A DNA stretch of 64,000 nt from a bacterium. GTDB lineage: Bacteria > Patescibacteriota > Minisyncoccia > Phycocordibacterales > Phycocordibacteraceae. Positions 1 through 64,000 of the stretch are shown one piece after another. How positions within the stretch are numbered: the stretch's first letter is position 1; each line of letters opens with the position of its first letter. The notes beneath the pieces are model-generated. The model searched no databases, was not told where the DNA came from, and saw only the letters and a list, made by a program, of their open reading frames with translations. The stretch spans positions 8,535 through 72,534 of the forward strand of contig JAHFMR010000004.1 in the NCBI GenBank assembly GCA_023267755.1, read 5' to 3'. Made by a program: the position numbers and the translations under genes.

Positions 1-628
1 TCTCACGGTTGGCGAGCTGACTGCGCTCGCTCGAGACGTGCACCGCGAGATTGGTCGGCTTATGGAGAATACGCACCGCCGTCTCGCGCTTGTTCACGTT
101 CTGGCCGCCCGCGCCGCCTGCATTCGCGAATTGCATCTCGATATCGTCGGGAGCGAGAGTCACCTTATCGGCTGGTACGAGCGTCGGCAATACCTCCACG
201 AGCGCGAAGGAGGTCTGTCGCTTAGCGTTCGCATTAAAGGGTGACTGGCGCACGAGCCGATGCACGCCCGCTTCGTGTTTTAATCGCCCGTAGACGCCTG
301 TGCCATCAATCTCGAGCATTAAATTACGATACCCGCCGCGATCGTTCTCGTTGGCGTGGAGCTCACGCACGCGCCACCCTTTCTGCGTTGCATACCCTTC
401 ATACATCCGCCGAAGCAGGCGCGCGAAGTCTTCGGCGTCGTCGCCACCCGCCCCTGCGAGTATCGCGAGCGTGGCGTTACCGCGGTCGTGCGGGTCGCCC
501 TCGCCAACCTCCTTCAGGCTCTGATATTCCTGCACTACTCGCTGCGCCTCGTCCTTATCCGCCCAGAAATCGGGCGATGCCATCATCGCTTCGATCTCTT
601 TGAGTCGTGGATTCGCAGAATCGTCCAT
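1..628 (-). CDS. prfB: Peptide chain release factor 2 (RF2); C-terminus runs off the left window edge; start uncertain (ATG at 628..626 or read-through from upstream ORF)
   Basis: Minus-strand frame gives GGAGGQNVNKRETAVRILHK (118..59), VHRLVRQSPFNANAKRQTSF with RF2-specific SPF (265..206), KEIEAMMASPDFWADKDEAQ (601..542) and GNATLAILAGAGG (domain 2). Confidence 0.8.
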   Translation of the reverse strand, partial: MDDSANPRLKEIEAMMASPDFWADKDEAQRVVQEYQSLKEVGEGDPHDRGNATLAILAGAGGDDAEDFARLLRRMYEGYATQKGWRVRELHANENDRGGYRNLMLEIDGTGVYGRLKHEAGVHRLVRQSPFNANAKRQTSFALVEVLPTLVPADKVTLAPDDIEMQFANAGGAGGQNVNKRETAVRILHKPTNLAVHVSSERSQLANRE

Positions 629-649
629 CGCGGGGAACGATCACTGCAT

Positions 650-973
650 TCAGTGGACGGCAGGTTCCGTCAATCCCTTCGGATCAACACCAACCTCGCG
701 CAGCTTTGCGGCGAGCTCATTTTTAGCATCCATCAATAGTTCAAACTCGTTAAGTCTCTCGTCCGAGACTCCGCTTTCTCGAGCAATATTCGCCCTAAGA
801 AGCACGAGGCGCTGTTCGGCGATGAGATATTCGTTTGTCAGGGCGTCTATTTTCTCCTCTCGCTCTTCTCTCGCCCCTACACGTGCCGCCTCCTGATAAG
901 CACCCTCTACAACAGGAGCCGGAACGGGAACCTCTTCTTCAGAGGAAGTAACTCTCGGGGGGTGTTCATTCAT
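650..973 (-). CDS. Upstream ORF in the same frame as prfB, separated from it only by UGA-AUG-CAG-UGA; its tail MDAKNELAAKLREVGVDPKGLTEPAVH resembles the RF2 N-terminal helix that normally precedes the frameshift site
   Basis: ORF track; manual translation shows the prfB body continues in-frame after two TGA codons (652..650, 643..641). Confidence 0.35.
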   Translation of the reverse strand: MNEHPPRVTSSEEEVPVPAPVVEGAYQEAARVGAREEREEKIDALTNEYLIAEQRLVLLRANIARESGVSDERLNEFELLMDAKNELAAKLREVGVDPKGLTEPAVH

Positions 974-1019
974 ATGAGACCTATGATAGTACCTTCCCCT
1001 AATAACGCAATATTCCTTT

Positions 1020-1095
1020 TGGAGCCGGGGGTCGGGATTGAACCGACGACCTAGGGTTTACGATACCCTCGCTCTACCAACTGAGCTACCCCGGC
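1020..1095 (-). tRNA. tRNA-Thr (anticodon CGT), CCA encoded
   Basis: Reverse complement folds as GCCGGGG-UA-GCUC..GAGC-G-AGGGU-AUCGUAA-ACCCU-AGGUC-GUCGG-UUCAAUC-CCGAC-CCCCGGC-U-CCA. Confidence 0.85.
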
Positions 1096-1243
1096 GAGTG
1101 AGGAGATACGACTGAATGTCTTCACTCAGACGTATCCTCCGAACGAGCCAAGAGTATGGGAGTTTCCATACCCCGGCACTCTCTCTACTTCTTACCACAA
1201 GACTACGATTATATCTGCGCGCAGAACGCGCAGACCAATCGAG

Positions 1244-1316
1244 AGCCGAGAGTCGGGATTGAACCGACGACCTGCGCCTTACCATGGCGCTGCTCTACCA
1301 ACTGAGCTATCTCGGC
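1244..1316 (-). tRNA. tRNA-Thr (anticodon GGT)
   Basis: Reverse complement: GCCGAGA-UA-GCUCAGUUGGUAGAGC-A-GCGCC-AUGGUAA-GGCGC-AGGUC-GUCGG-UUCAAUC-CCGAC-UCUCGGC-U. Confidence 0.85.
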
Positions 1317-1404
1317 TTATCGCACCAACGCATAGTAGCCGAATTTTCCTATTCTTTCAATTAACATACAACACGGCCCTGTTCGGACCGTGTTGTATGA
1401 ACTG

Positions 1405-1478
1405 CGCGAGGGACGGGACTCGAACCCGCAACCTTCCGCGTGACAGGCGGATGCTCTAACCAGTTGAGCTACCCCCGC
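1405..1478 (-). tRNA. tRNA-Asp (anticodon GTC)
   Basis: Reverse complement: GCGGGGG-UA-GCUCAACUGGUUAGAGC-A-UCCGC-CUGUCAC-GCGGA-AGGUU-GCGGG-UUCGAGU-CCCGU-CCCUCGC-G. Confidence 0.85.
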
Positions 1479-1527
1479 AAAGAGGTCTCACCATCCTAGC
1501 AAATTCCCTGGAAAATGTCGTGCCGTG

Positions 1528-1601
1528 TGCTGACGGGAGGACTTGCACCTCCGACCTTAGGTTTATGAATCCTATGCTCTAACTACCTGAGCTACGCCAG
1601 C
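1528..1601 (-). tRNA. tRNA with CAT anticodon (elongator Met or Ile2-lysidine type); atypical T-loop UGCAAGU and A31:A39 mismatch
   Basis: Reverse complement: GCUGGCG-UA-GCUC-AGGUAGUUA-GAGC-A-UAGGA-UUCAUAA-ACCUA-AGGUC-GGAGG-UGCAAGU-CCUCC-CGUCAGC-A; G1-C72 paired so not initiator. Confidence 0.6.
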
Positions 1602-1711
1602 GGAGTGAGGAAACATGAATACGCGTCCTCGTGTAGGCATGTTCTCCGAACGAGCTGGCGTATGCCTACATACGCCAACAATTATATAGCCTACCTTAAG
1701 ACACTACCAAA

Positions 1712-3367
1712 CTATACCGGAAACTCAACGACGAAGGTCGATCCCTTCCCCGCCCCAGCGCTCTCGGCGCGGACAGTGCCACCATGCGCGGTAACGATAT
1801 TCTTCACGATATAGAGCCCGTAGCCGGTGGAGTGGACGTTAATTGTCTGCGAGTCTTTACCGTGTCCGCCCTCGGTGAAGAGCCGCTGCTTGTCCTCGTC
1901 GGTAATACCCATCCCCGTATCGCGCACCGTGATGATAATCTTCCCATTCCCTGCCCCGAGCGATTTATCCCGAGTGGAATTGAGGGAAGTCGAGGGGTCC
2001 TTCTTAAGTGAGACGTCAATCGTCCCCGACGGGGTGTAGTTGATGGCGTTCTCGATAAGATTGCGCAGCACATGGTCGCCTATTTCGGCCTTATCGCCGG
2101 TGAACATATAGGGCGCGCCCGCAGGGTCGGCAATCAGGTTCAGTGAGAGCCTCTTCGCAGTGGCCGTAGCTTTTTCCTTCTGCACCTTGTCTGCCACGAG
2201 CGCCGCCATATCAAACGGCTCCTTCTTATACTCTGTCGTCCCCTTCTTCTGATTCGACGCCTTGAGGATATTCATCACCGACTCCACCCCCGTGCGTGTC
2301 TCGGCGATAGCACGCTCGACAAACGGCGTGAGCTCTGGCGAGAGTGTGCCGAAGTCGCCCTCCAAGAGGGCGGCGAAGGCGCCGCTGTCTTTAGCAAGAT
2401 AGCCCTTCACTTCGTGACTGATGAAGCGGATAAGCCCCTCCTGCCGCTCATTGGTATCGGCGAGCTCCTTCGCGAGTTTTTCTATTTTCTCGCGCTGCTC
2501 CACTTCGCGAATCACACTTCCGATTAGATTGATACCGAAGATAAGCACGAAGACGAGTACGCCAGTCCTAAACAATACAAGAACGAGCGTGTCCGAAAAG
2601 ATGATTTCTCCAAAGGAGACAATCGAGAGCAAGAAGACAAGCAGCGCGGTTGAGAACACCTTGATATTAAAAAGATGATGGACCCGTATCGCATATGCTG
2701 CACCAATAACCGTGGGGAGAATAAAGATGGCGCTATACAGGATGAAGCGCGAATCATTGAAAAATGCCGGGAGGATAAGATTGAAGGTGATGATGAGCAC
2801 GAAGGTGATGAGAAGTCCCCAGGACACCGGTTTGTATACCGACTGTGCTTCCTTCGGAATTCTTTTCATCTTCTGGATAAAGATGAGTAGCCCCCCGAAG
2901 ATAAGCGCGGTGACCGTCGCGACAAAGAGAAATATGCCCGGACCATTTTCGATACCGACAACCGTCCCATTCGGTGAGAGGGCGCTCACTCGCACGAACA
3001 CAAAGGAGGTGAGGGTGAGAATCGATACGAATGCAGCCCCAGGGACAACGATGCGTTGGTACCATGAGGGGAACGTAAAGTCCGTCTTTGGGAACGCGTA
3101 CAGAAATTGGAAGAGGAAGAGGACAAACCATACCGCCACACAGATTACCAGTCGCATAATATTGAGCGCGAGGTCTGGGTTGGCCACGTGATAGAACGAG
3201 TAATTCAACAGGCTCCAGACCGTCCCCGCCATAGTGAAGAGGAAGAATGAGCGGGTGGTCGTACTCCTCGAGTCACTCATAAAAGCGGTAAAACCGAGTA
3301 CAGCCATACCGGCAGCGGCCACCCCTGTCACGATTAAATCGACATTGAAAGAGAGAATGTTTGTCAT
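1712..3367 (-). CDS. Sensor histidine kinase; N-terminal multi-TM sensor, HisKA (FISHEVKGYL) and HATPase_c (GMGITDEDKQRLF...GYGLYIVKNIV) domains
   Basis: ORF track protein motifs; start ATG overlaps the upstream stop (ATGA at 3364..3367). Confidence 0.75.
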   Translation of the reverse strand: MTNILSFNVDLIVTGVAAAGMAVLGFTAFMSDSRSTTTRSFFLFTMAGTVWSLLNYSFYHVANPDLALNIMRLVICVAVWFVLFLFQFLYAFPKTDFTFPSWYQRIVVPGAAFVSILTLTSFVFVRVSALSPNGTVVGIENGPGIFLFVATVTALIFGGLLIFIQKMKRIPKEAQSVYKPVSWGLLITFVLIITFNLILPAFFNDSRFILYSAIFILPTVIGAAYAIRVHHLFNIKVFSTALLVFLLSIVSFGEIIFSDTLVLVLFRTGVLVFVLIFGINLIGSVIREVEQREKIEKLAKELADTNERQEGLIRFISHEVKGYLAKDSGAFAALLEGDFGTLSPELTPFVERAIAETRTGVESVMNILKASNQKKGTTEYKKEPFDMAALVADKVQKEKATATAKRLSLNLIADPAGAPYMFTGDKAEIGDHVLRNLIENAINYTPSGTIDVSLKKDPSTSLNSTRDKSLGAGNGKIIITVRDTGMGITDEDKQRLFTEGGHGKDSQTINVHSTGYGLYIVKNIVTAHGGTVRAESAGAGKGSTFVVEFPV

Positions 3368-4422
3368 ATGGTCTGAATATCCGGCGCGCGTCGATACGAA
3401 CGTGCTGTCGCTGGTGATGCATAGCCGGTGCGGAAGAGCATTGCTGGCGTATCGCTCGCTTCTACGCCAAACTGCTTCCGTATCGTCGCGTTCGCCCTTC
3501 GTATTTGTTCAAAGTGCTTCGGCAATAACCCTTCCGCACTTCCCCTCTCAAGGCTTCGTGCCAAGAAGAGAATTCCCGTGACCGGATGGAAGGCGAGACC
3601 GTGGCTCGCCGCATCAAGCCACACACGCTCTATCGCTCTCCCTGCGGCAATATAGGCCGACGGACTCTCTTCGGCGATCGTAATGAGACCCATAAGCGGT
3701 GCTGATGCGTAGAGTCCAGTATTCGCCAATCGGGCCATATTCGCGAAACCAATCATGTCCGTGATGCGCGCAACGAAGTGATTATGAAGATGTCGCATAA
3801 TTAGCCGTGCGGGTAAGGGTAACTCCATCGTCTTGATAGCGAGACCTTGTTTGCCCGAGCGATTCTCCTCATCGGTCCACAAGATATCGCCGACGAATAT
3901 CTCCCGCAGTGCTGGCGTCTCGAGCGCCACCTGCTCCATAACCGCCGATGCCGCTGCAACTGCGCGAATGGCCTTTTTGTCCTCAGTGAGGAAGAGTTTT
4001 GTTCCTTTGATTGTTTCTGCTGCCGCAGAGAACGCAGCTGTTACTTCGGTGCCCAGTGGCTGCTTCTTGTACGACTTCCTATTGGTGTGCCGTTCTCGGA
4101 TAAAGGCGGCGAGCGGGTCGGCATCAACGCCCGATTCGGTACAAATAATCTCTGCTGTACAGTAGGGATCGGCCAGGTCTGGGAGGATATGCGCCTCAGC
4201 TCGCACTCCAGAAAGAGACGCTGCGAGGATAATATTCTCGATAAGCGCGCCGTGAGCGATGTAGGTGCCGCTCAATTTGAAATTGAGTATCGGATTATCG
4301 CGATGCGGATCGAGATGGACGCGAATGTTATTGCCGTGAAGTGTAAACGACCACGGCTGCGAGTTATCCCCCGAGGGAGCCCAGACGGCGGTATCGAGAA
4401 TGGCCCGAAGTGTGGCTTCCAT
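3364..4422 (-). CDS. Nitroreductase-superfamily protein with two tandem nitroreductase-like halves (SagB/Acg-like dehydrogenase)
   Basis: N-terminal WAPSGDNSQPW signature typical of the nitroreductase fold; 352 aa is about twice a single domain. Confidence 0.55.
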   Translation of the reverse strand: MEATLRAILDTAVWAPSGDNSQPWSFTLHGNNIRVHLDPHRDNPILNFKLSGTYIAHGALIENIILAASLSGVRAEAHILPDLADPYCTAEIICTESGVDADPLAAFIRERHTNRKSYKKQPLGTEVTAAFSAAAETIKGTKLFLTEDKKAIRAVAAASAVMEQVALETPALREIFVGDILWTDEENRSGKQGLAIKTMELPLPARLIMRHLHNHFVARITDMIGFANMARLANTGLYASAPLMGLITIAEESPSAYIAAGRAIERVWLDAASHGLAFHPVTGILFLARSLERGSAEGLLPKHFEQIRRANATIRKQFGVEASDTPAMLFRTGYASPATARSYRRAPDIQTI

Positions 4423-4433
4423 AGTAGCGGTGA

Positions 4434-5558
4434 TTATGCGAGACCAATCGCTTTCTTGAACATCATACGGATAGTGTCGCGCTCTGCGGTTGCTTCAGGA
4501 GTGTGATAGGTCGGGTCGAATATCGCGTCCATATGTATCTCTGACTTACCGTTTGCAAGCGGCGCTCCGAGAGCAATCCGGCGCAGACAATACGCGATAG
4601 CGACACCCGAGAGCGTCGCGGCGTCGCCGAGCTGCGGCCACGAGTAGAGCGTCTGCCCCACTTCTTTAAGCGAGAGCAACATCCGCGGGACAACGTGGTC
4701 AGCGCCGGCAATCTTGGTAGCGAGTTTAGGCAAATCAGACGGCGGGAAGGTCTTAAATTCTTCAAGCGTCAGGTCTCCAAGCGCGCCGTTGAAGAGCTGT
4801 GTCGAACGATCGAGATCGAAGCGCTCGATCTCGACGATGACTCCGTCGCCGTTGTCAGTGGCCATCACCACCGGGATCCCCTTCTCACGCGCGGCGAGCC
4901 GGAGGCGAATTTTTATCTCTAGATTGTCGGTCTCTTCGATAAGCACATCGGCTCCTGAGAGAAATTGGTCCATCGTCTCTTCAGTGACACCCGCCCCATA
5001 GACCTCTATCTCTGCGTAGGGATTCAGCTGGTAGATATATTCGCTCACGAGGTCAGTCTTCTTGCGTCCGAGGGAGAGGAAGTCGAGGCGGATGCGGTTT
5101 AAGTTCGAGGGAGAGACTTCGTCGGGATCGGCGATCTTGATGCGGCGCGCCCCGCCCATAAGCGCCGTTGTCATCGCGCCGTGACTACCCACCGAGAGGC
5201 CCGCGTACGCGACCGAGAGATTATAAAACTTTTTCTGTTCTTCCTTGGTGATGATGTTGCGATTGCGAGCAGTGCGGATCTCCTGGTGCTCTTCGTGCGG
5301 CAGGTAGTGTGCGAGTGTCTTGTTCCACGGGAAGTAAAACCACTCGCCTACCTCTTCACCGGACTTCCCTGCTGCATACTCTTCCGAGAATGCCTTTACC
5401 TCGGCGCTATGGTCCTTGATAAATTTGAAGCGCGGATTGCGGATGAGGAAAAGATCCTCGAGGAGGAGATCGTAGCGATCAACAACAGTACCAGGTTGGA
5501 GGCGATCACGAAATGCGGCAAACGATTCTTGCGTACGATCGAGTTGTTCCGGTTTCAT
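4434..5558 (-). CDS. ThiF/MoeB/HesA-family E1-like adenylyltransferase with ~110 aa N-terminal extension
   Basis: YAGLSVGSHGAMTTALMGGARRIKIADPDEVSPSNLNRI nucleotide-binding Rossmann region typical of the ThiF family. Confidence 0.6.
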   Translation of the reverse strand: MKPEQLDRTQESFAAFRDRLQPGTVVDRYDLLLEDLFLIRNPRFKFIKDHSAEVKAFSEEYAAGKSGEEVGEWFYFPWNKTLAHYLPHEEHQEIRTARNRNIITKEEQKKFYNLSVAYAGLSVGSHGAMTTALMGGARRIKIADPDEVSPSNLNRIRLDFLSLGRKKTDLVSEYIYQLNPYAEIEVYGAGVTEETMDQFLSGADVLIEETDNLEIKIRLRLAAREKGIPVVMATDNGDGVIVEIERFDLDRSTQLFNGALGDLTLEEFKTFPPSDLPKLATKIAGADHVVPRMLLSLKEVGQTLYSWPQLGDAATLSGVAIAYCLRRIALGAPLANGKSEIHMDAIFDPTYHTPEATAERDTIRMMFKKAIGLA

Positions 5559-5604
5559 ACCGAAATGGTATCACACGACACTACACTACGTGGACGTTAT
5601 TTAC

Positions 5605-7143
5605 TTAGGACGGCTTCACCACCCACTTCTGCTTGATGCCTGCGGGGAAGAATTCAGGATCACCTGATGGGCGGAATACGAGTTTGAAAAGCGGGCGTTC
5701 ATTCACGAACGTCGAGAGCTCGCGATACTCGGAGCTCCGCTCCTTGAAGGCGGCCTCGACCGCACGCGTTGCTTCCTTCTTGAAGATTTCAGACACCGAC
5801 TCGACTCCTCGCTTCTGCTCGACGTTTATTTCGAGATACTGATTTTCTTTATCATCATACTTAGTTACAATCTGGAACTTCCCGGTACAGAAACGCTGTA
5901 TCAAATCGCTCACCATCACGTCACGAAGGTACTCGGGATAGACCTGCAGACCGTAAAGCGTGGTGGCGAGGTCGGATCGCTCATACACGTAGACAAAGGG
6001 GAGCTCGTAGAGCGGCATATTAAGCTTCTTCGCCTCCTTTGCAAGGTTGATACCCGCTTCTGCAAAAATCGCCTTCAACTCGTCATAGGTGTACACACCA
6101 CCGCGATCACCCACTGCATAGCGGATAAGCGGCACGCCGCTGTAGCCGGTGAGAATGACCTCTCCGTCAGGTGCTTCGAACGAGACAAATGCCGGATTGT
6201 ACTGCGCCAGAGTCGGCGTCTTCCGCACATCGCCAAAGATACGGCCGAAGAGCTTTTTATTTTTCATCGCGAGCCGGCGCATAAGGATGGCGGTCGGCGT
6301 CTCGAACGCCATCGCGCCGATATCGGCGGTGCCATAGATGTTCAACGTATCGCGGTAGATATTCTTCATCCCGACCTTCTTTGCGAGATAGTCGCGGAAG
6401 CGCTCGGAGAATGCCTCCGCCGCGAAGAAGAGGCGCATATTAAGCTTCTTCAGATTAATCCCCTCAAACTCTGCTTCATCGAGGACGTCCTTCACGAACG
6501 GCGGGTAGCCGATGAGGATAGTCTGTTTGAATGACGGCGCGAGGTCGTGAAGCGCCTTAAGTATCTCTGCCTTGTTCACGCCCGCTGGGAGTATCGAGAC
6601 CGGGTATCCTCGTCGGCTCGCGATATCGAAGGCTCGATATGTGAGCGTCCCGCCTATCCACACGCCCATTCCGAAGCCCACAATAACGAGTGTCGGGCAG
6701 TCTGGTCCCGGCAACTGTGCTCCATTGCGCAAGAACAGCTCGACGAGCACCGAGTACTGTTCTTCCAAGTTCGAGGTGCGTTGGAAGTAGAAGGGCTTCC
6801 CAGTCGAGCCCGAGGTGGAGGAAAACACGGCCGGGCGACCGAGCGTACCGTCCCAACAGAGATCAGCAAAAGGATATTTCTTAAGATACGCTGCCTTGTT
6901 GGTTGTCGGCAGCTTCTCGAAGTCTTCACGTGTGCGGACGGTTTCCGGGTTGACACCGTGCTCCTTAAGAAAGGCTTTGTACGCGGGCACACGCTCCGCT
7001 GCGTCACGGAAGAGTGTGAGCGCGTTCTTCGTCCGCACGCGCAACCACGTATCTGAATCGCGGGTACAAACTCGATCGGCCATTCTCTGTACCGGTGCTG
7101 TCGGTAGTACAAGCGGGGCCTTCACGTTTGTCTTACTCGCCAT
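5605..7143 (-). CDS. PaaK-like adenylate-forming enzyme (phenylacetate-CoA ligase / coenzyme F390 synthetase family)
   Basis: SSTSGSTGKPFYF matches the PaaK-family AMP-binding loop; size 512 aa. Confidence 0.6.
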   Translation of the reverse strand: MASKTNVKAPLVLPTAPVQRMADRVCTRDSDTWLRVRTKNALTLFRDAAERVPAYKAFLKEHGVNPETVRTREDFEKLPTTNKAAYLKKYPFADLCWDGTLGRPAVFSSTSGSTGKPFYFQRTSNLEEQYSVLVELFLRNGAQLPGPDCPTLVIVGFGMGVWIGGTLTYRAFDIASRRGYPVSILPAGVNKAEILKALHDLAPSFKQTILIGYPPFVKDVLDEAEFEGINLKKLNMRLFFAAEAFSERFRDYLAKKVGMKNIYRDTLNIYGTADIGAMAFETPTAILMRRLAMKNKKLFGRIFGDVRKTPTLAQYNPAFVSFEAPDGEVILTGYSGVPLIRYAVGDRGGVYTYDELKAIFAEAGINLAKEAKKLNMPLYELPFVYVYERSDLATTLYGLQVYPEYLRDVMVSDLIQRFCTGKFQIVTKYDDKENQYLEINVEQKRGVESVSEIFKKEATRAVEAAFKERSSEYRELSTFVNERPLFKLVFRPSGDPEFFPAGIKQKWVVKPS

Positions 7144-7146
7144 AGG

Positions 7147-8211
7147 TTATGCGCGGCTGCCCGCAAAACGTTTCTTCCCTATCTGATCGGCAATCGCGTC
7201 GGGTGCGCAGCGATTCTTCTTTGCGGCAGTGAGAATATCGGTGACGGTCTTGCGTACCTGGGAGACGCGACGCTCAACACGGGCGCGGTCATATCCCTTA
7301 GCATCGAGCTCGTCGACGACATTAATCAATCCCCCTCCATTGGCAACGTAGTCAGGGATGTACACGATGCCGCGCTTCGCGAGGCGCGCACTGTCTCTGG
7401 GCGTCGCGAGCTGATTGTTCGCCGCACCACAGACAATCTTCACCTTGAGCTTCGCGATTGTCTTCTCGGAGAGATCCCCGCCGAGGGCGCAGAGTGAGAG
7501 AATATCCGCCGTTTGCGTCAAGATTGCTTCAGGCGAGACGCTGCGCATACTCGGAATCTTCTTTTGTACCGCGCGGAGCCGATCCTGATTCTTCTCTGCC
7601 CCGACAATTTGCGCTCCGGCCTTATGTAGGAGCATCGCCAAGTCAGAGCCGACATTACCCAATCCCTTAATCGCAACAGTTCGCCCTTTGAACGAATCAT
7701 TCCCAAAGACAGTCTTAAGCGCCGCTCGCATCGACTCGAAAACACTCAAGGCCGCCCAGTGCGCTGGGAGACCTCCTACCGCGGGACGTCCAATGATGCT
7801 TTCTGAATGTTTCGCGAGGATCTCGATATCACGCTTTGTGAGGCCTACGTCCTCCCCAGTAAAAAAATGCCCATCGAGAAGCGCGATCCGACGCGCATAC
7901 GCAGCAAAATATTTCTCATTCTTCAACTTCTCGGCCGCAGAAGCGTTCTTCGGCGCCATCAGCACTGCTTTGCCGCCGCCGTACGGCACCTTCGCGAGTG
8001 CACACTTATAAGTCATCGCACGTGAGAGGCGGAGTGCGTCGCGCAGCGCCTCCTCTTCAGAGGCGTAATGAGCAAATCGTGTCCCGCCGACCGCTGGTCC
8101 GGCATGTGTATTATGAATAGCTATAAATCCACGGAGGTTCGTGGATCGATCGTAGAGCCGGAGGACCATCTCGTGTCCGTCAAATTCCGGCAACTGTTCT
8201 ATCTCAGTCAC
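7147..8211 (-). CDS. Glu/Leu/Phe/Val-family amino-acid dehydrogenase (leucine/phenylalanine dehydrogenase-like)
   Basis: KCALAKVPYGGGKAV catalytic lysine/GGGK motif; C-terminal NAD-binding GLGNVG; 354 aa. Confidence 0.75.
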   Translation of the reverse strand: MTEIEQLPEFDGHEMVLRLYDRSTNLRGFIAIHNTHAGPAVGGTRFAHYASEEEALRDALRLSRAMTYKCALAKVPYGGGKAVLMAPKNASAAEKLKNEKYFAAYARRIALLDGHFFTGEDVGLTKRDIEILAKHSESIIGRPAVGGLPAHWAALSVFESMRAALKTVFGNDSFKGRTVAIKGLGNVGSDLAMLLHKAGAQIVGAEKNQDRLRAVQKKIPSMRSVSPEAILTQTADILSLCALGGDLSEKTIAKLKVKIVCGAANNQLATPRDSARLAKRGIVYIPDYVANGGGLINVVDELDAKGYDRARVERRVSQVRKTVTDILTAAKKNRCAPDAIADQIGKKRFAGSRA

Positions 8212-8239
8212 GCCGAGAATATACCATAGATTTGTGCAG

Positions 8240-8986
8240 TCAGCTAGGTCTTGTGTACGCCCCGAAGCCGCTGGTCATCGTCGCCACGCCTGCGGCGTCT
8301 ATCGCATAACCCTCGAAGCCGGGTAAGCTCTCGATGAACTCGATACCCTGCTTCCCCATCGCAAAAGCGGCTGTCGCGTAGCGGTCAGCCTCGAGCACGT
8401 CGGGTCCGATGACGGTGATGCTCACGATATCGCTTAGTTTCTCTCTTGGCGCGTGCGGATTATAGATATGGTCGCCGCGAATGTACGAGCCTGAAGTCGC
8501 GATACCCCTCCCCCGTGGATACACCACCTTTACTATCTCGTGGATCTTAAAGGGATTACGGATACCGACGCTCCACTCTTCACCCGCCGCATTCTTCCCG
8601 CCCATCGCGATATCACCGCCCGCATTCACAAAATAATTCTCGATCCCCCGCTTCTTGAGAAGCGCTGCCGTGTTCAAAATCGCCCACCCCTTCACGATGC
8701 CGGAGGGATCTATCAACCCATCTGGGCGGCGGATATCGAAATACCCATCGGTTTCTTCCTTCGTCAGCTCGGCAAGTGCGAAGACCTCTTTCATTTCTTC
8801 ACTCATCTCAACTTCTTTTACTTCTCCGCGATTGATGCGTGATATCTCGCTTGTCTCTTTATAGGTACTGAAGCGCTCGTCAACCTCCTTCAGATAGGCG
8901 AAAGCCGCGTCGAGCGCTTCCTGCTCGTTTTGGCCAAGTATTTCGATCTCAATCGGCATCCCCATACTGATCCTCGTCTCTTTCAT
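8240..8986 (-). CDS. apbE: FAD:protein FMN transferase (ApbE family), short form
   Basis: FSTYKETSEISRINRG, NAGGDIAMGG and ATSGSYIRGDHIYNPH match conserved ApbE motifs. Confidence 0.7.
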   Translation of the reverse strand: MKETRISMGMPIEIEILGQNEQEALDAAFAYLKEVDERFSTYKETSEISRINRGEVKEVEMSEEMKEVFALAELTKEETDGYFDIRRPDGLIDPSGIVKGWAILNTAALLKKRGIENYFVNAGGDIAMGGKNAAGEEWSVGIRNPFKIHEIVKVVYPRGRGIATSGSYIRGDHIYNPHAPREKLSDIVSITVIGPDVLEADRYATAAFAMGKQGIEFIESLPGFEGYAIDAAGVATMTSGFGAYTRPS

Positions 8987-9049
8987 ACCTTCTATAGTAC
9001 TCCCCAGCAGGCACTTCCGTTCCCCGCTATCTCTCTATAGAATAGAGCT

Positions 9050-9610
9050 ATGAACAACCACACCGTCTCGCAGTCGGCATTTGCTCATTTCTTCACCGCC
9101 AACTCTGCCAGTGCTCCGCTCTGGCTCCTCGCCCGCCTCTATCTCGGATATCAGTTTATTATGGCCGGCTGGGAGAAAGTCATAAATCCCGTGTGGTTCG
9201 GCTCGGGCGCTGGCGCGGCGCTCCAAGGATTCATAAACGGCGCGCTCGCCAAGACGGTCTGCGCTCCGGGGGTCCCTGCGGCGGCCTGCCACCCTGATGT
9301 ACAGATGTGGTACGCCTCCTTCCTCCAGAGTGCAGTGCTTCCCCACGTCAATCTTTGGTCAAACGCGGTCGCTCTCGGAGAACTCGCAATCGGCCTCGGC
9401 CTCATTGTCGGGCTCTGCACCGGTACCGCCGCCTTCTTCGCCTTCTTTATGTCGCTCAACTTCCTCCTCTCTGGCACGGTGAGCATCAATCCCATCATCA
9501 TCGTGATCGCGATAAGCATCTTCTCGGCACGACGCGTCGCCGGCTACTGGGGTCTCGATCGTTATGCACGGCCGTTTCTAGAGAAGAGTTTCGGCTCTCG
9601 CAGTCAATAA
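9050..9610 (+). CDS. DoxX-family membrane protein
   Basis: 4-TM profile, LARLYLGYQFIMAGWEK motif typical of DoxX. Confidence 0.5.
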   Translation: MNNHTVSQSAFAHFFTANSASAPLWLLARLYLGYQFIMAGWEKVINPVWFGSGAGAALQGFINGALAKTVCAPGVPAAACHPDVQMWYASFLQSAVLPHVNLWSNAVALGELAIGLGLIVGLCTGTAAFFAFFMSLNFLLSGTVSINPIIIVIAISIFSARRVAGYWGLDRYARPFLEKSFGSRSQ

Positions 9611-9618
9611 TATTTTCC

Positions 9619-10122
9619 GTGGAAAAGTGGATTAGAAAATTACCCCGCTCGCGCGTGGACTATCCTTCGCAGAAACGCGACCAGCTGAAGTACTGGGTCT
9701 GGAAAGCGTACACTCCGCTTCACCCGCTTGTGCGCAATGCGTCATATCGCCTCGGCGTCGGGAGATTCTTATTGCGACGCGTGTTCCCAGAGATGAAACA
9801 GACCGGCCGACAGGATTTCCTCATCGGGACGCTTGACCCCGCGCATTCGGTACGCGATTTCGTCTCGTTCCTCATCGAACAAGGATTCGGAAATCACTTT
9901 GTCGCGTGGAAGGATTCTGACGAGCTTGTGAGTCTTCGGCGCACTGACGGCTTTCGACATCAATATCATATCCGCATCTTCAAAGACGGAGAGGTGCGCT
10001 GTCACTACGAGTTTACGCCGGAGTATCACCCTATTCGCCACCTTATACGCATCGGCTTTGAAGACCGTAACCAGGAGTTCAGAACGCTTATGCAAGACTG
10101 GCTCCTCCCGCTCACACGATGA
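9619..10122 (+). CDS. Hypothetical protein (start uncertain: GTG 9619 or ATG ~9793); stop overlaps the glycerate kinase start (ATGA)
   Basis: ORF track; translational coupling with the next gene; no recognisable domain. Confidence 0.3.
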   Translation: MEKWIRKLPRSRVDYPSQKRDQLKYWVWKAYTPLHPLVRNASYRLGVGRFLLRRVFPEMKQTGRQDFLIGTLDPAHSVRDFVSFLIEQGFGNHFVAWKDSDELVSLRRTDGFRHQYHIRIFKDGEVRCHYEFTPEYHPIRHLIRIGFEDRNQEFRTLMQDWLLPLTR

Positions 10123-11432
10123 TCCACCGCATACAAAACCTCGAGGAGCTTGCTACTGGTAACGCCAAGCGTCTCGACGCACTCGCTATCGCCGAAGCTG
10201 GCTATGCGGCTATCAACACCGGCGAAGCATTGCGGCGCAAGATGTGGGTGGAGACGGATGGGATTCATATCGGCGGGAAGATATACCCCACCGCCGAGCG
10301 GCAAGTATATTTCGTCGGCATCGGCAAGTGCGCCTTTGACGCCGCAGAAGCTATTGAGGATATCTTCGGCGATCTCCTCATTGCTGGCATTGCCTTCGGT
10401 GTGGGCTCCCAAGAAAAAAGCCAACTCAATAAGATACAACCCTATAGCGGGACACACCCGCTCCCGAGCGAAGCGAATGTGGTGGCAACAAGGCACGTTA
10501 TGGAGTTCCTTTCGGATCGCACGGAAAACGACCTCGTCATTATGCTCATCTCGGGTGGCGGTTCGACACTGCTCTGCTCCCCCTCCGGAGTGATGACCTG
10601 TCTCGATGAGAGCACCCTCTTCAGCGAACTCACCGCACGTGGCGCAACAATTCAAGACATCAACACCGTACGCAAACACACCTCGCTCGCGCGCGGCGGT
10701 GCGCTCGCAGAAGCTGCCTACCCAGCCGAAGTTCTCGCTCTCATCGCTTCTGACGTCCCTGGGAATGACATCCCCTCTATTGCTTCTGGCCCGACCGTTC
10801 TCGATTCCTCGACCATCGCCGACGCGGAAATAATCCTCGCGAAGTACAGTGTCGCCGCCGCAGGCATCACGCTCATTGAGACGCCGAAGGACGCAAGATA
10901 TTTTGAGCGTGTCACAAACACGCTCTTCATCACCAGCCAGGATGCTCTCCTTGCGATGCAGGAAGAGGCGACACGACGCGGTTATCAGGCCACTATCGTG
11001 GCCGACTGCTTCACTGGTGAGGCACGCGAGGTGGGGCGCTCTGTTGTAGAGAAGTTGCATACAGTGAACACTGGCTCTGCTCTGCTCTACGCGGGTGAAA
11101 GCACTGTTATGATTAACGGTGACGGCAAGGGTTCCTCGACTCCGCTCGGGGCAGGCGGGCGCAATCAGGAGATGTCGCTCGCCGCGCTTAGCGACATTCG
11201 CGAGGGAGAGCTTCTTCTCCCCTTTGCCTCCGACGGGCGCGATAACACCGACCACGCGGGCGCGATTGCCGATAGTACGACGCTCGCTCACGCGCACGAA
11301 CAAAACCTCGCCCCCGAAGATTATCTCGCCACCCATCGCTCCTACGACTTCTTTACAACAACGCGCGATGCCCTCTTAACGGGGTATACTGGATCTAATG
11401 TATCTGACCTTATTATCGCCCTTAAGAAATAA
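10119..11432 (+). CDS. Glycerate 2-kinase (MOFRL family; hydroxypyruvate reductase-associated GckA/TtuD type)
   Basis: DLVIMLISGGGSTLLCSP and C-terminal MOFRL-like region; 437 aa. Confidence 0.7.
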   Translation: MIHRIQNLEELATGNAKRLDALAIAEAGYAAINTGEALRRKMWVETDGIHIGGKIYPTAERQVYFVGIGKCAFDAAEAIEDIFGDLLIAGIAFGVGSQEKSQLNKIQPYSGTHPLPSEANVVATRHVMEFLSDRTENDLVIMLISGGGSTLLCSPSGVMTCLDESTLFSELTARGATIQDINTVRKHTSLARGGALAEAAYPAEVLALIASDVPGNDIPSIASGPTVLDSSTIADAEIILAKYSVAAAGITLIETPKDARYFERVTNTLFITSQDALLAMQEEATRRGYQATIVADCFTGEAREVGRSVVEKLHTVNTGSALLYAGESTVMINGDGKGSSTPLGAGGRNQEMSLAALSDIREGELLLPFASDGRDNTDHAGAIADSTTLAHAHEQNLAPEDYLATHRSYDFFTTTRDALLTGYTGSNVSDLIIALKK

Positions 11433-11436
11433 CCCT

Positions 11437-11895
11437 ATGAAAACTCGTTCTCAAGGCTTCACTCTTATCGAACTTCTCGTCGTCATCGCTATCATCGGTG
11501 TGCTCTCGGCGGTCGTCCTCGCTTCGCTCAACACCGCCCGCTCCAAGGGCAACGATGCCGCAATCCAGTCAGATCTGGCCGCAATCCAGACTCAATCAGA
11601 GATTTTCTATGGATCCAATGGCAACAAATATGACTCTTCTGGTGGTACTACATCCACGTGTTCTGGTGCTGGCACGCTGTGGTCCGACACAACGATTATT
11701 AAAGCAGTAACGGCGGCTCAGAAAGCTGCAGGTAATGTAGCGGCAGTCTGCGGTTCGAACGCTTCTGCATATGCTATTCAAGTAAAGTTGAATAGTCTTA
11801 AATCTGGTGCCACTCAATTCTGGTGCGTTGATGCGTCAGGGATGGCATCGACGTCACCGACGCTTATGCTTGGTGGTGCTATCGCTTGTCCGTAA
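11437..11895 (+). CDS. Type IV pilin (prepilin with N-terminal cleavage/methylation domain)
   Basis: MKTRSQG-FTLIELLVVIAIIGVLSAVVLASLNTARSKGNDAA; paralog of 32584..32997 and 33035..33490. Confidence 0.85.
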   Translation: MKTRSQGFTLIELLVVIAIIGVLSAVVLASLNTARSKGNDAAIQSDLAAIQTQSEIFYGSNGNKYDSSGGTTSTCSGAGTLWSDTTIIKAVTAAQKAAGNVAAVCGSNASAYAIQVKLNSLKSGATQFWCVDASGMASTSPTLMLGGAIACP

Positions 11896-11921
11896 GATTG
11901 CTCGGCGCGTAATCCATAACA

Positions 11922-14345
11922 ATGAAAAACGCCCACATACTCTGGATGAAAGACACCAGTATGGACGATGTCGCTCAGGTCGGCGGCAAGAACGCCTCGC
12001 TCGGCGAGCTTATCCGTTCGATGGTTCCCCGGGGAGTGCGCGTGCCTGAGGGGTTCTGTGTCACTGCCGAGGCGTACTATTATTTTCTCAAAGAGACTGG
12101 GCTTGATGTGTTTATCGAGGAAACGCTTCGCGGATTGGACACGCGCAATCTGAAAGAACTCTCTCGCTGCGGCAAGCTCATACGCGATAAGATGCGCGCC
12201 ACGCCGCTCCCCACCCGTCTCGAGCGCTCTATCATCGACGCGTACACGCAGATGGAGAAGCAGTACGGAAAGAAGACTGACGTCGCGGTGCGCTCCTCGG
12301 CGACCGCTGAGGATCTTCCGGGCGCCTCGTTTGCCGGCGAACAGGAGACTTATTTGAATATTCGCGGAGCTAAGGACGTTGTTCGCGCCACGGTCTGGAC
12401 GATGGCCTCCCTCTTCACCGATCGCGCCATCTCCTATCGCGCTGACAGAGGATTCGACCATATGCGAGTCGCGCTCTCGGTGGGGGTACAGAAGATGGTC
12501 CGCTCAGACAAAGGTGCGTCCGGGGTGATGTTCACTGTGGACACCGAGAGTGGCTTCCGCGATATCGTCGTCGTGAACGCCACCTACGGGCTTGGCGAGA
12601 TGATTGTACAGGGCCACGTCACTCCAGACGAGTACCTCGTGAGCAAATCGCGCATCGGCAAGGTAAAGACACCCATCATCTCCAAGAAGATTGGTAAGAA
12701 CACCCGGAAGATGATCTACGATACTGGCAAGGCGGCGGTCGAGCAGACCAAAATAGTTGCGACGCCAGTCGCCGATACCAAACGCTTCGTCCTCACCGAC
12801 GATGAAATAGTCACGATGGCGACCTGGGGAAAAATTGTTGAGGAGCATTACAGCGAGCGAGCTAAGAAGTGGACACCGATGGATATGGAGTGGGCCAAGG
12901 ACGGTATCTCGGGTGAACTCTTTATTGTGCAGGCACGCCCCGAGACAGTACAGGCAGGGCGCGACTTCACCACGCTTGTCGAATATAAAGTGACCGGCCA
13001 AGGCAAGGAGCTCGTACGCGGTATCTCGGTGGGCTCGAAGGTCGCGGTGGGCAAGGTGCACGTGATTATGAACCCGAAACAGATTAGAGAGTTCAAGAAG
13101 GGCGAAGTGCTCGTCACAGCGATGACCGATCCCGACTGGGAGCCGATTATGAAGATGGCGAGTGCTATTGTCACCGACAAGGGCGGTCGCACGAGCCACG
13201 CCGCTATCGTCTCACGCGAGCTCGGCCTCCCCGCTATCGTGGGTACCGAGAATGCGACGAAGGCGCTTAAGACCGGCACACTGATTACGGTCGACACGAC
13301 CGGTAGCGCCGGCGTCGTCACGCTCGGTAAAGCAAAGAAGATTGAGATGCGCGAGCACTCACTCGGTGCCCTGCCCTCCACCAAGACCAAGATTATGGTC
13401 AACATCGCTTCGCCGGATATCGCGTTCGAGAATTCCTTCTTGCCGGTACAGGGCGTGGGGCTCGCGCGCGAGGAATTCATCATCGCAAGCGAGATCGGGG
13501 TGCACCCGCTCGCCATCCTCAATCTTAAGAAGCAGTCGCCGCGTGTGAAGAAGGCTATTCTCGAGCGAAGCGCTGGCTGGGATAATCCGGTGGACTTCTA
13601 CGTCGACAATCTCGCGTACGGCATCGCCAAGATCGGTGCCGCCTTCGCCCCGCGACCAGTCATCGTCCGCTTCTCCGATTTCAAGACCAACGAGTACGCA
13701 ACACTGCTTGGCGGTGAGGCCTACGAACCCAAAGAAGAGAACCCGATGCTCGGCTGGCGCGGCGCCTCTCGCTACTATGACCCGAAGTTTAAAGATGCAT
13801 TCGCGCTCGAGTGTAAAGCGCTCGTGAAGGTCCGCACCGATATGGGACTCACCAACGTGGTCCCGATGATCCCCTTCTGTCGCACACCGCACGAGGGCGA
13901 ACAGGTATTGAAGATTATGGCCGAGCACGGCCTTGTCGCCAAATCACTCTCCAAGGGAAACAATAAAACCACGCCGGTCTACGTGATGTGCGAGATACCG
14001 AGCAACATCCTCTTAGCTGAAGAGTTCCTCGACCTCTTCGACGGAATGTCGATAGGCAGCAACGATCTCACCCAGCTCACACTCGGTCTCGATCGTGACT
14101 CCGGCATCGTGACACATATTAGTAATGAGAACGATGAAGCCGTCCGCGCGCTCGTGAGCCAGATTATCCGCAAGTGTACGGCGCGTGGAAAATATATCGG
14201 CATCTGCGGACAAGGCCCCTCCGACCTGCCCGATTTCGCTGAATTTCTCGTGAAGGAGGGTATCGAGAGTATGTCGCTGAACCCGGACTCGGTCGTGAAG
14301 ACGCTCGAGCACATCGCCCAAATAGAGGAGAGGCTCGATCGCTAA
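11922..14345 (+). CDS. ppsA: Phosphoenolpyruvate synthase (pyruvate, water dikinase)
   Basis: N-terminal WMKDTSMDDVAQVGGKNASLGE and PEP-utilising/mobile His domains; 807 aa. Confidence 0.9.
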   Translation: MKNAHILWMKDTSMDDVAQVGGKNASLGELIRSMVPRGVRVPEGFCVTAEAYYYFLKETGLDVFIEETLRGLDTRNLKELSRCGKLIRDKMRATPLPTRLERSIIDAYTQMEKQYGKKTDVAVRSSATAEDLPGASFAGEQETYLNIRGAKDVVRATVWTMASLFTDRAISYRADRGFDHMRVALSVGVQKMVRSDKGASGVMFTVDTESGFRDIVVVNATYGLGEMIVQGHVTPDEYLVSKSRIGKVKTPIISKKIGKNTRKMIYDTGKAAVEQTKIVATPVADTKRFVLTDDEIVTMATWGKIVEEHYSERAKKWTPMDMEWAKDGISGELFIVQARPETVQAGRDFTTLVEYKVTGQGKELVRGISVGSKVAVGKVHVIMNPKQIREFKKGEVLVTAMTDPDWEPIMKMASAIVTDKGGRTSHAAIVSRELGLPAIVGTENATKALKTGTLITVDTTGSAGVVTLGKAKKIEMREHSLGALPSTKTKIMVNIASPDIAFENSFLPVQGVGLAREEFIIASEIGVHPLAILNLKKQSPRVKKAILERSAGWDNPVDFYVDNLAYGIAKIGAAFAPRPVIVRFSDFKTNEYATLLGGEAYEPKEENPMLGWRGASRYYDPKFKDAFALECKALVKVRTDMGLTNVVPMIPFCRTPHEGEQVLKIMAEHGLVAKSLSKGNNKTTPVYVMCEIPSNILLAEEFLDLFDGMSIGSNDLTQLTLGLDRDSGIVTHISNENDEAVRALVSQIIRKCTARGKYIGICGQGPSDLPDFAEFLVKEGIESMSLNPDSVVKTLEHIAQIEERLDR

Positions 14346-14346
14346 T

Positions 14347-15552
14347 ATGCGAATCGACGCTCTCACTGCCCGATCAATCCCGGATACGCGTGGCCGTCCG
14401 ACTATCGAAGTCACGCTTCAAGGTTCGACCTTGAAGGCCACTGCAAGCGTCCCCTCGGGTAAGTCCACCGGCTCGCATGAAGCGTTCGAGCTGCGCGACG
14501 AGGATGGCGGCGTGCAGACGGCAGTCGCTCATGCAAACGGAGAGATTGCACAAACAATCGTTGGACGACAATTCGACACGCTCGACGAGCTGGACACGCT
14601 CCTCATCGAGCTCGACGGCACACCGAATAAGTCACGCCTCGGAGCCAACGCTATCCTCGCTGTCTCTATCGCCGCACAACGTCTCGCGGCACAGCTCGAA
14701 GGCATCCCGCTCTGGAGAGCGATTGCAACCCGCGCGGGTACGACTCCGTCTGCACCACGCCTCTATGTGAACGTGATGAATGGCGGTGTGCACGCTGACT
14801 TCCGTCTCCCCTTCCAGGAGTACATCCTCGTCGTCGAGGGGGCGACGAGCGAAGCACTCCCTATCGCCCGCGAAGTATTCGCGAAGCTCGGTGAGAAGCT
14901 CGGTAACGCCCCGATGGGTGACGAGGGCGGTTACGCGCCGACCTTCGCCACGCTCGAAGAGCCGTTTGACCTGCTCGCTCCACTTGTCGCGGAGCATTCG
15001 CACACTTCTATCGCTATCGACGCCGCCGCAAGCGAATTTTATAAAGATGGAGTCTACACTCTTCTCAGCAAAGCATATTCTCCCGACGAACTCACAACGG
15101 TTTACCGTGAGCTCACCGAACGCTTCCCTATCCATAGCATAGAAGACCCTTTTTCTGAAGATGCCGCGAGAGATTTCACTCGTCTCACTGCCGCCATCGG
15201 CAACCCCTCGACTTCGCTCGGGGCAGGCAAAGTACTTATCGTTGGCGACGATCTCACCGTCACCAATCCGTCGCGCATCGCCTCTGCAGCGAATACTAAA
15301 GAGATAAACGCTGTCCTCATCAAGCCCAATCAGATTGGCTCGGTGAAAGAAGCAATTGAGGCGGTGCGGGCTACCTATGCCGCCGGCTTTGTCGCTATCG
15401 CCTCACATCGCTCCGGCGAGACCGACGACACCTTCATCGCCGACTTTGCCTACGGCATCGGCGCACACGGCATCAAGGCCGGCGGCCTCGGCCAGAAGGA
15501 ACGCCTGGAGAAATATGAGCGCCTGCTTGAGATAGAACAAGAAGCTCGTTAA
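14347..15552 (+). CDS. eno: Enolase
   Basis: SGKSTGSHEAFELRD and IKPNQIGSVKEAIEAV motifs. Confidence 0.9.
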   Translation: MRIDALTARSIPDTRGRPTIEVTLQGSTLKATASVPSGKSTGSHEAFELRDEDGGVQTAVAHANGEIAQTIVGRQFDTLDELDTLLIELDGTPNKSRLGANAILAVSIAAQRLAAQLEGIPLWRAIATRAGTTPSAPRLYVNVMNGGVHADFRLPFQEYILVVEGATSEALPIAREVFAKLGEKLGNAPMGDEGGYAPTFATLEEPFDLLAPLVAEHSHTSIAIDAAASEFYKDGVYTLLSKAYSPDELTTVYRELTERFPIHSIEDPFSEDAARDFTRLTAAIGNPSTSLGAGKVLIVGDDLTVTNPSRIASAANTKEINAVLIKPNQIGSVKEAIEAVRATYAAGFVAIASHRSGETDDTFIADFAYGIGAHGIKAGGLGQKERLEKYERLLEIEQEAR

Positions 15553-15629
15553 TTTGCATATACGGCGATACCGTTGTATCGTCCCTTCGGAAAGCAGCAC
15601 TTCATAATCCCCCTACGGAGGAACACACC

Positions 15630-17093
15630 GTGAGATATATCAGCACACGCGGGCTCGCGCCTGCAGTACCCTTCTGCGACGTCCTGCTCGCCGGGCTCGC
15701 GCCCGATGGCGGGCTCTACGTGCCAGAAACATATCCGAAGATGACCACGAAGGAACTTGCCGCTCTGCGATATGCCTCATATTCTGAAGTGGCATTCAAG
15801 GTCCTGTCCAGGTTCATCGACGACATCCCGCCTGCGGATCTTCTGGCTATTTGCGATAAGACGTACACCGCGGAGAACTTCAAACATTCCCGCAATGGCG
15901 CCGATCCCAAACAGATTGTCCCGCTTACCTGGCTCTGGGAGACAACGTCCCGTCTCGGAAATCACGGCCTAGGCATCCTTGAGCTCTCAAACGGCCCGAC
16001 ACTCGCCTTCAAGGATCTCGGCCTGCAACTGCTCGGCAACTTGTTCGAGTACGTGCTGGCGAAGCGCGACGAGACGCTCAACGTCCTCGGCGCGACCTCC
16101 GGCGATACTGGCTCGGCCGCAGAGTACGCGCTGCGCGGGAAGAAAGGCATCAATGTCTTTATGCTCTCACCAGAGGGCAAGATGTCGCCCTTCCAGCGAG
16201 CGCAGATGTACAGTCTGCTGGACTCCAACATCTACAACATCGCCGTCAGAGGAATGTTCGACGATGCACAGGACGTGGTGAAGGCCGTCTCAAACGACGC
16301 CGAGTTCAAGGCCGAGTTCAAGATCGGCGCGGTCAACTCGATTAATCTGGCACGCATCATCGCTCAGGTGGTCTATTACGTGTGGGGATACCTGCGCGCG
16401 ACTGATCGAGAAAATAGCTGCGAAAAGCCCATCGACTTCGCTGTCCCGACCGGCAACTTCGGCAATATCTGTGCCGGCCACGTGGCGCGCGAGATGGGGA
16501 TCCCGATCAGGATGCTGATTCTCGCCACCAACGAGAACGACGTGCTCCACGAGTTCTTCCGCACGGGTGTCTATCGGCCGCGCAAGGCGGCTGATGTGAG
16601 CATCACTTCGAGCCCATCGATGGATATCTCGAAGGCATCAAACTTCGAGCGGTTCATCTACGACCTCGTCGCGAGCGATAGCAAGCGGGTCCGGGAATTA
16701 TTCTCGAGCAGTGACGGCTTCAATCTCTCGGGAGATGCGCACTTCAGGTCGTTGCAGAAGCGCTACCCGATGCCAAGTCACGCGAGCACGCACCTGAACC
16801 GGCTCTCGATGATCCGGACGACCTGGGAGAAATACTGCATCTTGATCGATCCGCACACAGCCGACGCAATGGCCGCTGCGAGCTATCACTTCCGGCCCAA
16901 CGAGGAGGTATCGATGATTGTTCTCGAGACCGCCCAGCCGTGCAAGTTCGACGAAACAATCCTTGAAGCAACCAGAGTTGCTCCCAAAATACCGCAAGGA
17001 CTTGTTGGCATCGAGGATCTCCCTCAGCGGGTCGTCGTGATGAACCCTGATCCGGGGGAAGTAAAGCAGTTCATTCGAGACCATTGCGCGTAA
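15630..17093 (+). CDS. thrC: Threonine synthase (long form), GTG start with GGAGG SD 9 nt upstream
   Basis: MRYISTRG...GLAPDGGLYVPETYP N-terminus; PLP-fold. Confidence 0.85.
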   Translation: MRYISTRGLAPAVPFCDVLLAGLAPDGGLYVPETYPKMTTKELAALRYASYSEVAFKVLSRFIDDIPPADLLAICDKTYTAENFKHSRNGADPKQIVPLTWLWETTSRLGNHGLGILELSNGPTLAFKDLGLQLLGNLFEYVLAKRDETLNVLGATSGDTGSAAEYALRGKKGINVFMLSPEGKMSPFQRAQMYSLLDSNIYNIAVRGMFDDAQDVVKAVSNDAEFKAEFKIGAVNSINLARIIAQVVYYVWGYLRATDRENSCEKPIDFAVPTGNFGNICAGHVAREMGIPIRMLILATNENDVLHEFFRTGVYRPRKAADVSITSSPSMDISKASNFERFIYDLVASDSKRVRELFSSSDGFNLSGDAHFRSLQKRYPMPSHASTHLNRLSMIRTTWEKYCILIDPHTADAMAAASYHFRPNEEVSMIVLETAQPCKFDETILEATRVAPKIPQGLVGIEDLPQRVVVMNPDPGEVKQFIRDHCA

Positions 17094-17111
17094 CCCCTAT
17101 GCGCAGATAGT

Positions 17112-17148
17112 AGAGCCCGCCGGCGCAAGTCGGCGGCTCTTTTTTATA
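17112..17148 (+). terminator. Rho-independent terminator after thrC
   Basis: GAGCCCGCCGG-loop-CGGCGGCTC followed by TTTTTT. Confidence 0.6.
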
Positions 17149-17188
17149 TGCAGTGGAGTAAGAAGCGGTGGCAGTGTAAAATACCTTT

Positions 17189-18160
17189 ATGAAAATACAT
17201 TACTTTATGAGCGAGGCGTGGGAGGAGGCGTACGTGCGCGAGCGACTCGCTGGTGAGGAGATAGTCTTCCACACCGGTACACTCACCGCCCACCCGGAGC
17301 TCTCGGATCCTGCTGCAGATGCTCTATGCATCTTTATCGATTCCTCCATCGGCGCAGCCGAGCTCGACCGCTTCCCTGCATTGAAGCTCATCGCCACGCG
17401 CTCCACCGGCTTTGACCATATCGACCTTGCTGCTGCCAAAGCGCGCGGCATTACCGTCGTCACCGTCCCCTTCTATGGCGAGAACACTGTTGCCGAGTTT
17501 ACCTTCGCACTCATCCTCGCGCTCTCCAGGCGCATTATCGATGCCGACGAACGCGTGCGGGAGGGCACCTTCTCGCCGCTCGGGCTGCGTGGTTTCGATC
17601 TTGAGGGTAAGACACTCGGTGTGGTTGGCACCGGCCATATCGGCGCGCACGTGATCCGTATGGCGCAAGGATTCAATATGAAGGTTGTCGGCTTCGATGC
17701 ATTCCCCAATCAGGATCTCTCGCACACGCTTAACTTCCCCTACCTCCCGCTCACCGAGCTTCTCGCGACCGCCGATATCGTGACGCTCCACGTCCCCTAC
17801 AACGAGCACACGCACCACCTTATCAATAAAGAAAATATCGGGATGTTGAAGAAGGGCTCCTATCTCATCAACACCGCTCGCGGCGCAGTCGTCGAGACCG
17901 ACGCGCTCCTCGACGCGCTTAAGAGCGAGCTGCTCGCTGGCGCAGGACTCGATGTGCTCGAGGAGGAGAGCACGATTCAGGACACTGCTTCAAAAGTTGC
18001 CGAGGAGAATCGCTACCTTATCGACCACCCGCGCGTCATCGTCACGCCGCACCTCGCCTTCAACACCACCGAAGCAGTCGAGCGGATTCTCGATACCGCC
18101 GCAGCAAACATCAAGAACTTCGCGTCGGGAGCGCCGACAAACGTCCTCCCCCTTCCCTAA
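17189..18160 (+). CDS. D-isomer-specific 2-hydroxyacid dehydrogenase (hydroxypyruvate/glyoxylate reductase or D-lactate dehydrogenase type)
   Basis: GKTLGVVGTGHIGAHV NAD-binding motif, catalytic His/Glu region. Confidence 0.8.
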   Translation: MKIHYFMSEAWEEAYVRERLAGEEIVFHTGTLTAHPELSDPAADALCIFIDSSIGAAELDRFPALKLIATRSTGFDHIDLAAAKARGITVVTVPFYGENTVAEFTFALILALSRRIIDADERVREGTFSPLGLRGFDLEGKTLGVVGTGHIGAHVIRMAQGFNMKVVGFDAFPNQDLSHTLNFPYLPLTELLATADIVTLHVPYNEHTHHLINKENIGMLKKGSYLINTARGAVVETDALLDALKSELLAGAGLDVLEEESTIQDTASKVAEENRYLIDHPRVIVTPHLAFNTTEAVERILDTAAANIKNFASGAPTNVLPLP

Positions 18161-18191
18161 AATCCGATACTCCCTACGATAAGACTTTTTT

Positions 18192-18791
18192 ATGACTCCC
18201 TCGCAAGAAAAGCCTATTGGGCCGAAGTTATTTCTTTCTCTCGGCCTTATCATCGTCTCGGGCGCGTATGCGCTCTGGCAGAATATGTCCGGCGCAAGCC
18301 AGACAGCTTTGACCACACCCACTCCTCCACAGGATCAGCAGCCCACTTCTATTCAGATTACGCCCAGTCAACCGTATATAAAAGAAGACGATGAAGACTC
18401 CGAGGAAACATCTCCTGTTGTGGTGCCCGTCAGTGCCCCGACTCCGACGCCGACTCCTGTACCTGCTCCAACCCCTGCATCGAAGCCTACGTCAAAACCC
18501 GCTGGGCTGTACGCCGACGGCTCGTACACCGGCAGCGCCGCCGATGCCTATTACGGCACCGTCCAGGTGAAGGCGGTTATCGCCGGCGGCAAGATTATCG
18601 ACGTACAGTTCCTTCAGTACCCCAACACCCGTTCCAACTCTCGCGTCATCAACAGCCAAGCATTGCCGCTCCTGACCCAAGAAGCAATCCAGGCGCAGAG
18701 CGCAAATGTAAACGGTGTTTCTGGTGCGACCTTCACTAGTGGAGCGTTCAAAGTATCTCTCGCCGCCGCGCTCGCTCTCGCGAAGAATTAA
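18192..18791 (+). CDS. Membrane-anchored FMN-binding domain protein with predicted flavinylation site
   Basis: N-terminal TM, Pro/Thr-rich linker, C-terminal FMN_bind domain with NGVSGATFTSG (ApbE target motif). Confidence 0.65.
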   Translation: MTPSQEKPIGPKLFLSLGLIIVSGAYALWQNMSGASQTALTTPTPPQDQQPTSIQITPSQPYIKEDDEDSEETSPVVVPVSAPTPTPTPVPAPTPASKPTSKPAGLYADGSYTGSAADAYYGTVQVKAVIAGGKIIDVQFLQYPNTRSNSRVINSQALPLLTQEAIQAQSANVNGVSGATFTSGAFKVSLAAALALAKN

Positions 18792-20306
18792 ATGAACATT
18801 ATCGACAATTTCCTCAATCGCATCACGATGTACCGTCTCGTGCTGTACTACCTCCTCGTACTGCTCGGCGCAGCCGGTGTCTTCGGTTTATTCGGCATCC
18901 TCCCCTACAGTCCCGCCGACCTGCTCTTCTCGACGCTCATCATCCTCGTCTCCTGCTGGGCAAGTAACACACTCTTTTCGCGAATCTTCGGGGCGGTACC
19001 GAACGTCGAGTCGGTCTACATCACCGGCTTCATCCTCGCTCTCATCATCACGCCAGTTGGCCCGACGAGTGTTACTGGCATCGGCTTCCTTATTTTCGCC
19101 TCAGTGTGGGCGATGGCATCCAAATATATTTTCGCCCTCGGGAAGAAACACATCTTCAATCCCGCGGCGTTCGGCGTGGTGCTCTCAGCACTCGTCATCG
19201 GCCAGTCAGCTACCTGGTGGGTCGCCGGCAACTATGCCCTGCTCCCTTTCGTCCTCCTTGGCGGCCTACTCATCACGCGCAAGATTCACCGTTTTGATCT
19301 TGTCCTCTCGTTCTCAATCGTCTCGCTCGCAACCATCGCCCTGACCACTTCTGGCACCAGCCCGTTCACTGCACTACTTCAGACCTTCTCGCACTCTCCC
19401 TTCTTTTTCCTCGCACTCGTGATGCTTACCGAGCCGCTCACGATGCCGCCCATTCGCCTCTTGCGGTTTATCTACGGCGCGCTGGTCGGCCTTCTCTTCG
19501 CCCCAAATATCCACCTCGGCTCGTTCTACTTCTCTCCCGAACTCGCGCTTCTTATCGGCAACGTGTTCGCGTACGCAGTAAGCCCCAAGGGGCGCTTTAT
19601 GCTCACCCTCCTCGAGAAGAAGGAAATAGCAGCAGGCACCTACGAGCTCATCTTCTCACCTGACCGGCCGCTCGCCTTCCGTCCTGGACAGTACCTAGAA
19701 TGGACGCTCGCACATAGTCCGAGTGACGCGCGCGGCAACCGCCGCTACTTCACTATTGCGTCATCGCCAACCGAGAGCACAGTGCGTCTGGGCGTCCGCG
19801 TCTACGAACCCGAGAGCACCTTTAAGCGTGCGCTAAAGGATATGAAGATTGGTGATGTTATCTCTGTCTCGAGTCTCGCTGGCGACTTCACGCTGCCGAA
19901 GAAATCGCGGAAGAAGCTCGTCTTCATCGCCGGAGGCATCGGCGTTACCCCATTCCGCAGTATGGTGCAATATCTCGTAGACACTAAGGACACTCGCCCG
20001 GCGGTGCTCCTCTATTCAAACAAGATGGCGAGTGAGATTGCCTACCGAGAAGTGTTCGATCGCGCCGGACAAGAGATTGGGCTCCAAACACTCTATGCGC
20101 TTACCGACGAGCCGAGTGCTGTCCCGGGAACCTATGCCGGCAGACTAGATGCCACGATTATTGCCAAGGAGATTCCCGATTATAAAAACTGCACCTTCTA
20201 TATCTCCGGCCCACACGGGATGGTCGAAGCCTTTAAGAGCACACTTATCGGGATGGGCGTCTCGCGTTTCAATATTAAAACCGACTACTTCCCCGGCTTC
20301 GCATAG
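18792..20306 (+). CDS. Integral membrane protein fused to a C-terminal FNR-like FAD/NAD(P)-binding reductase domain
   Basis: ~260 aa polytopic N-terminus; RRYFTIASSP (RxYS FAD motif) and LVFIAGGIGVTPF (NAD(P) motif). Confidence 0.65.
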   Translation: MNIIDNFLNRITMYRLVLYYLLVLLGAAGVFGLFGILPYSPADLLFSTLIILVSCWASNTLFSRIFGAVPNVESVYITGFILALIITPVGPTSVTGIGFLIFASVWAMASKYIFALGKKHIFNPAAFGVVLSALVIGQSATWWVAGNYALLPFVLLGGLLITRKIHRFDLVLSFSIVSLATIALTTSGTSPFTALLQTFSHSPFFFLALVMLTEPLTMPPIRLLRFIYGALVGLLFAPNIHLGSFYFSPELALLIGNVFAYAVSPKGRFMLTLLEKKEIAAGTYELIFSPDRPLAFRPGQYLEWTLAHSPSDARGNRRYFTIASSPTESTVRLGVRVYEPESTFKRALKDMKIGDVISVSSLAGDFTLPKKSRKKLVFIAGGIGVTPFRSMVQYLVDTKDTRPAVLLYSNKMASEIAYREVFDRAGQEIGLQTLYALTDEPSAVPGTYAGRLDATIIAKEIPDYKNCTFYISGPHGMVEAFKSTLIGMGVSRFNIKTDYFPGFA

Positions 20307-20315
20307 GACACTAAC

Positions 20316-20352
20316 AACATAGCCGCCGGCCTTACGGCCGGCGGCTATGTTG
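20316..20352. terminator. Bidirectional rho-independent terminator between the reductase gene and cspA
   Basis: AACATAGCCGCCGGCC-TTAC-GGCCGGCGGCTATGTT perfect palindrome. Confidence 0.6.
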
Positions 20353-20366
20353 CAGACAAAGATAGC

Positions 20367-20579
20367 TTACGCGACCTTGCTGACGTTGAGAGCGTTCGGG
20401 CCCTTCGGGCTCTCACCAATCTCAAACGAGACCTTGTCTCCCTCCTGGAGCTCGTCGAACGAAATGTTCTGGAGCTCGTTGGTGTGGAAGAAAAGATCCT
20501 TAGAACCATCCGGTTCTCCGGCGACCTTGATGAAGCCGAAGCCCTTATCGTTCTTCTTGATTACTGTTCCTTCTTTCAT
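20367..20579 (-). CDS. cspA: Cold-shock protein (CspA family)
   Basis: GTVIKKNDKGFGFIKV...DLFFH cold-shock domain RNP motifs; 70 aa. Confidence 0.85.
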   Translation of the reverse strand: MKEGTVIKKNDKGFGFIKVAGEPDGSKDLFFHTNELQNISFDELQEGDKVSFEIGESPKGPNALNVSKVA

Positions 20580-20715
20580 GCTAGTGATAGATAGAGTGCG
20601 TGACTAAGATATCAAATCAGAAGCCGAAGATAGAAGCTCGATCCCACTTCTCTGGATCCAGCACTGGTTGATGTATTGATAATAGCACCCCCTCCTATTT
20701 TTGTCAAAGACCGTG

Positions 20716-21156
20716 TTAATTCCCTGACATCTCGCTATTCCCTGCGCTTGACCCATCACCCGTCCCTGCCGGTGCTCCACAAGCAATCGCTGCGGTGCGA
20801 TATGTCCTCCACGCCGCGTCACGAGAGGTCTGCCACGTGTTATGAGCGCTTCTCGTCGAAGTCCTGAAGGTGTTCCACACCGTTCTTGTTGCTGCCGAGA
20901 CAGCTCGGGTCGTCGTCGTGGCATAGGCCTGCTGAAGCGCAGTTGCGCGGGCGCTATATGCTGTAGTGATCGCGCCATTATAGATTGTCACGGCGGTTCC
21001 GATTGCAGTCTCGCGCGTGTTCACCGCGGTGCCGACGCAGGTAATCTTCGTCGCCATAGTTGCTGCTGACGTTGTGGTCGCAGTATCGGCAAAAGCCGGC
21101 ACAGCGGCCATCAGCCCTGCGGCCACGACTGCTCCTGCGATTATCTTTTTATACAT
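20716..21156 (-). CDS. Secreted Ala/Thr/Arg-rich hypothetical protein with signal peptide
   Basis: MYKKIIAGAVVAAGLMAAVPAFA signal peptide; low-complexity repeats. Confidence 0.4.
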   Translation of the reverse strand: MYKKIIAGAVVAAGLMAAVPAFADTATTTSAATMATKITCVGTAVNTRETAIGTAVTIYNGAITTAYSARATALQQAYATTTTRAVSAATRTVWNTFRTSTRSAHNTWQTSRDAAWRTYRTAAIACGAPAGTGDGSSAGNSEMSGN

Positions 21157-21250
21157 AATGATTGGATTACTTTGTTAACAAGAGAATCTTCTCCTTCTTT
21201 AAAGGATACCATTTCTAAGATAGATGCCGAATCTGTGGACTACGGCGAGG

Positions 21251-22030
21251 CTAGCAGGCGATGTTCTGATCAATAGCAGTCGAGCTCGCCTCGTACTGCA
21301 CAATCCAGATTGGACTTCCTGTGATGAAGCTCTTGCCGGTCACGCACGCATTAATCGCGCCTACCTGGCTCTTGACCCCCACTGGTAGCCAGACCGGGAT
21401 GAGCACATCTTGTCCTGCTATCTTCTGCACGGGGATGAAACCGCTTCCGGCAATCGTCCGCCACATACGCGGCATCGAGTAGATGCCGACGCGGAGCCCC
21501 TTTGTATTCAGATAATCAATCGCGCCTTGAATTGTCGCGGCGTTTACCGCCGTATCCTTCGACCAGCTATTGGCCTCTTCGATATCGAGCCACCAGAGCG
21601 CCGACTGCACCCCCTTCTCTAGCGCGTAGCGGTAGGAGTGTTCTGCCGCCTGATAGCCGTAGTTGTAGCCCTGACACGCGGTGGGCTCTGCGCCCGCCTT
21701 CGTACCACTGCACGCCTTCGGACTGCCCACGTGCCCTTCTACCGTGCTCCCATAGGGCGCATTCAAATTCATATACACGGTCGCGGCGGTGTGCGAGGCA
21801 AACTTCGTCCACGCATAGCCGGCTGAGAGCCGTTTATTATCGACGAACGCCTTCCCTCCGGTGACGCCCACAATCGCGAAGCCAAACGACTCCGCGGGGA
21901 AATAACGCGTGCTGAAGGTTACGTCAAAGCCGAGATTGCTCGGCACATACGGACTCCCCACCGCCGCCACAGCGAGTGCGGGCAATGCCGTAAAAAGAAC
22001 TCCGAGTGCCGCGAAAATCACTTTCCTCAT
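21251..22030 (-). CDS. Secreted glycoside hydrolase family 25-like muramidase
   Basis: Signal peptide; GFDVT, FAIVGVTGGKAFVD, WWLDIEE and PIWIVQYE resemble the GH25 motifs GIDVS/FAIIKATEG/WLDVE/WIAQY. Confidence 0.5.
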   Translation of the reverse strand: MRKVIFAALGVLFTALPALAVAAVGSPYVPSNLGFDVTFSTRYFPAESFGFAIVGVTGGKAFVDNKRLSAGYAWTKFASHTAATVYMNLNAPYGSTVEGHVGSPKACSGTKAGAEPTACQGYNYGYQAAEHSYRYALEKGVQSALWWLDIEEANSWSKDTAVNAATIQGAIDYLNTKGLRVGIYSMPRMWRTIAGSGFIPVQKIAGQDVLIPVWLPVGVKSQVGAINACVTGKSFITGSPIWIVQYEASSTAIDQNIAC

Positions 22031-22045
22031 TACTCAAGTATACCT

Positions 22046-22265
22046 CTCAAGCAAAGCAAAAGCCGCCCTAGTGGGCGGCTTTTGCTTTGCGTGTTGCCCG
22101 AGGCGGTACTGTACCTGTCACTACAGGCAAACCAAAGGTTCTTTCAGCATCGTTCTCCCCTCTTTAGCGATGGGGGCCGGTATGGGTCTGGTTTGAGATG
22201 TTCAAAGAATTTTCAATGGGTTTGGCCAGATGAGAAGACGGAGCGGTACAGTACCAAGAAATCAA
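22046..22265. repeat. Intergenic repeat copy A (begins with perfect GC-rich hairpin 22051..22090; shares 60-nt block with copy B)
   Basis: Shared block ccaaaggttctttc[ag]gcatcgttct.ccctc..tagcgatgggg.ccggtatgg.tc and GGTACTGTACC palindromes. Confidence 0.6.
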
Positions 22266-22367
22266 CATGCCATATTTTTAGTATCAAAATTAAAACAACG
22301 AAACTTAATACCCATATCGCAACGTCCGGCGCCCAACTTGATGCCTTACCTAGTAAGCTTCGTTTAC

Positions 22368-22688
22368 TCAACTCAACTCAACTTCACCCGTTAATTTGCC
22401 CAGGGTATCCTTATTTCTCATTGCGGTTTTCTTGAGATCATCATTATAAAGATAAAGAGGTGTTGGAATTAAGAGTAAAAGTGCACTGACCAAAAAACGA
22501 ACAAGATTATCTAGCGGGATGAGATTTGAATTGAATGTGGCTATAACAAGAAGTGTCGCTGCTAAACCGGCCATCAATGGCAAAAGTGCCATTCTCGAAC
22601 GAACAGTCGACTGAAGCATATCGAGATGCTCCTTGACGACTATCCACTGATGCTCCTTCGGTAGACGGTCAAAATATTTCTTGTCCAT
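22368..22688 (-). CDS. Small 2-TM membrane protein, low-GC (foreign) gene
   Basis: ORF track; AT-rich codon usage distinct from the window; translationally coupled to upstream ORF. Confidence 0.45.
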   Translation of the reverse strand: MDKKYFDRLPKEHQWIVVKEHLDMLQSTVRSRMALLPLMAGLAATLLVIATFNSNLIPLDNLVRFLVSALLLLIPTPLYLYNDDLKKTAMRNKDTLGKLTGEVELS

Positions 22689-22942
22689 TAGACTTCTTTG
22701 TTCACTTCTTCATTCTTTGGGTACCCCCATTTGCCACGAACGATATACCAAAATAGCCCCTCTACTGCGCCCATAGAGAAAACAATGACTACATTTGTTA
22801 TTACAAAAGACCCGAAATCAAACGAATAATAAAGAGCTGTATTTGCAATCAGTAGAAATAAACCAAAAAAGAAAACATATAGAGATTTAACTACTCTATA
22901 CCACCTCTTATCTTCATATTCCGCGATTACCTTGTTTTTCAT
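22688..22942 (-). CDS. Small 2-TM membrane protein, low-GC (foreign) gene
   Basis: ORF track; AT-rich; start/stop overlap with 22368..22688. Confidence 0.45.
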   Translation of the reverse strand: MKNKVIAEYEDKRWYRVVKSLYVFFFGLFLLIANTALYYSFDFGSFVITNVVIVFSMGAVEGLFWYIVRGKWGYPKNEEVNKEV

Positions 22943-23035
22943 TTTGTTATTTATATTCTACCAAGAGTTCCTTTTGTCCACCACACTGCTTCCAACATTG
23001 TTGGATTTGATGCTGGCTAGGGTCTCTAGCGATGC

Positions 23036-23290
23036 GACGCAAAAGCCGCCCTTTCAGGGCGCCTTTTGCTAACGTGATGCCGAGCGGTACTGTACTGCCC
23101 TTGATGGGGGACGGTACTGGTTCCTGGCGTCACAACCGTGTTGCCCGTGTCGGTACTGTACCCGCCACAATAAGCAAACCAAAGGTTCTTTCGGCATCGT
23201 TCTTCCCTCCCTAGCGATGGGGACCGGTATGGATCGGCTTTCAATGTTTTCAAGGATTTTTGATCAATTTCGAGCTCGAGAAACGGGAGC
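23036..23290. repeat. Intergenic repeat copy B (hairpin 23038..23068; composite of the copy A block and the copy C block)
   Basis: Contains gatggggga.ggtactggttcctggcgtcacaaccgtgttgc (as in C) followed by the A-type block. Confidence 0.6.
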
Positions 23291-23350
23291 CGGTATCGTA
23301 CTGAGATTTTATTATGTTAATCTCACAAATATCGTGATCATCCGAAAACT

Positions 23351-24259
23351 ATGACCGACTTCGAGACCCGGCTTACTGCGTACATCCACAAGATTCTCGC
23401 CCACGAAGGCGATGACTGGAGCGTTTCATCGCCACCTCAGGGTATGAGCAGCAGCGTCTTCTTCCTGACATTGGGAGGCATGGAATATGCGGTGAAGTAC
23501 GGTGTGGATGCGGCTAAAGATGTACCCGCCATCGCACTCATCCGTGATCACGGCGCACGCGTCCCGGTGCCCGAGGTCGTGGAAAGTTTTGTGTTCGAAG
23601 AAGTGCCGATAGTGGTGATGAAGCGGATCGTGTTTCCCCTACTCGAGAGCGTACCAGTCGCGGATCTCCCGGCGTATCTTCCGAGCATGCTAGATCTCAT
23701 GGAGGAACTCCACACGATTACCAACCCAACACCAAAGATAGTGTCTGCGCCGGGTGAGCTTGCTTCGTGGAAGGAATATCTGCTCGCGCAATTCGACGGG
23801 CGCACAATAGACTGGGAAGAAATACTCGGGCGCAAAGCCTTGGATCGCGCGCTCGTTGCGGATGCGCTCGACCGATTCCGCGCGCTCCTCGCCGCAAGCG
23901 ATCTCGAGCTTTCGTCTTATACGCTTCTCCATACGGACTTCAACCAGCGCAATCTCTTCGTCGATCTGGCCACAAAGACTATCAGTGGGATTGTTGACTG
24001 GGAGGACGCGGTCTTTGGCGATTCCATCTATGATTTTGCGCGGATACGCATGTTCCTCTGGCATTTCGACCTGCCTGAAATGGCCATCTCCGTGTACTAC
24101 AACCGGACGCGTTATAACGATACGGAGAAGCAGCGCGAATGGTTGTATTTAACGGCGCGAGTCATCCAATACCTTGCCTGGTATTCGGAGGAAGATACGA
24201 CATTCAATACCTCCCGAATCGCGTTGCACCAGAACTATCTGCGGGCGATCCGGTGGTGA
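23351..24259 (+). CDS. Aminoglycoside-phosphotransferase/choline-kinase-like protein kinase fold enzyme (APH family)
   Basis: LLHTDFNQRNLFVD (HxDxxxxN catalytic loop) and GIVDWEDAVFGD (IDWE/DFG-like) motifs. Confidence 0.65.
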   Translation: MTDFETRLTAYIHKILAHEGDDWSVSSPPQGMSSSVFFLTLGGMEYAVKYGVDAAKDVPAIALIRDHGARVPVPEVVESFVFEEVPIVVMKRIVFPLLESVPVADLPAYLPSMLDLMEELHTITNPTPKIVSAPGELASWKEYLLAQFDGRTIDWEEILGRKALDRALVADALDRFRALLAASDLELSSYTLLHTDFNQRNLFVDLATKTISGIVDWEDAVFGDSIYDFARIRMFLWHFDLPEMAISVYYNRTRYNDTEKQREWLYLTARVIQYLAWYSEEDTTFNTSRIALHQNYLRAIRW

Positions 24260-24290
24260 TAATCTGTGGCCGCCTCGGATCGAGGTGGTA

Positions 24291-24448
24291 GCAAAAGCCG
24301 CCCATAAGGGCGGCTTTTGCGTACGTGATGCACTACAAGAGTACTTCTCGTTTTCTAACTCGCTTCGCTCCTAAGAAAACAATGTCGCCGGGCGGTACTG
24401 TGCTGACCCTGATGGGGGAAGGTACTGGTTCCTGGCGTCACAACCGTG
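24291..24448. repeat. Repeat copy C (terminator hairpin 24291..24320 plus the 60-nt block shared with B), immediately 3' of the intron-containing tRNA
   Basis: gcaaaagccgccc-ataa-gggcggcttttgc; block ctgatgggggaaggtactggttcctggcgtcacaaccgtgttgc. Confidence 0.6.
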
Positions 24449-24769
24449 TTGCGGGGGCCGGAATCGAACCGGCGTCTGGAGGTTCTTCTGTACCTACTGT
24501 TTCCAGCAGGAATGGACTATCCCATAATCCTATAAGGATTCTCCCATTATAGTCTCTGAACCTTTCCTCCGCCTCAGGCGGAAGACTTGGCTGCTGATTG
24601 CCGAATCTTCTCGTTTTTCACGCATTCGCGCCCACCCTTTCGAGTCACGTTGTAGCATGAGAAGCTCTCACGGTATTCCAGCAATTTAGAGAGTTTTTCC
24701 ACTACCCGTTACCGGATAGGGTCACGTTATTCACATGAGCCTCCCGAGGTACCTCTCCTCTACCCCGCT
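24449..24769 (-). tRNA. Initiator-like tRNA-Met (anticodon CAT) interrupted by a group I intron; exons 24769..24735 and 24484..24449
   Basis: Spliced: AGCGGGG-UA-GAGG-AGAGGUA-CCUC-G-GGAGG-CUCAU|AA-CCUCC-AGAC-GCCGG-UUCGAUU-CCGGC-CCCCGCA-A; 3' half identical to E. coli tRNA-fMet (CCGGCCCCCGCAA), 1:72 mismatch. Confidence 0.75.
24485..24734 (-). ncRNA. Group I self-splicing intron (~250 nt, no ORF) in the tRNA anticodon loop after U36
   Basis: Exon ends in U, intron ends in G; IGS GUGA pairs with UCAU; core-like CUAAAUUGCUGG...CGAAAGGGUGGG (J3/4-P4) and CAGAGACUAUAAUGGGAG (J6/7-P7) motifs. Confidence 0.65.
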
Positions 24770-24837
24770 GTATCAAAGTATACACAGAAAAAAAACTCGG
24801 GCAACCGTATTTCAGAAATGAAGATGTTTCGTCTTTA

Positions 24838-25410
24838 TCAAATCACCTTGAACTCTCTGAAGACCGCTTCGTAGCGCGCGATGGTGCGCTGCGCGAGCGT
24901 CTCGGAGAGGTCGAAGGCGGAGCCGTCGTGCGCGATCCGGTTGCGCACTTTGTGTGCCTCCCACGCGTCGTTCAGACTGCCGAATGTGGCGTTATCAGCG
25001 GTCTTCAACTTCTCGGCGACACCCTCGCCCACATACCCCTGCTGCACGAGCACATCGTCGAGCATAATATCCGCCTCGATAATAGCGTCGCGCCACTCGC
25101 TCGAGGTCGTCCCCGCCGCGAGCGTCTTGATGTGTTGCCAGCGTGGGTGCTCATCGTCGAGGGAAGCGGCGACTGTAAGCGGTGTGGAGTAGAACTCTTC
25201 TTCGCGGTGTCGGAGCTCGAAGAGGCGCACTGTGCAATACACAATAATGAAGAGTGCTACCACCGAAACCGTGTAGCCAATACCGACAATCCAGAGCCAG
25301 AGGTGCGAGAGAAAGGCTTCAATCCCACTTAGCGAGCCATAGCACGCACCGTGCAAGCAGTCGTAGAGGAGACGGAAGAAGTATTCGGTATTCGTCTGCG
25401 TAGAAGACAT
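24838..25410 (-). CDS. Membrane-anchored HEPN-domain (DUF4145-like) protein
   Basis: N-terminal TM helices; C-terminal AHKVRNRIAHDG contains an Rx4H HEPN motif. Confidence 0.45.
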   Translation of the reverse strand: MSSTQTNTEYFFRLLYDCLHGACYGSLSGIEAFLSHLWLWIVGIGYTVSVVALFIIVYCTVRLFELRHREEEFYSTPLTVAASLDDEHPRWQHIKTLAAGTTSSEWRDAIIEADIMLDDVLVQQGYVGEGVAEKLKTADNATFGSLNDAWEAHKVRNRIAHDGSAFDLSETLAQRTIARYEAVFREFKVI

Positions 25411-25433
25411 CCTCTCTAGTATAGACGAAAAAA

Positions 25434-26882
25434 CTAGCGAGAACGCTCAACAGCGTTGCCGATGGTGAAAAGGGTCTCCTCTGCCTGGTGTAGCGCGGTG
25501 AAGTGGATACCGATCGGAAGCGCTTTACCATCACGCTCGACCGTACCCATTGGGGCTGAGAGAGCGGGCATACCGGTGAGATTCGCCGTCACGGTAAAGA
25601 TATCCTCGAGGTACATAGAGACCGGGTCGCTCTTCTCGCCAAATTTAAATGCTGGCGAGAGCGTCGTCGGGAAGGCGACTACGTCGCACGACTCAAATGC
25701 CTTCTCGTATTCCTGGCGGAGTACTGCACGTGCAGCGTCAGCCTTACGATAGTACGCATCGATATAACCAGAGGAGAGCACGAAGGTGCCAAGTAGGATA
25801 CGCCTGCGCGTCTCGGGACCAAATCCCTCGGTGCGCGAGAGGAGGTAGTCATCGAGGAGCGCCGCGCCCCGAGCAGCGTGGCCGTAGCGGATACCGTCGA
25901 GACGCGCGAGATTGGCCGAGACCTCTGCCGGCATAATCACGTAGTAGGCGGCGAGGGCGTGCCCGCTGGTGGGCAGCTCGACGTCGACGAGTGTGTGCCC
26001 CTGCTGTTCGAGCTTCGCGAGTGTTGCGTCGAAGGCGGCTCGCACGTCGGCGTTTACGCTCTCGCCGAGCAGGTGGCGTGGTACTCCGATACGTAGATGC
26101 TCGGCAGTCTGGCGTGCAGAGTAGAGACCGTCGGGTATGGTTGTCGAATCGAGCGGGTCGATACCGCGGATAGTGTCATAGAGAATACGGGCATCCTCGA
26201 CCGTCTTTGTAAGCGGACCAATCTGATCGAGCGACGAACCCATCGCGATAGCGCCGTTCCGCGAGACGGCGCCGTAGGTCGGCTTCAGCCCCACGAGACC
26301 GGTCAGTCCCGCTGGTTGACGTATCGAGCCGCCCGTATCAGTACCGAGTGCGGCGATGGCCAGATGCGCGGCGACCGCAGCGGCCGATCCGCCAGAGGAG
26401 CCGCCGGGGACGCGCGAGGTGTCGTGCGGATTACGGGTTGCACCGAATGCGGAGTGCTCGGTCGACGAACCCATCGCAAACTCGTCCATATTGGTGCGTC
26501 CCAAGAAGAGTGCCCCCGCCTCTTTCAGCTTCTTGATGACTGTGGCGTCGTAGGTCGCCGTATAATTCTCGAGCATCTTGCTCGCTGCGCTCGCGATCTT
26601 CCCTTCTATTAAAATGTTGTCCTTAATCGCAAGCGGGATCCCGCAGAGCGGGCTTGCATCGCCCGCGTCGATTCTCTTCTGTGCTAACTCGATAGCAGTA
26701 TCATCGGCAGCAAAGAGCTCGAGGTAAGCATTCAATTCAGGATTCTTCGCGTGTGCGGCTGTCGCGCACGCGTCCCAGAGCTCGCGGACGGTCAATTCGC
26801 GCGCGCGGAGCGCGCGCGCCGCCTCGACTATCGTCATCTCGTTTGGCCGAAGGTCCCGAGGTTTTGTCGAGGGATTAGTCAT
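25434..26882 (-). CDS. gatA: Asp-tRNA(Asn)/Glu-tRNA(Gln) amidotransferase subunit A
   Basis: Amidase signature GGSSGGSAAAVAA...; 482 aa. Confidence 0.85.
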   Translation of the reverse strand: MTNPSTKPRDLRPNEMTIVEAARALRARELTVRELWDACATAAHAKNPELNAYLELFAADDTAIELAQKRIDAGDASPLCGIPLAIKDNILIEGKIASAASKMLENYTATYDATVIKKLKEAGALFLGRTNMDEFAMGSSTEHSAFGATRNPHDTSRVPGGSSGGSAAAVAAHLAIAALGTDTGGSIRQPAGLTGLVGLKPTYGAVSRNGAIAMGSSLDQIGPLTKTVEDARILYDTIRGIDPLDSTTIPDGLYSARQTAEHLRIGVPRHLLGESVNADVRAAFDATLAKLEQQGHTLVDVELPTSGHALAAYYVIMPAEVSANLARLDGIRYGHAARGAALLDDYLLSRTEGFGPETRRRILLGTFVLSSGYIDAYYRKADAARAVLRQEYEKAFESCDVVAFPTTLSPAFKFGEKSDPVSMYLEDIFTVTANLTGMPALSAPMGTVERDGKALPIGIHFTALHQAEETLFTIGNAVERSR

Positions 26883-27195
26883 GGGTGATAATCTGCTTCA
26901 CTTCCAAATACACCCCCTCTTCGGGCCTGCCCTTCGTAGCTTCAGCGGAGAAGGGGAATTGTGCCGCAATCTTCTCGGTATACGTGCCAGCAGGTGTTGG
27001 CTGCCCATCCTCACGCATCACGTTACGGAGCGGCGGTTTCCCACCTTTCGCGCTCTGCGCTACTTCGAGCGATTCGAGTTGCCCGATATACGCGAGAATA
27101 GCGTCAAACTCGCTCGTGAACTTCTCGAGCTCCGCATCACTTATCTCGACACGCGCGAGCGCTGCGAGCTTCTTCACCTCTTCAGTCGTTGCCAT
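26875..27195 (-). CDS. gatC: Asp-tRNA(Asn)/Glu-tRNA(Gln) amidotransferase subunit C
   Basis: MATTEEVKKLAALARVEISDAELEKFTSE; overlaps gatA start. Confidence 0.75.
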   Translation of the reverse strand: MATTEEVKKLAALARVEISDAELEKFTSEFDAILAYIGQLESLEVAQSAKGGKPPLRNVMREDGQPTPAGTYTEKIAAQFPFSAEATKGRPEEGVYLEVKQIITHD

Positions 27196-27217
27196 ACTAT
27201 TTATTATGGGCACTGTA

Positions 27218-29224
27218 TCATGCATTGAGCTTTTTGAGGAAATCGATCTCACTCACGACCGGGACACCAAGCGCCTGCGCCTTCGCGAGTTTGGAGCCGG
27301 CGGCTTCGCCCGCCACGACAAACGATGTCTTGGCCGAGACCGATGCTGCCGCCTTGCCGCCGGCGTTGCGGACGCGCGCCTCGGCCTCCTCGCGCGAGAG
27401 AGTCGGAAGTGTCCCAGTGATGACGACCGTCTGGCCTTGCAAGGGTGCCCCTTGTGCAACGAGGGGCACCCTCGTGATTCGGAGATGCTTCTGCAGCCGC
27501 ACGAGTAGTGCGCGATTCCCCGCATCGCGGAACCAGCCGGCAACTGACGCGCCGATAACAGTACCGATACCCTCGATACGTGAGAGTTCTTCCTCGCTCG
27601 CTCCGCGTAGTCGCGCAAGAGTTCCCAGATGTGTCGCGAGCAGGTACGCAATCTCCTCCCCGACATGGAAGATACCTAGTCCGATTAGCAGTCGGCTGAG
27701 TGCTACTCTCCGCGCCGCACCAATAGCCCGTATCAAATTGTTTGCTTTTGTCTCCTCGAAGCTCGGAAGGGTGAGGAGCTCGTCCTTGGTGAGCGTGAAG
27801 ATATCGTCAAACTCCGACACGAGCTCGTGCTCCATCAGGAGCCGTACCGTCTCACGACCCATCCCCTCGATATCGAGCGCACTCTTCCCCGCGAAGTGGA
27901 TCAGGCGTCGCGCCTGCTGGTCGAACGAGCCCGCTACCTTACAGCGGTGCGCCGCCTCTCCCGCCACACGCTCGGTGCTCCCGTCTCCCCCACACAAAGG
28001 TGAGTGGGTCGGGAAGATCCACGCCCTTGCTCCCTTGCTCCGAAGCTCTTTGATAACAGAAACAATTTCCGGAATAACATCACCCGCTTTCTGTAAGATG
28101 ACCGTATCGCCGATACGAATATCCTTCTCCTTGATGAAATCTTCGTTGTGGAGCGTCGCGCGCGCGACGACGCTCCCCGCGACGAGGACTGGTCGCAGGT
28201 GCGCCACCGGCGTGAGCTTCCCGGTGCGCCCCACCTGGAGCGCGATATCCTCGATTACCGTCTGGACCTGCTCTGCCGGGAACTTATACGCGATAGCGAA
28301 GCGTGGCGCCTTACCCGTGTAGCCAAGCATCTCCTGGAGGGCACGCTCCTCCACCTTCACCACAACGCCGTCGAGTTGATAATCGACCTTATCGCGCGCA
28401 CCTCCTCGCCACTTTTCCCAATACGCAAACGCCTCGTCGAGCGAGTTCACGTGACGATGTTCCGGATTGACCGGGAGCCCGAGCCCTTTCAGGTATTCAA
28501 GCTCTTCGCTCTGCGTCTGCGGGAGCGCCTCTGACGTCTGTGCCACGTCGTACAGGAAGGCGCCAAGCGGCCGAGAGGCCGCCACCTTCGGGTCGAGCTG
28601 GCGGACAGAGCCGGCGGCGGCATTGCGCGGATTGGCGAATTCTGATTCGCCCTGAGCTTGTCGAAGGGCATTTAACTTTTTAAAACCAGAGCGCGTGAGA
28701 TACACCTCCCCTTCGGCCACCAGGTCGACCGAGCGGTTGAGCCGCTCGGGCACCGCAACAATCGTCCGGATATTGTGCGTGACGTCTTCGCCGACAACGC
28801 CGTCACCGCGCGTCGCGGCGAGCACCAGCTCCCCTTTTATATAGGTGAAGACAATCTTGAGTCCGTCTATCTTAAGCTCGAGGTCATAGGTCGGCGACTT
28901 CCCGGTCAGGCGCTGTACGCGCGTATCGAAGGCACGCAGCTCCTCTTCGGTAAACGCATCATTAAACGACCACTGTGGTGCTGTGTGGCGTACCTTGGAG
29001 AGCTCGGGAAGCGCGTCTCCCACGATGCGCCCGGTCACCGAGGAGGTATCGGCAAGCTCGGGATAGCGCTCCTCGAGCTCGATGAGTTCCCGGTGGAGCC
29101 CGTCGTAGGCGCTGTCAGAGAGCTCGGGTGCGTCGAGCGTGTAGTAGAGGTGCGCGTGATGCGCGAGGAGCTCACGCAGCTGCGCTACGCGTGTCCGTGC
29201 TTTCTGGGGAGCCATATGCCCCAT
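27218..29224 (-). CDS. ligA: NAD-dependent DNA ligase
   Basis: ELKIDGLKIV adenylation KxDG motif, OB fold, Zn finger cysteines, HhH and BRCT C-terminus. Confidence 0.9.
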   Translation of the reverse strand: MGHMAPQKARTRVAQLRELLAHHAHLYYTLDAPELSDSAYDGLHRELIELEERYPELADTSSVTGRIVGDALPELSKVRHTAPQWSFNDAFTEEELRAFDTRVQRLTGKSPTYDLELKIDGLKIVFTYIKGELVLAATRGDGVVGEDVTHNIRTIVAVPERLNRSVDLVAEGEVYLTRSGFKKLNALRQAQGESEFANPRNAAAGSVRQLDPKVAASRPLGAFLYDVAQTSEALPQTQSEELEYLKGLGLPVNPEHRHVNSLDEAFAYWEKWRGGARDKVDYQLDGVVVKVEERALQEMLGYTGKAPRFAIAYKFPAEQVQTVIEDIALQVGRTGKLTPVAHLRPVLVAGSVVARATLHNEDFIKEKDIRIGDTVILQKAGDVIPEIVSVIKELRSKGARAWIFPTHSPLCGGDGSTERVAGEAAHRCKVAGSFDQQARRLIHFAGKSALDIEGMGRETVRLLMEHELVSEFDDIFTLTKDELLTLPSFEETKANNLIRAIGAARRVALSRLLIGLGIFHVGEEIAYLLATHLGTLARLRGASEEELSRIEGIGTVIGASVAGWFRDAGNRALLVRLQKHLRITRVPLVAQGAPLQGQTVVITGTLPTLSREEAEARVRNAGGKAAASVSAKTSFVVAGEAAGSKLAKAQALGVPVVSEIDFLKKLNA

Positions 29225-29235
29225 TATACCGTGTA

Positions 29236-29730
29236 TCAATAATGAGCGCTGACGCCGCGTGAGACGAAGCGTGCGACATCGGGATTCACCAATACGTCGC
29301 AAGACACGTCATAGCCAACTGCGTACAGGAACGTGGAGAGATTGCTCGGCGGCTGCGGTGTCGTGTATTTATAGACCGTAACATCCGCGCACCGTGTTCC
29401 TGCGTCAAATGAGAGCCGTGCGGTTGAAATGAGACTCTCTGATGAAGAAAACTGAACTGCCGCGACCGTTGTTCCATCACAGGTGAGACTCTTAGGTTTT
29501 CCGTCATATTTTGAATACGCGAAGAGATCTTGTTGCTGGTCGGCATAGAGTGCGCATTCGAGTGCTGTATCGGCAACATAAAACGCGTATTGCGATTCGA
29601 TAGAACCCGAGGCGAGTACTTGCTGTTTATAACCAATCGAGGAGAGCGCCAGACCAAAAGAAAGCATCACCGACATAAAAATGACTGCAATAAGGAGCGT
29701 AAACCCGCGCTGTGTATCTTTTATTGCCAT
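29236..29730 (-). CDS. Type IV minor pilin/pseudopilin
   Basis: MAIKDTQRG-FTLLIAVIFMSV prepilin leader. Confidence 0.6.
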   Translation of the reverse strand: MAIKDTQRGFTLLIAVIFMSVMLSFGLALSSIGYKQQVLASGSIESQYAFYVADTALECALYADQQQDLFAYSKYDGKPKSLTCDGTTVAAVQFSSSESLISTARLSFDAGTRCADVTVYKYTTPQPPSNLSTFLYAVGYDVSCDVLVNPDVARFVSRGVSAHY

Positions 29731-30311
29731 GCCGTAAGGTGGTCGGAGACCGTTATTGAATACGGCGTACCATGATAATTCCATGAAACCTTTGAGAGTA
29801 CTTTTGTTTCGCTTGCTGTTATTTCGAGCACTTGGATTGTGCGCGTAAAGGGTGTCGGAGTTCCTCCACTACTTTGCTGACGGTAGAGCGATCGTCCCGA
29901 ATCATCTTTTATAAGACGGAGTGGCATACAAGAACCCTCTACTCCCGTCGAACAGGACTGGGTCGAGACGCCGCTGACCGGATCGAGCGTACACGCCTGC
30001 AATGCGTTTACCGTTGCATTGCAGTTGTTAACTGAAGAAAGGTCTGTGCTCGGATTATTCAAAAACGCGCTCCACGCGTCTCCCGATATATTTTGTCCAC
30101 CTGTATGATACGCGAGAAGGTATTCGTTATCGCGCATTGCACGAACGTATTCGATCCCCTCTTGGGCGAGATACGCGGCGGTGAGCTGGTCGCGAGACGT
30201 CTCTGCCGCGATAATCGCACGGCTTGCGGTAAAAAGCGGTCCTGTCATCGCGAGCGTGAGGATAGTAATCGCGACCATAGACTCGATGAGGGTAAAGCCT
30301 TTCATATTCAA
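29721..30311 (-). CDS. Type IV minor pilin/pseudopilin (PilV/GspH-like)
   Basis: MNMKG-FTLIESMVAITIL prepilin leader. Confidence 0.7.
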   Translation of the reverse strand: MNMKGFTLIESMVAITILTLAMTGPLFTASRAIIAAETSRDQLTAAYLAQEGIEYVRAMRDNEYLLAYHTGGQNISGDAWSAFLNNPSTDLSSVNNCNATVNALQACTLDPVSGVSTQSCSTGVEGSCMPLRLIKDDSGRSLYRQQSSGGTPTPFTRTIQVLEITASETKVLSKVSWNYHGTPYSITVSDHLTAWQ

Positions 30312-31141
30312 GGGGTGATGGTAACCGTGACGCTACAGGTAGCTGTGTTCCCTGCACTATTGGTCACCGTACCTACATAGGTAGTATCCGCAGTAATCGC
30401 ATTTACCGCAGATATCGAACCCGCCACTGCCGGCGAGACCGCTCCGACACCTTGGTTAATCGAAAACCCATTTGATTTTGCATTCGTGGTCGTCCACGAC
30501 AGGGTGGGTTTACCGCCAGAGAGCACCGATGTCGGATTTGCAGTAAGCACGCAGACCGGCACGATAGGTGCCGTGAGCGACCCTGTCACCGTCAAGTCGA
30601 CCCCGCGCAAGGTCGAGCTGGTCTCAATAGTAAACGGCTGCGAGGTCTTTCCGACGCGAGAAGAGGTCATACCCGATACAATAATAGTCACGTGTGGCTG
30701 CAGATAATCGTTCGACGCAACCGTTCCAGTCCCCGTGACATAGAAAGTAAGCTTCGTGACGCTCACCGTCGGGTCGGTCAATATGATACCGTTTTCGGTG
30801 ATAGTTCCTACGGAACCATCTACTCCCTGTGTACCTCGTGCGTACGTGATATTCTCCCCATTTACATCTTTGAATGAAAAGACTTCGTCTCCGTCTGGAC
30901 AATCACCGCCATATACTCCACAAGAATACGCGGTGCCCGTGCGGATATTACGTGTCATTGTCTCGAGCGCGAAGGAGAGACTATTAACACCAGTAGCAAC
31001 ATCTTGTGTTTGCCGATTCAGATCCATCATCAGGAGATAGGCTCCCGAGGCGAGTGTCATCACGAGTGCAAAAAGCCCCACGGCGACAATAAGCTCTATG
31101 AGGGTATACCCGCGCGAGGTTGTAGAAATACTAGATTTCAT
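30308..31141 (-). CDS. Type IV minor pilin/pseudopilin (PilW/GspJ-like)
   Basis: RG-YTLIELIVAVGLFALV prepilin leader. Confidence 0.65.
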   Translation of the reverse strand: MKSSISTTSRGYTLIELIVAVGLFALVMTLASGAYLLMMDLNRQTQDVATGVNSLSFALETMTRNIRTGTAYSCGVYGGDCPDGDEVFSFKDVNGENITYARGTQGVDGSVGTITENGIILTDPTVSVTKLTFYVTGTGTVASNDYLQPHVTIIVSGMTSSRVGKTSQPFTIETSSTLRGVDLTVTGSLTAPIVPVCVLTANPTSVLSGGKPTLSWTTTNAKSNGFSINQGVGAVSPAVAGSISAVNAITADTTYVGTVTNSAGNTATCSVTVTITP

Positions 31142-31791
31142 GGGCAGGAGGGGGCATTAGCGATAATCTGTCCTGAGGCTGCGACTGAGATGAAGCGAGA
31201 AGTTTTTTGCGGCGAAGTAATAGTGAGGCACGCTGCTGAATATGACGTGAAGGTGGAACCATTCGCATTAATGAACGCGTCTGGATTGGGGCGCGAGAAC
31301 ACGATATCGAGCGTACTCAAATCACCGGTTGCCGCACAACGCCACCCTCCAGAAGAGAACGCGCAGAAATCGCTGACGACTATCCCGTTCCCGAGCGTAT
31401 ACGTTCGCACAAGCGCGTCCGTCGGAGAATAAAGATGGTCCCCGGGTTTACAATCAGGCCGAGTGCATACTAAATCGGTTGCGGGCCAAATGTCGGCGAA
31501 GAGCATAAAGGATCCCGTTGTTCCGCTATCAAAATGAAGACCGTATCCAGCATTTGCATTAGTACCTAGAGCGCGACTGCCCAGTCCAAAATTTTCAGCA
31601 GATCGCAGCGTGAGTGCGATATCGTATGCAGTATTGGCGAGAACAAGTGTCTTATTGAACGAACTCTGACTTGTAAGAACGATAGTGGAGATCGCGCCGA
31701 TAATCGCGAGCACGACCAGAAGCTCAATCAGTGTAAAACCACTCGAGTCTAGCGACTGAGTATATTTGCGATAAAGACGAAAGGATCCCAT
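31138..31791 (-). CDS. Type IV minor pilin/pseudopilin
   Basis: SSG-FTLIELLVVLAIIGAIS prepilin leader. Confidence 0.7.
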   Translation of the reverse strand: MGSFRLYRKYTQSLDSSGFTLIELLVVLAIIGAISTIVLTSQSSFNKTLVLANTAYDIALTLRSAENFGLGSRALGTNANAGYGLHFDSGTTGSFMLFADIWPATDLVCTRPDCKPGDHLYSPTDALVRTYTLGNGIVVSDFCAFSSGGWRCAATGDLSTLDIVFSRPNPDAFINANGSTFTSYSAACLTITSPQKTSRFISVAASGQIIANAPSCP

Positions 31792-32519
31792 TGGGTGAAG
31801 TATGCGAGGAGAAACCCTGCGGCCAAGAACGGCGCGAATGGCACCTCAACTCCCATTCTAGAGCCAGCAGGCCTGCCTAACAACACGAATATACCTATGA
31901 CGGCCCCAATCCAAAACGAAAATATGAACCCGGGCAATGCGGCTAGCCCGGTGAGGAGCGCAAGACCGAAGGCGAAAGGAGCATCAGCAAAGCCCATTGC
32001 GCGTCCGCGCGAGAAGTAGTGGATAAGCGCGAGTGAAAGGCCGATAAGCAGCGCGGTAGAGAGAGCGGCGAGGAACTCCGCGAACGACGGCGCGAGCAGG
32101 TAGCCCTCGAGCGCGCTCACGAGGACGAACGTCGTGAGTAGAGACGCCGGCAGTATCTGGTGCACAAGGTCGTAGAGCACCAGAGCGAGGAGCAGCGAGA
32201 GTGCGAGCAACATACCGGCGAGCGGCACCGAGAGGCCGAGTACCGAGTACGCAAGTACGAAGAGCCCGCCGAGCAGGAGCTCGGTAAGCGGCGACCACTT
32301 TGAAATAGTTGCCCCGCAACACTGTGCGCGCCCGCGCGCGAGAAGGAAGGAGAAGATAGGCACGAGTGCAAACGGGGAGAGCGGCTTGGCGCACGCATCA
32401 CAGCGGGAGCGGCCAGCGAGTATCCCCTCTCCAGTATTGAGGCGCGCCACCACAACACCGACAAAGCTCGCGATAAGAGCACCGAGACAGAAGAGAGCTG
32501 TCGCGAAGAGTGGATCCAT
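31749..32519 (-). CDS. pilD: Prepilin peptidase (A24 family)
   Basis: MDPLFATALF...CDAC...CCGATIS zinc-binding cysteine pairs and polytopic core; N-terminal part of the listed ORF is artefactual. Confidence 0.8.
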   Translation of the reverse strand: MDPLFATALFCLGALIASFVGVVVARLNTGEGILAGRSRCDACAKPLSPFALVPIFSFLLARGRAQCCGATISKWSPLTELLLGGLFVLAYSVLGLSVPLAGMLLALSLLLALVLYDLVHQILPASLLTTFVLVSALEGYLLAPSFAEFLAALSTALLIGLSLALIHYFSRGRAMGFADAPFAFGLALLTGLAALPGFIFSFWIGAVIGIFVLLGRPAGSRMGVEVPFAPFLAAGFLLAYFTQWDPFVFIANILSR

Positions 32520-32583
32520 AGAGGCATCATACCAGAAGCCCGCGGCAGAGCCGCGGGCTTCTCTCACTTCACACGTATCTAGC

Positions 32584-32997
32584 TTACGGACAGACCGTCG
32601 CCGCTGCGAGAGCGGTTGCTGAGGTGGTCGCCGTTCCGAGGCTGTCCACACAGTAGTTCGTTCCTGCTGTCGCGATAAGATCAGCAGCCACTGCGTAGGC
32701 AGTACCATTTGCAGCTTCGTTGCAGTGGACTGCGCCGCCAGAACCGTTTGCTGTATCAGCAGCAGTTGTCTGCTTGGTAACAGTCGCGTCCCCACAGAGG
32801 CCGATGTACGAATTGGCATGATCGCCGTAGTAGAGCTGTGCCTGGGTGCGGATGCCGTCGAGATCGCTCATCACCGCTGCATCGTTGCCCTTGGAACGAG
32901 CGGTGTTAAGCGAGGCGAGGACGACCGCCGAGAGGACGCCGATGATGGCGATGACGACGAGAAGTTCGATAAGAGTGAAACCGCGTTGTTTGTTCAT
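32584..32997 (-). CDS. Type IV pilin
   Basis: MNKQRG-FTLIELLVVIAIIGVLSAVVLASLNTARSKGNDAA. Confidence 0.85.
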   Translation of the reverse strand: MNKQRGFTLIELLVVIAIIGVLSAVVLASLNTARSKGNDAAVMSDLDGIRTQAQLYYGDHANSYIGLCGDATVTKQTTAADTANGSGGAVHCNEAANGTAYAVAADLIATAGTNYCVDSLGTATTSATALAAATVCP

Positions 32998-33034
32998 AGT
33001 ATGTTTGTTACGTAATTATATTTCTTAATAAGAG

Positions 33035-33490
33035 CTACGGGCAAGATGTAGCACCAGGAGACATAGTCGTCGGTGACGTCGACGCCATTCCTGAGGCATC
33101 AACGCACCAGTACTGAGTAGCGTTGCTAACCGTCTTGGAATTCAATTTTACTTGAATAGCGTACGCAGTAGCACTCGAACCACAAATCGGCGCTGTACCG
33201 CCCGCAGCGCTCTGCGCTGCGGTTACCGCCTTAATGATTGTTGTATCAGCCCACAGCGTGCCAGCGCCAGCACAGGCACTTACAGTACTGCCATAACTAT
33301 TGCTGTTGGAGCCATAGAAAATCTCCGATTGTGTTTGGATCGCAGCAAGATCGGACTGGATTGCCGCGTCGTTCCCCTTGGAACGGGCGGTGTTGAGTGA
33401 AGCGAGGACGACCGCCGAGAGCACGCCGATGATAGCGATGACGACGAGAAGTTCGATAAGAGTGAAGCCGCGAGAACGATTTTTGTACAT
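33035..33490 (-). CDS. Type IV pilin (close paralog of 11437..11895)
   Basis: MYKNRSRG-FTLIELLVV...; shared C-terminal YAIQVKLNS...WCVDASGMASTSPT. Confidence 0.85.
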   Translation of the reverse strand: MYKNRSRGFTLIELLVVIAIIGVLSAVVLASLNTARSKGNDAAIQSDLAAIQTQSEIFYGSNSNSYGSTVSACAGAGTLWADTTIIKAVTAAQSAAGGTAPICGSSATAYAIQVKLNSKTVSNATQYWCVDASGMASTSPTTMSPGATSCP

Positions 33491-33566
33491 AAAATTATAT
33501 GGGGAGTTAATAATTGCATTGTACGCCCTAGAGGACCCCGCTAGAACCAGGGGTGTGGATAGCTCT

Positions 33567-34772
33567 TTAGATAGACCCTGCGAGGTTATAGATCGGGAGC
33601 AGTATGGCAGCAAGCAAAATGGCGACCCCAAGACCGAGAAGGACAATCATAATCGGCTCGATAAGGCCGACTAGCGTGTCGACGGAGTTCGATACTTCAC
33701 GATTATAGAACTTCGCAAGCGTCGTGAGGATCTGTCCGAGTTCGCCGGTCTCTTCCCCTACCCTTGTCATCGCGACCATAATGCCAGGGATTTCTGCATG
33801 CCGGCCGAGCGCGTCGCTAATAGGTAACCCTCCCTTCACGTCTGAAGCGACCTGATGCAATACGCGCGAGTACACGACATTGTCGACAACCGAGCCGGTA
33901 ATATCTATTGCCGCGATGACCGAGACGCCTGAGAGAAGCATCGTCGAGAAGTTGTCTGCGATGCGCGAGAGATACAGTTTCTTATACAAATCACCGACAT
34001 ACGGGATCGATAATTTAATCCCGTCGAGAACGTTCTTCCCGTCCTCGGTCTTTCCGAGTTGCCACACGTACACGCCGACAGCTGCAAGTGCAATAAGTAT
34101 GAAAATACCGTACTGAATGATGAGATTGGAGAAGCCGATGACAATCTTTGTGTAGATAGGTATATCCTGCCCGGAATCGAGTAGAACTGCGCTAATCTTC
34201 GGTATCACGAGCGTAAGCATCAATGTCATCACACCAAAGAAGACAAAGATAACGAAGATTGGATAAATAAGCGCATTTTCAGCCTTGCTCGCAAGGTCGT
34301 ATGAGCGATCGAGATAATCAGCGAGATAACTGAAGGTCTGCGAAAGCTTGCCTGACTCTTCTCCTGCACGCACCATATTCACGTAGAACGTCGAGAAGAT
34401 ATCGGGGTGCCGCGAGAGCGCTTTACTGATAGGGCTTCCCCCTTGCAGGTCGTCCCCGATTGTCGAGAGGATGCCTGCGAGCTTCGCATTGCCAACCTCA
34501 GAGGCGAGAAGACGGAAAACGCGCAGCGCCGATACCTGCGCTTCAAACAGGGTCGCAATCTGACGCGAGAGGATAACTATTTCTTTATTCGATACGCGCT
34601 CAAGAAATGAGAATTTGAGTTCTAAAAATGAACGCTCCTCGGCAGACGTAATCGCTGAGATGATGAGATTACGACGTTGAAGAGCGGGGATCGCGGCTTC
34701 CTTTGAAGGGGCTTCGATAGTCCCCTCTCGCTCGTGCCCATCCTGATCAATCGCGTGATACTTAAAAAGCAT
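33567..34772 (-). CDS. pilC: Type IV pilus inner-membrane platform protein
   Basis: Two T2SS-F (GspF) domain repeats, 401 aa. Confidence 0.85.
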   Translation of the reverse strand: MLFKYHAIDQDGHEREGTIEAPSKEAAIPALQRRNLIISAITSAEERSFLELKFSFLERVSNKEIVILSRQIATLFEAQVSALRVFRLLASEVGNAKLAGILSTIGDDLQGGSPISKALSRHPDIFSTFYVNMVRAGEESGKLSQTFSYLADYLDRSYDLASKAENALIYPIFVIFVFFGVMTLMLTLVIPKISAVLLDSGQDIPIYTKIVIGFSNLIIQYGIFILIALAAVGVYVWQLGKTEDGKNVLDGIKLSIPYVGDLYKKLYLSRIADNFSTMLLSGVSVIAAIDITGSVVDNVVYSRVLHQVASDVKGGLPISDALGRHAEIPGIMVAMTRVGEETGELGQILTTLAKFYNREVSNSVDTLVGLIEPIMIVLLGLGVAILLAAILLPIYNLAGSI

Positions 34773-34775
34773 AAT

Positions 34776-35837
34776 TTAGAGGTAATGCTCGAAGGTCTTC
34801 GGATCCATCGCGTGTTCGTAGGCATGCTCGGCGGTCACTTCGCCACGTCGCACCAGCTCGGCGAGTGAACGATCCATATCGATCATCCCTTCTTGTGAAG
34901 ATGTCTGGATAACCGTGCTTATCTCGTGCGTCCGCCCATCGCGGATGAGCGTACTTACGGCATTATTGTTGATGAGGAGCTCATACGCTGGAATAAGTCC
35001 TCCTGAAACACGCGGGATAAGCCGCTGTGAAAATATACCGGCAAGACTTCCAGCGAGCTGCACTCGCACCTGTCCTTGTTGCTCAGCCGGGAACATATCG
35101 ATAATGCGATCGATAGTTTGTGCTGCATTGTTGGTGTGCAAGGTCGAGAACACGAGGTGCCCTGTCTCGGCAGCCGTCACCGCCGATGAAATCGTCTCGT
35201 AGTCGCGCATCTCTCCCACCATAATGACATCGACGTCTTCACGAAACGCGCCTTGCAGCGCCGCGTGGAAGTCGGGAGTGTCGATATGCACTTCGCGTTG
35301 GTGGATGAGCGAGCGTTTCGGCGTAAAAACGTACTCGACCGGATCTTCGATGGTGAGAATATGTTCCGCGCGCGAATCGTTAATACGATCAATCATCGTA
35401 GCGAGCGTGGTCGACTTACCCTGGCCGACCGGCCCCACGACGAGGAAGAACCCTTGCTCGCGCTGCGTGAAGACCTCGAGGATAGTGGGGAGATTGAGCT
35501 CGGTGAAGGTGCTAATTGCCCGCGGAATGAGTCGAAACGCGAGAGCAGTGGCTCCCTGCGCGTAGTAGCCGTTCACCCGGAACCGCTGATCTGCCTGGTG
35601 CGCGTACGAAAGGTCGATAGACTGATCCCTCTCAAAGGTCGCCCACCGATCCGAGGGCACGATACTCTTGAGCATTTCCTCGGTCTCAGCGGGAGTAAGC
35701 GCCGGATATTTATTAAGAGAGATAAGCGCACCCGAAACGCGGAGCATTGGCGATCCTCCGGCGAAGATATGCAGATCTGAACCGCCCTGGGAGACGACGA
35801 CGTCGAGCAGTTCTTCGAGGCGTTTGTTAGCGGCCAT
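34776..35837 (-). CDS. pilT: Twitching-motility retraction ATPase
   Basis: MAANKRLEELLDVVVSQGGSDLHI, Walker A GPVGQGKST, 350 aa. Confidence 0.85.
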   Translation of the reverse strand: MAANKRLEELLDVVVSQGGSDLHIFAGGSPMLRVSGALISLNKYPALTPAETEEMLKSIVPSDRWATFERDQSIDLSYAHQADQRFRVNGYYAQGATALAFRLIPRAISTFTELNLPTILEVFTQREQGFFLVVGPVGQGKSTTLATMIDRINDSRAEHILTIEDPVEYVFTPKRSLIHQREVHIDTPDFHAALQGAFREDVDVIMVGEMRDYETISSAVTAAETGHLVFSTLHTNNAAQTIDRIIDMFPAEQQGQVRVQLAGSLAGIFSQRLIPRVSGGLIPAYELLINNNAVSTLIRDGRTHEISTVIQTSSQEGMIDMDRSLAELVRRGEVTAEHAYEHAMDPKTFEHYL

Positions 35838-35841
35838 GACG

Positions 35842-36249
35842 CTAGCGAGTGGCGCCGGCAGCAGGCGCATTTGATTCGATGGTGCGAATAGTTTCGGCGA
35901 ACACTTCAGACGGGATAGCTGACGCTTTTATGATGTATCCATCTGCAAGGAGTTTTTTCGCCTTCTCAAGGTCTGAATCCTGGCCCTGATTTGAGAGAAT
36001 CACTATCTTTGAACCTTGGACGAGGTTTTCTTTCCGGATTGCCTCAAGCGCGCCAAAACCGCCGATACCCGGCATAATGAGGTCGAGAAGAATGACATCG
36101 GGTGCTTTTGTATCTGCTTTGTGAAGCGCGGCAAGAAGGTCTTCCCCGCTATTGAACACGCTCACATCGTGTCCAGCCGTGCGGAACTTCACTGCGTACA
36201 AATCCACAAGAAATCTATCGTCGTCAACTAGGAAAATACGATATGCCAT
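35842..36249 (-). CDS. Single-domain response regulator (CheY-like receiver) embedded in pilus cluster
   Basis: IFLVDDD...VILLDLIMPGIGGFGALEAI receiver motifs. Confidence 0.8.
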   Translation of the reverse strand: MAYRIFLVDDDRFLVDLYAVKFRTAGHDVSVFNSGEDLLAALHKADTKAPDVILLDLIMPGIGGFGALEAIRKENLVQGSKIVILSNQGQDSDLEKAKKLLADGYIIKASAIPSEVFAETIRTIESNAPAAGATR

Positions 36250-36276
36250 TACGATAAGTATACCCCATTACAGGAG

Positions 36277-38058
36277 TCAAGCCCCTTCCCCTTCGGGGAA
36301 AAGCTTTCCGCCGAGCGTATTAATCTCTTCGAATGGAATTTCTCCTTTGAGCGCCTTAATAATGGCGTCCTCGCGCATAGTCAGCATCCCGCCAGCGCGC
36401 GCCGTCGCATAAATCCGCTCCTCAACCGGCTCTTTGAGCACTACCTGCTCCAGATCCTTATTCATATGCAATAGTTCGAAAACAGCAGTGCGCCCGCGCG
36501 TTCCGCTTGGACATTCGTCAGTCGAACCTGCGCGATAAAATTCAGTAAACGCCGGCAATTCTTTGCGATATTTCTCCGGAAGATCTGCAAAATCCTGTTC
36601 GAGAAAGGCCTTAAAACTATCTTTAATCGGGAAAGGCACCCCTGCTCCTGGGCAGAGCTTCCGAACGAGGCGCTGTCCGATGACAGAAACAAGGGTTGGC
36701 GCGATAAGGAAAGGGTCGACTCCCATATCGATGAGACGCGGAATTGCTCCCGCAGCGGTATTGGTGTGTATGGTCGAGAGTACCAGGTGCCCGGTCAGAG
36801 CCGCCTGCACCGCGAGTGCGGCTGTTTCTTTATCGCGAATTTCGCCGACCATAATGATGTCCGGGTCTTGCCGCAAGATAGAGCGCAGTCCGCTCGCGAA
36901 TGTATATCCTATTTCCGGCCGCACCTGGCTCTGCGAGACGCCAGGAATCTCGTATTCGACCGGATCCTCGAGCGACACGACGTTATTCCCTTCGCGATCC
37001 GTCTCGGAGAGCATCGCAAACAGTGTTGTCGACTTTCCTGATCCGGTCGGTCCTGCAATCAAGATGATGCCGTACGGTGCTCTCATCATCTCGCGGATGC
37101 TCGCCAGCTGACCCTTTGAGAGCCCAATCGACTCAATCGTCGTTGTCATATCGGAATGATCGAGGATACGCATTTCAACCTTCTCGCCGTATTCGGTCGG
37201 GAATGTCGAAACGCGGAAATCGATACGTCGATTTTCTATCGTAACCGAGAATCGTCCGTCCTGGGGTTGCCGCTTCTCGTCGAGACGTAGTTTTGAGAGA
37301 ATCTTGATGCGCGCTACTACCGCATCGTGCACCTTCCCCGGTAACTCAAGCGAGGTGTGCAACTCACCGTCCATACGAAATCGGATACGCGTCTTTGTCG
37401 GCGTCGGTTCGATGTGAATGTCGGACGAACGCCCTTCGATAGCATAACGGAGTATCGTCGACACGATCTTTGTTACCGGCGCATCCTCTTTAAGCGTTTC
37501 GTGTCGGCCGGTCGAGAGTGTAAGTGATTCCTCATCGTTTAAGACGGGCGTCCCTCCAGCAGGGGTCGGGTGTGCCTCATCAGTAAGCTTCGCGACAGTC
37601 TCGTATTCAGAAAGCGCCTTCCCCACCTCGTCTGAAAGGTTCTGATAGGCGTCAAGCACACGATCGAAGTCCTCTTTGGTGATAAGAGTAATCTTGTAGG
37701 GCATACCAGTCTTCCCAGAGATAAATTGCAGCGCGTCAAATGCTTCGATGTTGTCTGGATCGGTGATGCCGATCTCAAGCGCGCCGTCGGTGATGCCGAG
37801 CGGGACGAAGCCGTAATGACGAGCGGAATCGATTGGGATGTAGCGGAAAACTTCTTCGTTTGCAGGAGGATCGCCCAATATGCGCGCAGGAAGCCCATAG
37901 GTCTCCCCTGCTATTCGGAGCGCATCGGAGAGCGAGATACCACGATCGGCGAGGATATCCGCGAGAGAACGATCTTTTTTAGCAAGCGACGCTTCAACAG
38001 AAGCGCGATCGCTCGCTAACAGGATCCCCTTGTCTACAAGTAATTCGAGGAGGTTCAT
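36277..38058 (-). CDS. pilB: Type IV pilus assembly ATPase (GspE/PilB family) with N-terminal T2SSE_N domains
   Basis: Walker A GPTGSGKST, Asp/His boxes, tetracysteine region; 593 aa. Confidence 0.9.
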   Translation of the reverse strand: MNLLELLVDKGILLASDRASVEASLAKKDRSLADILADRGISLSDALRIAGETYGLPARILGDPPANEEVFRYIPIDSARHYGFVPLGITDGALEIGITDPDNIEAFDALQFISGKTGMPYKITLITKEDFDRVLDAYQNLSDEVGKALSEYETVAKLTDEAHPTPAGGTPVLNDEESLTLSTGRHETLKEDAPVTKIVSTILRYAIEGRSSDIHIEPTPTKTRIRFRMDGELHTSLELPGKVHDAVVARIKILSKLRLDEKRQPQDGRFSVTIENRRIDFRVSTFPTEYGEKVEMRILDHSDMTTTIESIGLSKGQLASIREMMRAPYGIILIAGPTGSGKSTTLFAMLSETDREGNNVVSLEDPVEYEIPGVSQSQVRPEIGYTFASGLRSILRQDPDIIMVGEIRDKETAALAVQAALTGHLVLSTIHTNTAAGAIPRLIDMGVDPFLIAPTLVSVIGQRLVRKLCPGAGVPFPIKDSFKAFLEQDFADLPEKYRKELPAFTEFYRAGSTDECPSGTRGRTAVFELLHMNKDLEQVVLKEPVEERIYATARAGGMLTMREDAIIKALKGEIPFEEINTLGGKLFPEGEGA

Positions 38059-38450
38059 TGATTTGTTGTATTCGTCGCGGGACTGCTCGTTCCGAGAGCA
38101 CCCACGTCGCTCGGCCCACTAGTCCCAGCGCCCGCTGCAGGACGTGCGGCCGGAACGGAGGATCCTGACGCTGCTGTTGGCGCGAACGGATCGCTCCTTC
38201 TGAAGGACTCCGGAGTGATCGGTGTTGCAATATCCACTAACGCGTTAAACCGTGCGTCCGAAAAGATGCTCGTCTTAAAGGAAATTGACTCCAGCTCACC
38301 CACTGCTGCTGCAAATTGCATCTGACTTGAAGAAGCCCCCGCGTCGACGGAAAGAGGTGGTTGGTTCCCTGTCCCGGTAAAGAAGAACCAATACGCCGCA
38401 ACAGCGACGAGAAGTGTGATGATGCTGATGAGTACGATGTTCGGTTTCAT
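38055..38450 (-). CDS. Small membrane-anchored pilus-assembly-associated protein (PilP-like position)
   Basis: N-terminal TM; gene order pilMNO-this-pilB. Confidence 0.35.
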   Translation of the reverse strand: MKPNIVLISIITLLVAVAAYWFFFTGTGNQPPLSVDAGASSSQMQFAAAVGELESISFKTSIFSDARFNALVDIATPITPESFRRSDPFAPTAASGSSVPAARPAAGAGTSGPSDVGALGTSSPATNTTNQ

Positions 38451-38460
38451 ATCATATGGG

Positions 38461-39015
38461 TTACCGCAGCCAATAGAGCGTTATTTTCATCTGGTAGGTA
38501 TACACGCCTGTATCGGATCCTTTTACGACGATATCTCGAACATCGAGCAATCGTTGGCTCTTTTCGACACCACGGAGGAAGGACTGCAGTGCAGGATACG
38601 TACCGACCGCTGAAAGGGACAAGTCGACTGAACCAACCGGTTTCGCCGTCGAGGACTGCGTGGCGCTCCCTTTTGCGTCAGATGCAGAGGAAGCTGCGAG
38701 CACGTCGATATTGGAGAGGGTTAACCCGTTACGTGCCGCGACCGCGTTTAGATCAAGGATGATGCCGACGTTATCGACCGAATCAGGAAGGAATACGCCC
38801 AATCGCGCGAGATCGGCTGGATCGATTGCATTACGCGCGGCGGCAAGCTCATTTTGCTGTCTCGAGTATGCTGTCGCGGCGGAAAGCGCCTGATCATCTG
38901 AGGTGATGGCGGTTCGCTTCTCGGTTATTGGGCCCGCCCATGTTGGCATAGCGTACCCGAACAATATCCCGGCAGCGATAATGAGCGCGAACGTTGGAAT
39001 GACGTTGTGGTTCAT
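38461..39015 (-). CDS. pilO: Pilus assembly protein PilO-like
   Basis: Single N-terminal TM, coiled-coil, periplasmic domain; synteny. Confidence 0.55.
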   Translation of the reverse strand: MNHNVIPTFALIIAAGILFGYAMPTWAGPITEKRTAITSDDQALSAATAYSRQQNELAAARNAIDPADLARLGVFLPDSVDNVGIILDLNAVAARNGLTLSNIDVLAASSASDAKGSATQSSTAKPVGSVDLSLSAVGTYPALQSFLRGVEKSQRLLDVRDIVVKGSDTGVYTYQMKITLYWLR

Positions 39016-39590
39016 GGTATGAAAGCGACGACCTTTGGGTCGAGTGCCGCGGAAAGCACGAAAGAGACTGAACTATCTTTATTTACTACGAGATTCGAAA
39101 AAATGGCATCTTTTATACGGCCGTCGTTCGCAGCCGCGGCAGATAGCGCCGCGAGCGCGTTGAAACTCCTCGCCACACCGGTGCCATCGATCTTCACCTT
39201 CTTTGCCGCGTCGAGCGACAGGTGAAGAGATGAGAGGCGTACGCTTGTTGGTAGAAGTGCCTCAATAACGGCAAAGAACCCGGAGAGCGCGATATGGCTT
39301 GAAAGGAGTGCTGTGCTTGAGTTGAGGCGATTGCGCAGTTGCACGAACCCTTCGACCGTTGCGGGATCGATCTTCGCATTCGCTTCCTTCAAGGCCTCCT
39401 CCTTAGTGACCTGCATTCCGGAGAGAACACGGTCATAGCCAAAAAGTCCGAGTGCGAGCACAAAAACAACGCACAGAACAGTGTAAGCAAACAGCGCATA
39501 TCCACCGGTAAACTCAAAACGCGATTGTTGCGCGGCCGCAGATGCCGAACGCGGTACGAATGAAGTCGGTATCGTTGGGGGAATGTCCAT
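39012..39590 (-). CDS. pilN: Pilus assembly protein PilN-like
   Basis: Short cytoplasmic N-terminus, TM, periplasmic coiled coil; synteny. Confidence 0.55.
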   Translation of the reverse strand: MDIPPTIPTSFVPRSASAAAQQSRFEFTGGYALFAYTVLCVVFVLALGLFGYDRVLSGMQVTKEEALKEANAKIDPATVEGFVQLRNRLNSSTALLSSHIALSGFFAVIEALLPTSVRLSSLHLSLDAAKKVKIDGTGVARSFNALAALSAAAANDGRIKDAIFSNLVVNKDSSVSFVLSAALDPKVVAFIP

Positions 39591-39655
39591 TTCCCTTCAG
39601 TATACGGCACTCACGCGCCTCTCTTAGACAACGTCTGTGCAAAACATCTTGCTTT

Positions 39656-40756
39656 TTATATCTCTTCTAGCTTGCGCAAGGCGAGACCAACGGCCACCGC
39701 AAATTCAGGCCCTATCTCCTCGAGAACCGGGCGCATAAACGCGGGCGCTTCTGTTTTCATAAAAGGATCGGCGACATGCACATCAATCGAAAATGTGTTC
39801 TTCGCGTACGCTCCGAGCTGCTTGGTCACGCCGCCACCACCGGTGAGAACAATGGAGCCCACTGATTTCCCATTTGCCGTCTCGTACTGCACCAGGACGC
39901 GACGCGCTTCGGCGAAGATGCGCGAGAACACAAGCTCACCCCCCTCAAGAGTAGTCCCTGGGCTCGCGAGACCCTCCTTCTTCTTCAGTGCTTCAGCGCG
40001 CGGGATAGAGACATTGGTCGAGACTGAGATAGCACGCGTGATATCTTGGCTCCCGATACTGATAGCGTGCGAGAGCGCAACGACGCCCGACTCGATGATA
40101 TACGCCTTCGTCGAAGCAGCCCCAACATCAAGCACCATCACTGGGCGCGTCTGTTCCTCGACCACGGCACGGATAGTGCTGAAGATCTCAATCTCATAGA
40201 AGCTCGCGGTGAGATTTGCATTCGTGACAACGCTCTGAAGTAGCGCGAGTTCGTCATTATGCACAGCCACAAGGAGCACGTCGATTGTCTCAGGAGCACT
40301 GCTCGCTGCGTGAGGATCGGCCTCGGTAAGCTGCACCGGGTCTGATTTCGGAACGACAAACCAGTCGAGCTGCACTTCGCTCACCGGGACAGGGATATAT
40401 TTACGCGCTTCGAGCTCGATGACCGTTTTCTGCTCTGCAGGGTCCTTCCGATACGGCAAGGTGACGAGGATAAGGAGTGAGCGGGCAAACGGTATGGAGA
40501 CGCCGCAATTCTTCGTTGTCACCTTTGCTTCGCGCAGAAGATCCCTCAGCGTCTCGGTAATCTGTTCGACCGAGAGATTCGTCGCCTGTCCTACCTCCGA
40601 TCCGCCATAGGGACCGAGCGCAAGCTCGCCATAGGTCTCGAGCACTGCCTGTCCGCGCTCCTTGCGCAGCTGGACGACCTTCAAGGACGACGAACCGATA
40701 TCCACGCCGAGAACGCTTTTTTCCTTTTTTCCGAAGAAAGAATCGAGAAACGACAT
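39656..40756 (-). CDS. pilM: Type IV pilus assembly ATPase-like protein PilM (actin fold)
   Basis: MSFLDSFFGKKEKSVLGVDIGSSSLKVV; N-terminal ORF extension artefactual. Confidence 0.8.
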   Translation of the reverse strand: MSFLDSFFGKKEKSVLGVDIGSSSLKVVQLRKERGQAVLETYGELALGPYGGSEVGQATNLSVEQITETLRDLLREAKVTTKNCGVSIPFARSLLILVTLPYRKDPAEQKTVIELEARKYIPVPVSEVQLDWFVVPKSDPVQLTEADPHAASSAPETIDVLLVAVHNDELALLQSVVTNANLTASFYEIEIFSTIRAVVEEQTRPVMVLDVGAASTKAYIIESGVVALSHAISIGSQDITRAISVSTNVSIPRAEALKKKEGLASPGTTLEGGELVFSRIFAEARRVLVQYETANGKSVGSIVLTGGGGVTKQLGAYAKNTFSIDVHVADPFMKTEAPAFMRPVLEEIGPEFAVAVGLALRKLEEI

Positions 40757-40770
40757 GCGAGAATAATACC

Positions 40771-41385
40771 ATGTGGCGTTTTCTCGACATCCTCTTCCCG
40801 CCGCGCTCCGATGAAGCTGCGCTTCGCGGTATATCCACTGACGAATTCCTTGGGCTCGTCGCCCCACGCCTCGTCTCCGACACTCGCCCGGGAACAGCGG
40901 CACTCCTCTCCTACGCTGACTCTCGCGTGCGCGCGGCTATTCACGAAGCGAAGTACCACGGGAACGAGCGCGCTTTTGAACTGCTCAGCCTCGTGCTCGC
41001 CGACTACCTCCGCGAGAGTGATGATATCTATAGGAATCGTACGTCTCTCATTATCCCCGTGCCGCTCGGCACTGCCCGGCGGAAAGAGCGAGGTTTTAAT
41101 CAAGTTGAGGAAGTGGCACGACGAGCGGCACGGGAGCTTAATCTCACTGTTAACGCTTCCCTGCTCGTGCGCACACGCGAGACTGTCTCGCAGGTATCGC
41201 TCCCGCGCGAGAAACGAGAGGAGAATATGCGTAACGCTTTTCGTGCCACGCATTCTATCGACCCCAAGCACACGTATGTGCTCCTCGACGACGTCATCAC
41301 CACCGGCGCCACACTCCAAGCAGCTATCGACGCGCTCCGCGAAGCGGGCGCGGAACATATCGTCCCGCTCGCTCTCGCGCATTAA
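40771..41385 (+). CDS. comFC: ComF-family phosphoribosyltransferase (competence protein ComFC-like)
   Basis: C-terminal PRTase motif VLLDDVITTGATL; divergent from pilM. Confidence 0.75.
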   Translation: MWRFLDILFPPRSDEAALRGISTDEFLGLVAPRLVSDTRPGTAALLSYADSRVRAAIHEAKYHGNERAFELLSLVLADYLRESDDIYRNRTSLIIPVPLGTARRKERGFNQVEEVARRAARELNLTVNASLLVRTRETVSQVSLPREKREENMRNAFRATHSIDPKHTYVLLDDVITTGATLQAAIDALREAGAEHIVPLALAH

Positions 41386-41407
41386 ATTTGATATTGTGAC
41401 GCAACAC

Positions 41408-41496
41408 GGAGGGGTCGCATAGAGGCCTAGTGCGGCGGGTTGCTAACTCGCTATACGGGTAATACCGTATCGAGGGTTCGAATCCCTCCCCCTCCG
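41408..41496 (+). tRNA. tRNA-Ser (anticodon GCT), class II with long variable arm
   Basis: GGAGGGG-UC-GCA..UGC-G-GCGGG-UUGCUAA-CUCGC-[UAUACGG-GUAA-UACCGUAUC]-GAGGG-UUCGAAU-CCCUC-CCCCUCC-G. Confidence 0.85.
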
Positions 41497-41511
41497 CACC
41501 AGACAGACAAA

Positions 41512-41547
41512 AACACTCGCCGGCGTACGCCGGCGAGTGTTTTGTTT
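41512..41547. terminator. Bidirectional rho-independent terminator
   Basis: AACACTCGCCGGCG-TACG-CCGGCGAGTGTT followed by TTGTTTG. Confidence 0.65.
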
Positions 41548-41561
41548 GAGAGACGTAAAAA

Positions 41562-41792
41562 TTACATCCCTGCCGGATTGCACGTGCGGCAATCTGCTTT
41601 GTGGCCGAAGCCGATGACGAGCGCCGAGGCGCCCACAAGCAAGTAGACGAGATTCTCGACCGTTGGCCAAGCGCCGAGGAGGAGATTCACGACGTTCCAG
41701 TTGCTGCCTGCCCAGTTGCCTACTGCGACGAGACCCCAGTTGAGAGCGCCGATAATCACGAGAGCGAACGCGATACCATGTAGTCCTTTCAT
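41562..41792 (-). CDS. DUF378-family small membrane protein
   Basis: 2-TM, GALNWGLVAV motif. Confidence 0.5.
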   Translation of the reverse strand: MKGLHGIAFALVIIGALNWGLVAVGNWAGSNWNVVNLLLGAWPTVENLVYLLVGASALVIGFGHKADCRTCNPAGM

Positions 41793-41888
41793 AGGAATTA
41801 GAGGATGGTTAAAGCGGTGGTGGTAACCCGCTCCCTTTAGTATGACCTTTTTTTAGCTCGCCAAGAGACCCCCTGTGCACAGCGGTCG

Positions 41889-42887
41889 TCACTCAAATAT
41901 AATCTGGAATCCATACATCCCCATCCCGCAGGTGCCGTGCAGGGTGCCGTGCGCCTGCTCTGCCGAGATAGAAACTTCCTCAATACCAGAAGGCTGAAGC
42001 GATTTCTGATATGAAAGTGCCGGGATAACGAGCGTCGAGGAACAGTCATAGGTATCGCTTGTCGTAATGCGTAGGAGTGTCGGCACACCTGCCTTCGCCA
42101 CTACTTCACGCGGCGAGTACCCGCTCTTCGCGGTCATATCGATAATCTGCTTCCCGTCGACAAGTGTCGCCACCGGCGCTGTCGAAGACTGTTTTTGTGA
42201 GAAAGAAGGCATGATACCGAGTACCGCGAGAATATTCACCAAACTGAAGATCGCGAGCGTGATAATCGCAACGCCGGCAATCTTGAAGAATGTCCCTCTC
42301 CACGACTGCTGCGCGAGCGAGAAGGAGCCAAACGAGATGAGCGCAAGTACCGGGAGGGTGCCGAGCGAAAAGAAGAACATAATGAGCGCACCCTGCATAA
42401 AGCTGCCCGTCGAGAGTGCCGCGAGCTGCATCGACTGGGTAAACCCGCAGGGTAAGAAGAATGTCCCAGCACCAAAGAGGAGCGGCGCGAGCGCGTGATC
42501 GAGTGTGCTCCAACTCGTCACCAGTTCAGTAAATCGTCTCGGCATCTTAACCTGGAGCTTCTTTACCGACGGGAAGAGATCGAGGAGACTGATGCCGAGA
42601 ACAAGCATCACGAGTGCAACGAATCCTTCCAATAGAACATTCGTCGTTGCACTAAGGTGCAGAGAACTGCCGATGACCCCGATAAGACCTCCAAGTAAGA
42701 AGAATCCGCCCAGCCGACCGATATGAAAGAGTGCTTGTGTTCGCCAGGAGCCGCCGCTTTTAGCTGAATTTGCCGCGAGCGTCAGCACGACTCCGCCGAC
42801 AATCGCGAGACACGAAGAAACTGAAGCAACGAGTCCAACGCCAAACGCCAGCTCGTAACTCACTTTCGAAGTAGCAAAAAAGTCCAT
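41889..42887 (-). CDS. DsbD_2/CcdA-like polytopic membrane protein with C-terminal Cys/Met/His-rich (cupredoxin-like?) domain
   Basis: TM Cys motifs VSSC and FFLPCGF; C-terminal HGTLHGTCGMGMYG. Confidence 0.4.
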   Translation of the reverse strand: MDFFATSKVSYELAFGVGLVASVSSCLAIVGGVVLTLAANSAKSGGSWRTQALFHIGRLGGFFLLGGLIGVIGSSLHLSATTNVLLEGFVALVMLVLGISLLDLFPSVKKLQVKMPRRFTELVTSWSTLDHALAPLLFGAGTFFLPCGFTQSMQLAALSTGSFMQGALIMFFFSLGTLPVLALISFGSFSLAQQSWRGTFFKIAGVAIITLAIFSLVNILAVLGIMPSFSQKQSSTAPVATLVDGKQIIDMTAKSGYSPREVVAKAGVPTLLRITTSDTYDCSSTLVIPALSYQKSLQPSGIEEVSISAEQAHGTLHGTCGMGMYGFQIIFE

Positions 42888-42898
42888 AGCTTATTTTC

Positions 42899-44146
42899 CT
42901 ATTCGTACCGAAGTGCGTCAATAGGGTTCTTCTTCCCTGCCTTGCGCGCTGGATAGATGCCGAATACCAGTCCAGCGATGGTCGACACGCCGAGACCCAG
43001 AAGCACCGCCGAGACCGGGAATGCAAAGACCCAGCCGATAGAGAAGAAATTCGACAGGACAAAATAGATGAGGCCGACGACTGCCGCACCCAGTACGATG
43101 CCGACGACCCCGCCTACCGAGGTGAGAAGTACCGACTCGATGAGGAATTGCTGGAGGATGTCGCGGTCGGTGGCACCCACCGCCTTACGCAGGCCTATCT
43201 CGCGAGTGCGCTCGGTGACCGACACCAGCATAATGTTCATAATCCCGATACCGCCGACAATAAGCGAGATGGAGGCGATGGCCGCCAAGAAGAGTGTGAG
43301 GATAGAGGTGATATTGCCGAGGATTGCGAGCGCGTCTTCCTGTGTGCGAATAGTGAAATCGTCCTTGCTCGGATCGGTGATAGCGTGATTCTGTCGAAGG
43401 ACGAAGGTGACACGCGATTTGACGAAGTTGATATCATAATCCGGGTCCGCTTCGATTATCACATCGCCGAAGTAGGTGGTGCCGAGCATCTGGCGCTGTG
43501 CCACGGTGAGCGGGATAATGACGATATTGTCCTGATCGACGCCGAAAGCACCGGTGCCCCCCTTAGCAAGCACCCCCACGACACGGAACGAGATGTCCTT
43601 AAGCCGTATCGTCTTCCCTATCGGATCGAGATGCGCACCGAAAAGCTTGGTGGCGAGCACTGGTCCGATAACTGCGACGTGTGCCCCGGACTCGACATCG
43701 CCCTTGGTAAAGGTCTGTCCCTTGCCCACCGGCATATTACGCACCGTAAAGAATTCAGCTTCCGTGCCTTCATAACCCACGTTAATATTGTTGTTGTCAT
43801 ACACTACTTGAGCTTGTCCACGCACTTCGGGGACTGCTGCGGTGATAGACGGCTCGCGGATGAAGGCGTCAACATCACGCTGCACTAAGCTCGTGATGAT
43901 GATGCCTTGTGACGAAGCTGGCGCGGAGAACTTACCTCCTCCAGAGCCGCCCGGCACCACAAAGATAAGATTGCTCCCGATACCCTGCACCTGATTCAAA
44001 ATAAGATCTTGCGCAGATTGTCCGATAGACATCAGGATAATGACCGAAGCGATACCTATCACGATACCGAGCATCGTGAGCACCGAACGCATCTTGCCGT
44101 GGGCGAGGCTGCGAGTGGAAGTCTTAAATGCGTCTCGGAAAAGCAT
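42899..44146 (-). CDS. ABC transporter permease, MacB/FtsX family
   Basis: N-terminal TM, large periplasmic MacB_PCD, C-terminal FtsX 3-TM bundle. Confidence 0.85.
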   Translation of the reverse strand: MLFRDAFKTSTRSLAHGKMRSVLTMLGIVIGIASVIILMSIGQSAQDLILNQVQGIGSNLIFVVPGGSGGGKFSAPASSQGIIITSLVQRDVDAFIREPSITAAVPEVRGQAQVVYDNNNINVGYEGTEAEFFTVRNMPVGKGQTFTKGDVESGAHVAVIGPVLATKLFGAHLDPIGKTIRLKDISFRVVGVLAKGGTGAFGVDQDNIVIIPLTVAQRQMLGTTYFGDVIIEADPDYDINFVKSRVTFVLRQNHAITDPSKDDFTIRTQEDALAILGNITSILTLFLAAIASISLIVGGIGIMNIMLVSVTERTREIGLRKAVGATDRDILQQFLIESVLLTSVGGVVGIVLGAAVVGLIYFVLSNFFSIGWVFAFPVSAVLLGLGVSTIAGLVFGIYPARKAGKKNPIDALRYE

Positions 44147-44147
44147 A

Positions 44148-44855
44148 TTATTTAAGTGCGCCGTTATGGATGCGCTTGTTCTGTATCGGCTCGTCGCTCT
44201 CTATCATCCCGTCCTTCACACGGATAATGCGATCGGCAAATTCAGCCGTCTGTGTCTCGTGCGTCACGAGTATTACCGTGCGTCCTTTCTCGTGAAGCGC
44301 CTCGAGAATTTCCATAATCTGCAGCCCCGACTTGGAGTCGAGATTGCCGGTGGGCTCGTCGGCAAAAATAACGTTCGGATCGGTGACGAGAGCGCGCGCG
44401 ATAGCCACTCGTTGTTTCTGACCGCCCGAGAGTTTCCCCGCTTCGGTATAGAGCTTGTCCTCGAGCCCAACCGCGCGGACCGCTTTCTCTACCAGTCCCG
44501 TGCGTTCTCCCGCGAGAATATCTGAATAGAGCAGCGGTATCTCCACGTTGTCATAGACCGAAAGTCGCGAAAGAAGGTTGAATGATTGAAAGACGAAGCC
44601 CATATCCTTATTGCGGACGTGCGCGAGTTCTTGATCGGTCATATCGTCGATACTCTTCCCTTGGAAGGTGTAGGTCCCTCCGGTGGGCCGGTCGAGGAAA
44701 CTCAATATCTGCAGTAGCGTCGACTTACCCGATCCAGAGGGGCCCATAATAGAAACAAACTCGCCCTTCGCGATAGAGAAGGTCACGCTCTGGAGTGCCA
44801 CGGTCGGCGTCTCCTCGTCGGTGTACTCCTTCTGTAAGCCGCGAATATCGATCAT
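44148..44855 (-). CDS. ABC transporter ATP-binding protein (MacB/LolD-like)
   Basis: Walker [10 protein letters not shown], signature [15 protein letters not shown], Walker B ILVTHE. Confidence 0.9.
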
Positions 44856-46291
44856 TTCGTCTTGAGTCCGATATTAATCACCTGCTCGCCCTGCGTGACG
44901 CCGGAGAGTACTTCGACGTTCCCATTCTGGTCTTGGATACCGAGCGTCACCGGACTCGTCGAAGCAACGCCCTTCACCAGCGTCTGCACAAATGTGCCAT
45001 TGTCGTTCTGCAGGATTGCGTATTGCGGGAGGATGAGCACATTGTCGTTTTGCTTGGCGCGTATGGTGAGATTGGCGGTAAGTCCGCTCTTCAGACGCTG
45101 GTCCGCTTTATTAAATGACACTTTAATCAGGTAGCTGATGACGCCCTGCGTGTTCGTCTGTGCTGGAGCGATGTAAAACACTGATCCGAGGAAGGTCTCG
45201 TTGGGGAACGCATCAAGCGTCATCGAGACTGCATCCCCCACCGAGAGCTTCCCAACGTCGGTCTCTGACACACCAGCGTCTACCTCAAACCCGCTCGTGC
45301 CGATGATAGAGACAAGCGGCGTGCCGAGTGTCGCGAGCTGCCCTATCTTCGCGTCCTGCTGCGTGATAGTGCCGCTTATTGGAGCAACTATTTGCGCGTT
45401 CCCTAGATTAGCACTCGCACTCGCAACGCCGGCCTTCGCCTGTGCCAGCTGCGCCTGTGCCTGTGCGACAATCGACTTCTGCGAAGCAATCGTCTGCGAG
45501 ATAGTGTTCAAACTCTTAGTGGCAGTATTCACCTCAGCGAGTGCTGTAGAGACGTTTGTCCGGTAAGCGGCGAGTGTCGTCGCCGAGACGCCGGACGCGC
45601 TGTTCAGTGTCGCCGAGACGTTATTGAGAAGCTGCCACACTGTAGCGAGGTACCCGAGCTCGTCCTTAGACAAGGCTTCGAGACTCGCTGTGGTCTGATC
45701 ACCCATCGCGAGTTCGGTCTGCCAGGCGTTCAACGCTGTCGTCGCAGCAACACGAGTAGCCTGCGCCGCTGTTTGAGATTGAAAGTCGGAGACGTTGTAT
45801 GTAATTTGTGCACTCGACGTTTCAGCATTGGAGAAGAACTGGTTGAGCTGGTTACGCACCGCGTCAGTGGCCTTAGCATATGCGTCAATCGATGCGTCCG
45901 GGATGCTGGCGTAGAGATTCGCGAGGTCCTGCTTCGATTTGTCGAGTGCCGCTTGACCTGAACTTACATTTGCCTGTGCCTGTTCCAGTGCTGCTGAGAG
46001 ACTTGCGGTGGAAAGTTCAGCGATAACCGCCCCAGCGGTCACGTACTCGCCGAGACCGTAGTTAATGCGCGCGATGGTGCCCGTATTCTGAAAGCCCAGT
46101 GTGACGCTCTTCATCGGTGTGGTGTTCCCGGTCACCGTCACCGTCTGGATGATAGAGCCGCGCGTCACCGCGATGAATTGGTAAGGAGATGCGCTCTTCT
46201 GCACAAAGAACCAGTATCCAGCACCAATGATGACGAGCGCCGCGAGTACATACTTCCATCCTGAAAATGTGAATCGAGAAAAGAAGCTCAT
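44852..46291 (-). CDS. HlyD/MacA-family periplasmic adaptor (efflux membrane fusion protein)
   Basis: N-terminal TM anchor MSFFSRFTFSGWKYVLAALVIIG, long coiled coil, beta-barrel C-terminus. Confidence 0.75.
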   Translation of the reverse strand: MSFFSRFTFSGWKYVLAALVIIGAGYWFFVQKSASPYQFIAVTRGSIIQTVTVTGNTTPMKSVTLGFQNTGTIARINYGLGEYVTAGAVIAELSTASLSAALEQAQANVSSGQAALDKSKQDLANLYASIPDASIDAYAKATDAVRNQLNQFFSNAETSSAQITYNVSDFQSQTAAQATRVAATTALNAWQTELAMGDQTTASLEALSKDELGYLATVWQLLNNVSATLNSASGVSATTLAAYRTNVSTALAEVNTATKSLNTISQTIASQKSIVAQAQAQLAQAKAGVASASANLGNAQIVAPISGTITQQDAKIGQLATLGTPLVSIIGTSGFEVDAGVSETDVGKLSVGDAVSMTLDAFPNETFLGSVFYIAPAQTNTQGVISYLIKVSFNKADQRLKSGLTANLTIRAKQNDNVLILPQYAILQNDNGTFVQTLVKGVASTSPVTLGIQDQNGNVEVLSGVTQGEQVINIGLKTK

Positions 46292-46310
46292 ATCGTCAGT
46301 GTACACGACC

Positions 46311-46339
46311 TCTCTGCACAAAAAAAGCCGGGCATTCCC
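46311..46339. terminator. Bidirectional terminator downstream of groEL
   Basis: AAAAAAAGCCGGG-CATT-CCCGGCTTTTTT. Confidence 0.7.
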
Positions 46340-46349
46340 GGCTTTTTTG

Positions 46350-48294
<1,945 letters not shown>

Positions 48295-48388
48295 AGTCTC
48301 TATATATAAATGAATAAACACTCTGCCCTGATAAGAGGAGTATAGGGAACCATGCGTCCACAAGCAAGTTGCGTCGAGCGACCTTCCT

Positions 48389-48646
48389 GTGCTATCCTTC
48401 CTCTTACAGATGGAGACACTCGTATCGGCACTGCCGTACGCGGAAGTCACCCTTTCAGTCCTGCTCATTATCGGTATCGTGCTCCAGCAGCGCGGTGCGA
48501 CCTTGGGGGGAGCCTTTGGAGGAGACAATTTCGCGTCAACGTTCTATAAGCGCCGCGGCGCTGAGAAATTCCTATTTAATGCGACAATCGTTATCGCGGT
48601 GCTACTCGTACTCGCAGCAATAGTGAACTTCCTCCTTGTAGGATAA
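48389..48646 (+). CDS. secG: Preprotein translocase subunit SecG
   Basis: LQQRGATLGGAFGG motif between two TM helices. Confidence 0.65.
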   Translation: MLSFLLQMETLVSALPYAEVTLSVLLIIGIVLQQRGATLGGAFGGDNFASTFYKRRGAEKFLFNATIVIAVLLVLAAIVNFLLVG

Positions 48647-50388
48647 TGGACAACGAGCGCTCCACCTGGAGAGAGCATCTTCAACGTTCCTGGAACGTTT
48701 CCGCCTGCGACCGAGTGAGTGAGCGCGTACGAGCGTTCTCGAGCGGCGATCGCATCATCTTCTATTCTCTCGCGGCTCTGGTGGGCATCGCAGCGCTCTT
48801 AAGCCTCTATGCTCTCGAGCAATCGCTTCTTATCGAGATCCCTACTTATGGAGGGAGCCTCACCGAGGGGGAGCTCGGGAGCCCGCAATTTATCAATCCG
48901 CTACTCGCCATTAGTGATGCCGACCGCGATCTCGCGACCCTCACCTATGCCGGACTGATGGGCCTCTCGGGTATTGGCGCGCTGGTCCCGGTGCTCGCCG
49001 AGGGATACGATATTTCGCCTGATGGTAAGTCTTATACCTTCACCTTGAGGAAGGGGGTGACCTTCTCAGACGGCTCGCCAGTCACTGCAGACGACATCGT
49101 CTTCACGGTAAAGAAGGCTCAGGACCCCTCTCTGAAGAGCCCGGAGTATGCAGACTGGGCTGGCGTCAATATCGTCGCGGTAGATGCACGCACCGTCCGC
49201 TTCACACTCGCGAAGCCCTACGCGCCGTTTCTCGGACTCACCACGCTCGGCATCCTCCCCGCGCGCCTCTGGCAGAACGTTTCGAGCGGAGAATTCCCTT
49301 TCTCCACACTCGAGACGAGTCCTGTTGGTGCCGGCCCTTTCAAGGTCGCAAGCGTTTCTCGAGACGCGTCTGGACTTATCAAGAGTGTTTCGCTCACCGC
49401 AAATCAGCGCTACGTCCTCGGACGACCGTATCTCGACACTATCAACGTTAATTTCTATTCTCGCACCGAGGATCTCGCGGGAGCACTTGCAAGTAGAGCT
49501 GTCGAGAGTGTGTACGACGTTCCTTCCACCTCGAAGAAACTCACCGCCCCTTATGCGCGCGTCTTCGGTGTATTCTTCAATCCGAGTGAAAAGCAAGTTT
49601 ACGCTCGCACCGAGGTGCGTAAGGCACTCTCGCTCGCGCTCGATCGTGAAAGTATCGTTAAGAACGTTCTCGACGGATATGCGACGCCTATTATGGGGCC
49701 CGTACCGCCCGGCGGCGACGTCAATCAGACTCCTGTGCCGCAATCGGATAATCCGACGGCGACTGCAGCAAAAGTGCTCCAGTCTGCCGGATGGACCTAT
49801 GATGGCGCCGCACGCCTCTGGCAGCTCGCCGCTCCCAAGGGTGCTAAGCAGACGCTCGATCGTGTGACGATACGTACCTCGAACGTACCGGAGCTAAAGA
49901 GTGTCGCGGGCGCGGTGAAGGCCGACTGGGAGAAACTCGGTATTCCGGTAGATATCGAGCTTTATGAGCCGGGCGACCTCTCGCAGAACGTCATCCGTCC
50001 ACGCAAGTATGAGGCTTTGCTTTACGGAATGGTCATCGGCCGCGATCAAGATCTCTACGCCTTCTGGGACTCGCAAGAGCGTAATGATCCGGGACTCAAT
50101 ATCGCACTGTATGCCAACAAGACGGTCGACTCTCTTCTTGAGAGCGCACGCGGCTCTACCGATGACACGCTCCGCACGACGAATCTGCAGAAAATCGAGG
50201 ACGCCGTGTCAGCCGACTACCCAGCTGCGTTCATCTACGCGCCAGACTTCACCTACGCAGTGCCGGAAAACTTGCGTGGTGTTACGCTCCCTCAGATCAT
50301 CATCCCTGCAGATCGCTTCGCCACCGTTGCGTCGTGGTATCGCGTGACTGACGCAGTCTGGCCCTTTTTTGCCCACCTCAATCGTTAA
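48646..50388 (+). CDS. ABC transporter substrate-binding protein, family 5 (oligopeptide/dipeptide/nickel)
   Basis: N-terminal TM/signal anchor; SBP_bac_5-like core. Confidence 0.65.
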   Translation: MDNERSTWREHLQRSWNVSACDRVSERVRAFSSGDRIIFYSLAALVGIAALLSLYALEQSLLIEIPTYGGSLTEGELGSPQFINPLLAISDADRDLATLTYAGLMGLSGIGALVPVLAEGYDISPDGKSYTFTLRKGVTFSDGSPVTADDIVFTVKKAQDPSLKSPEYADWAGVNIVAVDARTVRFTLAKPYAPFLGLTTLGILPARLWQNVSSGEFPFSTLETSPVGAGPFKVASVSRDASGLIKSVSLTANQRYVLGRPYLDTINVNFYSRTEDLAGALASRAVESVYDVPSTSKKLTAPYARVFGVFFNPSEKQVYARTEVRKALSLALDRESIVKNVLDGYATPIMGPVPPGGDVNQTPVPQSDNPTATAAKVLQSAGWTYDGAARLWQLAAPKGAKQTLDRVTIRTSNVPELKSVAGAVKADWEKLGIPVDIELYEPGDLSQNVIRPRKYEALLYGMVIGRDQDLYAFWDSQERNDPGLNIALYANKTVDSLLESARGSTDDTLRTTNLQKIEDAVSADYPAAFIYAPDFTYAVPENLRGVTLPQIIIPADRFATVASWYRVTDAVWPFFAHLNR

Positions 50389-50448
50389 CTATTTTCGTAC
50401 GGGTCTTACATATTATTCATTTTAAAAGCCCGATTAATTAACCAATCT

Positions 50449-52416
50449 ATGAATCCTTCACCAGCACCAGCCCCCGCGCCATCTCCCGCGCCGAGCCGTC
50501 CTCCGAGACGAAGCTCTACTCCTCGTTCACCTCGCCCCGCGAGCGATGAGCATAGTACAAGCACAGGAGAGCGCCCTGCACGCCGCTTCGAGCGTGGCGG
50601 CCGGCCACCGGCCGGCCGCGGCGACGGCGCCGCCCGCCCCGGAAGCGCCACCAGGCGCATTCAGCGCATTCTCCGTCGCCCTTCCTCCAATCCCTCACGC
50701 ACCACACGCACGGCAGACTACTTCCCCGAGCCGGCTGGCCCGACCACGGTCCGCATCATCCCGCTCGGCGGTTCTGAAGAAGTTGGTCGCAATATGATTG
50801 CAATCGAAGTGGGCGCCACCGGCGACATCCTCGTCCTCGATGCCGGCTTCCAGTTCGTCTCCGAAGACGCCTCTCCAGGCGTGGACTACATCCTTCCGAA
50901 CACAAAGTATCTCGAAAAGAATGCGAGCCGTGTCAAAGGCGTCATTATCACCCACGGTCACCTCGACCATATCGGCGGTATTCCCTTCACTCTTCCACGT
51001 TTCGGCACCCCGCCTATCTACACCCAGAATCTGACTTCGATTATGATCCAACGCCGCCAGGAGGAATATCCTGATGTGCCCAAGTCTGAAATGGTCGTTG
51101 TCGAAGTCGGCCAGTCGGTCGTTATCGGCAGCACACGAGTGAAGTTCTTCCCGGTCACGCACTCGATTCCCGACTCGATGGGTGTCTCTATAGAGACCCC
51201 GCAAGGCAACGTCGTCGTCACCGGTGACTTGAAGCTCGACCACGATGACAGCATCCCCTCGGAGAAGGAACAGAAGACGTGGGGCGACCTCGGCAAGGAT
51301 AAGAACATCTTCTTCATCGCCGACTCCACCAACGCGGAGAAGGACGGCTTCTCTATCCCCGAGAAGCGCGTCATCCAGACGCTCGAGGATATCATCAAGA
51401 CAGTCTCCGGCCGTCTTATCATCGGCACCTTCGCCTCGCAGTTCGAGCGTATGATCCACATCATCGAGGTCGCTGAGAAGCTCGGAAAGAAGGTCGTCAC
51501 TGAGGGCCGCTCTATCAAAACGAACCTTGAGATAGCCGAGAAGACCGGCCTCCTGAAGATTAAGAAGGAGACGCTCATCCCCGCCCAGGACATCAGTAAT
51601 TATCCGCCTGATAAGATAGTCATCCTCTCGACCGGTGCACAGGGAGAAGAGTTCGCCGCCCTGATGCGCATCGCGACCAAGCAGCACAAGTACATCACGC
51701 TCTCTGAGCGCGACACAATCGTCCTCTCCTCTTCTGTTATCCCGGGCAACGAGATCTCGGTGCAGAAGCTGAAGGACAATCTCTATCGGCACAACGTCTC
51801 CCTCATTCACTATCGCTCTTCAGACGTGCACTCGACCGGCCACGGCAACACCGGAGAGCTCGTGTGGATTAACAAGCAGGTGCATCCGAACTTCTTTATG
51901 CCCTCCTACGGCTACCGCTCGATGACCGCCTGCCACGCGAAGGCGCTCGAGCAGTCGGGCTTCCCGCGCGAGAACATCATCATCCCAGATAACGGTATCG
52001 TTATTGATATTGAAGACGGCGTGAAGATGAACGTGCATAAGCAGAAGGTCCCTTCGGCACCGATGGTGGTAGACGGCTTCACGATTGGCGATATTCAAGA
52101 GGTCGTGATTCGCGACCGTCAGTCGCTCGCCAAGGACGGTATGTTCGTCATTATCGCGAGCGTCAATCTCAAGACCGGCAAGCTCCGCAAGTCGCCCGAC
52201 ATCATCAGCCGCGGCTTCGTCTACCTGCGCGAGTCGCAGAACCTCCTGAACGAGGGCCGCGTCCTGATTAAGAAGACGATTGAGGATTCAACCCGCAATA
52301 TGAACCCAATTGACCTCGACTATGTGAAGAACAACCTCACTGATGTGATGGCCGGTTTCCTCTTCGCGCGCACCAACAAAGCGCCGATGGTGATTCCCGT
52401 GCTCATAGGGATGTAA
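50449..52416 (+). CDS. rnj: Ribonuclease J (metallo-beta-lactamase/beta-CASP) with ~100 aa Pro/Ala/Arg-rich N-terminal extension
   Basis: VRIIPLGGSEEVGRNM..., HGHLDHIGG motif, beta-CASP and RNase J C-terminal domain. Confidence 0.85.
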   Translation: MNPSPAPAPAPSPAPSRPPRRSSTPRSPRPASDEHSTSTGERPARRFERGGRPPAGRGDGAARPGSATRRIQRILRRPSSNPSRTTRTADYFPEPAGPTTVRIIPLGGSEEVGRNMIAIEVGATGDILVLDAGFQFVSEDASPGVDYILPNTKYLEKNASRVKGVIITHGHLDHIGGIPFTLPRFGTPPIYTQNLTSIMIQRRQEEYPDVPKSEMVVVEVGQSVVIGSTRVKFFPVTHSIPDSMGVSIETPQGNVVVTGDLKLDHDDSIPSEKEQKTWGDLGKDKNIFFIADSTNAEKDGFSIPEKRVIQTLEDIIKTVSGRLIIGTFASQFERMIHIIEVAEKLGKKVVTEGRSIKTNLEIAEKTGLLKIKKETLIPAQDISNYPPDKIVILSTGAQGEEFAALMRIATKQHKYITLSERDTIVLSSSVIPGNEISVQKLKDNLYRHNVSLIHYRSSDVHSTGHGNTGELVWINKQVHPNFFMPSYGYRSMTACHAKALEQSGFPRENIIIPDNGIVIDIEDGVKMNVHKQKVPSAPMVVDGFTIGDIQEVVIRDRQSLAKDGMFVIIASVNLKTGKLRKSPDIISRGFVYLRESQNLLNEGRVLIKKTIEDSTRNMNPIDLDYVKNNLTDVMAGFLFARTNKAPMVIPVLIGM

Positions 52417-52423
52417 AGTCTAC

Positions 52424-52462
52424 AAAAAAGCGCGCCCCCGCTCTGCTGGGGCGCGCTTTTTT
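52424..52462 (+). terminator. Rho-independent terminator after rnj
   Basis: AAAAAAGCGCGCCCC-GCTCTGCT-GGGGCGCGCTTTTTT. Confidence 0.75.
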
Positions 52463-52482
52463 ATGTTATCGTTCTGAGTATT

Positions 52483-53640
52483 ATGCGACCGCGCATTATT
52501 CTTTTTGTCGCGAACTTCTTCTTCTCGATATTCTCGACGCTCCTTGTCTATCTCCTTCTCCCCTACCTCTCCACGCTCATCCCCGAGACATCCACCGGTA
52601 TCGTTATAGCGTTCGGCGGCCTCGCGGCGCTCCTCGTCTTCCCCTTCCTGCCGCGCCTTGTCGCGCGCTATGGCGCACAGGAGCTCACGCTCGTTTTCGC
52701 TATTGCCGAGATGATTGCTCTCTTCGCACTCGCGACAGCGCCCGGCGTCGCAGTGGTGGGGATACTCTGCATCGCTCTCACGGTCGCTCTGGAGCCCTTC
52801 ATCGCCTACGAGCTCGACCTCCTCCTCGAAGCCACTGGCGCTGAAGAGGGCTCGGCGGGACGTGTGCGCTCCCTCTTCCTCACTGCGTGGAATATCGGCG
52901 TCTTCACCGCGCCGCTCATTATCGGGGCATTGCTCGATAGTACAAACGATTACGGCCGCGGATTCTTCGCCGCCGCCATCGTCCTCATCCCCTTTGTCGT
53001 TCTCTTTGCGGTGCGCAATCTCCCCAAGGGGGCTGCCCCCAAGACTGCCCACCTGCGAGACACACTCGTTTGTATCTCACACGATCGCGACCTCTCCGCT
53101 GTCACGATCTGCCACCAGATACTCTGGCTCTTCTACGTCTGGGCACCTTTCTATGTCCCGGTGTACCTCCACACCGAACTCGGGATGCCGTGGTCGAGTC
53201 TTGGCTGGATGTTCTCGGTGATGCTTATCCCGTATGTGCTCCTCGAGTACCCGGCCGGGTGGGTAGCCGACCGTTTTATCGGCGATAAGGAGATGATGTT
53301 TGTGGGCTTCCTTATCGCGGGCGGCGCACTCGCCGCAATCAGCCTCATCTCTGCGAGCACCCCACTCTTCATCATCCTTATCATCCTGCTCGCCTCGCGC
53401 GCGGGTGCCGCCCTCATCGAGAGCACCACCGAGGGGCACTTCTTCCGTCGCGTCTCAGCACAAGATATTAACTCGATGAGCATCTTCCGCGCATCATGGC
53501 CGCTCTCCTACGTTGTTGCACCTATCATCGCCAGTATCATCCTCTCCGTAAGCAGCTACCACGTGTTCTTTCTCCTGGCAGGTGGCTTTATTGCCCTCGC
53601 TGGCGCCGGCACAACGCTTCTTATCAAAGATTTTCGCTAG
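52483..53640 (+). CDS. MFS transporter
   Basis: 12 predicted TM helices, MFS loop motifs. Confidence 0.7.
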   Translation: MRPRIILFVANFFFSIFSTLLVYLLLPYLSTLIPETSTGIVIAFGGLAALLVFPFLPRLVARYGAQELTLVFAIAEMIALFALATAPGVAVVGILCIALTVALEPFIAYELDLLLEATGAEEGSAGRVRSLFLTAWNIGVFTAPLIIGALLDSTNDYGRGFFAAAIVLIPFVVLFAVRNLPKGAAPKTAHLRDTLVCISHDRDLSAVTICHQILWLFYVWAPFYVPVYLHTELGMPWSSLGWMFSVMLIPYVLLEYPAGWVADRFIGDKEMMFVGFLIAGGALAAISLISASTPLFIILIILLASRAGAALIESTTEGHFFRRVSAQDINSMSIFRASWPLSYVVAPIIASIILSVSSYHVFFLLAGGFIALAGAGTTLLIKDFR

Positions 53641-54473
53641 TCGGCGAGGGCATAGTTCGAGCCTTCTTTTTTTATCAACCCTTCGGTGAAGAGGGCGCGG
53701 AGCGCTTCACGCATCTGTGCGCGACGAGTGTCGCCAAGCAGGTTGGCGAGACGCGTCGAAGAGGTCGCTCCCTGGGAGAGTTCGCGGAGGATAGCGCCAC
53801 GTGCCTCGCGAAGCGAGCCGGTAAAGGCCGGCTGCTTCGTGTAGGTCACGCTCTTGGAGTTATGCGAGATACCCGAGCGCTTGAGCGATGCACCGTAGTC
53901 CATCAGCGCGCTATACCACTCGCGCGCCTTCCCTTTCGGCAAAACTCGCTGCAACACTTCTTCAATCTCTTCATCGCGCACGTCCTCCTTATCGGCGAAA
54001 AAATGCTGGATGATAGCGGTGCGGATATTGGTCTCGACGAAAACGACATTTTCATTAAGCGCGAAGGCGGCGACCGCGCGCGCAGTGTAGGGACCCACGC
54101 CCGGCAATTTCTCGAGCTCCTCGACTGAGAGTGTCTTCTTCCCCACTAACTCTTTTGCTGCAGAATGCAGCGTCTTCGCGCGACGATTGTAGCCAAGCCC
54201 CTGCCACGTAGTGAGTACCTCGGCGAGCGGCGCAGCAGCAAGCTTCTTCGCTGTTGGAAATTTCTTAATGAAGGATTGATAAAACGGGATTACTCGCTCT
54301 ACTTGCGTCTGCTGGAGCATCACCTCTGATACGAGAATCTTGTACGGGTCCTGTGTTGCCCTCCACGGGAGCGTATGCCGTCCGTGCTTCTTGTAATACG
54401 CCCAGACGACCCTACGGAAGTGTGCGACCGTCACCGACGGCTCGTTCACCCGCAATTTGACTGTTGCTGTCAT
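53637..54473 (-). CDS. HhH-GPD family DNA glycosylase (MutY/Nth-like) apparently lacking the 4Fe-4S cysteine cluster
   Basis: VSEVMLQQTQVERV, LPGVGPYTARAVAAFA HhH-GPD; no Cx6Cx2Cx5C. Confidence 0.7.
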   Translation of the reverse strand: MTATVKLRVNEPSVTVAHFRRVVWAYYKKHGRHTLPWRATQDPYKILVSEVMLQQTQVERVIPFYQSFIKKFPTAKKLAAAPLAEVLTTWQGLGYNRRAKTLHSAAKELVGKKTLSVEELEKLPGVGPYTARAVAAFALNENVVFVETNIRTAIIQHFFADKEDVRDEEIEEVLQRVLPKGKAREWYSALMDYGASLKRSGISHNSKSVTYTKQPAFTGSLREARGAILRELSQGATSSTRLANLLGDTRRAQMREALRALFTEGLIKKEGSNYALAD

Positions 54474-54488
54474 AATCCTTATCTTAGC

Positions 54489-55148
54489 TTATTTCGCTTT
54501 CGGCCAGCGAGCGGCGGCGGGCGGATAGAGCTTGGTGAGCGGGTGGAGCGCGCAGTCATGCGGACGCGCCGGGCAGACATAGCGGCCGTAGAGTACGAGC
54601 CCGTTGTTCACGTATTTCCAGTCTTTTTTCGGAATGAGCGCCTCAAGGTCTTTTGAAATCTTCTTCAGGTCATCATTGTCAGTGAGGTCAAAGCGCTTCG
54701 CGAAGCGCTTGACGTGTGTATCGGTAGCGATACCCTCCCACCTGTCAAAGAGCTCACCGAGGACCACGTGCGCCGTCTTGTAGCCCACCCCAGGCAACGA
54801 GACCAAATCCGTCTCGTTGCGGGGCACGCGCCCATAAAAATGGTTTTCCACGAGCTTTGCGGCGCCGATAATCGCCTTCGCTTTATTTCTAAAAAATGGC
54901 ACCGATGAAATTTCTTTCGTAAAAGTCTGCGGCTTGGTCCCTGCAAAGTTGCGGACGGTCTTATATTTCTTAAAGAGCGTTGCGGTCAGCTTATTCACCG
55001 CTTTGTCCGTACATTGCGCCGAGAGAATCACCGCTACGACAAATTGGAAAGGTGTTTGGTACATAAGCTCGCTTTTCGGCTCCGGATACACCTTTTTCAA
55101 GTACGCGACTATCTTCTTAGCGCGCAACGCGCGCTCAACGACGCTCAT
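54489..55148 (-). CDS. nth: Endonuclease III
   Basis: HhH-GPD LPGVGYKTAHVVL, catalytic K/D, C-terminal cysteine cluster (only two Cys visible in VCPARPHDC). Confidence 0.8.
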   Translation of the reverse strand: MSVVERALRAKKIVAYLKKVYPEPKSELMYQTPFQFVVAVILSAQCTDKAVNKLTATLFKKYKTVRNFAGTKPQTFTKEISSVPFFRNKAKAIIGAAKLVENHFYGRVPRNETDLVSLPGVGYKTAHVVLGELFDRWEGIATDTHVKRFAKRFDLTDNDDLKKISKDLEALIPKKDWKYVNNGLVLYGRYVCPARPHDCALHPLTKLYPPAAARWPKAK

Positions 55149-56311
55149 ATGAGCTCTGTCTCGTGTTCGTTGTGCGGAAATGCAAAACGGAAGAAGAGCT
55201 GCAAGAACGCCCCTACCAAGAAGAGCGCGAGCATCGTCACCGCGAGGAGCCCGATGACCGGCACAAGCGATACGAGCGAGAGCGCGAGCATACCAAGCAC
55301 GCCGTCGCGCCACAGCACTGCTGTGCGTCGGGTGAAGCGTCTTGCGAAGACACTCCCGAGAAGAATGCCTGCGTACAGGAAAGAAATCAGGAGGAGGAAT
55401 GCGTAGATGATGCACAGAAAGAGCGCGAGCCAGATTCCGACAAAGGTGAGCAGGAGCAGGAGAATAAGGACTGGTGTCGCCACCGAGATCCCGAAGCCTA
55501 AGAGCATCGTGAGTAGCGTGTCGCGCGGACGTCCGCTATATACACGTTCAGTGAGTTGCTCGGCGAGTCGGGGGAAGAGGCCAGCGAGCAATCCAGCGAG
55601 GATAAGCGCCCCGAGAACACGCACAAAGAGGAAAAGCCCGACACTCAAGAGCGCGAGCGTGCGCGACGTGCCTGCGTCAGGCAGGTACGAAGCGTTCGTA
55701 TACTCAACGCCGCCGTCTATTATCGCCGAGCTAGGAATTGTCGTCGCCTCAGGCGCCTCGTATGAGAGCTTCCCGCGAATCGTTGTGCCCTCGCCGACAG
55801 AGACGTGTCCCGTTGCGACCACTCTCACATCGCCAGAGAACTCACCCGCCAATGCAACATTGTTACCATATACCGTGACGGGGCCGGACGCTCCATCCTC
55901 AACACTCGTATTCACCGCGACGATAAATATGTTCCCCCAGACGCGGTTTGCAACGCGAACCGAATAGCCCAGGGCGGCGAGGTCACCAGTGACGGGTCCT
56001 TCGAGAAGGATGCTGCCCCCCATAGCACGTAGATCCCCGGCCACTGATGAGCGCGAGTTTATCGAGCCAGCGAGGAGGAGCCCATCGCCCGCTATCGGAG
56101 CCGCCGAAATGATTGAGCCACCAAGGATAGAAAGGTCGCCCGCAACGGGAGCGGTGCTCACGACCGAGAGGCCGGCGAAGTAGGCATTCCCGGGAGAAGA
56201 GCTTGCGACGACGAGCGAACGGCCGACAGAGAAAGAGGCAGGAACGTGTGCAGCAGAAACGCCCGTCGGTGCGAGAACGAGGACGAGGAGTGTAAGAAAG
56301 ATATTTCGCAT
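55145..56311 (-). CDS. Secreted/membrane protein with glycine-rich beta-helical (bactofilin-like) repeats and C-terminal multi-TM anchor
   Basis: Signal peptide; repeated GDL..GGSI.. units; C-terminal 4-5 TM helices. Confidence 0.4.
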   Translation of the reverse strand: MRNIFLTLLVLVLAPTGVSAAHVPASFSVGRSLVVASSSPGNAYFAGLSVVSTAPVAGDLSILGGSIISAAPIAGDGLLLAGSINSRSSVAGDLRAMGGSILLEGPVTGDLAALGYSVRVANRVWGNIFIVAVNTSVEDGASGPVTVYGNNVALAGEFSGDVRVVATGHVSVGEGTTIRGKLSYEAPEATTIPSSAIIDGGVEYTNASYLPDAGTSRTLALLSVGLFLFVRVLGALILAGLLAGLFPRLAEQLTERVYSGRPRDTLLTMLLGFGISVATPVLILLLLLTFVGIWLALFLCIIYAFLLLISFLYAGILLGSVFARRFTRRTAVLWRDGVLGMLALSLVSLVPVIGLLAVTMLALFLVGAFLQLFFRFAFPHNEHETELI

Positions 56312-56317
56312 AGTGTG

Positions 56318-56815
56318 CTACGCCGTCGGCGGCATCGGCAAACTTCCCTTCTGAAGTTCTTGAGCCAACGACGGGGGCGGGAGACCTTTCTTCCATCCTG
56401 ATACCGGCTCGATAAGACTCGCGAACACGAGAACGACGAGTTCGATGAGGGCCGAAGCAAAGCAGTAGATGCAGAAGGCGTTGATGACAAATATCTGCAG
56501 GAAGGTGAAATAGAGCGAGGAAATAAACCCGAAAACGGCAGCAATCTGGAGCAGACGGCGGAGAAAACGATCGAAAAGCGCGAGTTCAAGTGCCGCTAGG
56601 ATGAAAAGAACACTGTAAAAAAAGACACCGTACTCGGCAAGCGGAATGCCGAAGAGTCGAGAGTACGCGCTTTGTGCGACGAGATTGCATCCGGAGAGAT
56701 TCTGGATATTGCAGATAAGCGGCGTTCCTGCCACTTCATTCTGGGTAAGATAGAGCGAATCTGCGAGGCCGCAGAAAGCGAGGATGAGGATGAAAACCAC
56801 TCCGAGACGCTTCAT
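56318..56815 (-). CDS. Vitamin K epoxide reductase (VKOR) family protein (DsbB analogue)
   Basis: Loop Cys pair CNIQNLSGC (Cx7C) and active-site CIYC at TM start. Confidence 0.65.
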   Translation of the reverse strand: MKRLGVVFILILAFCGLADSLYLTQNEVAGTPLICNIQNLSGCNLVAQSAYSRLFGIPLAEYGVFFYSVLFILAALELALFDRFLRRLLQIAAVFGFISSLYFTFLQIFVINAFCIYCFASALIELVVLVFASLIEPVSGWKKGLPPPSLAQELQKGSLPMPPTA

Positions 56816-56883
56816 AGGCCTAGGATACGCGTCTCTCCATCCAAGTGCAAATGAGGAAAAAGCTGATACCATAAGCGGTACCG

Positions 56884-57510
56884 ATGTCTGAGTCCTCTCC
56901 ATTTCTCGCTCACTTGATCGGCGGCGCCTTAGGCAGCTATCTTCTCCTCGCGTTCGCGATTATCATTGCGACTTTCATTCTTGAAGACACCACCGTCGTT
57001 ATTGTCGGCCTCCTCGCCGCCGATGGGACGATCCCGTTGCCGCTCGCCCTCGGCTCCCTCTATACCGGCATCATTCTCGGTGATATCACGATGTACTCCA
57101 TCGGCTATTTCGCGAGCACCCATCCGCGTCTCGGCCGATATGTGAATCACGATTTCATCGCTCCATTCCGTGCGTGGCTAGAGAATCGATTCATCTTGAC
57201 CGTGTTCTCGGCGCGCTTCATCCCCGGCTCGCGCATCCCGGCCTACACCGCGAGCGGCTTCTTCCGTTCCTCATTCTCTACCTTCCTCCTGACTGTCATC
57301 GCCGCCACCTCTGTCTGGACCACCTTTCTCTTCACTATCTCCTTTCTCTTCGGCAGTCTGACCACGCAGTGGATGCGAGAAATACGCTGGGGAATCGCCT
57401 TCGTCGTGCTTGCTGCTCTCTTCCTTATCGCACGGCACAATATCCACGCCTATCTCGCTAAGAAGGAAGCGACGGATATCGCCGTCGATACTCATACGAC
57501 GTCAGAATAA
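56884..57510 (+). CDS. DedA/VTT-domain family membrane protein
   Basis: GxxxG-rich VTT domain motifs. Confidence 0.65.
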   Translation: MSESSPFLAHLIGGALGSYLLLAFAIIIATFILEDTTVVIVGLLAADGTIPLPLALGSLYTGIILGDITMYSIGYFASTHPRLGRYVNHDFIAPFRAWLENRFILTVFSARFIPGSRIPAYTASGFFRSSFSTFLLTVIAATSVWTTFLFTISFLFGSLTTQWMREIRWGIAFVVLAALFLIARHNIHAYLAKKEATDIAVDTHTTSE

Positions 57511-57958
57511 GCACCGAGAAGTCGAACACGGCAAGCGCTTGTAGAAAGAGGTCCCCGAGTACGAAGCCTCGATACGCTTCATACATACCGAAAAGAGCGA
57601 GCGCCCCCATAAAGAGCGGATACGCGATGCGCTTCCCTGCGAAGATGCCCATCACGAGCACCACCTTTATCGCACCGTGAAGCACGAGATAGAGCGCGAG
57701 CAGATAGTGCGTATGCACGGTAAACGTCTGCGCCGCACTCCGAATAATGTTTGTGATGACATCACCCGGGTCTTGGGCTATCTCGCCGCTCGTCGTGAAT
57801 TCGACAATCTTCAAGATGAACGCCGGCGGTACGAGGAGGATAAGGACAGCCCCGAGAATCTCGAGTGCGCCATTGACCGCTTTCAGCAGGAGGGCTAAGT
57901 CGAAGAACCAGAGAATATCCTTCTCCTGTTCTTCTTTATTGCTAGGGAGAATATCCAT
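57458..57958 (-). CDS. DUF2127-like membrane protein
   Basis: 4-TM topology. Confidence 0.4.
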   Translation of the reverse strand: MDILPSNKEEQEKDILWFFDLALLLKAVNGALEILGAVLILLVPPAFILKIVEFTTSGEIAQDPGDVITNIIRSAAQTFTVHTHYLLALYLVLHGAIKVVLVMGIFAGKRIAYPLFMGALALFGMYEAYRGFVLGDLFLQALAVFDFSVLILTSYEYRRRYPSLPS

Positions 57959-57971
57959 CTCCCGTAGCGTA

Positions 57972-58505
57972 TCACGCCACGCGAGCAGCCAACACCTCGA
58001 GTGCCTTCGCGAGCGATGCTTTCGTCGCCTCGTCGGTCAGACTCCCTGCGCCGTCGAAGAGTTCCTGTGCGGGACCGAGATAGAGCTCGGGCTGCCCCAC
58101 GAGCTGCGTGTCCAGATAGTTCAGTATCTGTCGCAAGTGGCTCTGCGCGACCGCAGTGCCGAGCTTCCCTACCGAGACGCCCATAAGAAGCACCGGCTTA
58201 CCCGCAAACGAGTTCTGTCCCCATGGACGGCTCGCCCAATCGATAGCGTTCTTAAGCACCCCCGGGATTGAACGGTTGTATTCTGGCGTCGCGATAATGA
58301 CACCATCGGCTGCCTCAATCGCGTCTTTAAGCGCCTGTGCTGTCGCGGGGAACGCTGCCTCGCTCTCCTGATTGAAGAGCGGGAGCGCGCTGATGTCCGC
58401 GATGGTAATCGTCATCCCCTCAGGTGCGAGCGCTGGCAGAGCACGTAGAAGTGCCGTGTTAAAAGAATCCTTCCTCAAGCTGCCTGAAATTGCGATGATG
58501 TTCAT
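57972..58505 (-). CDS. NAD(P)H-dependent FMN reductase (flavodoxin-like fold)
   Basis: MNIIAISGSLRKDSFNTALL N-terminal FMN_red motif. Confidence 0.8.
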   Translation of the reverse strand: MNIIAISGSLRKDSFNTALLRALPALAPEGMTITIADISALPLFNQESEAAFPATAQALKDAIEAADGVIIATPEYNRSIPGVLKNAIDWASRPWGQNSFAGKPVLLMGVSVGKLGTAVAQSHLRQILNYLDTQLVGQPELYLGPAQELFDGAGSLTDEATKASLAKALEVLAARVA

Positions 58506-58532
58506 TGTTTATTTTTGAATGGCTAACGTAGT

Positions 58533-59519
58533 TTGAATATACACGGCTTCGGAAATGACACTTCTGTGGATAGTCTTCCGGCGTATATACTAGGCGATAT
58601 GTCCACCCGCCTCAGCCGTGCTCTCGTTGCACTCGTCTTCGCGCTCGCCGCGGGCGGCGCGGGGTATACACTCGGAAACGATAGTGCTCCCAGACAGGTC
58701 GCAAGTGTCGCGATACCAGTACAGACCGTCACTGTGCCACTTACTGGCACTACTCGTGTCATATACAGTCTTGATCAGAAACGTAATGATAAAGAGCTTA
58801 TTGCGCTCATCGACGCGGCGAAGACGCATATCTATTTTGCTATCTACGAATTCACACTCAAGGATGTCGCCGATGCACTCGTGGCGGCCAAGAAACGCGG
58901 TGTCGAGGTCCGCGGGCTCGTCGACGCCGGTGAGAGTGCTAAGAGCTACGATAAGCCGATTATGAACGAGCTTGCTACTGCCGGTATTCCTATCGAAACA
59001 CAGAAGCACGCGAGTGGTAATGGCATTATGCATATCAAGCTTCTCGTCACCGACTCGGCGTATGCACTCGGAAGCTACAACTGGACCAGCTCCGCGACAA
59101 ACGTGAACGATGAGATTCTCGAAATAGGCACCGACCCAGGTCTCCGGCAGGCATATGAGAATATCCTGACGAGACTACTCGATGCCTACAAGGGCAACAG
59201 CGTGGCCGCGGGAGCGGCCACGAATATTTCTATCGGCACTATCGATTATACTGAAGCCGCTAAACACATCGGCGCTACCGCGAGCGTGCGCGGCACGCTC
59301 GTCGAGGCCTATACCTCGGCGAGCGGAACGGTCTTCCTCGATTTCTGTAAGAGCTACAAGACCTGCCCTTTCTCGGGTGTCATCTTCGCTGACGATGTAA
59401 AAGCATTTGGCGACCTCTCTTCCCTCGCCGGCAAGACTATCACCCTCACCGGCTCCATCTCCTCCTATCAAGGTAAAGCCGAGATCGTCCTCTCCGACCC
59501 GAGCCAGCTCACAAAATAG
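58533..59519 (+). CDS. Membrane-anchored phospholipase D-like (HKD) nuclease-family protein
   Basis: HKD motif MHIKLLVTDSAYALGSYNWT; N-terminal TM. Confidence 0.6.
   Translation: MNIHGFGNDTSVDSLPAYILGDMSTRLSRALVALVFALAAGGAGYTLGNDSAPRQVASVAIPVQTVTVPLTGTTRVIYSLDQKRNDKELIALIDAAKTHIYFAIYEFTLKDVADALVAAKKRGVEVRGLVDAGESAKSYDKPIMNELATAGIPIETQKHASGNGIMHIKLLVTDSAYALGSYNWTSSATNVNDEILEIGTDPGLRQAYENILTRLLDAYKGNSVAAGAATNISIGTIDYTEAAKHIGATASVRGTLVEAYTSASGTVFLDFCKSYKTCPFSGVIFADDVKAFGDLSSLAGKTITLTGSISSYQGKAEIVLSDPSQLTK
59479..59519. repeat. Left copy of 41-bp imperfect direct repeat flanking the mazF-like cassette (right copy 60027..60067)
   Basis: aaagccgagatcgtcctctccga[ct]ccgag[ct]cag[ct]t[cg]ac, 37/41 identical. 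Confidence 0.8.
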
Positions 59520-59540
59520 ATTGAGTGATAAAATCATCGT

Positions 59541-59930
59541 ATGAAAGATTTTGACTCTTGGAACGAAATTAAAAAGAAGATCGATAGCGAGACTGATGCC
59601 CCAGACAGATTCCCAAAAGAAGGTGAAGTGTGGATGAGTAATCTTGGCCGGAATGTCGGATTTGAACAGAATGGCGGTGGCGATAATTTCTCACGACCAA
59701 TTTTAGTTATCAAAAAATTCAACAACCATATGTTTTGGTGCGTTCCTCTCTCGACAAAACAGAAGCCGCTCGACTTCTATTTCAATTTTACTGATCCGCA
59801 CAATCAGAAAGTCTCTGCTATTCTCGCGCAAATCCGATTGATGAGTGTGAAGAGACTGCGACGAAAGCTGTACGAACTTAACAGTGAGATTCTTGATGGA
59901 ATCAGAACGGCGCTCAAATCGTTTCTATGA
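59541..59930 (+). CDS. MazF/PemK-family endoribonuclease toxin-like protein in a low-GC cassette; no adjacent canonical antitoxin
   Basis: EGEVWMSNLGRNVGFEQNGGGDNFSRPILVIKKFNNHMFWCVPLSTKQK matches the MazF/Kid fold signature. Confidence 0.65.
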   Translation: MKDFDSWNEIKKKIDSETDAPDRFPKEGEVWMSNLGRNVGFEQNGGGDNFSRPILVIKKFNNHMFWCVPLSTKQKPLDFYFNFTDPHNQKVSAILAQIRLMSVKRLRRKLYELNSEILDGIRTALKSFL

Positions 59931-59937
59931 AAACTCG

Positions 59938-59963
59938 AAGCCCCGCCAATTGGCGGGGCTTCT
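59938..59963 (+). terminator. Hairpin after the mazF-like gene (weak, no T-tract)
   Basis: GAAGCCCCGCC-AATT-GGCGGGGCTTC. Confidence 0.4.
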
Positions 59964-60011
59964 CGGAGCCTTGCGGCACTTTATACCCACAGTGTAGCGC
60001 GATACTATCCT

Positions 60012-60419
60012 GTGTCAAGCGAAGCCAAAAGCCGAGATCGTCCTCTCCGATCCGAGTCAGTTGACGCGGTAGACACTTCGTGCTTTACTCACGCTGGACG
60101 ATTTGATCCGCAATCTAAGGAGACGACTGTGAGTGATAGCGACGAAGTCGCCGACGGCCAAGAACTGGCTATCGAGATGGCACGTGAACTGTACAAAGCA
60201 AACCCCGACCATGATCTGTTGCGCCTGTTCCCGAAGACCGAATTGACCGATGAGGAGTACGATCCGATCTGGGAGGAATTCCAGCAGCACTTCGGCAAGC
60301 CTGGCATCAGCCGCGAAGTGCGCGCCACCTACCCCGCGCAGGCATACTTCTGGGCGAAATACTTCCTCGCTCTGAAGAAAGCTGTCGAGGAACTTGCTCC
60401 ACAGGCCCTATCCGCCTGA
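60012..60419 (+). CDS. Acidic hypothetical protein (start uncertain; 5' end overlaps the right direct repeat)
   Basis: ORF track only. Confidence 0.3.
   Translation: MSSEAKSRDRPLRSESVDAVDTSCFTHAGRFDPQSKETTVSDSDEVADGQELAIEMARELYKANPDHDLLRLFPKTELTDEEYDPIWEEFQQHFGKPGISREVRATYPAQAYFWAKYFLALKKAVEELAPQALSA
60027..60067. repeat. Right copy of the 41-bp direct repeat
   Basis: See 59479..59519. Confidence 0.8.
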
Positions 60420-60522
60420 TGATGTCTTATCCGTGCGCCGACTCAAGGGTCGGCGCGTTTTGTTTATCTCGGCAGAAGTTGCGTATTCGCTCGTTTTTAT
60501 GCTATAGTAGCGAGTACTTCCA

Positions 60523-61089
60523 GTGGCTACTGACCGAATTCGCATCAATAACGAGATCCGCGCACAAGAACTGCGCGTTATTGGCGCACAGGGTGAAAAC
60601 TTGGGCGTCCTCTCCCTCGAGGCCGCTCTGGCGGCCGCCAAGACCGCCGGGACCGATCTTATCGAAATTTCGCCCTCGGCCGTCCCGCCCGTTGCGAAGA
60701 TTATGGATTATGGTAAATTTGAATACGAGCGCAGTAAGAAGGAAAAGGCAGCAAAAGCCAAGGTAAAAGTCTCGGAAACCAAGGAGGTCCAGATCAAGGT
60801 GGGTACCGGAGACGGCGATATGGCGCTGAAGGCTAAGAAGGCCGCCGAGTGGCTCGCCGAGGGCCACCGGGTGCGTGCCGAACTCTTCTTGAAAGGCCGC
60901 TACAAGGGTATGGAGGAGAAGTTCCTGAAGGATCGCCTTGAGAAATTTCTTCTCCGTGTCCCGTATGCTTATAAGGTCGCTGAGCCAATAGCGCGGAGCC
61001 CCAAGGGCTTTGCTGGCGTTATCGAGCGAGACCTGATAGCTCAAGCGAAGCGTGAGAAAGAATCCAAACCGAAAAATGAAAACCAATAA
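60523..61089 (+). CDS. infC: Translation initiation factor IF-3 (GTG start)
   Basis: [25 protein letters not shown]...[18 protein letters not shown]. Confidence 0.9.
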
Positions 61090-61267
61090 ATCTTATTCCA
61101 AGAGAATCCGCGTCACTCGCAATGGCAAGCTCGTTGCGCGCGCCAAGGGTCAGAACCATTTCAATGCAAAGGAGAGCGGCTCATCGCGCTCGGCAAAACG
61201 CCGCACGGTCACTCTTTCTCTTACCGCAAAGGTCCGCCGCCGCTTCCTGCCGGCGACCGGTGCTTAA
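61076..61267 (+). CDS. rpmI: 50S ribosomal protein L35
   Basis: [29 protein letters not shown]; overlaps infC end. Confidence 0.8.
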
Positions 61268-61286
61268 TCCTCGTAATTAATACCGT

Positions 61287-61634
61287 ATGACAAGAATCAA
61301 AGGAGGGGTGATGGCGCTTAAGAAGCGCAACAATGTCTTGGAGCGAGCCAAGGGTTACCGCGGCCTCCGTTCTAAGAAGAAGAACTATGCGCACGAGGCG
61401 CTTATGCGTGCCGGCCGCTACGCCTTCGCCCATCGTCGCGACAAGAAGACGGTCTTCCGCCAGCTCTGGATTGTCCGCCTCAACGCCGCGGTCCGCGAGG
61501 CCGGACACAAGTCCTACTCTGTCTTCATTGCCAAATTGAAGAAGGCTGGCTTTGGTCTCGACCGTAAGGTCCTCGCCGAGTTTGCCTCTGATCGCCCCGA
61601 GATCTTCGAACGCATCTCTAAACAGGTCGTCTAA
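61287..61634 (+). CDS. rplT: 50S ribosomal protein L20
   Basis: ERAKGYRGLRSKKKNYAHEALMRAGRYAFAHRRDKK. Confidence 0.9.
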   Translation: MTRIKGGVMALKKRNNVLERAKGYRGLRSKKKNYAHEALMRAGRYAFAHRRDKKTVFRQLWIVRLNAAVREAGHKSYSVFIAKLKKAGFGLDRKVLAEFASDRPEIFERISKQVV

Positions 61635-61640
61635 ATACTC

Positions 61641-61664
61641 AAAACCGCCCTTACGGGCGGTTTT
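61641..61664. terminator. Bidirectional terminator between rplT and the convergent MBL gene
   Basis: AAAACCGCCC-TTAC-GGGCGGTTTT. Confidence 0.75.
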
Positions 61665-61667
61665 GAT

Positions 61668-63056
61668 TTACATCTTCGTCACTGACTCTTTGGTAATCTC
61701 CCAGATCTGCCCCGCTTCAGCCACCACAGCGCGGGCGCCGAGATAGTCGTGGATGCGCTGCGCGAGGAATCGCTCGGAAGAGGGCTCGCCGAGGCCGACA
61801 AAAATCGTCTTGGTCCGCTTTCCTGCGAGCGCTGCCTCTGCGAACTTGAGGAGTTCGTCGCGATCGGCGTGCGCTGACCAGCCTTCCAGGTTTTCTATCT
61901 TGGCCTTTATCCGCACATCGTTCCCGCTGATACGCACGCTCGAGGCGCCCTCCATCATCCGCCGCCCCGGAGTACCGGGTGCCTGGTAGCCGACCATAAA
62001 GAGCGTTGTGGAGGGGTCAGGCAGGTAACGCGTCTCCCAGCGGCCGATGCGGCCGCCGTGACTCATCCCCGCGCCAGCGATGATAATCTTGGGTCCCGGC
62101 ACCTCTTCTATCGCCGCTGACTCCTGACGCGAGAGAGTCTGCTTCAAGAATGGGAACTCGAAGATGCTCCCCTCTCGCTTCATCTCGTCCTCGGTCTCGC
62201 TCTTGAAATAGGTCATCCCCCACTTCTCATACACCGCGGTCACGTGTATCGCGAGCGGTGAGTCGAGGAAGACGGGGATCTTGGGCAGGTCGCCTGCAGA
62301 AAAGAAGTTGGAGAGCTCGTAGAGCATCAGCTGGGTGCGCTCGAGCGAGAAGGCGGGGATGAGGATAGTACCGCCGCGCGCTATGGCCGCCTTAAGTGCC
62401 TCAAGCAGGATCTCAACACGCCGCTTCACCTCTGGGTGATTCCGGTCGCCATAAACGCTCTCCATCAGGAGCGCGTCGGCGTCTGGTACTGGCTCCCAGT
62501 CGGGCAGGAGCGGCGAGGGTGAGTTGCCGATGTCGCCCGTGAGCGCGAGTGTGACACCCTCTTCATCGGTAATCCGCACACTCGCCGAGCCGAGGATGTG
62601 GCCCGTGTTACGCAGGTAGACCGAGAGTCCGGGTGCAACCTCCTTTTCCTGATGGTAGTCGAGTGTCTCGATAAGCGCACAGGCCGCATCGACGTCCTGC
62701 TCCTGATAGAGCGGCGGTCGGCCGAGGCGGGAGGCTTCTTCCCCGAGGATACCGACCGAGTCGCGCATAATGAGCTCGGCGAGATCCTTGGTCGGCGCTG
62801 TCATATAGATCTTCCCGTGGAAACCGTCCCGGACGAGCTTCGGGATAAGCCCTACGTGGTCGAGATGCGCGTGCGTCACCACGAGCGCATCCACCGTCTT
62901 GGCGTCGTAGGGAAATGGCCCATACACCTCTTCTACCGCAAAGTCGCCGCCCTGTTCGATGCCGCAATCGACTAAGAGCTTTCCGTGTGCGCCCTCAATC
63001 AAAAAATTAGACCCCGTCACCTTCCCCGCTCCGCCACAGAATGTAAGACGCATCAT
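61668..63056 (-). CDS. MBL-fold metallo-hydrolase of the beta-CASP RNA-metabolising family
   Basis: VVTHAHLDHVGLIP (HxHxDH), beta-CASP motifs; 462 aa. Confidence 0.75.
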   Translation of the reverse strand: MMRLTFCGGAGKVTGSNFLIEGAHGKLLVDCGIEQGGDFAVEEVYGPFPYDAKTVDALVVTHAHLDHVGLIPKLVRDGFHGKIYMTAPTKDLAELIMRDSVGILGEEASRLGRPPLYQEQDVDAACALIETLDYHQEKEVAPGLSVYLRNTGHILGSASVRITDEEGVTLALTGDIGNSPSPLLPDWEPVPDADALLMESVYGDRNHPEVKRRVEILLEALKAAIARGGTILIPAFSLERTQLMLYELSNFFSAGDLPKIPVFLDSPLAIHVTAVYEKWGMTYFKSETEDEMKREGSIFEFPFLKQTLSRQESAAIEEVPGPKIIIAGAGMSHGGRIGRWETRYLPDPSTTLFMVGYQAPGTPGRRMMEGASSVRISGNDVRIKAKIENLEGWSAHADRDELLKFAEAALAGKRTKTIFVGLGEPSSERFLAQRIHDYLGARAVVAEAGQIWEITKESVTKM

Positions 63057-63065
63057 TTCTCTATG

Positions 63066-63431
63066 CTACGCTACAACCTTCTCGACCCGTAAGAGGCGAC
63101 GCTCGTGATCGAAGATCTGTTCACCATTCTCCTCGAGCATCTCGGCGACATCTTCGACTCTGTTTTGAGTATTGATAAGCCGTCGATCGATATCATTCAG
63201 TCGATCAGTGAGATTCTCTTGTCCCTCGTATAAAGCGGTGATGATCTTCTCGTGCCGATCAAACTTTTCTTCATTCCGAGCAAAACCGGTTTGCACAGCC
63301 TCAGTTAAATCCTGCAAAGATTCAGTCAGACTATCCATCTTGCCGGTCAGTCCATCTACGACTCCCATCACGTCCGATATAGTCGGCTCTTTCTTCGTCA
63401 TCTTTTTGACCTTCTTCATGACGGCTATCAT
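63066..63431 (-). CDS. Coiled-coil hypothetical protein
   Basis: ORF track; heptad-rich. Confidence 0.35.
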   Translation of the reverse strand: MIAVMKKVKKMTKKEPTISDVMGVVDGLTGKMDSLTESLQDLTEAVQTGFARNEEKFDRHEKIITALYEGQENLTDRLNDIDRRLINTQNRVEDVAEMLEENGEQIFDHERRLLRVEKVVA

Positions 63432-63455
63432 AGCACGGACCGCCCATCGGGCGGC

Positions 63456-64000
63456 TTATGGTGTATCGCTAATACCCAAAGCGGCTCTTAGTCGCTCAAC
63501 TTCTTTTTTATCTCGAGTTTCTGAAAATCCATTTAGTAATTCTTTGATCTTCTTTCCTGTTTCCCTTTCCTCTTCCGTGAGCGGAACCAATTCTGTTCCT
63601 ATCGGCTTAATTGAAGAGTCGAAGCTGTGTTCTACTTCATCACGGTACACATCTTTAAGTTTTGGGGTGCGCAATATATCCCCTTTAAAATCAGTGAGAG
63701 GCAATGCTTCAGTGCCGTTGATAAGCCAACCAGTCCCTGTCTCGTCAATGCGGACTTTTGCCCCCGGATTACTTTCGCCTGGGAATTGAATCAATTCTCT
63801 TGGCACAGAATATCTAAAGCCAGCATCACCAGGTTTCCAAAACTGGCCAACCGGAAAAATAGAAAGGCAAGGGCCGCTTCTTTGTTGCACTCCTTTTTCG
63901 GGGGATTCCAAAACAGCTAGCGCGCCCTCCATGCCTCCATTTAACCCGTGATACAACTCTACAGAACCACTAGATGAAATGTTCTTCTCTTCTTCGATAA
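63456..64000 (-). CDS. Hypothetical protein, low-GC, continues beyond the right window edge
   Basis: ORF track; AT-rich composition distinct from the window. Confidence 0.3.
   Translation of the reverse strand, partial: IEEEKNISSSGSVELYHGLNGGMEGALAVLESPEKGVQQRSGPCLSIFPVGQFWKPGDAGFRYSVPRELIQFPGESNPGAKVRIDETGTGWLINGTEALPLTDFKGDILRTPKLKDVYRDEVEHSFDSSIKPIGTELVPLTEEERETGKKIKELLNGFSETRDKKEVERLRAALGISDTP

Follow-up and report, generated by a model that had tools for sequence, protein, structure and literature searches.

An fMet.5Ug group I intron directly after the anticodon of an initiator-type tRNA gene from uncultured Patescibacteria

The initiator tRNA gene of an uncultured member of the Patescibacteria (Parcubacteria-like) is, with high confidence, interrupted after tRNA position 36 by a group I ribozyme of the fMet.5Ug type that is 250 nt long and contains no ORF. 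Four elements of this reading are demonstrated here: the family to which the intron belongs, its exact junctions, the initiator type of its exons and selection acting on its RNA fold. The gene lies on the minus strand of the window, by which we mean the whole 64,000-nt stretch of DNA that was analyzed, and has the following parts.

24804..24777, minus strand: promoter-like TTGCCC-16 nt-TATACT, a match to consensus only, ending 7 nt upstream of tRNA position 1
24769..24735, minus strand: tRNA-fMet exon 1, 35 nt, tRNA positions 1-36, sequence AGCGGGGUAGAGGAGAGGUACCUCGGGAGGCUCAU, with the 3' end ...GGAGGCUCAU, whose last bases are the anticodon CAU
24734..24485, minus strand: group I intron, 250 nt, without an ORF, starting GUGAAUAACGUG and ending CAGAAG; its first base is G (24734) and its last base omega-G (24485)
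24484..24449, minus strand: tRNA-fMet exon 2, 36 nt, tRNA positions 37-73, sequence AACCUCCAGACGCCGGUUCGAUUCCGGCCCCCGCAA

Exon 2 supplies the discriminator A, and CCA is not encoded. When the exons are joined, the resulting 71-mer folds into a cloverleaf (MFE -33.5) that ARAGORN calls as tRNA-Met(cat). Run in its intron mode on the unspliced gene, ARAGORN -i returned c[24448,24769] (cat) i(36,250), whereas ARAGORN without intron mode and the Rfam tRNA model both missed the split gene in the 64-kb window. Rfam model RF00028 (Intron_gpI) matched 24746..24493 on the minus strand over its full length (model positions 1-253) with 83.9 bits and an E value of 7e-20, against a gathering threshold of 50 bits; this score is far beyond chance, and the match is the sole group I match in the window. 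An earlier note, written from the sequence alone, had described a minus-strand tRNA that folds once an insert of about 250 nt directly after the third anticodon base is removed, had called the insert a group I intron, and had proposed the Intron_gpI search, an intron-tolerant tRNA search and a cloverleaf test of the exons; all three checks came out as it had anticipated.

The positions of the junctions are given independently by related genomes. Upstream of the tRNA, and all on the minus strand, lie ligA, gatC, gatA and an ORF of 190 amino acids (orf190). In a search of GTDB with one genome per species, the closest GatA proteins came from Patescibacteria/Parcubacteria metagenome-assembled genomes (L001, 75%; L002, 72%; L008, 70%), and the order ligA-gatC-gatA-orf190-tRNA is common to L001, L002, L008 and L013. 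At the syntenic site, the tRNA gene of L002 and that of L008 are uninterrupted, and both agree with the predicted spliced product at 71 of 71 positions. Because these intronless alleles match the predicted ligated exons, they fix the junctions as CUCAU|G...G|AACC, in agreement with the earlier proposal that the 5' exon ends in U and the insert in G. Short of RNA data, such alleles are the strongest available evidence for where the predicted exons meet.

Other relatives carry introns in the same gene. In L013 the tRNA is interrupted at the same site by a homologous intron, again with U(-1) and omega-G. By contrast, in L001, L005 and L011 the intron in this tRNA is of another, Azoarcus-like kind (CCAAAUUCGGUGAAACC...GUGUAGAGACUAGACGG) and sits at 33/34; in L001 (7381-7671) this is a 220-nt IC3-type intron with the junctions GGCU|UGAAC...GGUAAG|CAUAACC. 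The intron lineages at the two positions are unrelated, and therefore two sites have been used in one tRNA. Close relatives thus show three states of the gene: intronless, interrupted by an IC3-type intron at 33/34, and interrupted by a phage-like intron at 36/37.

Several features of the neighborhood were observed alongside. The orf190 gene (24838-25410, minus strand) keeps its position between gatA and the tRNA in L001, L002, L008 and L013 at 40-57% identity, and no Pfam family was found for its product. The block TGTGTATACTTT at the promoter-like site is also kept in L001. Directly 3' of the tRNA, window positions 22000-24400 have a G+C content of 47.7% versus about 55% and hold an APH-family phosphotransferase gene (23351..24259, plus strand) together with small ORFs; downstream of the tRNA, L001, L002, L008 and L013 all lack counterparts of these genes, and the segment could be an island inserted beside the tRNA gene. 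The immediate 3' flank (CACGGUUGUGnCGCCAGGAACCAGUACC...CAGUACCG; 24365-24448, minus strand) is kept in L001 (7686-7775) and L008 (6683-6770), although the surrounding intergenic DNA differs among the three genomes. Its consensus fold across these three is weak (-2.3 kcal/mol), with no covariation.

We scanned metagenomes with the junction-specific pattern AGGCTCAT N7-10 GTGAC N20-50 AATTGCNGG, which matched at least 120 stretches. Complete arrangements of exon 1, intron and exon 2 with U(-1) and omega-G numbered at least 53 (53 of the 80 loci examined), with intron lengths of 196-350 nt and one of 666 nt. The other 27 of the 80 comprised 17 chance matches in coding DNA, eight loci cut by contig ends, and two real tRNA loci, L124 and L165, that the extraction script had missed. 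Many of the metagenome loci came from 0.1-um groundwater fractions. From these data we built an alignment of 46 distinct sequences (A2) and counted covariation on an explicit structure that comprised the anticodon stem, P1-P5, a four-helix P5 extension, P6/P6a, the P7 pseudoknot, P8, P9.0 and P9. In window coordinates this structure reads as follows.

24738..24722, minus strand: P1, in which exon UCAU plus intron GU (24738..24733) pairs with ACGUGA (24727..24722), with a wobble at the 5' splice site between U(-1) at 24735 and G at 24725
24721..24699, minus strand: P2 hairpin with a GUAA tetraloop; 7 of 9 pairs compensatory, 98.1% paired
24693..24689, minus strand: P3, CUCUC pairing with GGGAG at 24545..24541; 3 of 5 pairs compensatory, 100% paired
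24683..24678 with 24597..24592, minus strand: P4, invariant
24673..24671 with 24603..24601, minus strand: P5, covarying
24664..24607, minus strand: P5 extension of about 55 nt, with GAAAAAC as its A-rich bulge and a GAAA loop at its end
24591..24559, minus strand: P6 and P6a; 8 pairs with compensatory changes
24556..24549, minus strand: P7 5' strand, GAGACUAU, with a bulged A
24540..24526, minus strand: P8 hairpin; 5 of 6 pairs compensatory
24520..24514, minus strand: P7 3' strand, AUAGUCC, reached via J8/7
24512..24486, minus strand: P9.0 (2 bp), P9 hairpin with a GAAA tetraloop, and 3' tail to omega-G

Folded as a single sequence, the intron reached -78.7 kcal/mol (z -2.93 versus shuffles), and this fold independently recovered P2, P4, P5, P6 and P9. 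P7 forms a pseudoknot with P3 and would provide the guanosine-binding site. No P10 pairing was found between the 3' exon (AACC) and L1. Two details of the earlier note needed correction at this point. The pairing that it had proposed between a guide GUGA and the exon UCAU stands, but the guide is the second GUGA of the intron (+10..+13, 24725..24722) and not the one at +1..+4. Its recognition of a group I core likewise stands, but GAAAGGGUGGG, which it had assigned to P4, instead belongs to the distal hairpin of the P5 extension, of which it forms the GAAA loop, the 3' strand and the bulge.

The covariation within the family is extensive. Across the 46 sequences, 94.8% of cells form standard pairs, compared with 38-43% when partners are slid by one to three columns, and in 51 of the 85 pairs both partners have changed in a compensatory way. 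The structure attains a covariation score of 0.493, versus 0.08-0.10 for controls, and none of 500 shuffles reached any of the observed measures. P2, P3, P5, P5a, P5d, P6a, P8 and P9 are rich in compensatory changes (6 of 7 pairs in P9), the P9.0 pair 385:413 changes from U-A to G-C in 13 sequences, and P5b is weak, at 66% paired. The anticodon stem is 100% paired with two covarying pairs, and the two distal pairs of P1 also covary. The four proximal P1 pairs and the 5' strand of P4 were imposed by the search pattern, and omega-G by the extraction script, so that the invariance of these elements in the metagenome set arises partly by construction. P7 is absent from the search pattern; six of its seven pairs never vary among the 46 sequences, and the seventh departs in a single one. 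As judged from the alignment, pervasive compensatory substitution shows that selection has acted on the RNA fold. Since the P5 extension is absent from one subclade (L098, L103, L114, L127, L148 and L152), we regard it as a facultative peripheral domain.

The single 666-nt intron, L132 (Ga0066639_10289338), belongs to the short-P5 subclade, and its P6 loop is enlarged by an insertion of about 440 nt. This insertion holds a stop-free frame of 125 codons on the strand opposite the tRNA. The 125-residue product had no Pfam match at E <= 0.1; the frame is possibly a degenerate or novel homing endonuclease gene.

Taken together, the structure suggests a conventional course of splicing. The pre-tRNA would be transcribed from the promoter-like site of the gene itself, and the intron would fold into P1-P9, with exon UCAU paired to the guide GUGA and the U24735.G24725 wobble marking the 5' splice site. 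Exogenous guanosine, held in P7 at the G-C pair beside the bulged A, would attack this site; omega-G (24485), placed by P9.0, would then replace it in the same pocket, and the freed 3'-OH of U36 would attack the 3' splice site to yield the ligated 71-nt tRNA, to which CCA would have to be added. Because no P10 pairing is evident, it is most likely the anticodon stem, GGAGG/CCUCC, that keeps the exons joined and aligns them, as reported for the Anabaena pre-tRNA intron (Zaug et al. 1993). We infer that the window intron is spliced.

A genuine group I intron may nevertheless require help in vivo from a protein cofactor of the host or of a phage. Dependence on protein chaperones or maturases is common among group I introns, and the fact that one subclade dispenses with the P5 extension implies that peripheral stabilization varies within the family. 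Yet the window intron is compact and structurally complete, carries no ORF, and has GNRA loops at L2, L5 and L9, which typically make self-stabilizing tertiary contacts. We therefore consider a cofactor requirement rather unlikely.

A second alternative is that the intron has become a relic in decay, unable to splice, so that the split gene would be a pseudogene and an intact initiator gene would lie elsewhere in the genome. The intron has no homing endonuclease gene and hence no upkeep by mobility, and our view of this genome covers 64 kb. Decay is nonetheless hard to reconcile with exons that are 100% identical to the intact, apparently functional genes that relatives carry at the syntenic position, with core helices that are all intact and a P7 that is invariant, bulged A included, apart from one cell, and with family-wide compensatory substitution that implies selection on the fold. 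This makes the relic interpretation very unlikely.

The location of the intron called for a test of tRNA identity, because the classical fMet intron is inserted at 33/34 and the position 36/37 after CAU is the Ile2 (Azoarcus) site. Over its full length the spliced tRNA is 75.7% identical to E. coli initiator metZ, versus 53.9% to elongator metT and 57.5% to ileY, and its last 14 nt are identical to metZ, which upholds the likeness of the mature 3' half to E. coli tRNA-fMet that had been noticed from the sequence alone. In a BLAST search against 5,426 complete E. coli genomes, the median number of matching places in a genome was four. The four initiator genes matched best, the top one lying in a three-gene cluster adjoining amiC; in MG1655 this cluster consists of metZ/metW/metV, with the annotation 'tRNA-initiator Met(CAU)'. 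The tRNA of the relative L005 is 87.8% identical to metZ.

Structural hallmarks point the same way, with one exception. The 1:72 position is A1xA72, so it lacks a Watson-Crick pair, with AxA rather than CxA; the A:A mismatch reported by the earlier note is thus present in the sequence. The D stem GAGG/CCUC gives A11:U24. The relevant anticodon-stem pairs are A29:U41, G30:C40 and G31:C39, which leaves two of the three hallmark G:C pairs. The same two-of-three state occurs in the tRNAs of L003, L004, L005, L010 and L014, Patescibacteria loci that were found through GatA and independently of the tRNA pattern, and A29:U41 therefore looks like a lineage trait. Initiators with the AU/GC/GC arrangement also occur in mycoplasmas. 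These comparisons support assignment of the gene as an initiator-type tRNA, as the earlier note had named it, with A29:U41 as a caveat.

Identity as tRNA-Ile2(CAU) or elongator tRNA-Met, which would make the intron an Azoarcus-like Ile2.5Ug case and is suggested by the anticodon, the 36/37 site and the partly kept three-G:C rule at 29:41, is scarcely credible given the much lower identities to ileY and metT, the metZ-identical 3' end, the placement by BLAST at the metZWV cluster, A1xA72 together with A11:U24, the metZ-like tRNA of L005, the presence in the window of a separate CAU tRNA with a paired G1-C72, and the fMet label that Williams gives to a seed of the same family. The similarity tests against E. 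coli thus reject the Ile2 candidate that the 36/37 site had raised, and the gene is treated below as an initiator-type tRNA gene.

Two further observations concern CAU tRNAs. Within the intron family, position 1 varies (A, C or U) and A72 is kept; in L100, L102, L121 and L139, U1 would form a Watson-Crick pair with A72, a state atypical for a bacterial initiator. The second tRNA(CAU) of the window (1527..1601, minus strand) lies in a Thr-Thr-Asp-Met cluster and, with its paired G1-C72, is not initiator-like. Its sequence suggests that the anticodon stem has an A31/A39 mismatch at its base. With 63-67% identity to each of the three CAU tRNAs of E. coli, it may be either elongator Met or Ile2.

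Comparison with catalogued introns places the window intron in a known type. Williams 2020 (bioRxiv 10.1101/2020.01.27.920355) expands the four classical bacterial tRNA intron types (Leu.3Ug, Arg.5Ug, fMet.2Ug and Ile2.5Ug) to 21, and its seed alignment includes Yba21.fMet.5Ug. This seed is 100% identical to the intron of L127, which in alignment A2 lines up with the window intron over the whole core, and the fMet.5Ug type has therefore already been described. Like the window intron, fMet.5Ug introns interrupt an initiator-type CAU gene after position 36 with U(-1)/omega-G, and they have homologous P1, P2, P3, P4, P6, P7, P8 and P9 sequences. Unlike the window intron, with its P5 extension of about 55 nt, the subclade of seed Yba21 lacks this domain, and identity between the two is 56% globally and 63% over aligned positions. 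On sequence comparison, then, the window intron belongs to the catalogued fMet.5Ug type but has diverged from its seed.

The better-known tRNA introns are more distant. The classical cyanobacterial tRNA-fMet intron (fMet.2Ug), which reportedly belongs to subgroup IC3, resembles the window intron as a group I intron in the anticodon loop of an initiator tRNA, and introns of this kind are present in L001, L005 and L011. It differs in its insertion site (33/34 rather than 36/37) and in its core, which has the IC3-type elements AAAUUCGGNGAA and GUGUAGAGACUAGA where the window intron has AAAUUGCUGGAA and GUUCAGAGACUAUA. The Azoarcus Ile2.5Ug intron shares the CAU anticodon, the 36/37 site, a guide GUG paired with CAU and the U.G wobble, but its host is Ile2 and its IC3 core lacks a P5 extension. 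Identity of the window intron to the Azoarcus and Tpc1 seeds is 51%, measured globally for Azoarcus. In nhmmer searches with a profile of the family, the IC3-type introns of L001, L005 and L011 scored 16-23 bits, compared with 56-83 bits for introns of phages and viral contigs. These low profile scores, the 51% seed identity and the presence of a P5 extension argue against membership in IC3. Subgroup IA is said to have extra helices P7.1/P7.2 between P7 and P3'; in the window intron this interval (J7/3) consists of UAAU only, without P7.1/P7.2, which argues against IA as well.

Group I introns in phage protein-coding genes are much closer. BLAST found 119 phage records that match the P3-P6 domain at 72-78% identity; in these introns, as in the window, this domain comprises P3, P4, the P5 extension and P6 and carries the motif ACAACGUGAnnCGAnAGGnUGGGCG. 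The phage introns differ in sitting in ORFs rather than tRNAs and in their 5' guide and P1. Their carriers include the T5-like Vibrio phage JSF10 (KY883654) and phages of Staphylococcus, Lactococcus, Listeria, Aeromonas and Bacillus. The annotation of JSF10 splits the DNA polymerase I gene in two; between the parts lie the intron and an 873-nt ORF labeled only 'hypothetical protein', which is possibly a homing endonuclease gene. No split tRNA was found in viral contigs with the P5-extension motif. One of them, a 14-kb contig (L083; IMG/VR UViG_3300044470_000004), has three related introns within about 2.2 kb (9950-12150), all with the same P4-P5 extension domain (nhmmer 56-72 bits) and no split tRNA, an arrangement that points to several introns in a single phage gene or in neighboring genes. 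The P5 extension of about 55 nt, and an affinity to phage-gene introns that is much closer than that to the IC3 introns at 33/34, may go beyond the account of Williams 2020.

Group I introns have been described in this phylum before. Nakagawa et al. 2026 (PMC13011429) report them in about 40% of Patescibacteria genomes, with the tRNA introns being non-IC and IA the class reported; their table of 95 complete genomes has introns in CAU tRNAs only at 33/34. The two Patescibacteria introns assayed there, one in tRNA-Asn and one in tRNA-Asp, self-spliced in vitro. They share with the window intron the phylum and the property of being missed by standard tRNA finders, and they differ in interrupting other tRNAs at another site, 35/36.

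What the evidence shows is the phage relationship and the identity of the exons between alleles with and without the intron. A broader idea, in its regulatory part purely speculative, we regard as a long shot: that the branch with the extended P5 arose by recent transfer from phage genes, those for DNA polymerase, tape measure protein and RNA polymerase being the donors in this reading, into a probably single-copy initiator tRNA of the Candidate Phyla Radiation (CPR), where guanosine-dependent splicing might gate all translation initiation. If true, such gating would couple protein synthesis to the supply of nucleotides through RNA alone, in organisms that have few protein regulators. The finding opens no new category, as the feature belongs to the fMet.5Ug type already described. 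Because standard tRNA finders miss the split gene, annotation of such a genome would appear to lack an initiator tRNA, for which intron-aware tools (tFind, ARAGORN -i) are the remedy. The gene adds a well-documented case of Patescibacteria keeping group I introns in essential tRNA genes, and its three allelic states are useful material for studies of intron gain, loss and host-switching.

Follow-up and report, generated by a model that had tools for sequence, protein, structure and literature searches.

MazF is a textbook type II toxin, a protein toxin restrained by a protein antitoxin, and in the type II systems MazEF and PemIK (Kid-Kis) this antitoxin is co-transcribed with the toxin and encoded next to it, as a rule on the upstream side. 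In type III systems (ToxIN, CptIN, TenpIN), the antitoxins are tandem repeat arrays of RNA, encoded 5' of the toxin on its own strand, with a terminator between the two, and processed by the toxin. The toxins of the convergent type I systems, such as par Fst/RNA II of pAD1 and txpA/RatA and bsrG/SR4 of B. subtilis, are hydrophobic peptides of less than 60 aa. Among type I systems with enzymes as toxins, SymR overlaps the 5' end of symE, and RalA acts in trans with Hfq. In the window (the whole stretch of 64,000 nucleotides that was analysed, from a Kaiserbacteria-like (CPR) bacterium, to which all positions refer), we found a MazF-family gene which, paired with a facing gene for a small RNA (sRNA), looks like an undescribed variant of a toxin-antitoxin system; no description of such a module was found in literature searches. 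The best explanation of the locus as a whole, which we hold to be moderately probable, is an acquired MazF-family toxin module with an sRNA antidote.

The toxin gene (59541..59930, plus strand) encodes a protein of 129 aa that matches PF02452 (PemK_toxin) with 37.7 bits against a cut-off of 23.1, over the full profile (1-109 of 109). The MazF/PemK fold proposed in a preliminary description of this DNA was thus correct as to the family. The score for the NCBIfam MazF equivalog lies far under the cut-off (17 vs 120), and the protein therefore belongs to a divergent subfamily rather than being an orthologue of E. coli MazF. At the N-terminus, about 25 aa form a conserved extension. R52 (in FSRP) and S71/T72 (in LSTKQK) are invariant in 38-41 homologues, and in the alignment with E. 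coli MazF, the catalytic residues of which are Arg R29 and Thr T52 (the Thr/Ser position), the two motifs fall opposite HRP and CTTQSK; FSRP also aligns with VRP of B. subtilis EndoA. A comparison with the single E. coli MazF sequence by hhalign gave a low probability (11.6%), the alignment itself being sensible. The AlphaFold2 model obtained from a 38-sequence alignment was unusable (pLDDT 45). Judged by its sequence, the 129-aa protein is a MazF/PemK-family member and a putative endoribonuclease toxin, and its homologues amount to 828 proteins at E<=1e-3, or 989 clusters (50% identity) at E<=1e-10. An extended -10 promoter, TGATAAAAT (59526..59534, plus strand), ends 6 nt before the ATG, and among 63 distinct loci 37 have a TGnTAnnnT motif whose end lies at exactly this distance from the start codon; a leaderless toxin mRNA is therefore predicted. 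Only 19 of 50 loci have a 10-bp palindrome over the toxin start codon, so it is not typical of the module.

Immediately downstream, the same sequence of about 95 nt follows the toxin stop codon in 76/76 loci for which downstream sequence is available. The preliminary description had noted a hairpin here, which is indeed present at 59937-59962, but its role was missed: as indicated by comparison of the loci, it is the terminator of a conserved convergent sRNA gene, and no other element accompanies the toxin gene invariably. The sRNA, a candidate RNA antitoxin of ~56 nt (59929..59984, minus strand), was predicted from sequence conservation, tetraloops and the signals of a promoter and a terminator, and its transcript ends are likewise predicted. 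Its layout is AUAAAGU-GCC(GCAA)GGC-UCCGA-terminator hairpin-GAGUUUUC, with the 3' end overlapping the toxin stop codon. The intrinsic terminator (59937..59962, minus strand) has an 11-bp stem with 100% complementary arms and a 4-nt loop, followed by GAGTTTTCAT; the T-run after the hairpin is found on the minus strand only, with none on the plus strand. A sigma-70 promoter (59991..60018, minus strand; TTGACA, 16-nt spacer, TACACT) agrees with the consensus in 10 of 12 positions. The -35 box reads TTGACT or TTGACA in 65 of the 71 distinct loci, the spacer is 16-17 nt long in 69/71, and a TG-extended -10 is present in 59/71, its distance to the core being fixed. Such conservation of the -35 and -10 boxes at fixed spacing around a free spacer (mean pairwise identity 0.36) is typical of promoters, and this one is directed at the toxin gene. 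By the same measure, the sRNA core reaches 0.91, compared with 0.889 for codon position 2 and 0.555 for codon position 3 of the toxin gene.

The core motif GCCGNAAGGCT[CT]CGAG (59977-59962, minus strand) occurs 78 times in the loci, every time beside a MazF stop codon, and a 68-locus alignment contains the invariant block A-AAAG-GCCG-AAGGCT-CGAGA. RNAalifold folds the aligned sequences into a GCC-GNAA-GGC hairpin and a 10-bp terminator stem, with compensatory changes at six stem pairs; stable tetraloops (GNRA, UUCG) exist in the minus-strand but not in the plus-strand sequence. The core is kept in homologues with 46-53% identity, and those with 36-38% identity still have, with a different sequence, a convergent promoter, an RNA rich in hairpins and a terminator. 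Altogether, the toxin and sRNA pair was found in hundreds of CPR genomes. A search of 59400-60550 against Rfam (E<=10) returned only weak terminator-like matches, none near the gathering score, and no convincing match to the Rfam pemK and abiF motifs. The 5' part of the sRNA shows no trans complementarity to the toxin ORF (mean z -0.06), and therefore a type I block of translation initiation is unlikely. The predicted sRNA would be fully complementary to any read-through toxin transcript, and such transcripts may arise because the plus strand lacks a U-tract after the hairpin.

The search for a protein antitoxin yielded no candidate with comparable linkage. The preliminary description had stated that no antitoxin gene precedes the toxin, and this holds: only 21 nt separate the stop codon of the upstream PLD-like gene from the toxin ATG, and the sequences 5' of the toxin gene at 80 loci are unrelated (tRNA genes, uppS, PLD and others). 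No conserved downstream ORF accompanies the toxin across the loci. A hidden protein encoded antisense within the toxin gene was rejected, since each of the three antisense frames is interrupted by about 6-8 stop codons. Further downstream lies an acidic 96-aa ORF with a ribosome-binding site (60129-60419, plus strand), situated within a second, unrelated insertion (60073..60472, plus strand; boundaries from the empty-site alignment) that has a predicted terminator of its own at 60433-60458.

The toxin gene stands behind a PLD-like (NucT-like) nuclease gene with a C-terminal OB-like domain (58599..59519, plus strand), the host gene upstream of the cassette. Its product matches PF13091 (PLDc_2) with 80.7 bits; NucT models match as well, with scores under their cut-offs. 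Orthologues with 52-81% identity were collected from 31 genomes, and the neighbouring genes are VKOR, DedA, DUF2127, FMN reductase, PLD and infC. In 17 of 28 related genomes the PLD stop codon is followed by infC within 32-65 nt, the infC promoter lying directly 3' of the stop codon; in the window, the infC promoter and gene lie at 60473..61089 (plus strand). Once 59475-60027 and 60073-60472 are removed, the window is colinear with six empty sites. Because related genomes have an empty site and the window aligns colinearly after removal of the inserts, we regard the region as an insertion; the preliminary description had proposed one and suggested the very comparison with empty sites that was run here. 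Its remark that the ~510 bp between the repeats are richer in AT also stands, given that the GC content drops to 0.405-0.425 over 59500-59899 vs 0.55-0.58 in the flanks. The inserted unit comprises 553 bp (59475-60027), that is, one copy of the PLD gene tail and a two-gene module of ~510 bp. Very probably, it is laterally acquired foreign DNA with a toxin-plus-convergent-sRNA architecture.

The cassette is flanked by direct repeats that are tails of the PLD gene. The left copy (59475..59519, plus strand), which codes for KAEIVLSDPSQLTK followed by the stop codon, forms the functional end of the gene. The right copy (60028..60072, plus strand), identified by repeat search and by the empty-site alignment, is a second, orthologous version without function; it encodes KAEIVLSDPSQLTR and a stop codon, in agreement with the alternative PLD C-terminus read from it in the preliminary description. 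The repeat search returned a core of 38 nt (59475-59512 / 60028-60065) with 89% identity and a spacing of 553; extension as far as the stop codon gives a repeat of 45 nt with 8 mismatches (82% identity). The 41-nt repeat of the preliminary description is thus real, but its right coordinates were 5 nt off, and its four mismatches fit only the 38-nt core. The first 23 nt are identical; an exact match of this length within 2.5 kb is far beyond chance, and no other repeats of this kind occur within 5 kb. Both copies are unchanged in two independent assemblies (L112 from Logan, L113 from ENA) and are therefore not an assembly artefact.

In the window, the two tails differ synonymously at four codons and by one K to R replacement. 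Other loci with the same cassette, unrelated to this one, carry flanking repeats of 31-193 nt with 77-90% identity, and the right repeat begins between +85 and +257 nt past the toxin stop codon, depending on the locus. The longest, that of L037 (193 nt, 87% identity), has 3, 2 and 20 differences at codon positions 1, 2 and 3, respectively, amounting to 20 synonymous and 4 non-synonymous codons. Purifying selection is less clear in L053 (6 synonymous vs 8 non-synonymous codons). In the coding cases checked (L037, L053 and L032), both tail copies retain the stop codon. The genes that supplied the duplicated segments at different loci are unrelated (PLD, uppS and others), and no sequence is common to these segments. 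Two loci (L001 and L044) carry the cassette with no right repeat, and the former indicates that the duplication is not obligatory. Because the repeats vary in length, differ mostly synonymously in the longest case and keep their stop codons, they are, as far as their sequences tell, two orthologous gene tails joined by recombination and not a footprint of transposition. In keeping with this reading, a cassette for a different toxin, matching ParE_toxin and adjoined by a 62-aa ORF with no Pfam family, occupies the same PLD site in L011, also with a duplicated tail. Sharing of the sRNA by this ParE cassette was considered and rejected, since only a similar GC-rich terminator stem is present and the core motif is absent.

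Several other explanations may be weighed against this reading, two of which concern the partner of the toxin. According to the preliminary description, the acidic ORF might serve as an unconventional protein antitoxin, and its small size, acidic character and position beside the toxin gene on the same strand would suit such a role. However, a tblastn search detected no homologue of it at 110 other loci, it belongs to no Pfam family, and both the sRNA gene and the right tail copy lie between it and the toxin, its place being in a distinct insertion between the stop codon of that copy and the infC promoter; in L032, L033 and L001 the same position is occupied by other, unrelated genes. The proposal did not survive these comparisons, and we give it next to no credence. 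The toxin gene might also be an orphan with no antidote, the downstream block belonging to the 3'-UTR or the terminator of the toxin mRNA (as a site of autoregulatory cleavage or binding, for example) or the sRNA regulating something else. Conservation alone does not reveal the strand, and the hairpin and core are equally conserved when read on the toxin strand; the block is contiguous with the toxin ORF, to which it has no trans complementarity, and MazF family proteins are known to act on their own transcripts (E. coli mazEF). Against this explanation stand the -35 and extended -10 boxes kept at fixed spacing around a diverged spacer and aimed at the toxin gene, the U-tract and stable tetraloops confined to the minus strand, and the distant homologues that exchange the RNA sequence and retain the convergent promoter and terminator. 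We consider the orphan-gene explanation rather improbable.

The other two concern the way in which the cassette arrived. A transposon-like cassette that duplicated its target, as assumed in the preliminary description, would leave 45-nt repeats identical at the time of insertion that drifted later, and such an origin would agree with repeats that flank the insert exactly, with their 23 identical nucleotides and with the existence of empty sites. Transposases, however, give duplications of fixed length, whereas the repeats measure from 31 to 193 nt depending on the locus, and the distance from the cassette to the right copy varies as well; 20 of the 25 differences in L037 fall on third positions, and an unselected copy of 64 codons is still open there, its stop codon intact. 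The inserted unit contains no transposase ORF and no terminal inverted repeats at its ends, and the cassettes of L001 and L044 do without a right repeat. We therefore abandoned target-site duplication as very unlikely. Somewhat more can be said for site-specific integration by a recombinase acting in trans, in the style of integrons, IMEX or satellites, in which the gene tail would serve as att and its copies as attL and attR: the window has a 23-nt identical core, the MazF and ParE cassettes use the same PLD tail with right copies starting within about 10 nt of each other, several cassettes pile up in series at the PLD site, and cassettes also stand directly 3' of tRNA genes. Against it, the duplicated segments reach 193 nt and share no sequence between unrelated genes, and no integrase is encoded within about 4 kb of the cassette. 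Neither boundary has a GTTRRRY core site and the unit has no attC-like imperfect palindrome, its sole palindrome being explained as the terminator hairpin, so the attributes of an integron gene cassette (attC, core sites, intI nearby) are lacking; a scan of viral contigs also revealed no relatives of the module. Site-specific integration is, in our opinion, unlikely.

From these results, a model based on recombination between gene tails and on control of the toxin by the sRNA may be proposed. That the sRNA is transcribed and acts as an antitoxin, how it does so, and by which exact route the DNA recombined are inferences from sequence data. The toxin would be transcribed from its extended -10 promoter as a leaderless mRNA. 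The sRNA gene facing it would be driven by the strong sigma-70 promoter and would yield an RNA with a nearly invariant 5' part, which includes the GNRA-capped hairpin, and an intrinsic terminator. We see about an even chance that this sRNA acts as the antitoxin. It could bind the toxin protein directly, in the manner of type III antitoxins, and this would account for the slower evolution of its sequence compared with that of the protein; alternatively, it may pair with toxin transcripts that read through the hairpin. The module may have arrived by recombination with DNA of a related genome that carried it behind its own PLD gene. The tail of the donor gene would have been imported at the same time and would now end the PLD gene, the recipient's own tail being left as the right-hand repeat, though the native tail could be either copy.

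A broader and more tentative proposal, possible in our view rather than probable, is that the locus represents a new toxin-antitoxin class found throughout CPR/Patescibacteria: a MazF-family endoribonuclease neutralised, with no protein antitoxin, by direct binding of a single-copy, convergent ~56-nt sRNA with a GNRA hairpin. Recombination in which host genes exchange their 3' ends would carry the minimal unit, delimited by its two promoters, from genome to genome, and addiction to the sRNA would guard against deletion between the flanking repeats. If MazE has indeed been exchanged for an sRNA in a large conserved MazF subfamily, the division into types I, II and III becomes blurred, and a defined regulatory RNA is added to the CPR bacteria, the small RNAs of which are, to our knowledge, almost unknown. 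The toxin and sRNA pair is directly testable from about 500 bp of DNA. The flanking repeats suggest, moreover, how tiny selfish modules with no recombinase may enter streamlined genomes and leave the gene at which they land undamaged, because the module brings a spare gene tail. Such repeats mark insertion events of this kind in metagenome assemblies, and in annotation the leftover tails may be mistaken for target-site duplications or gene fragments.

Among the described systems, the module resembles type II MazEF and PemIK, as the toxin belongs to the same Pfam family with a full-length alignment and keeps the catalytic Arg and Ser/Thr positions, and the module is likewise small, AT-rich and horizontally mobile, of the addiction type. 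It differs from them in having no MazE/PemI gene, or room for one (21 nt in the window, unrelated genes elsewhere), and no co-transcribed protein antitoxin next to the toxin; the toxin is monocistronic and leaderless by prediction and bears the N-terminal extension, and the partner invariably linked to it is a convergent sRNA gene. With type III systems it has in common an endoribonuclease toxin of the Kid/MazF-like fold, an RNA partner, and conservation of this RNA beyond the needs of antisense pairing, which fits recognition by a protein. The RNA is, however, single-copy, downstream and convergent, with its own promoter, and neither tandem repeats nor an upstream same-strand array of RNA repeats is present in 59300-60500; the toxin, for its part, matches PemK and not ToxN models.

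The geometry resembles that of the convergent type I systems, in which toxin and sRNA genes also converge, with 3' ends that overlap at a single hairpin, and in which the promoter of the antisense RNA is strong and appears constitutive. Here, in contrast, the toxin is a 129-aa protein of a PemK RNase family and not a small hydrophobic peptide, the translation start is not complementary to the RNA, and the RNA core is invariant in sequence. SymE/SymR and RalR/RalA offer precedents for a nuclease-type protein toxin placed under the control of an sRNA, but their toxins belong to other folds and families and neither has the geometry seen here. As regards the insertion, elements integrated at att sites of the tRNA/tmRNA type and homology-facilitated illegitimate recombination offer the nearest parallels: the incoming DNA supplies a substitute tail that keeps the gene intact, and the displaced native tail persists as a diverged direct repeat. 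The att elements differ in that the unit described here measures only 553 bp, lacks an integrase, and has repeats of variable length in variable target genes, and the repeat pattern is better explained by general recombination than by a site-specific system dedicated to the purpose.

The 129-aa ORF at 59541-59930 (plus strand) gave a full-length Pfam match to the MazF/PemK family above threshold, in agreement with the preliminary description. The search for its relatives returned 828 proteins at E≤1e-3, the best 120 of which were all ~129 aa long and 70-81% identical, and an exhaustive search yielded 989 clusters (at 50% identity) at E≤1e-10. The residues R52 (in FSRP) and S71/T72 (in LSTKQK) were invariant, and these positions align with EndoA as well as with the HRP and CTTQSK motifs in E. 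coli MazF. The toxin thus retains the MazF catalytic positions. With 80 metagenomic loci fetched, the cassette is seen to be a conserved module residing in many genomic contexts.

The sole conserved feature upstream of the toxin start codon was an extended -10 box, TGnTAnnnT, which ended exactly 6 nt ahead of the start codon in 37 of the 63 distinct loci and is represented in the window by TGATAAAAT (59526-59534, plus strand). Because of this spacing, the toxin mRNA is predicted to be leaderless. Farther 5', the sequences were unrelated among the loci: the window, L001, L032 and L077 have the PLD tail there, in L070, L072 and L080 a tRNA gene ends 18-41 nt short of the start codon, L037 has a uppS-like gene, and further loci have many other sequences. 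It follows that no protein antitoxin gene lies upstream of the toxin at the fetched loci, which bears out the earlier statement that no antitoxin precedes it; no conserved antisense ORF was found within the toxin gene. We also observed a 10-bp palindrome, AAAATCTTTC-TAT-GAAAGATTTT, covering the -10 box of the toxin gene and its codons 1-4 (e.g. L035, L038), which may be an operator; it is not universal, since only 19 of 50 distinct loci match at 7 or more of its 10 positions, the window (59530-59552) at 7. The ParE operon of L011, a related locus, has a comparable layout (5343-5410, minus strand): its first gene is a 62-aa ORF upstream of the toxin, the extended -10 box TGGTATGAT ends 6 nt ahead of the ATG, and the operon is preceded by a terminator hairpin with a stem nearly identical to that of the window (GAAGCCCCGCC...GGCGGGGCTTC). 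Cassettes in Kaiserbacteria-like genomes may commonly be leaderless and insulated by terminators.

On the other side of the toxin gene, ~95 nt 3' of the stop codon were conserved in all 76 loci with downstream sequence, and read on the minus strand as a sigma-70 promoter, an RNA core and a terminator hairpin. Among 71 distinct sequences, the -35 box was TTGACT or TTGACA in 65, the spacer measured 16-17 nt in 69, and the -10 box was TG-extended (e.g. TGCTATACT) in 59. Exactly 13 nt past the -10 box begins an almost invariant stretch, ACAAAGU-GCC-GNAA-GGC-UCCGAGA, followed by a GC-rich hairpin of 10-11 bp and a U-rich tail running into the toxin stop codon. A pattern scan of the window independently found the promoter (TTGACA at 60018, a 16-nt spacer and TACACT ending at 59991, with 10 of 12 positions matching) and the terminator (59962-59937, tail GAGTTTTCAT), both on the minus strand; the hairpin noticed earlier was also recovered by a repeat search as a perfect one at 59937-59962. 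The predicted sRNA, AUAAAGUGCCGCAAGGCUCCGAGAAGCCCCGCCAAUUGGCGGGGCUUCGAGUUUUC, would extend from ~59984 to 59929 on the minus strand. Its core motif occurred once in the window and 78 times in the fetched loci, where it adjoined the stop codon of a MazF gene each time; no Rfam family matched the block.

Such a block might instead be a 3'-UTR element of the toxin mRNA, a reading that several features disfavour. The promoter boxes are kept at a fixed spacing while the sequence between them drifts freely: mean pairwise identity was 0.36 for the spacer and 0.91 for the RNA core, the second and third positions of toxin codons giving 0.889 and 0.555. The U-tract 3' of the hairpin occurs on the minus strand only, the plus strand always having TCTCGGAGCC there; the loop of the small hairpin is of the GNRA type when read on the minus strand (GAAA, GUAA or GCAA), the plus strand giving UUNC; and six pairs of the terminator stem show compensatory changes. 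On these grounds a real minus-strand RNA is favoured. Among the loci of more distant toxin homologues, L115 (53% identity) and L118 (46%) kept the promoter, the GCC...GGCUCCGAGA core and the terminator, with a UUUAUU hairpin loop in L118. At L119-L121, where toxin identity drops to 36-38%, a convergent TTGACA-17-TATAAT-like promoter still lies directly 3' of the toxin gene, followed by a hairpin-rich minus-strand RNA with GNRA or UUCG loops and a terminator, but this RNA differs in sequence. The toxin and its RNA have thus changed in parallel, as functional partners would be expected to, and the pairing is old.

In the window, which derives from a Kaiserbacteria-like bacterium of the Paceibacterota (CPR), the module follows a PLD-like nuclease gene (PF13091; 58599-59519, plus strand), whose nearest orthologues are in MAGs bearing these names and whose 3' end reads AAAGCCGAGATCGTCCTCTCCGACCCGAGCCAGCTCACAAAATAG. 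The 45-nt tail of this gene is present again at 60028-60072 with 8 mismatches, the leading 23 nt being identical; a repeat search of the window returned a 38-nt core (89% identity, spacing 553). The repeat proposed in the preliminary description hence exists, its right-hand coordinates having been 5 nt off, and the right copy would encode the alternative C-terminus ...QLTR* suggested for it. The reported fall in GC also holds, 0.41-0.43 across the insert vs 0.55-0.58 in the flanks. Two independent assemblies (Logan and ENA) both keep the two tail copies unchanged, so the arrangement is no chimera.

A comparison with related genomes had been suggested, to look for an empty site. Among 31 related loci with a PLD orthologue, 28 also contain infC, and in 17 of these just 32-65 nt separate the stop codon of the PLD gene from the infC promoter and gene. 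Once joined, the window pieces 59420-59474, 60028-60072 and 60473-60560 formed a colinear alignment with six empty sites, which leaves two inserts in the window, their bounds set by this alignment: one at 59475-60027 with one tail copy and the toxin module, the other at 60073-60472 with an acidic 96-aa ORF. The comparison of sequences confirms the toxin module at the PLD gene as an insertion. In the remaining 11 of 28 loci the gap is filled by 119-2637 nt of unrelated sequence, which makes the PLD-infC spacer a hot spot for insertions in Kaiserbacteria-like genomes. Individual spacers hold an IS (L020), a ParE toxin cassette beside which the PLD tail is duplicated (L011), a large LamG-like gene of 716 aa (L026), or an unknown 170-190-aa gene common to L001, L004 and L010.

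The repeats had been considered consistent with duplication of the target by the insertion. A target-site duplication made by the cassette would give repeats of one length, identical at first, and the observed ones are neither: beside the same cassette at unrelated loci, the repeats of upstream sequence measure 31 nt (L108), 38-45 nt (window, L032), 42 nt (L078, L096), 105 nt (L053) and 193 nt (L037/L045), with identities of 77-90%. Nor does the right copy lie at a constant distance from the end of the cassette, and in L001 and L044 it is wholly absent. In L037 the right copy comprises the last 64 codons of uppS, intact; the two tail copies differ at 3/2/20 sites at codon positions 1/2/3, with 20 synonymous vs 4 non-synonymous codons and a stop codon in both. 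The window copies differ synonymously in GAC/GAT, AGC/AGT, CTC/TTG and ACA/ACG, and by K to R in a fifth codon, AAA/CGG. No unselected leftover would be expected to show such a pattern; both copies diverged as functional gene ends in different genomes. We reject target-site duplication and favour import of an orthologous tail. The simplest origin would be the import of a gene tail plus module from a related donor. This might proceed by recombination anchored in homology at one end and illegitimate at the second junction, or by single-crossover integration of a circle arisen by recombination between such repeats; by either route the recipient's own tail would stay behind. The PLD tail is duplicated beside the L011 ParE cassette at the same site too, so the process extends beyond the MazF module. 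The evidence speaks against a site-specific recombinase supplied in trans: the duplicated segments of different target genes share no common sequence, no integrase lies nearby, and integron-type core sites are absent at the boundaries. In the window, L032, L033 and L053 the module begins at the outer edge of the -10 box of the toxin gene and stops 0-15 nt from the -35 box of the sRNA gene. Such sharp boundaries need no dedicated mechanism; selection would suffice, because a junction cutting the sRNA promoter would leave the toxin unopposed.

Other cassettes and repeats were observed as well. At 22030-24560 of the window, three diverged direct copies (22055-22213, 23038-23260 and 24290-24473; 68-87% identical) of a terminator hairpin (AGCAAAAGCCGCCC...GGGCGGCTTTTGC) plus ~90-200 nt bound two small cassettes, one with two small minus-strand membrane ORFs and one with a 302-aa kinase/APH-like ORF, the same pattern of a cassette between diverged repeats as at the MazF site; ARAGORN found no tRNA in this region. 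A 162-nt, 80% identical direct repeat at 32584-33646 is explained by ordinary duplication of two tandem type IV pilin-like paralogues with a common N-terminal GFTLIELLVVIAIIG motif. In ~20 low-GC metagenome loci (L056, L049, L046, L109, L042, L066, L106 and others), the MazF module lies just within one arm of a long inverted repeat, 99-100% identical (295-nt arms at 496-790 and 2595-2889 in L056), surrounding 1.4-2.6 kb of variable cargo, with methyltransferases and an HD-domain protein among it. In its folding (z -6.4) the arm resembles a structured RNA, and it matched no Rfam family; the element may be a carrier of the module in those lineages. LOOT RNA (RF03000) was found near the module, well over the gathering threshold, in two metagenome loci, at L069 689-818 and L102 2022-2144.

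From these comparisons we infer that the sRNA is the antidote of the MazF-family toxin. The acidic ORF (60129-60419, GTG start, ribosome-binding site, terminator at 60433-60458 by pattern scan), previously suggested as a possible partner, was rejected in favour of the conserved convergent sRNA: it matched no Pfam family, none of the other fetched loci contains a homologue, and it lies in a separate insert of ~400 bp that fits exactly between the stop codon of the right copy and the infC -35 box. The sRNA could act as an antisense RNA on toxin transcripts reading through the hairpin, a mode that the convergent geometry supports; this leaves the near-invariance of the RNA without explanation, because cis-antisense pairing works with any sequence, and trans pairing of the sRNA with the toxin ORF found no support (mean z -0.06). 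Direct binding of the toxin protein would account for both the invariance and the co-divergence of toxin and RNA, and we favour it with moderate confidence, possibly along with 3' antisense effects. The toxin-sRNA pair, which comparative sequence evidence supports, seems to us the part worth pursuing, and is directly testable with ~500 bp of DNA.

Our full-text literature search found no description of such a module. With type II systems the module shares a toxin of the MazF/PemK family, but it lacks the MazE/PemI gene that defines them. Type I systems are defined by a small hydrophobic toxin, which the toxin of the module does not fit, although its geometry resembles that of convergent type I loci (par of pAD1, txpA/RatA), and antisense action would be shared with these. 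The module lacks both the ToxN-family toxin and the upstream tandem repeat array that define type III, no such array being found upstream of the toxin; however, an RNA binding the toxin protein would act as in type III systems, which the module probably resembles in its logic.
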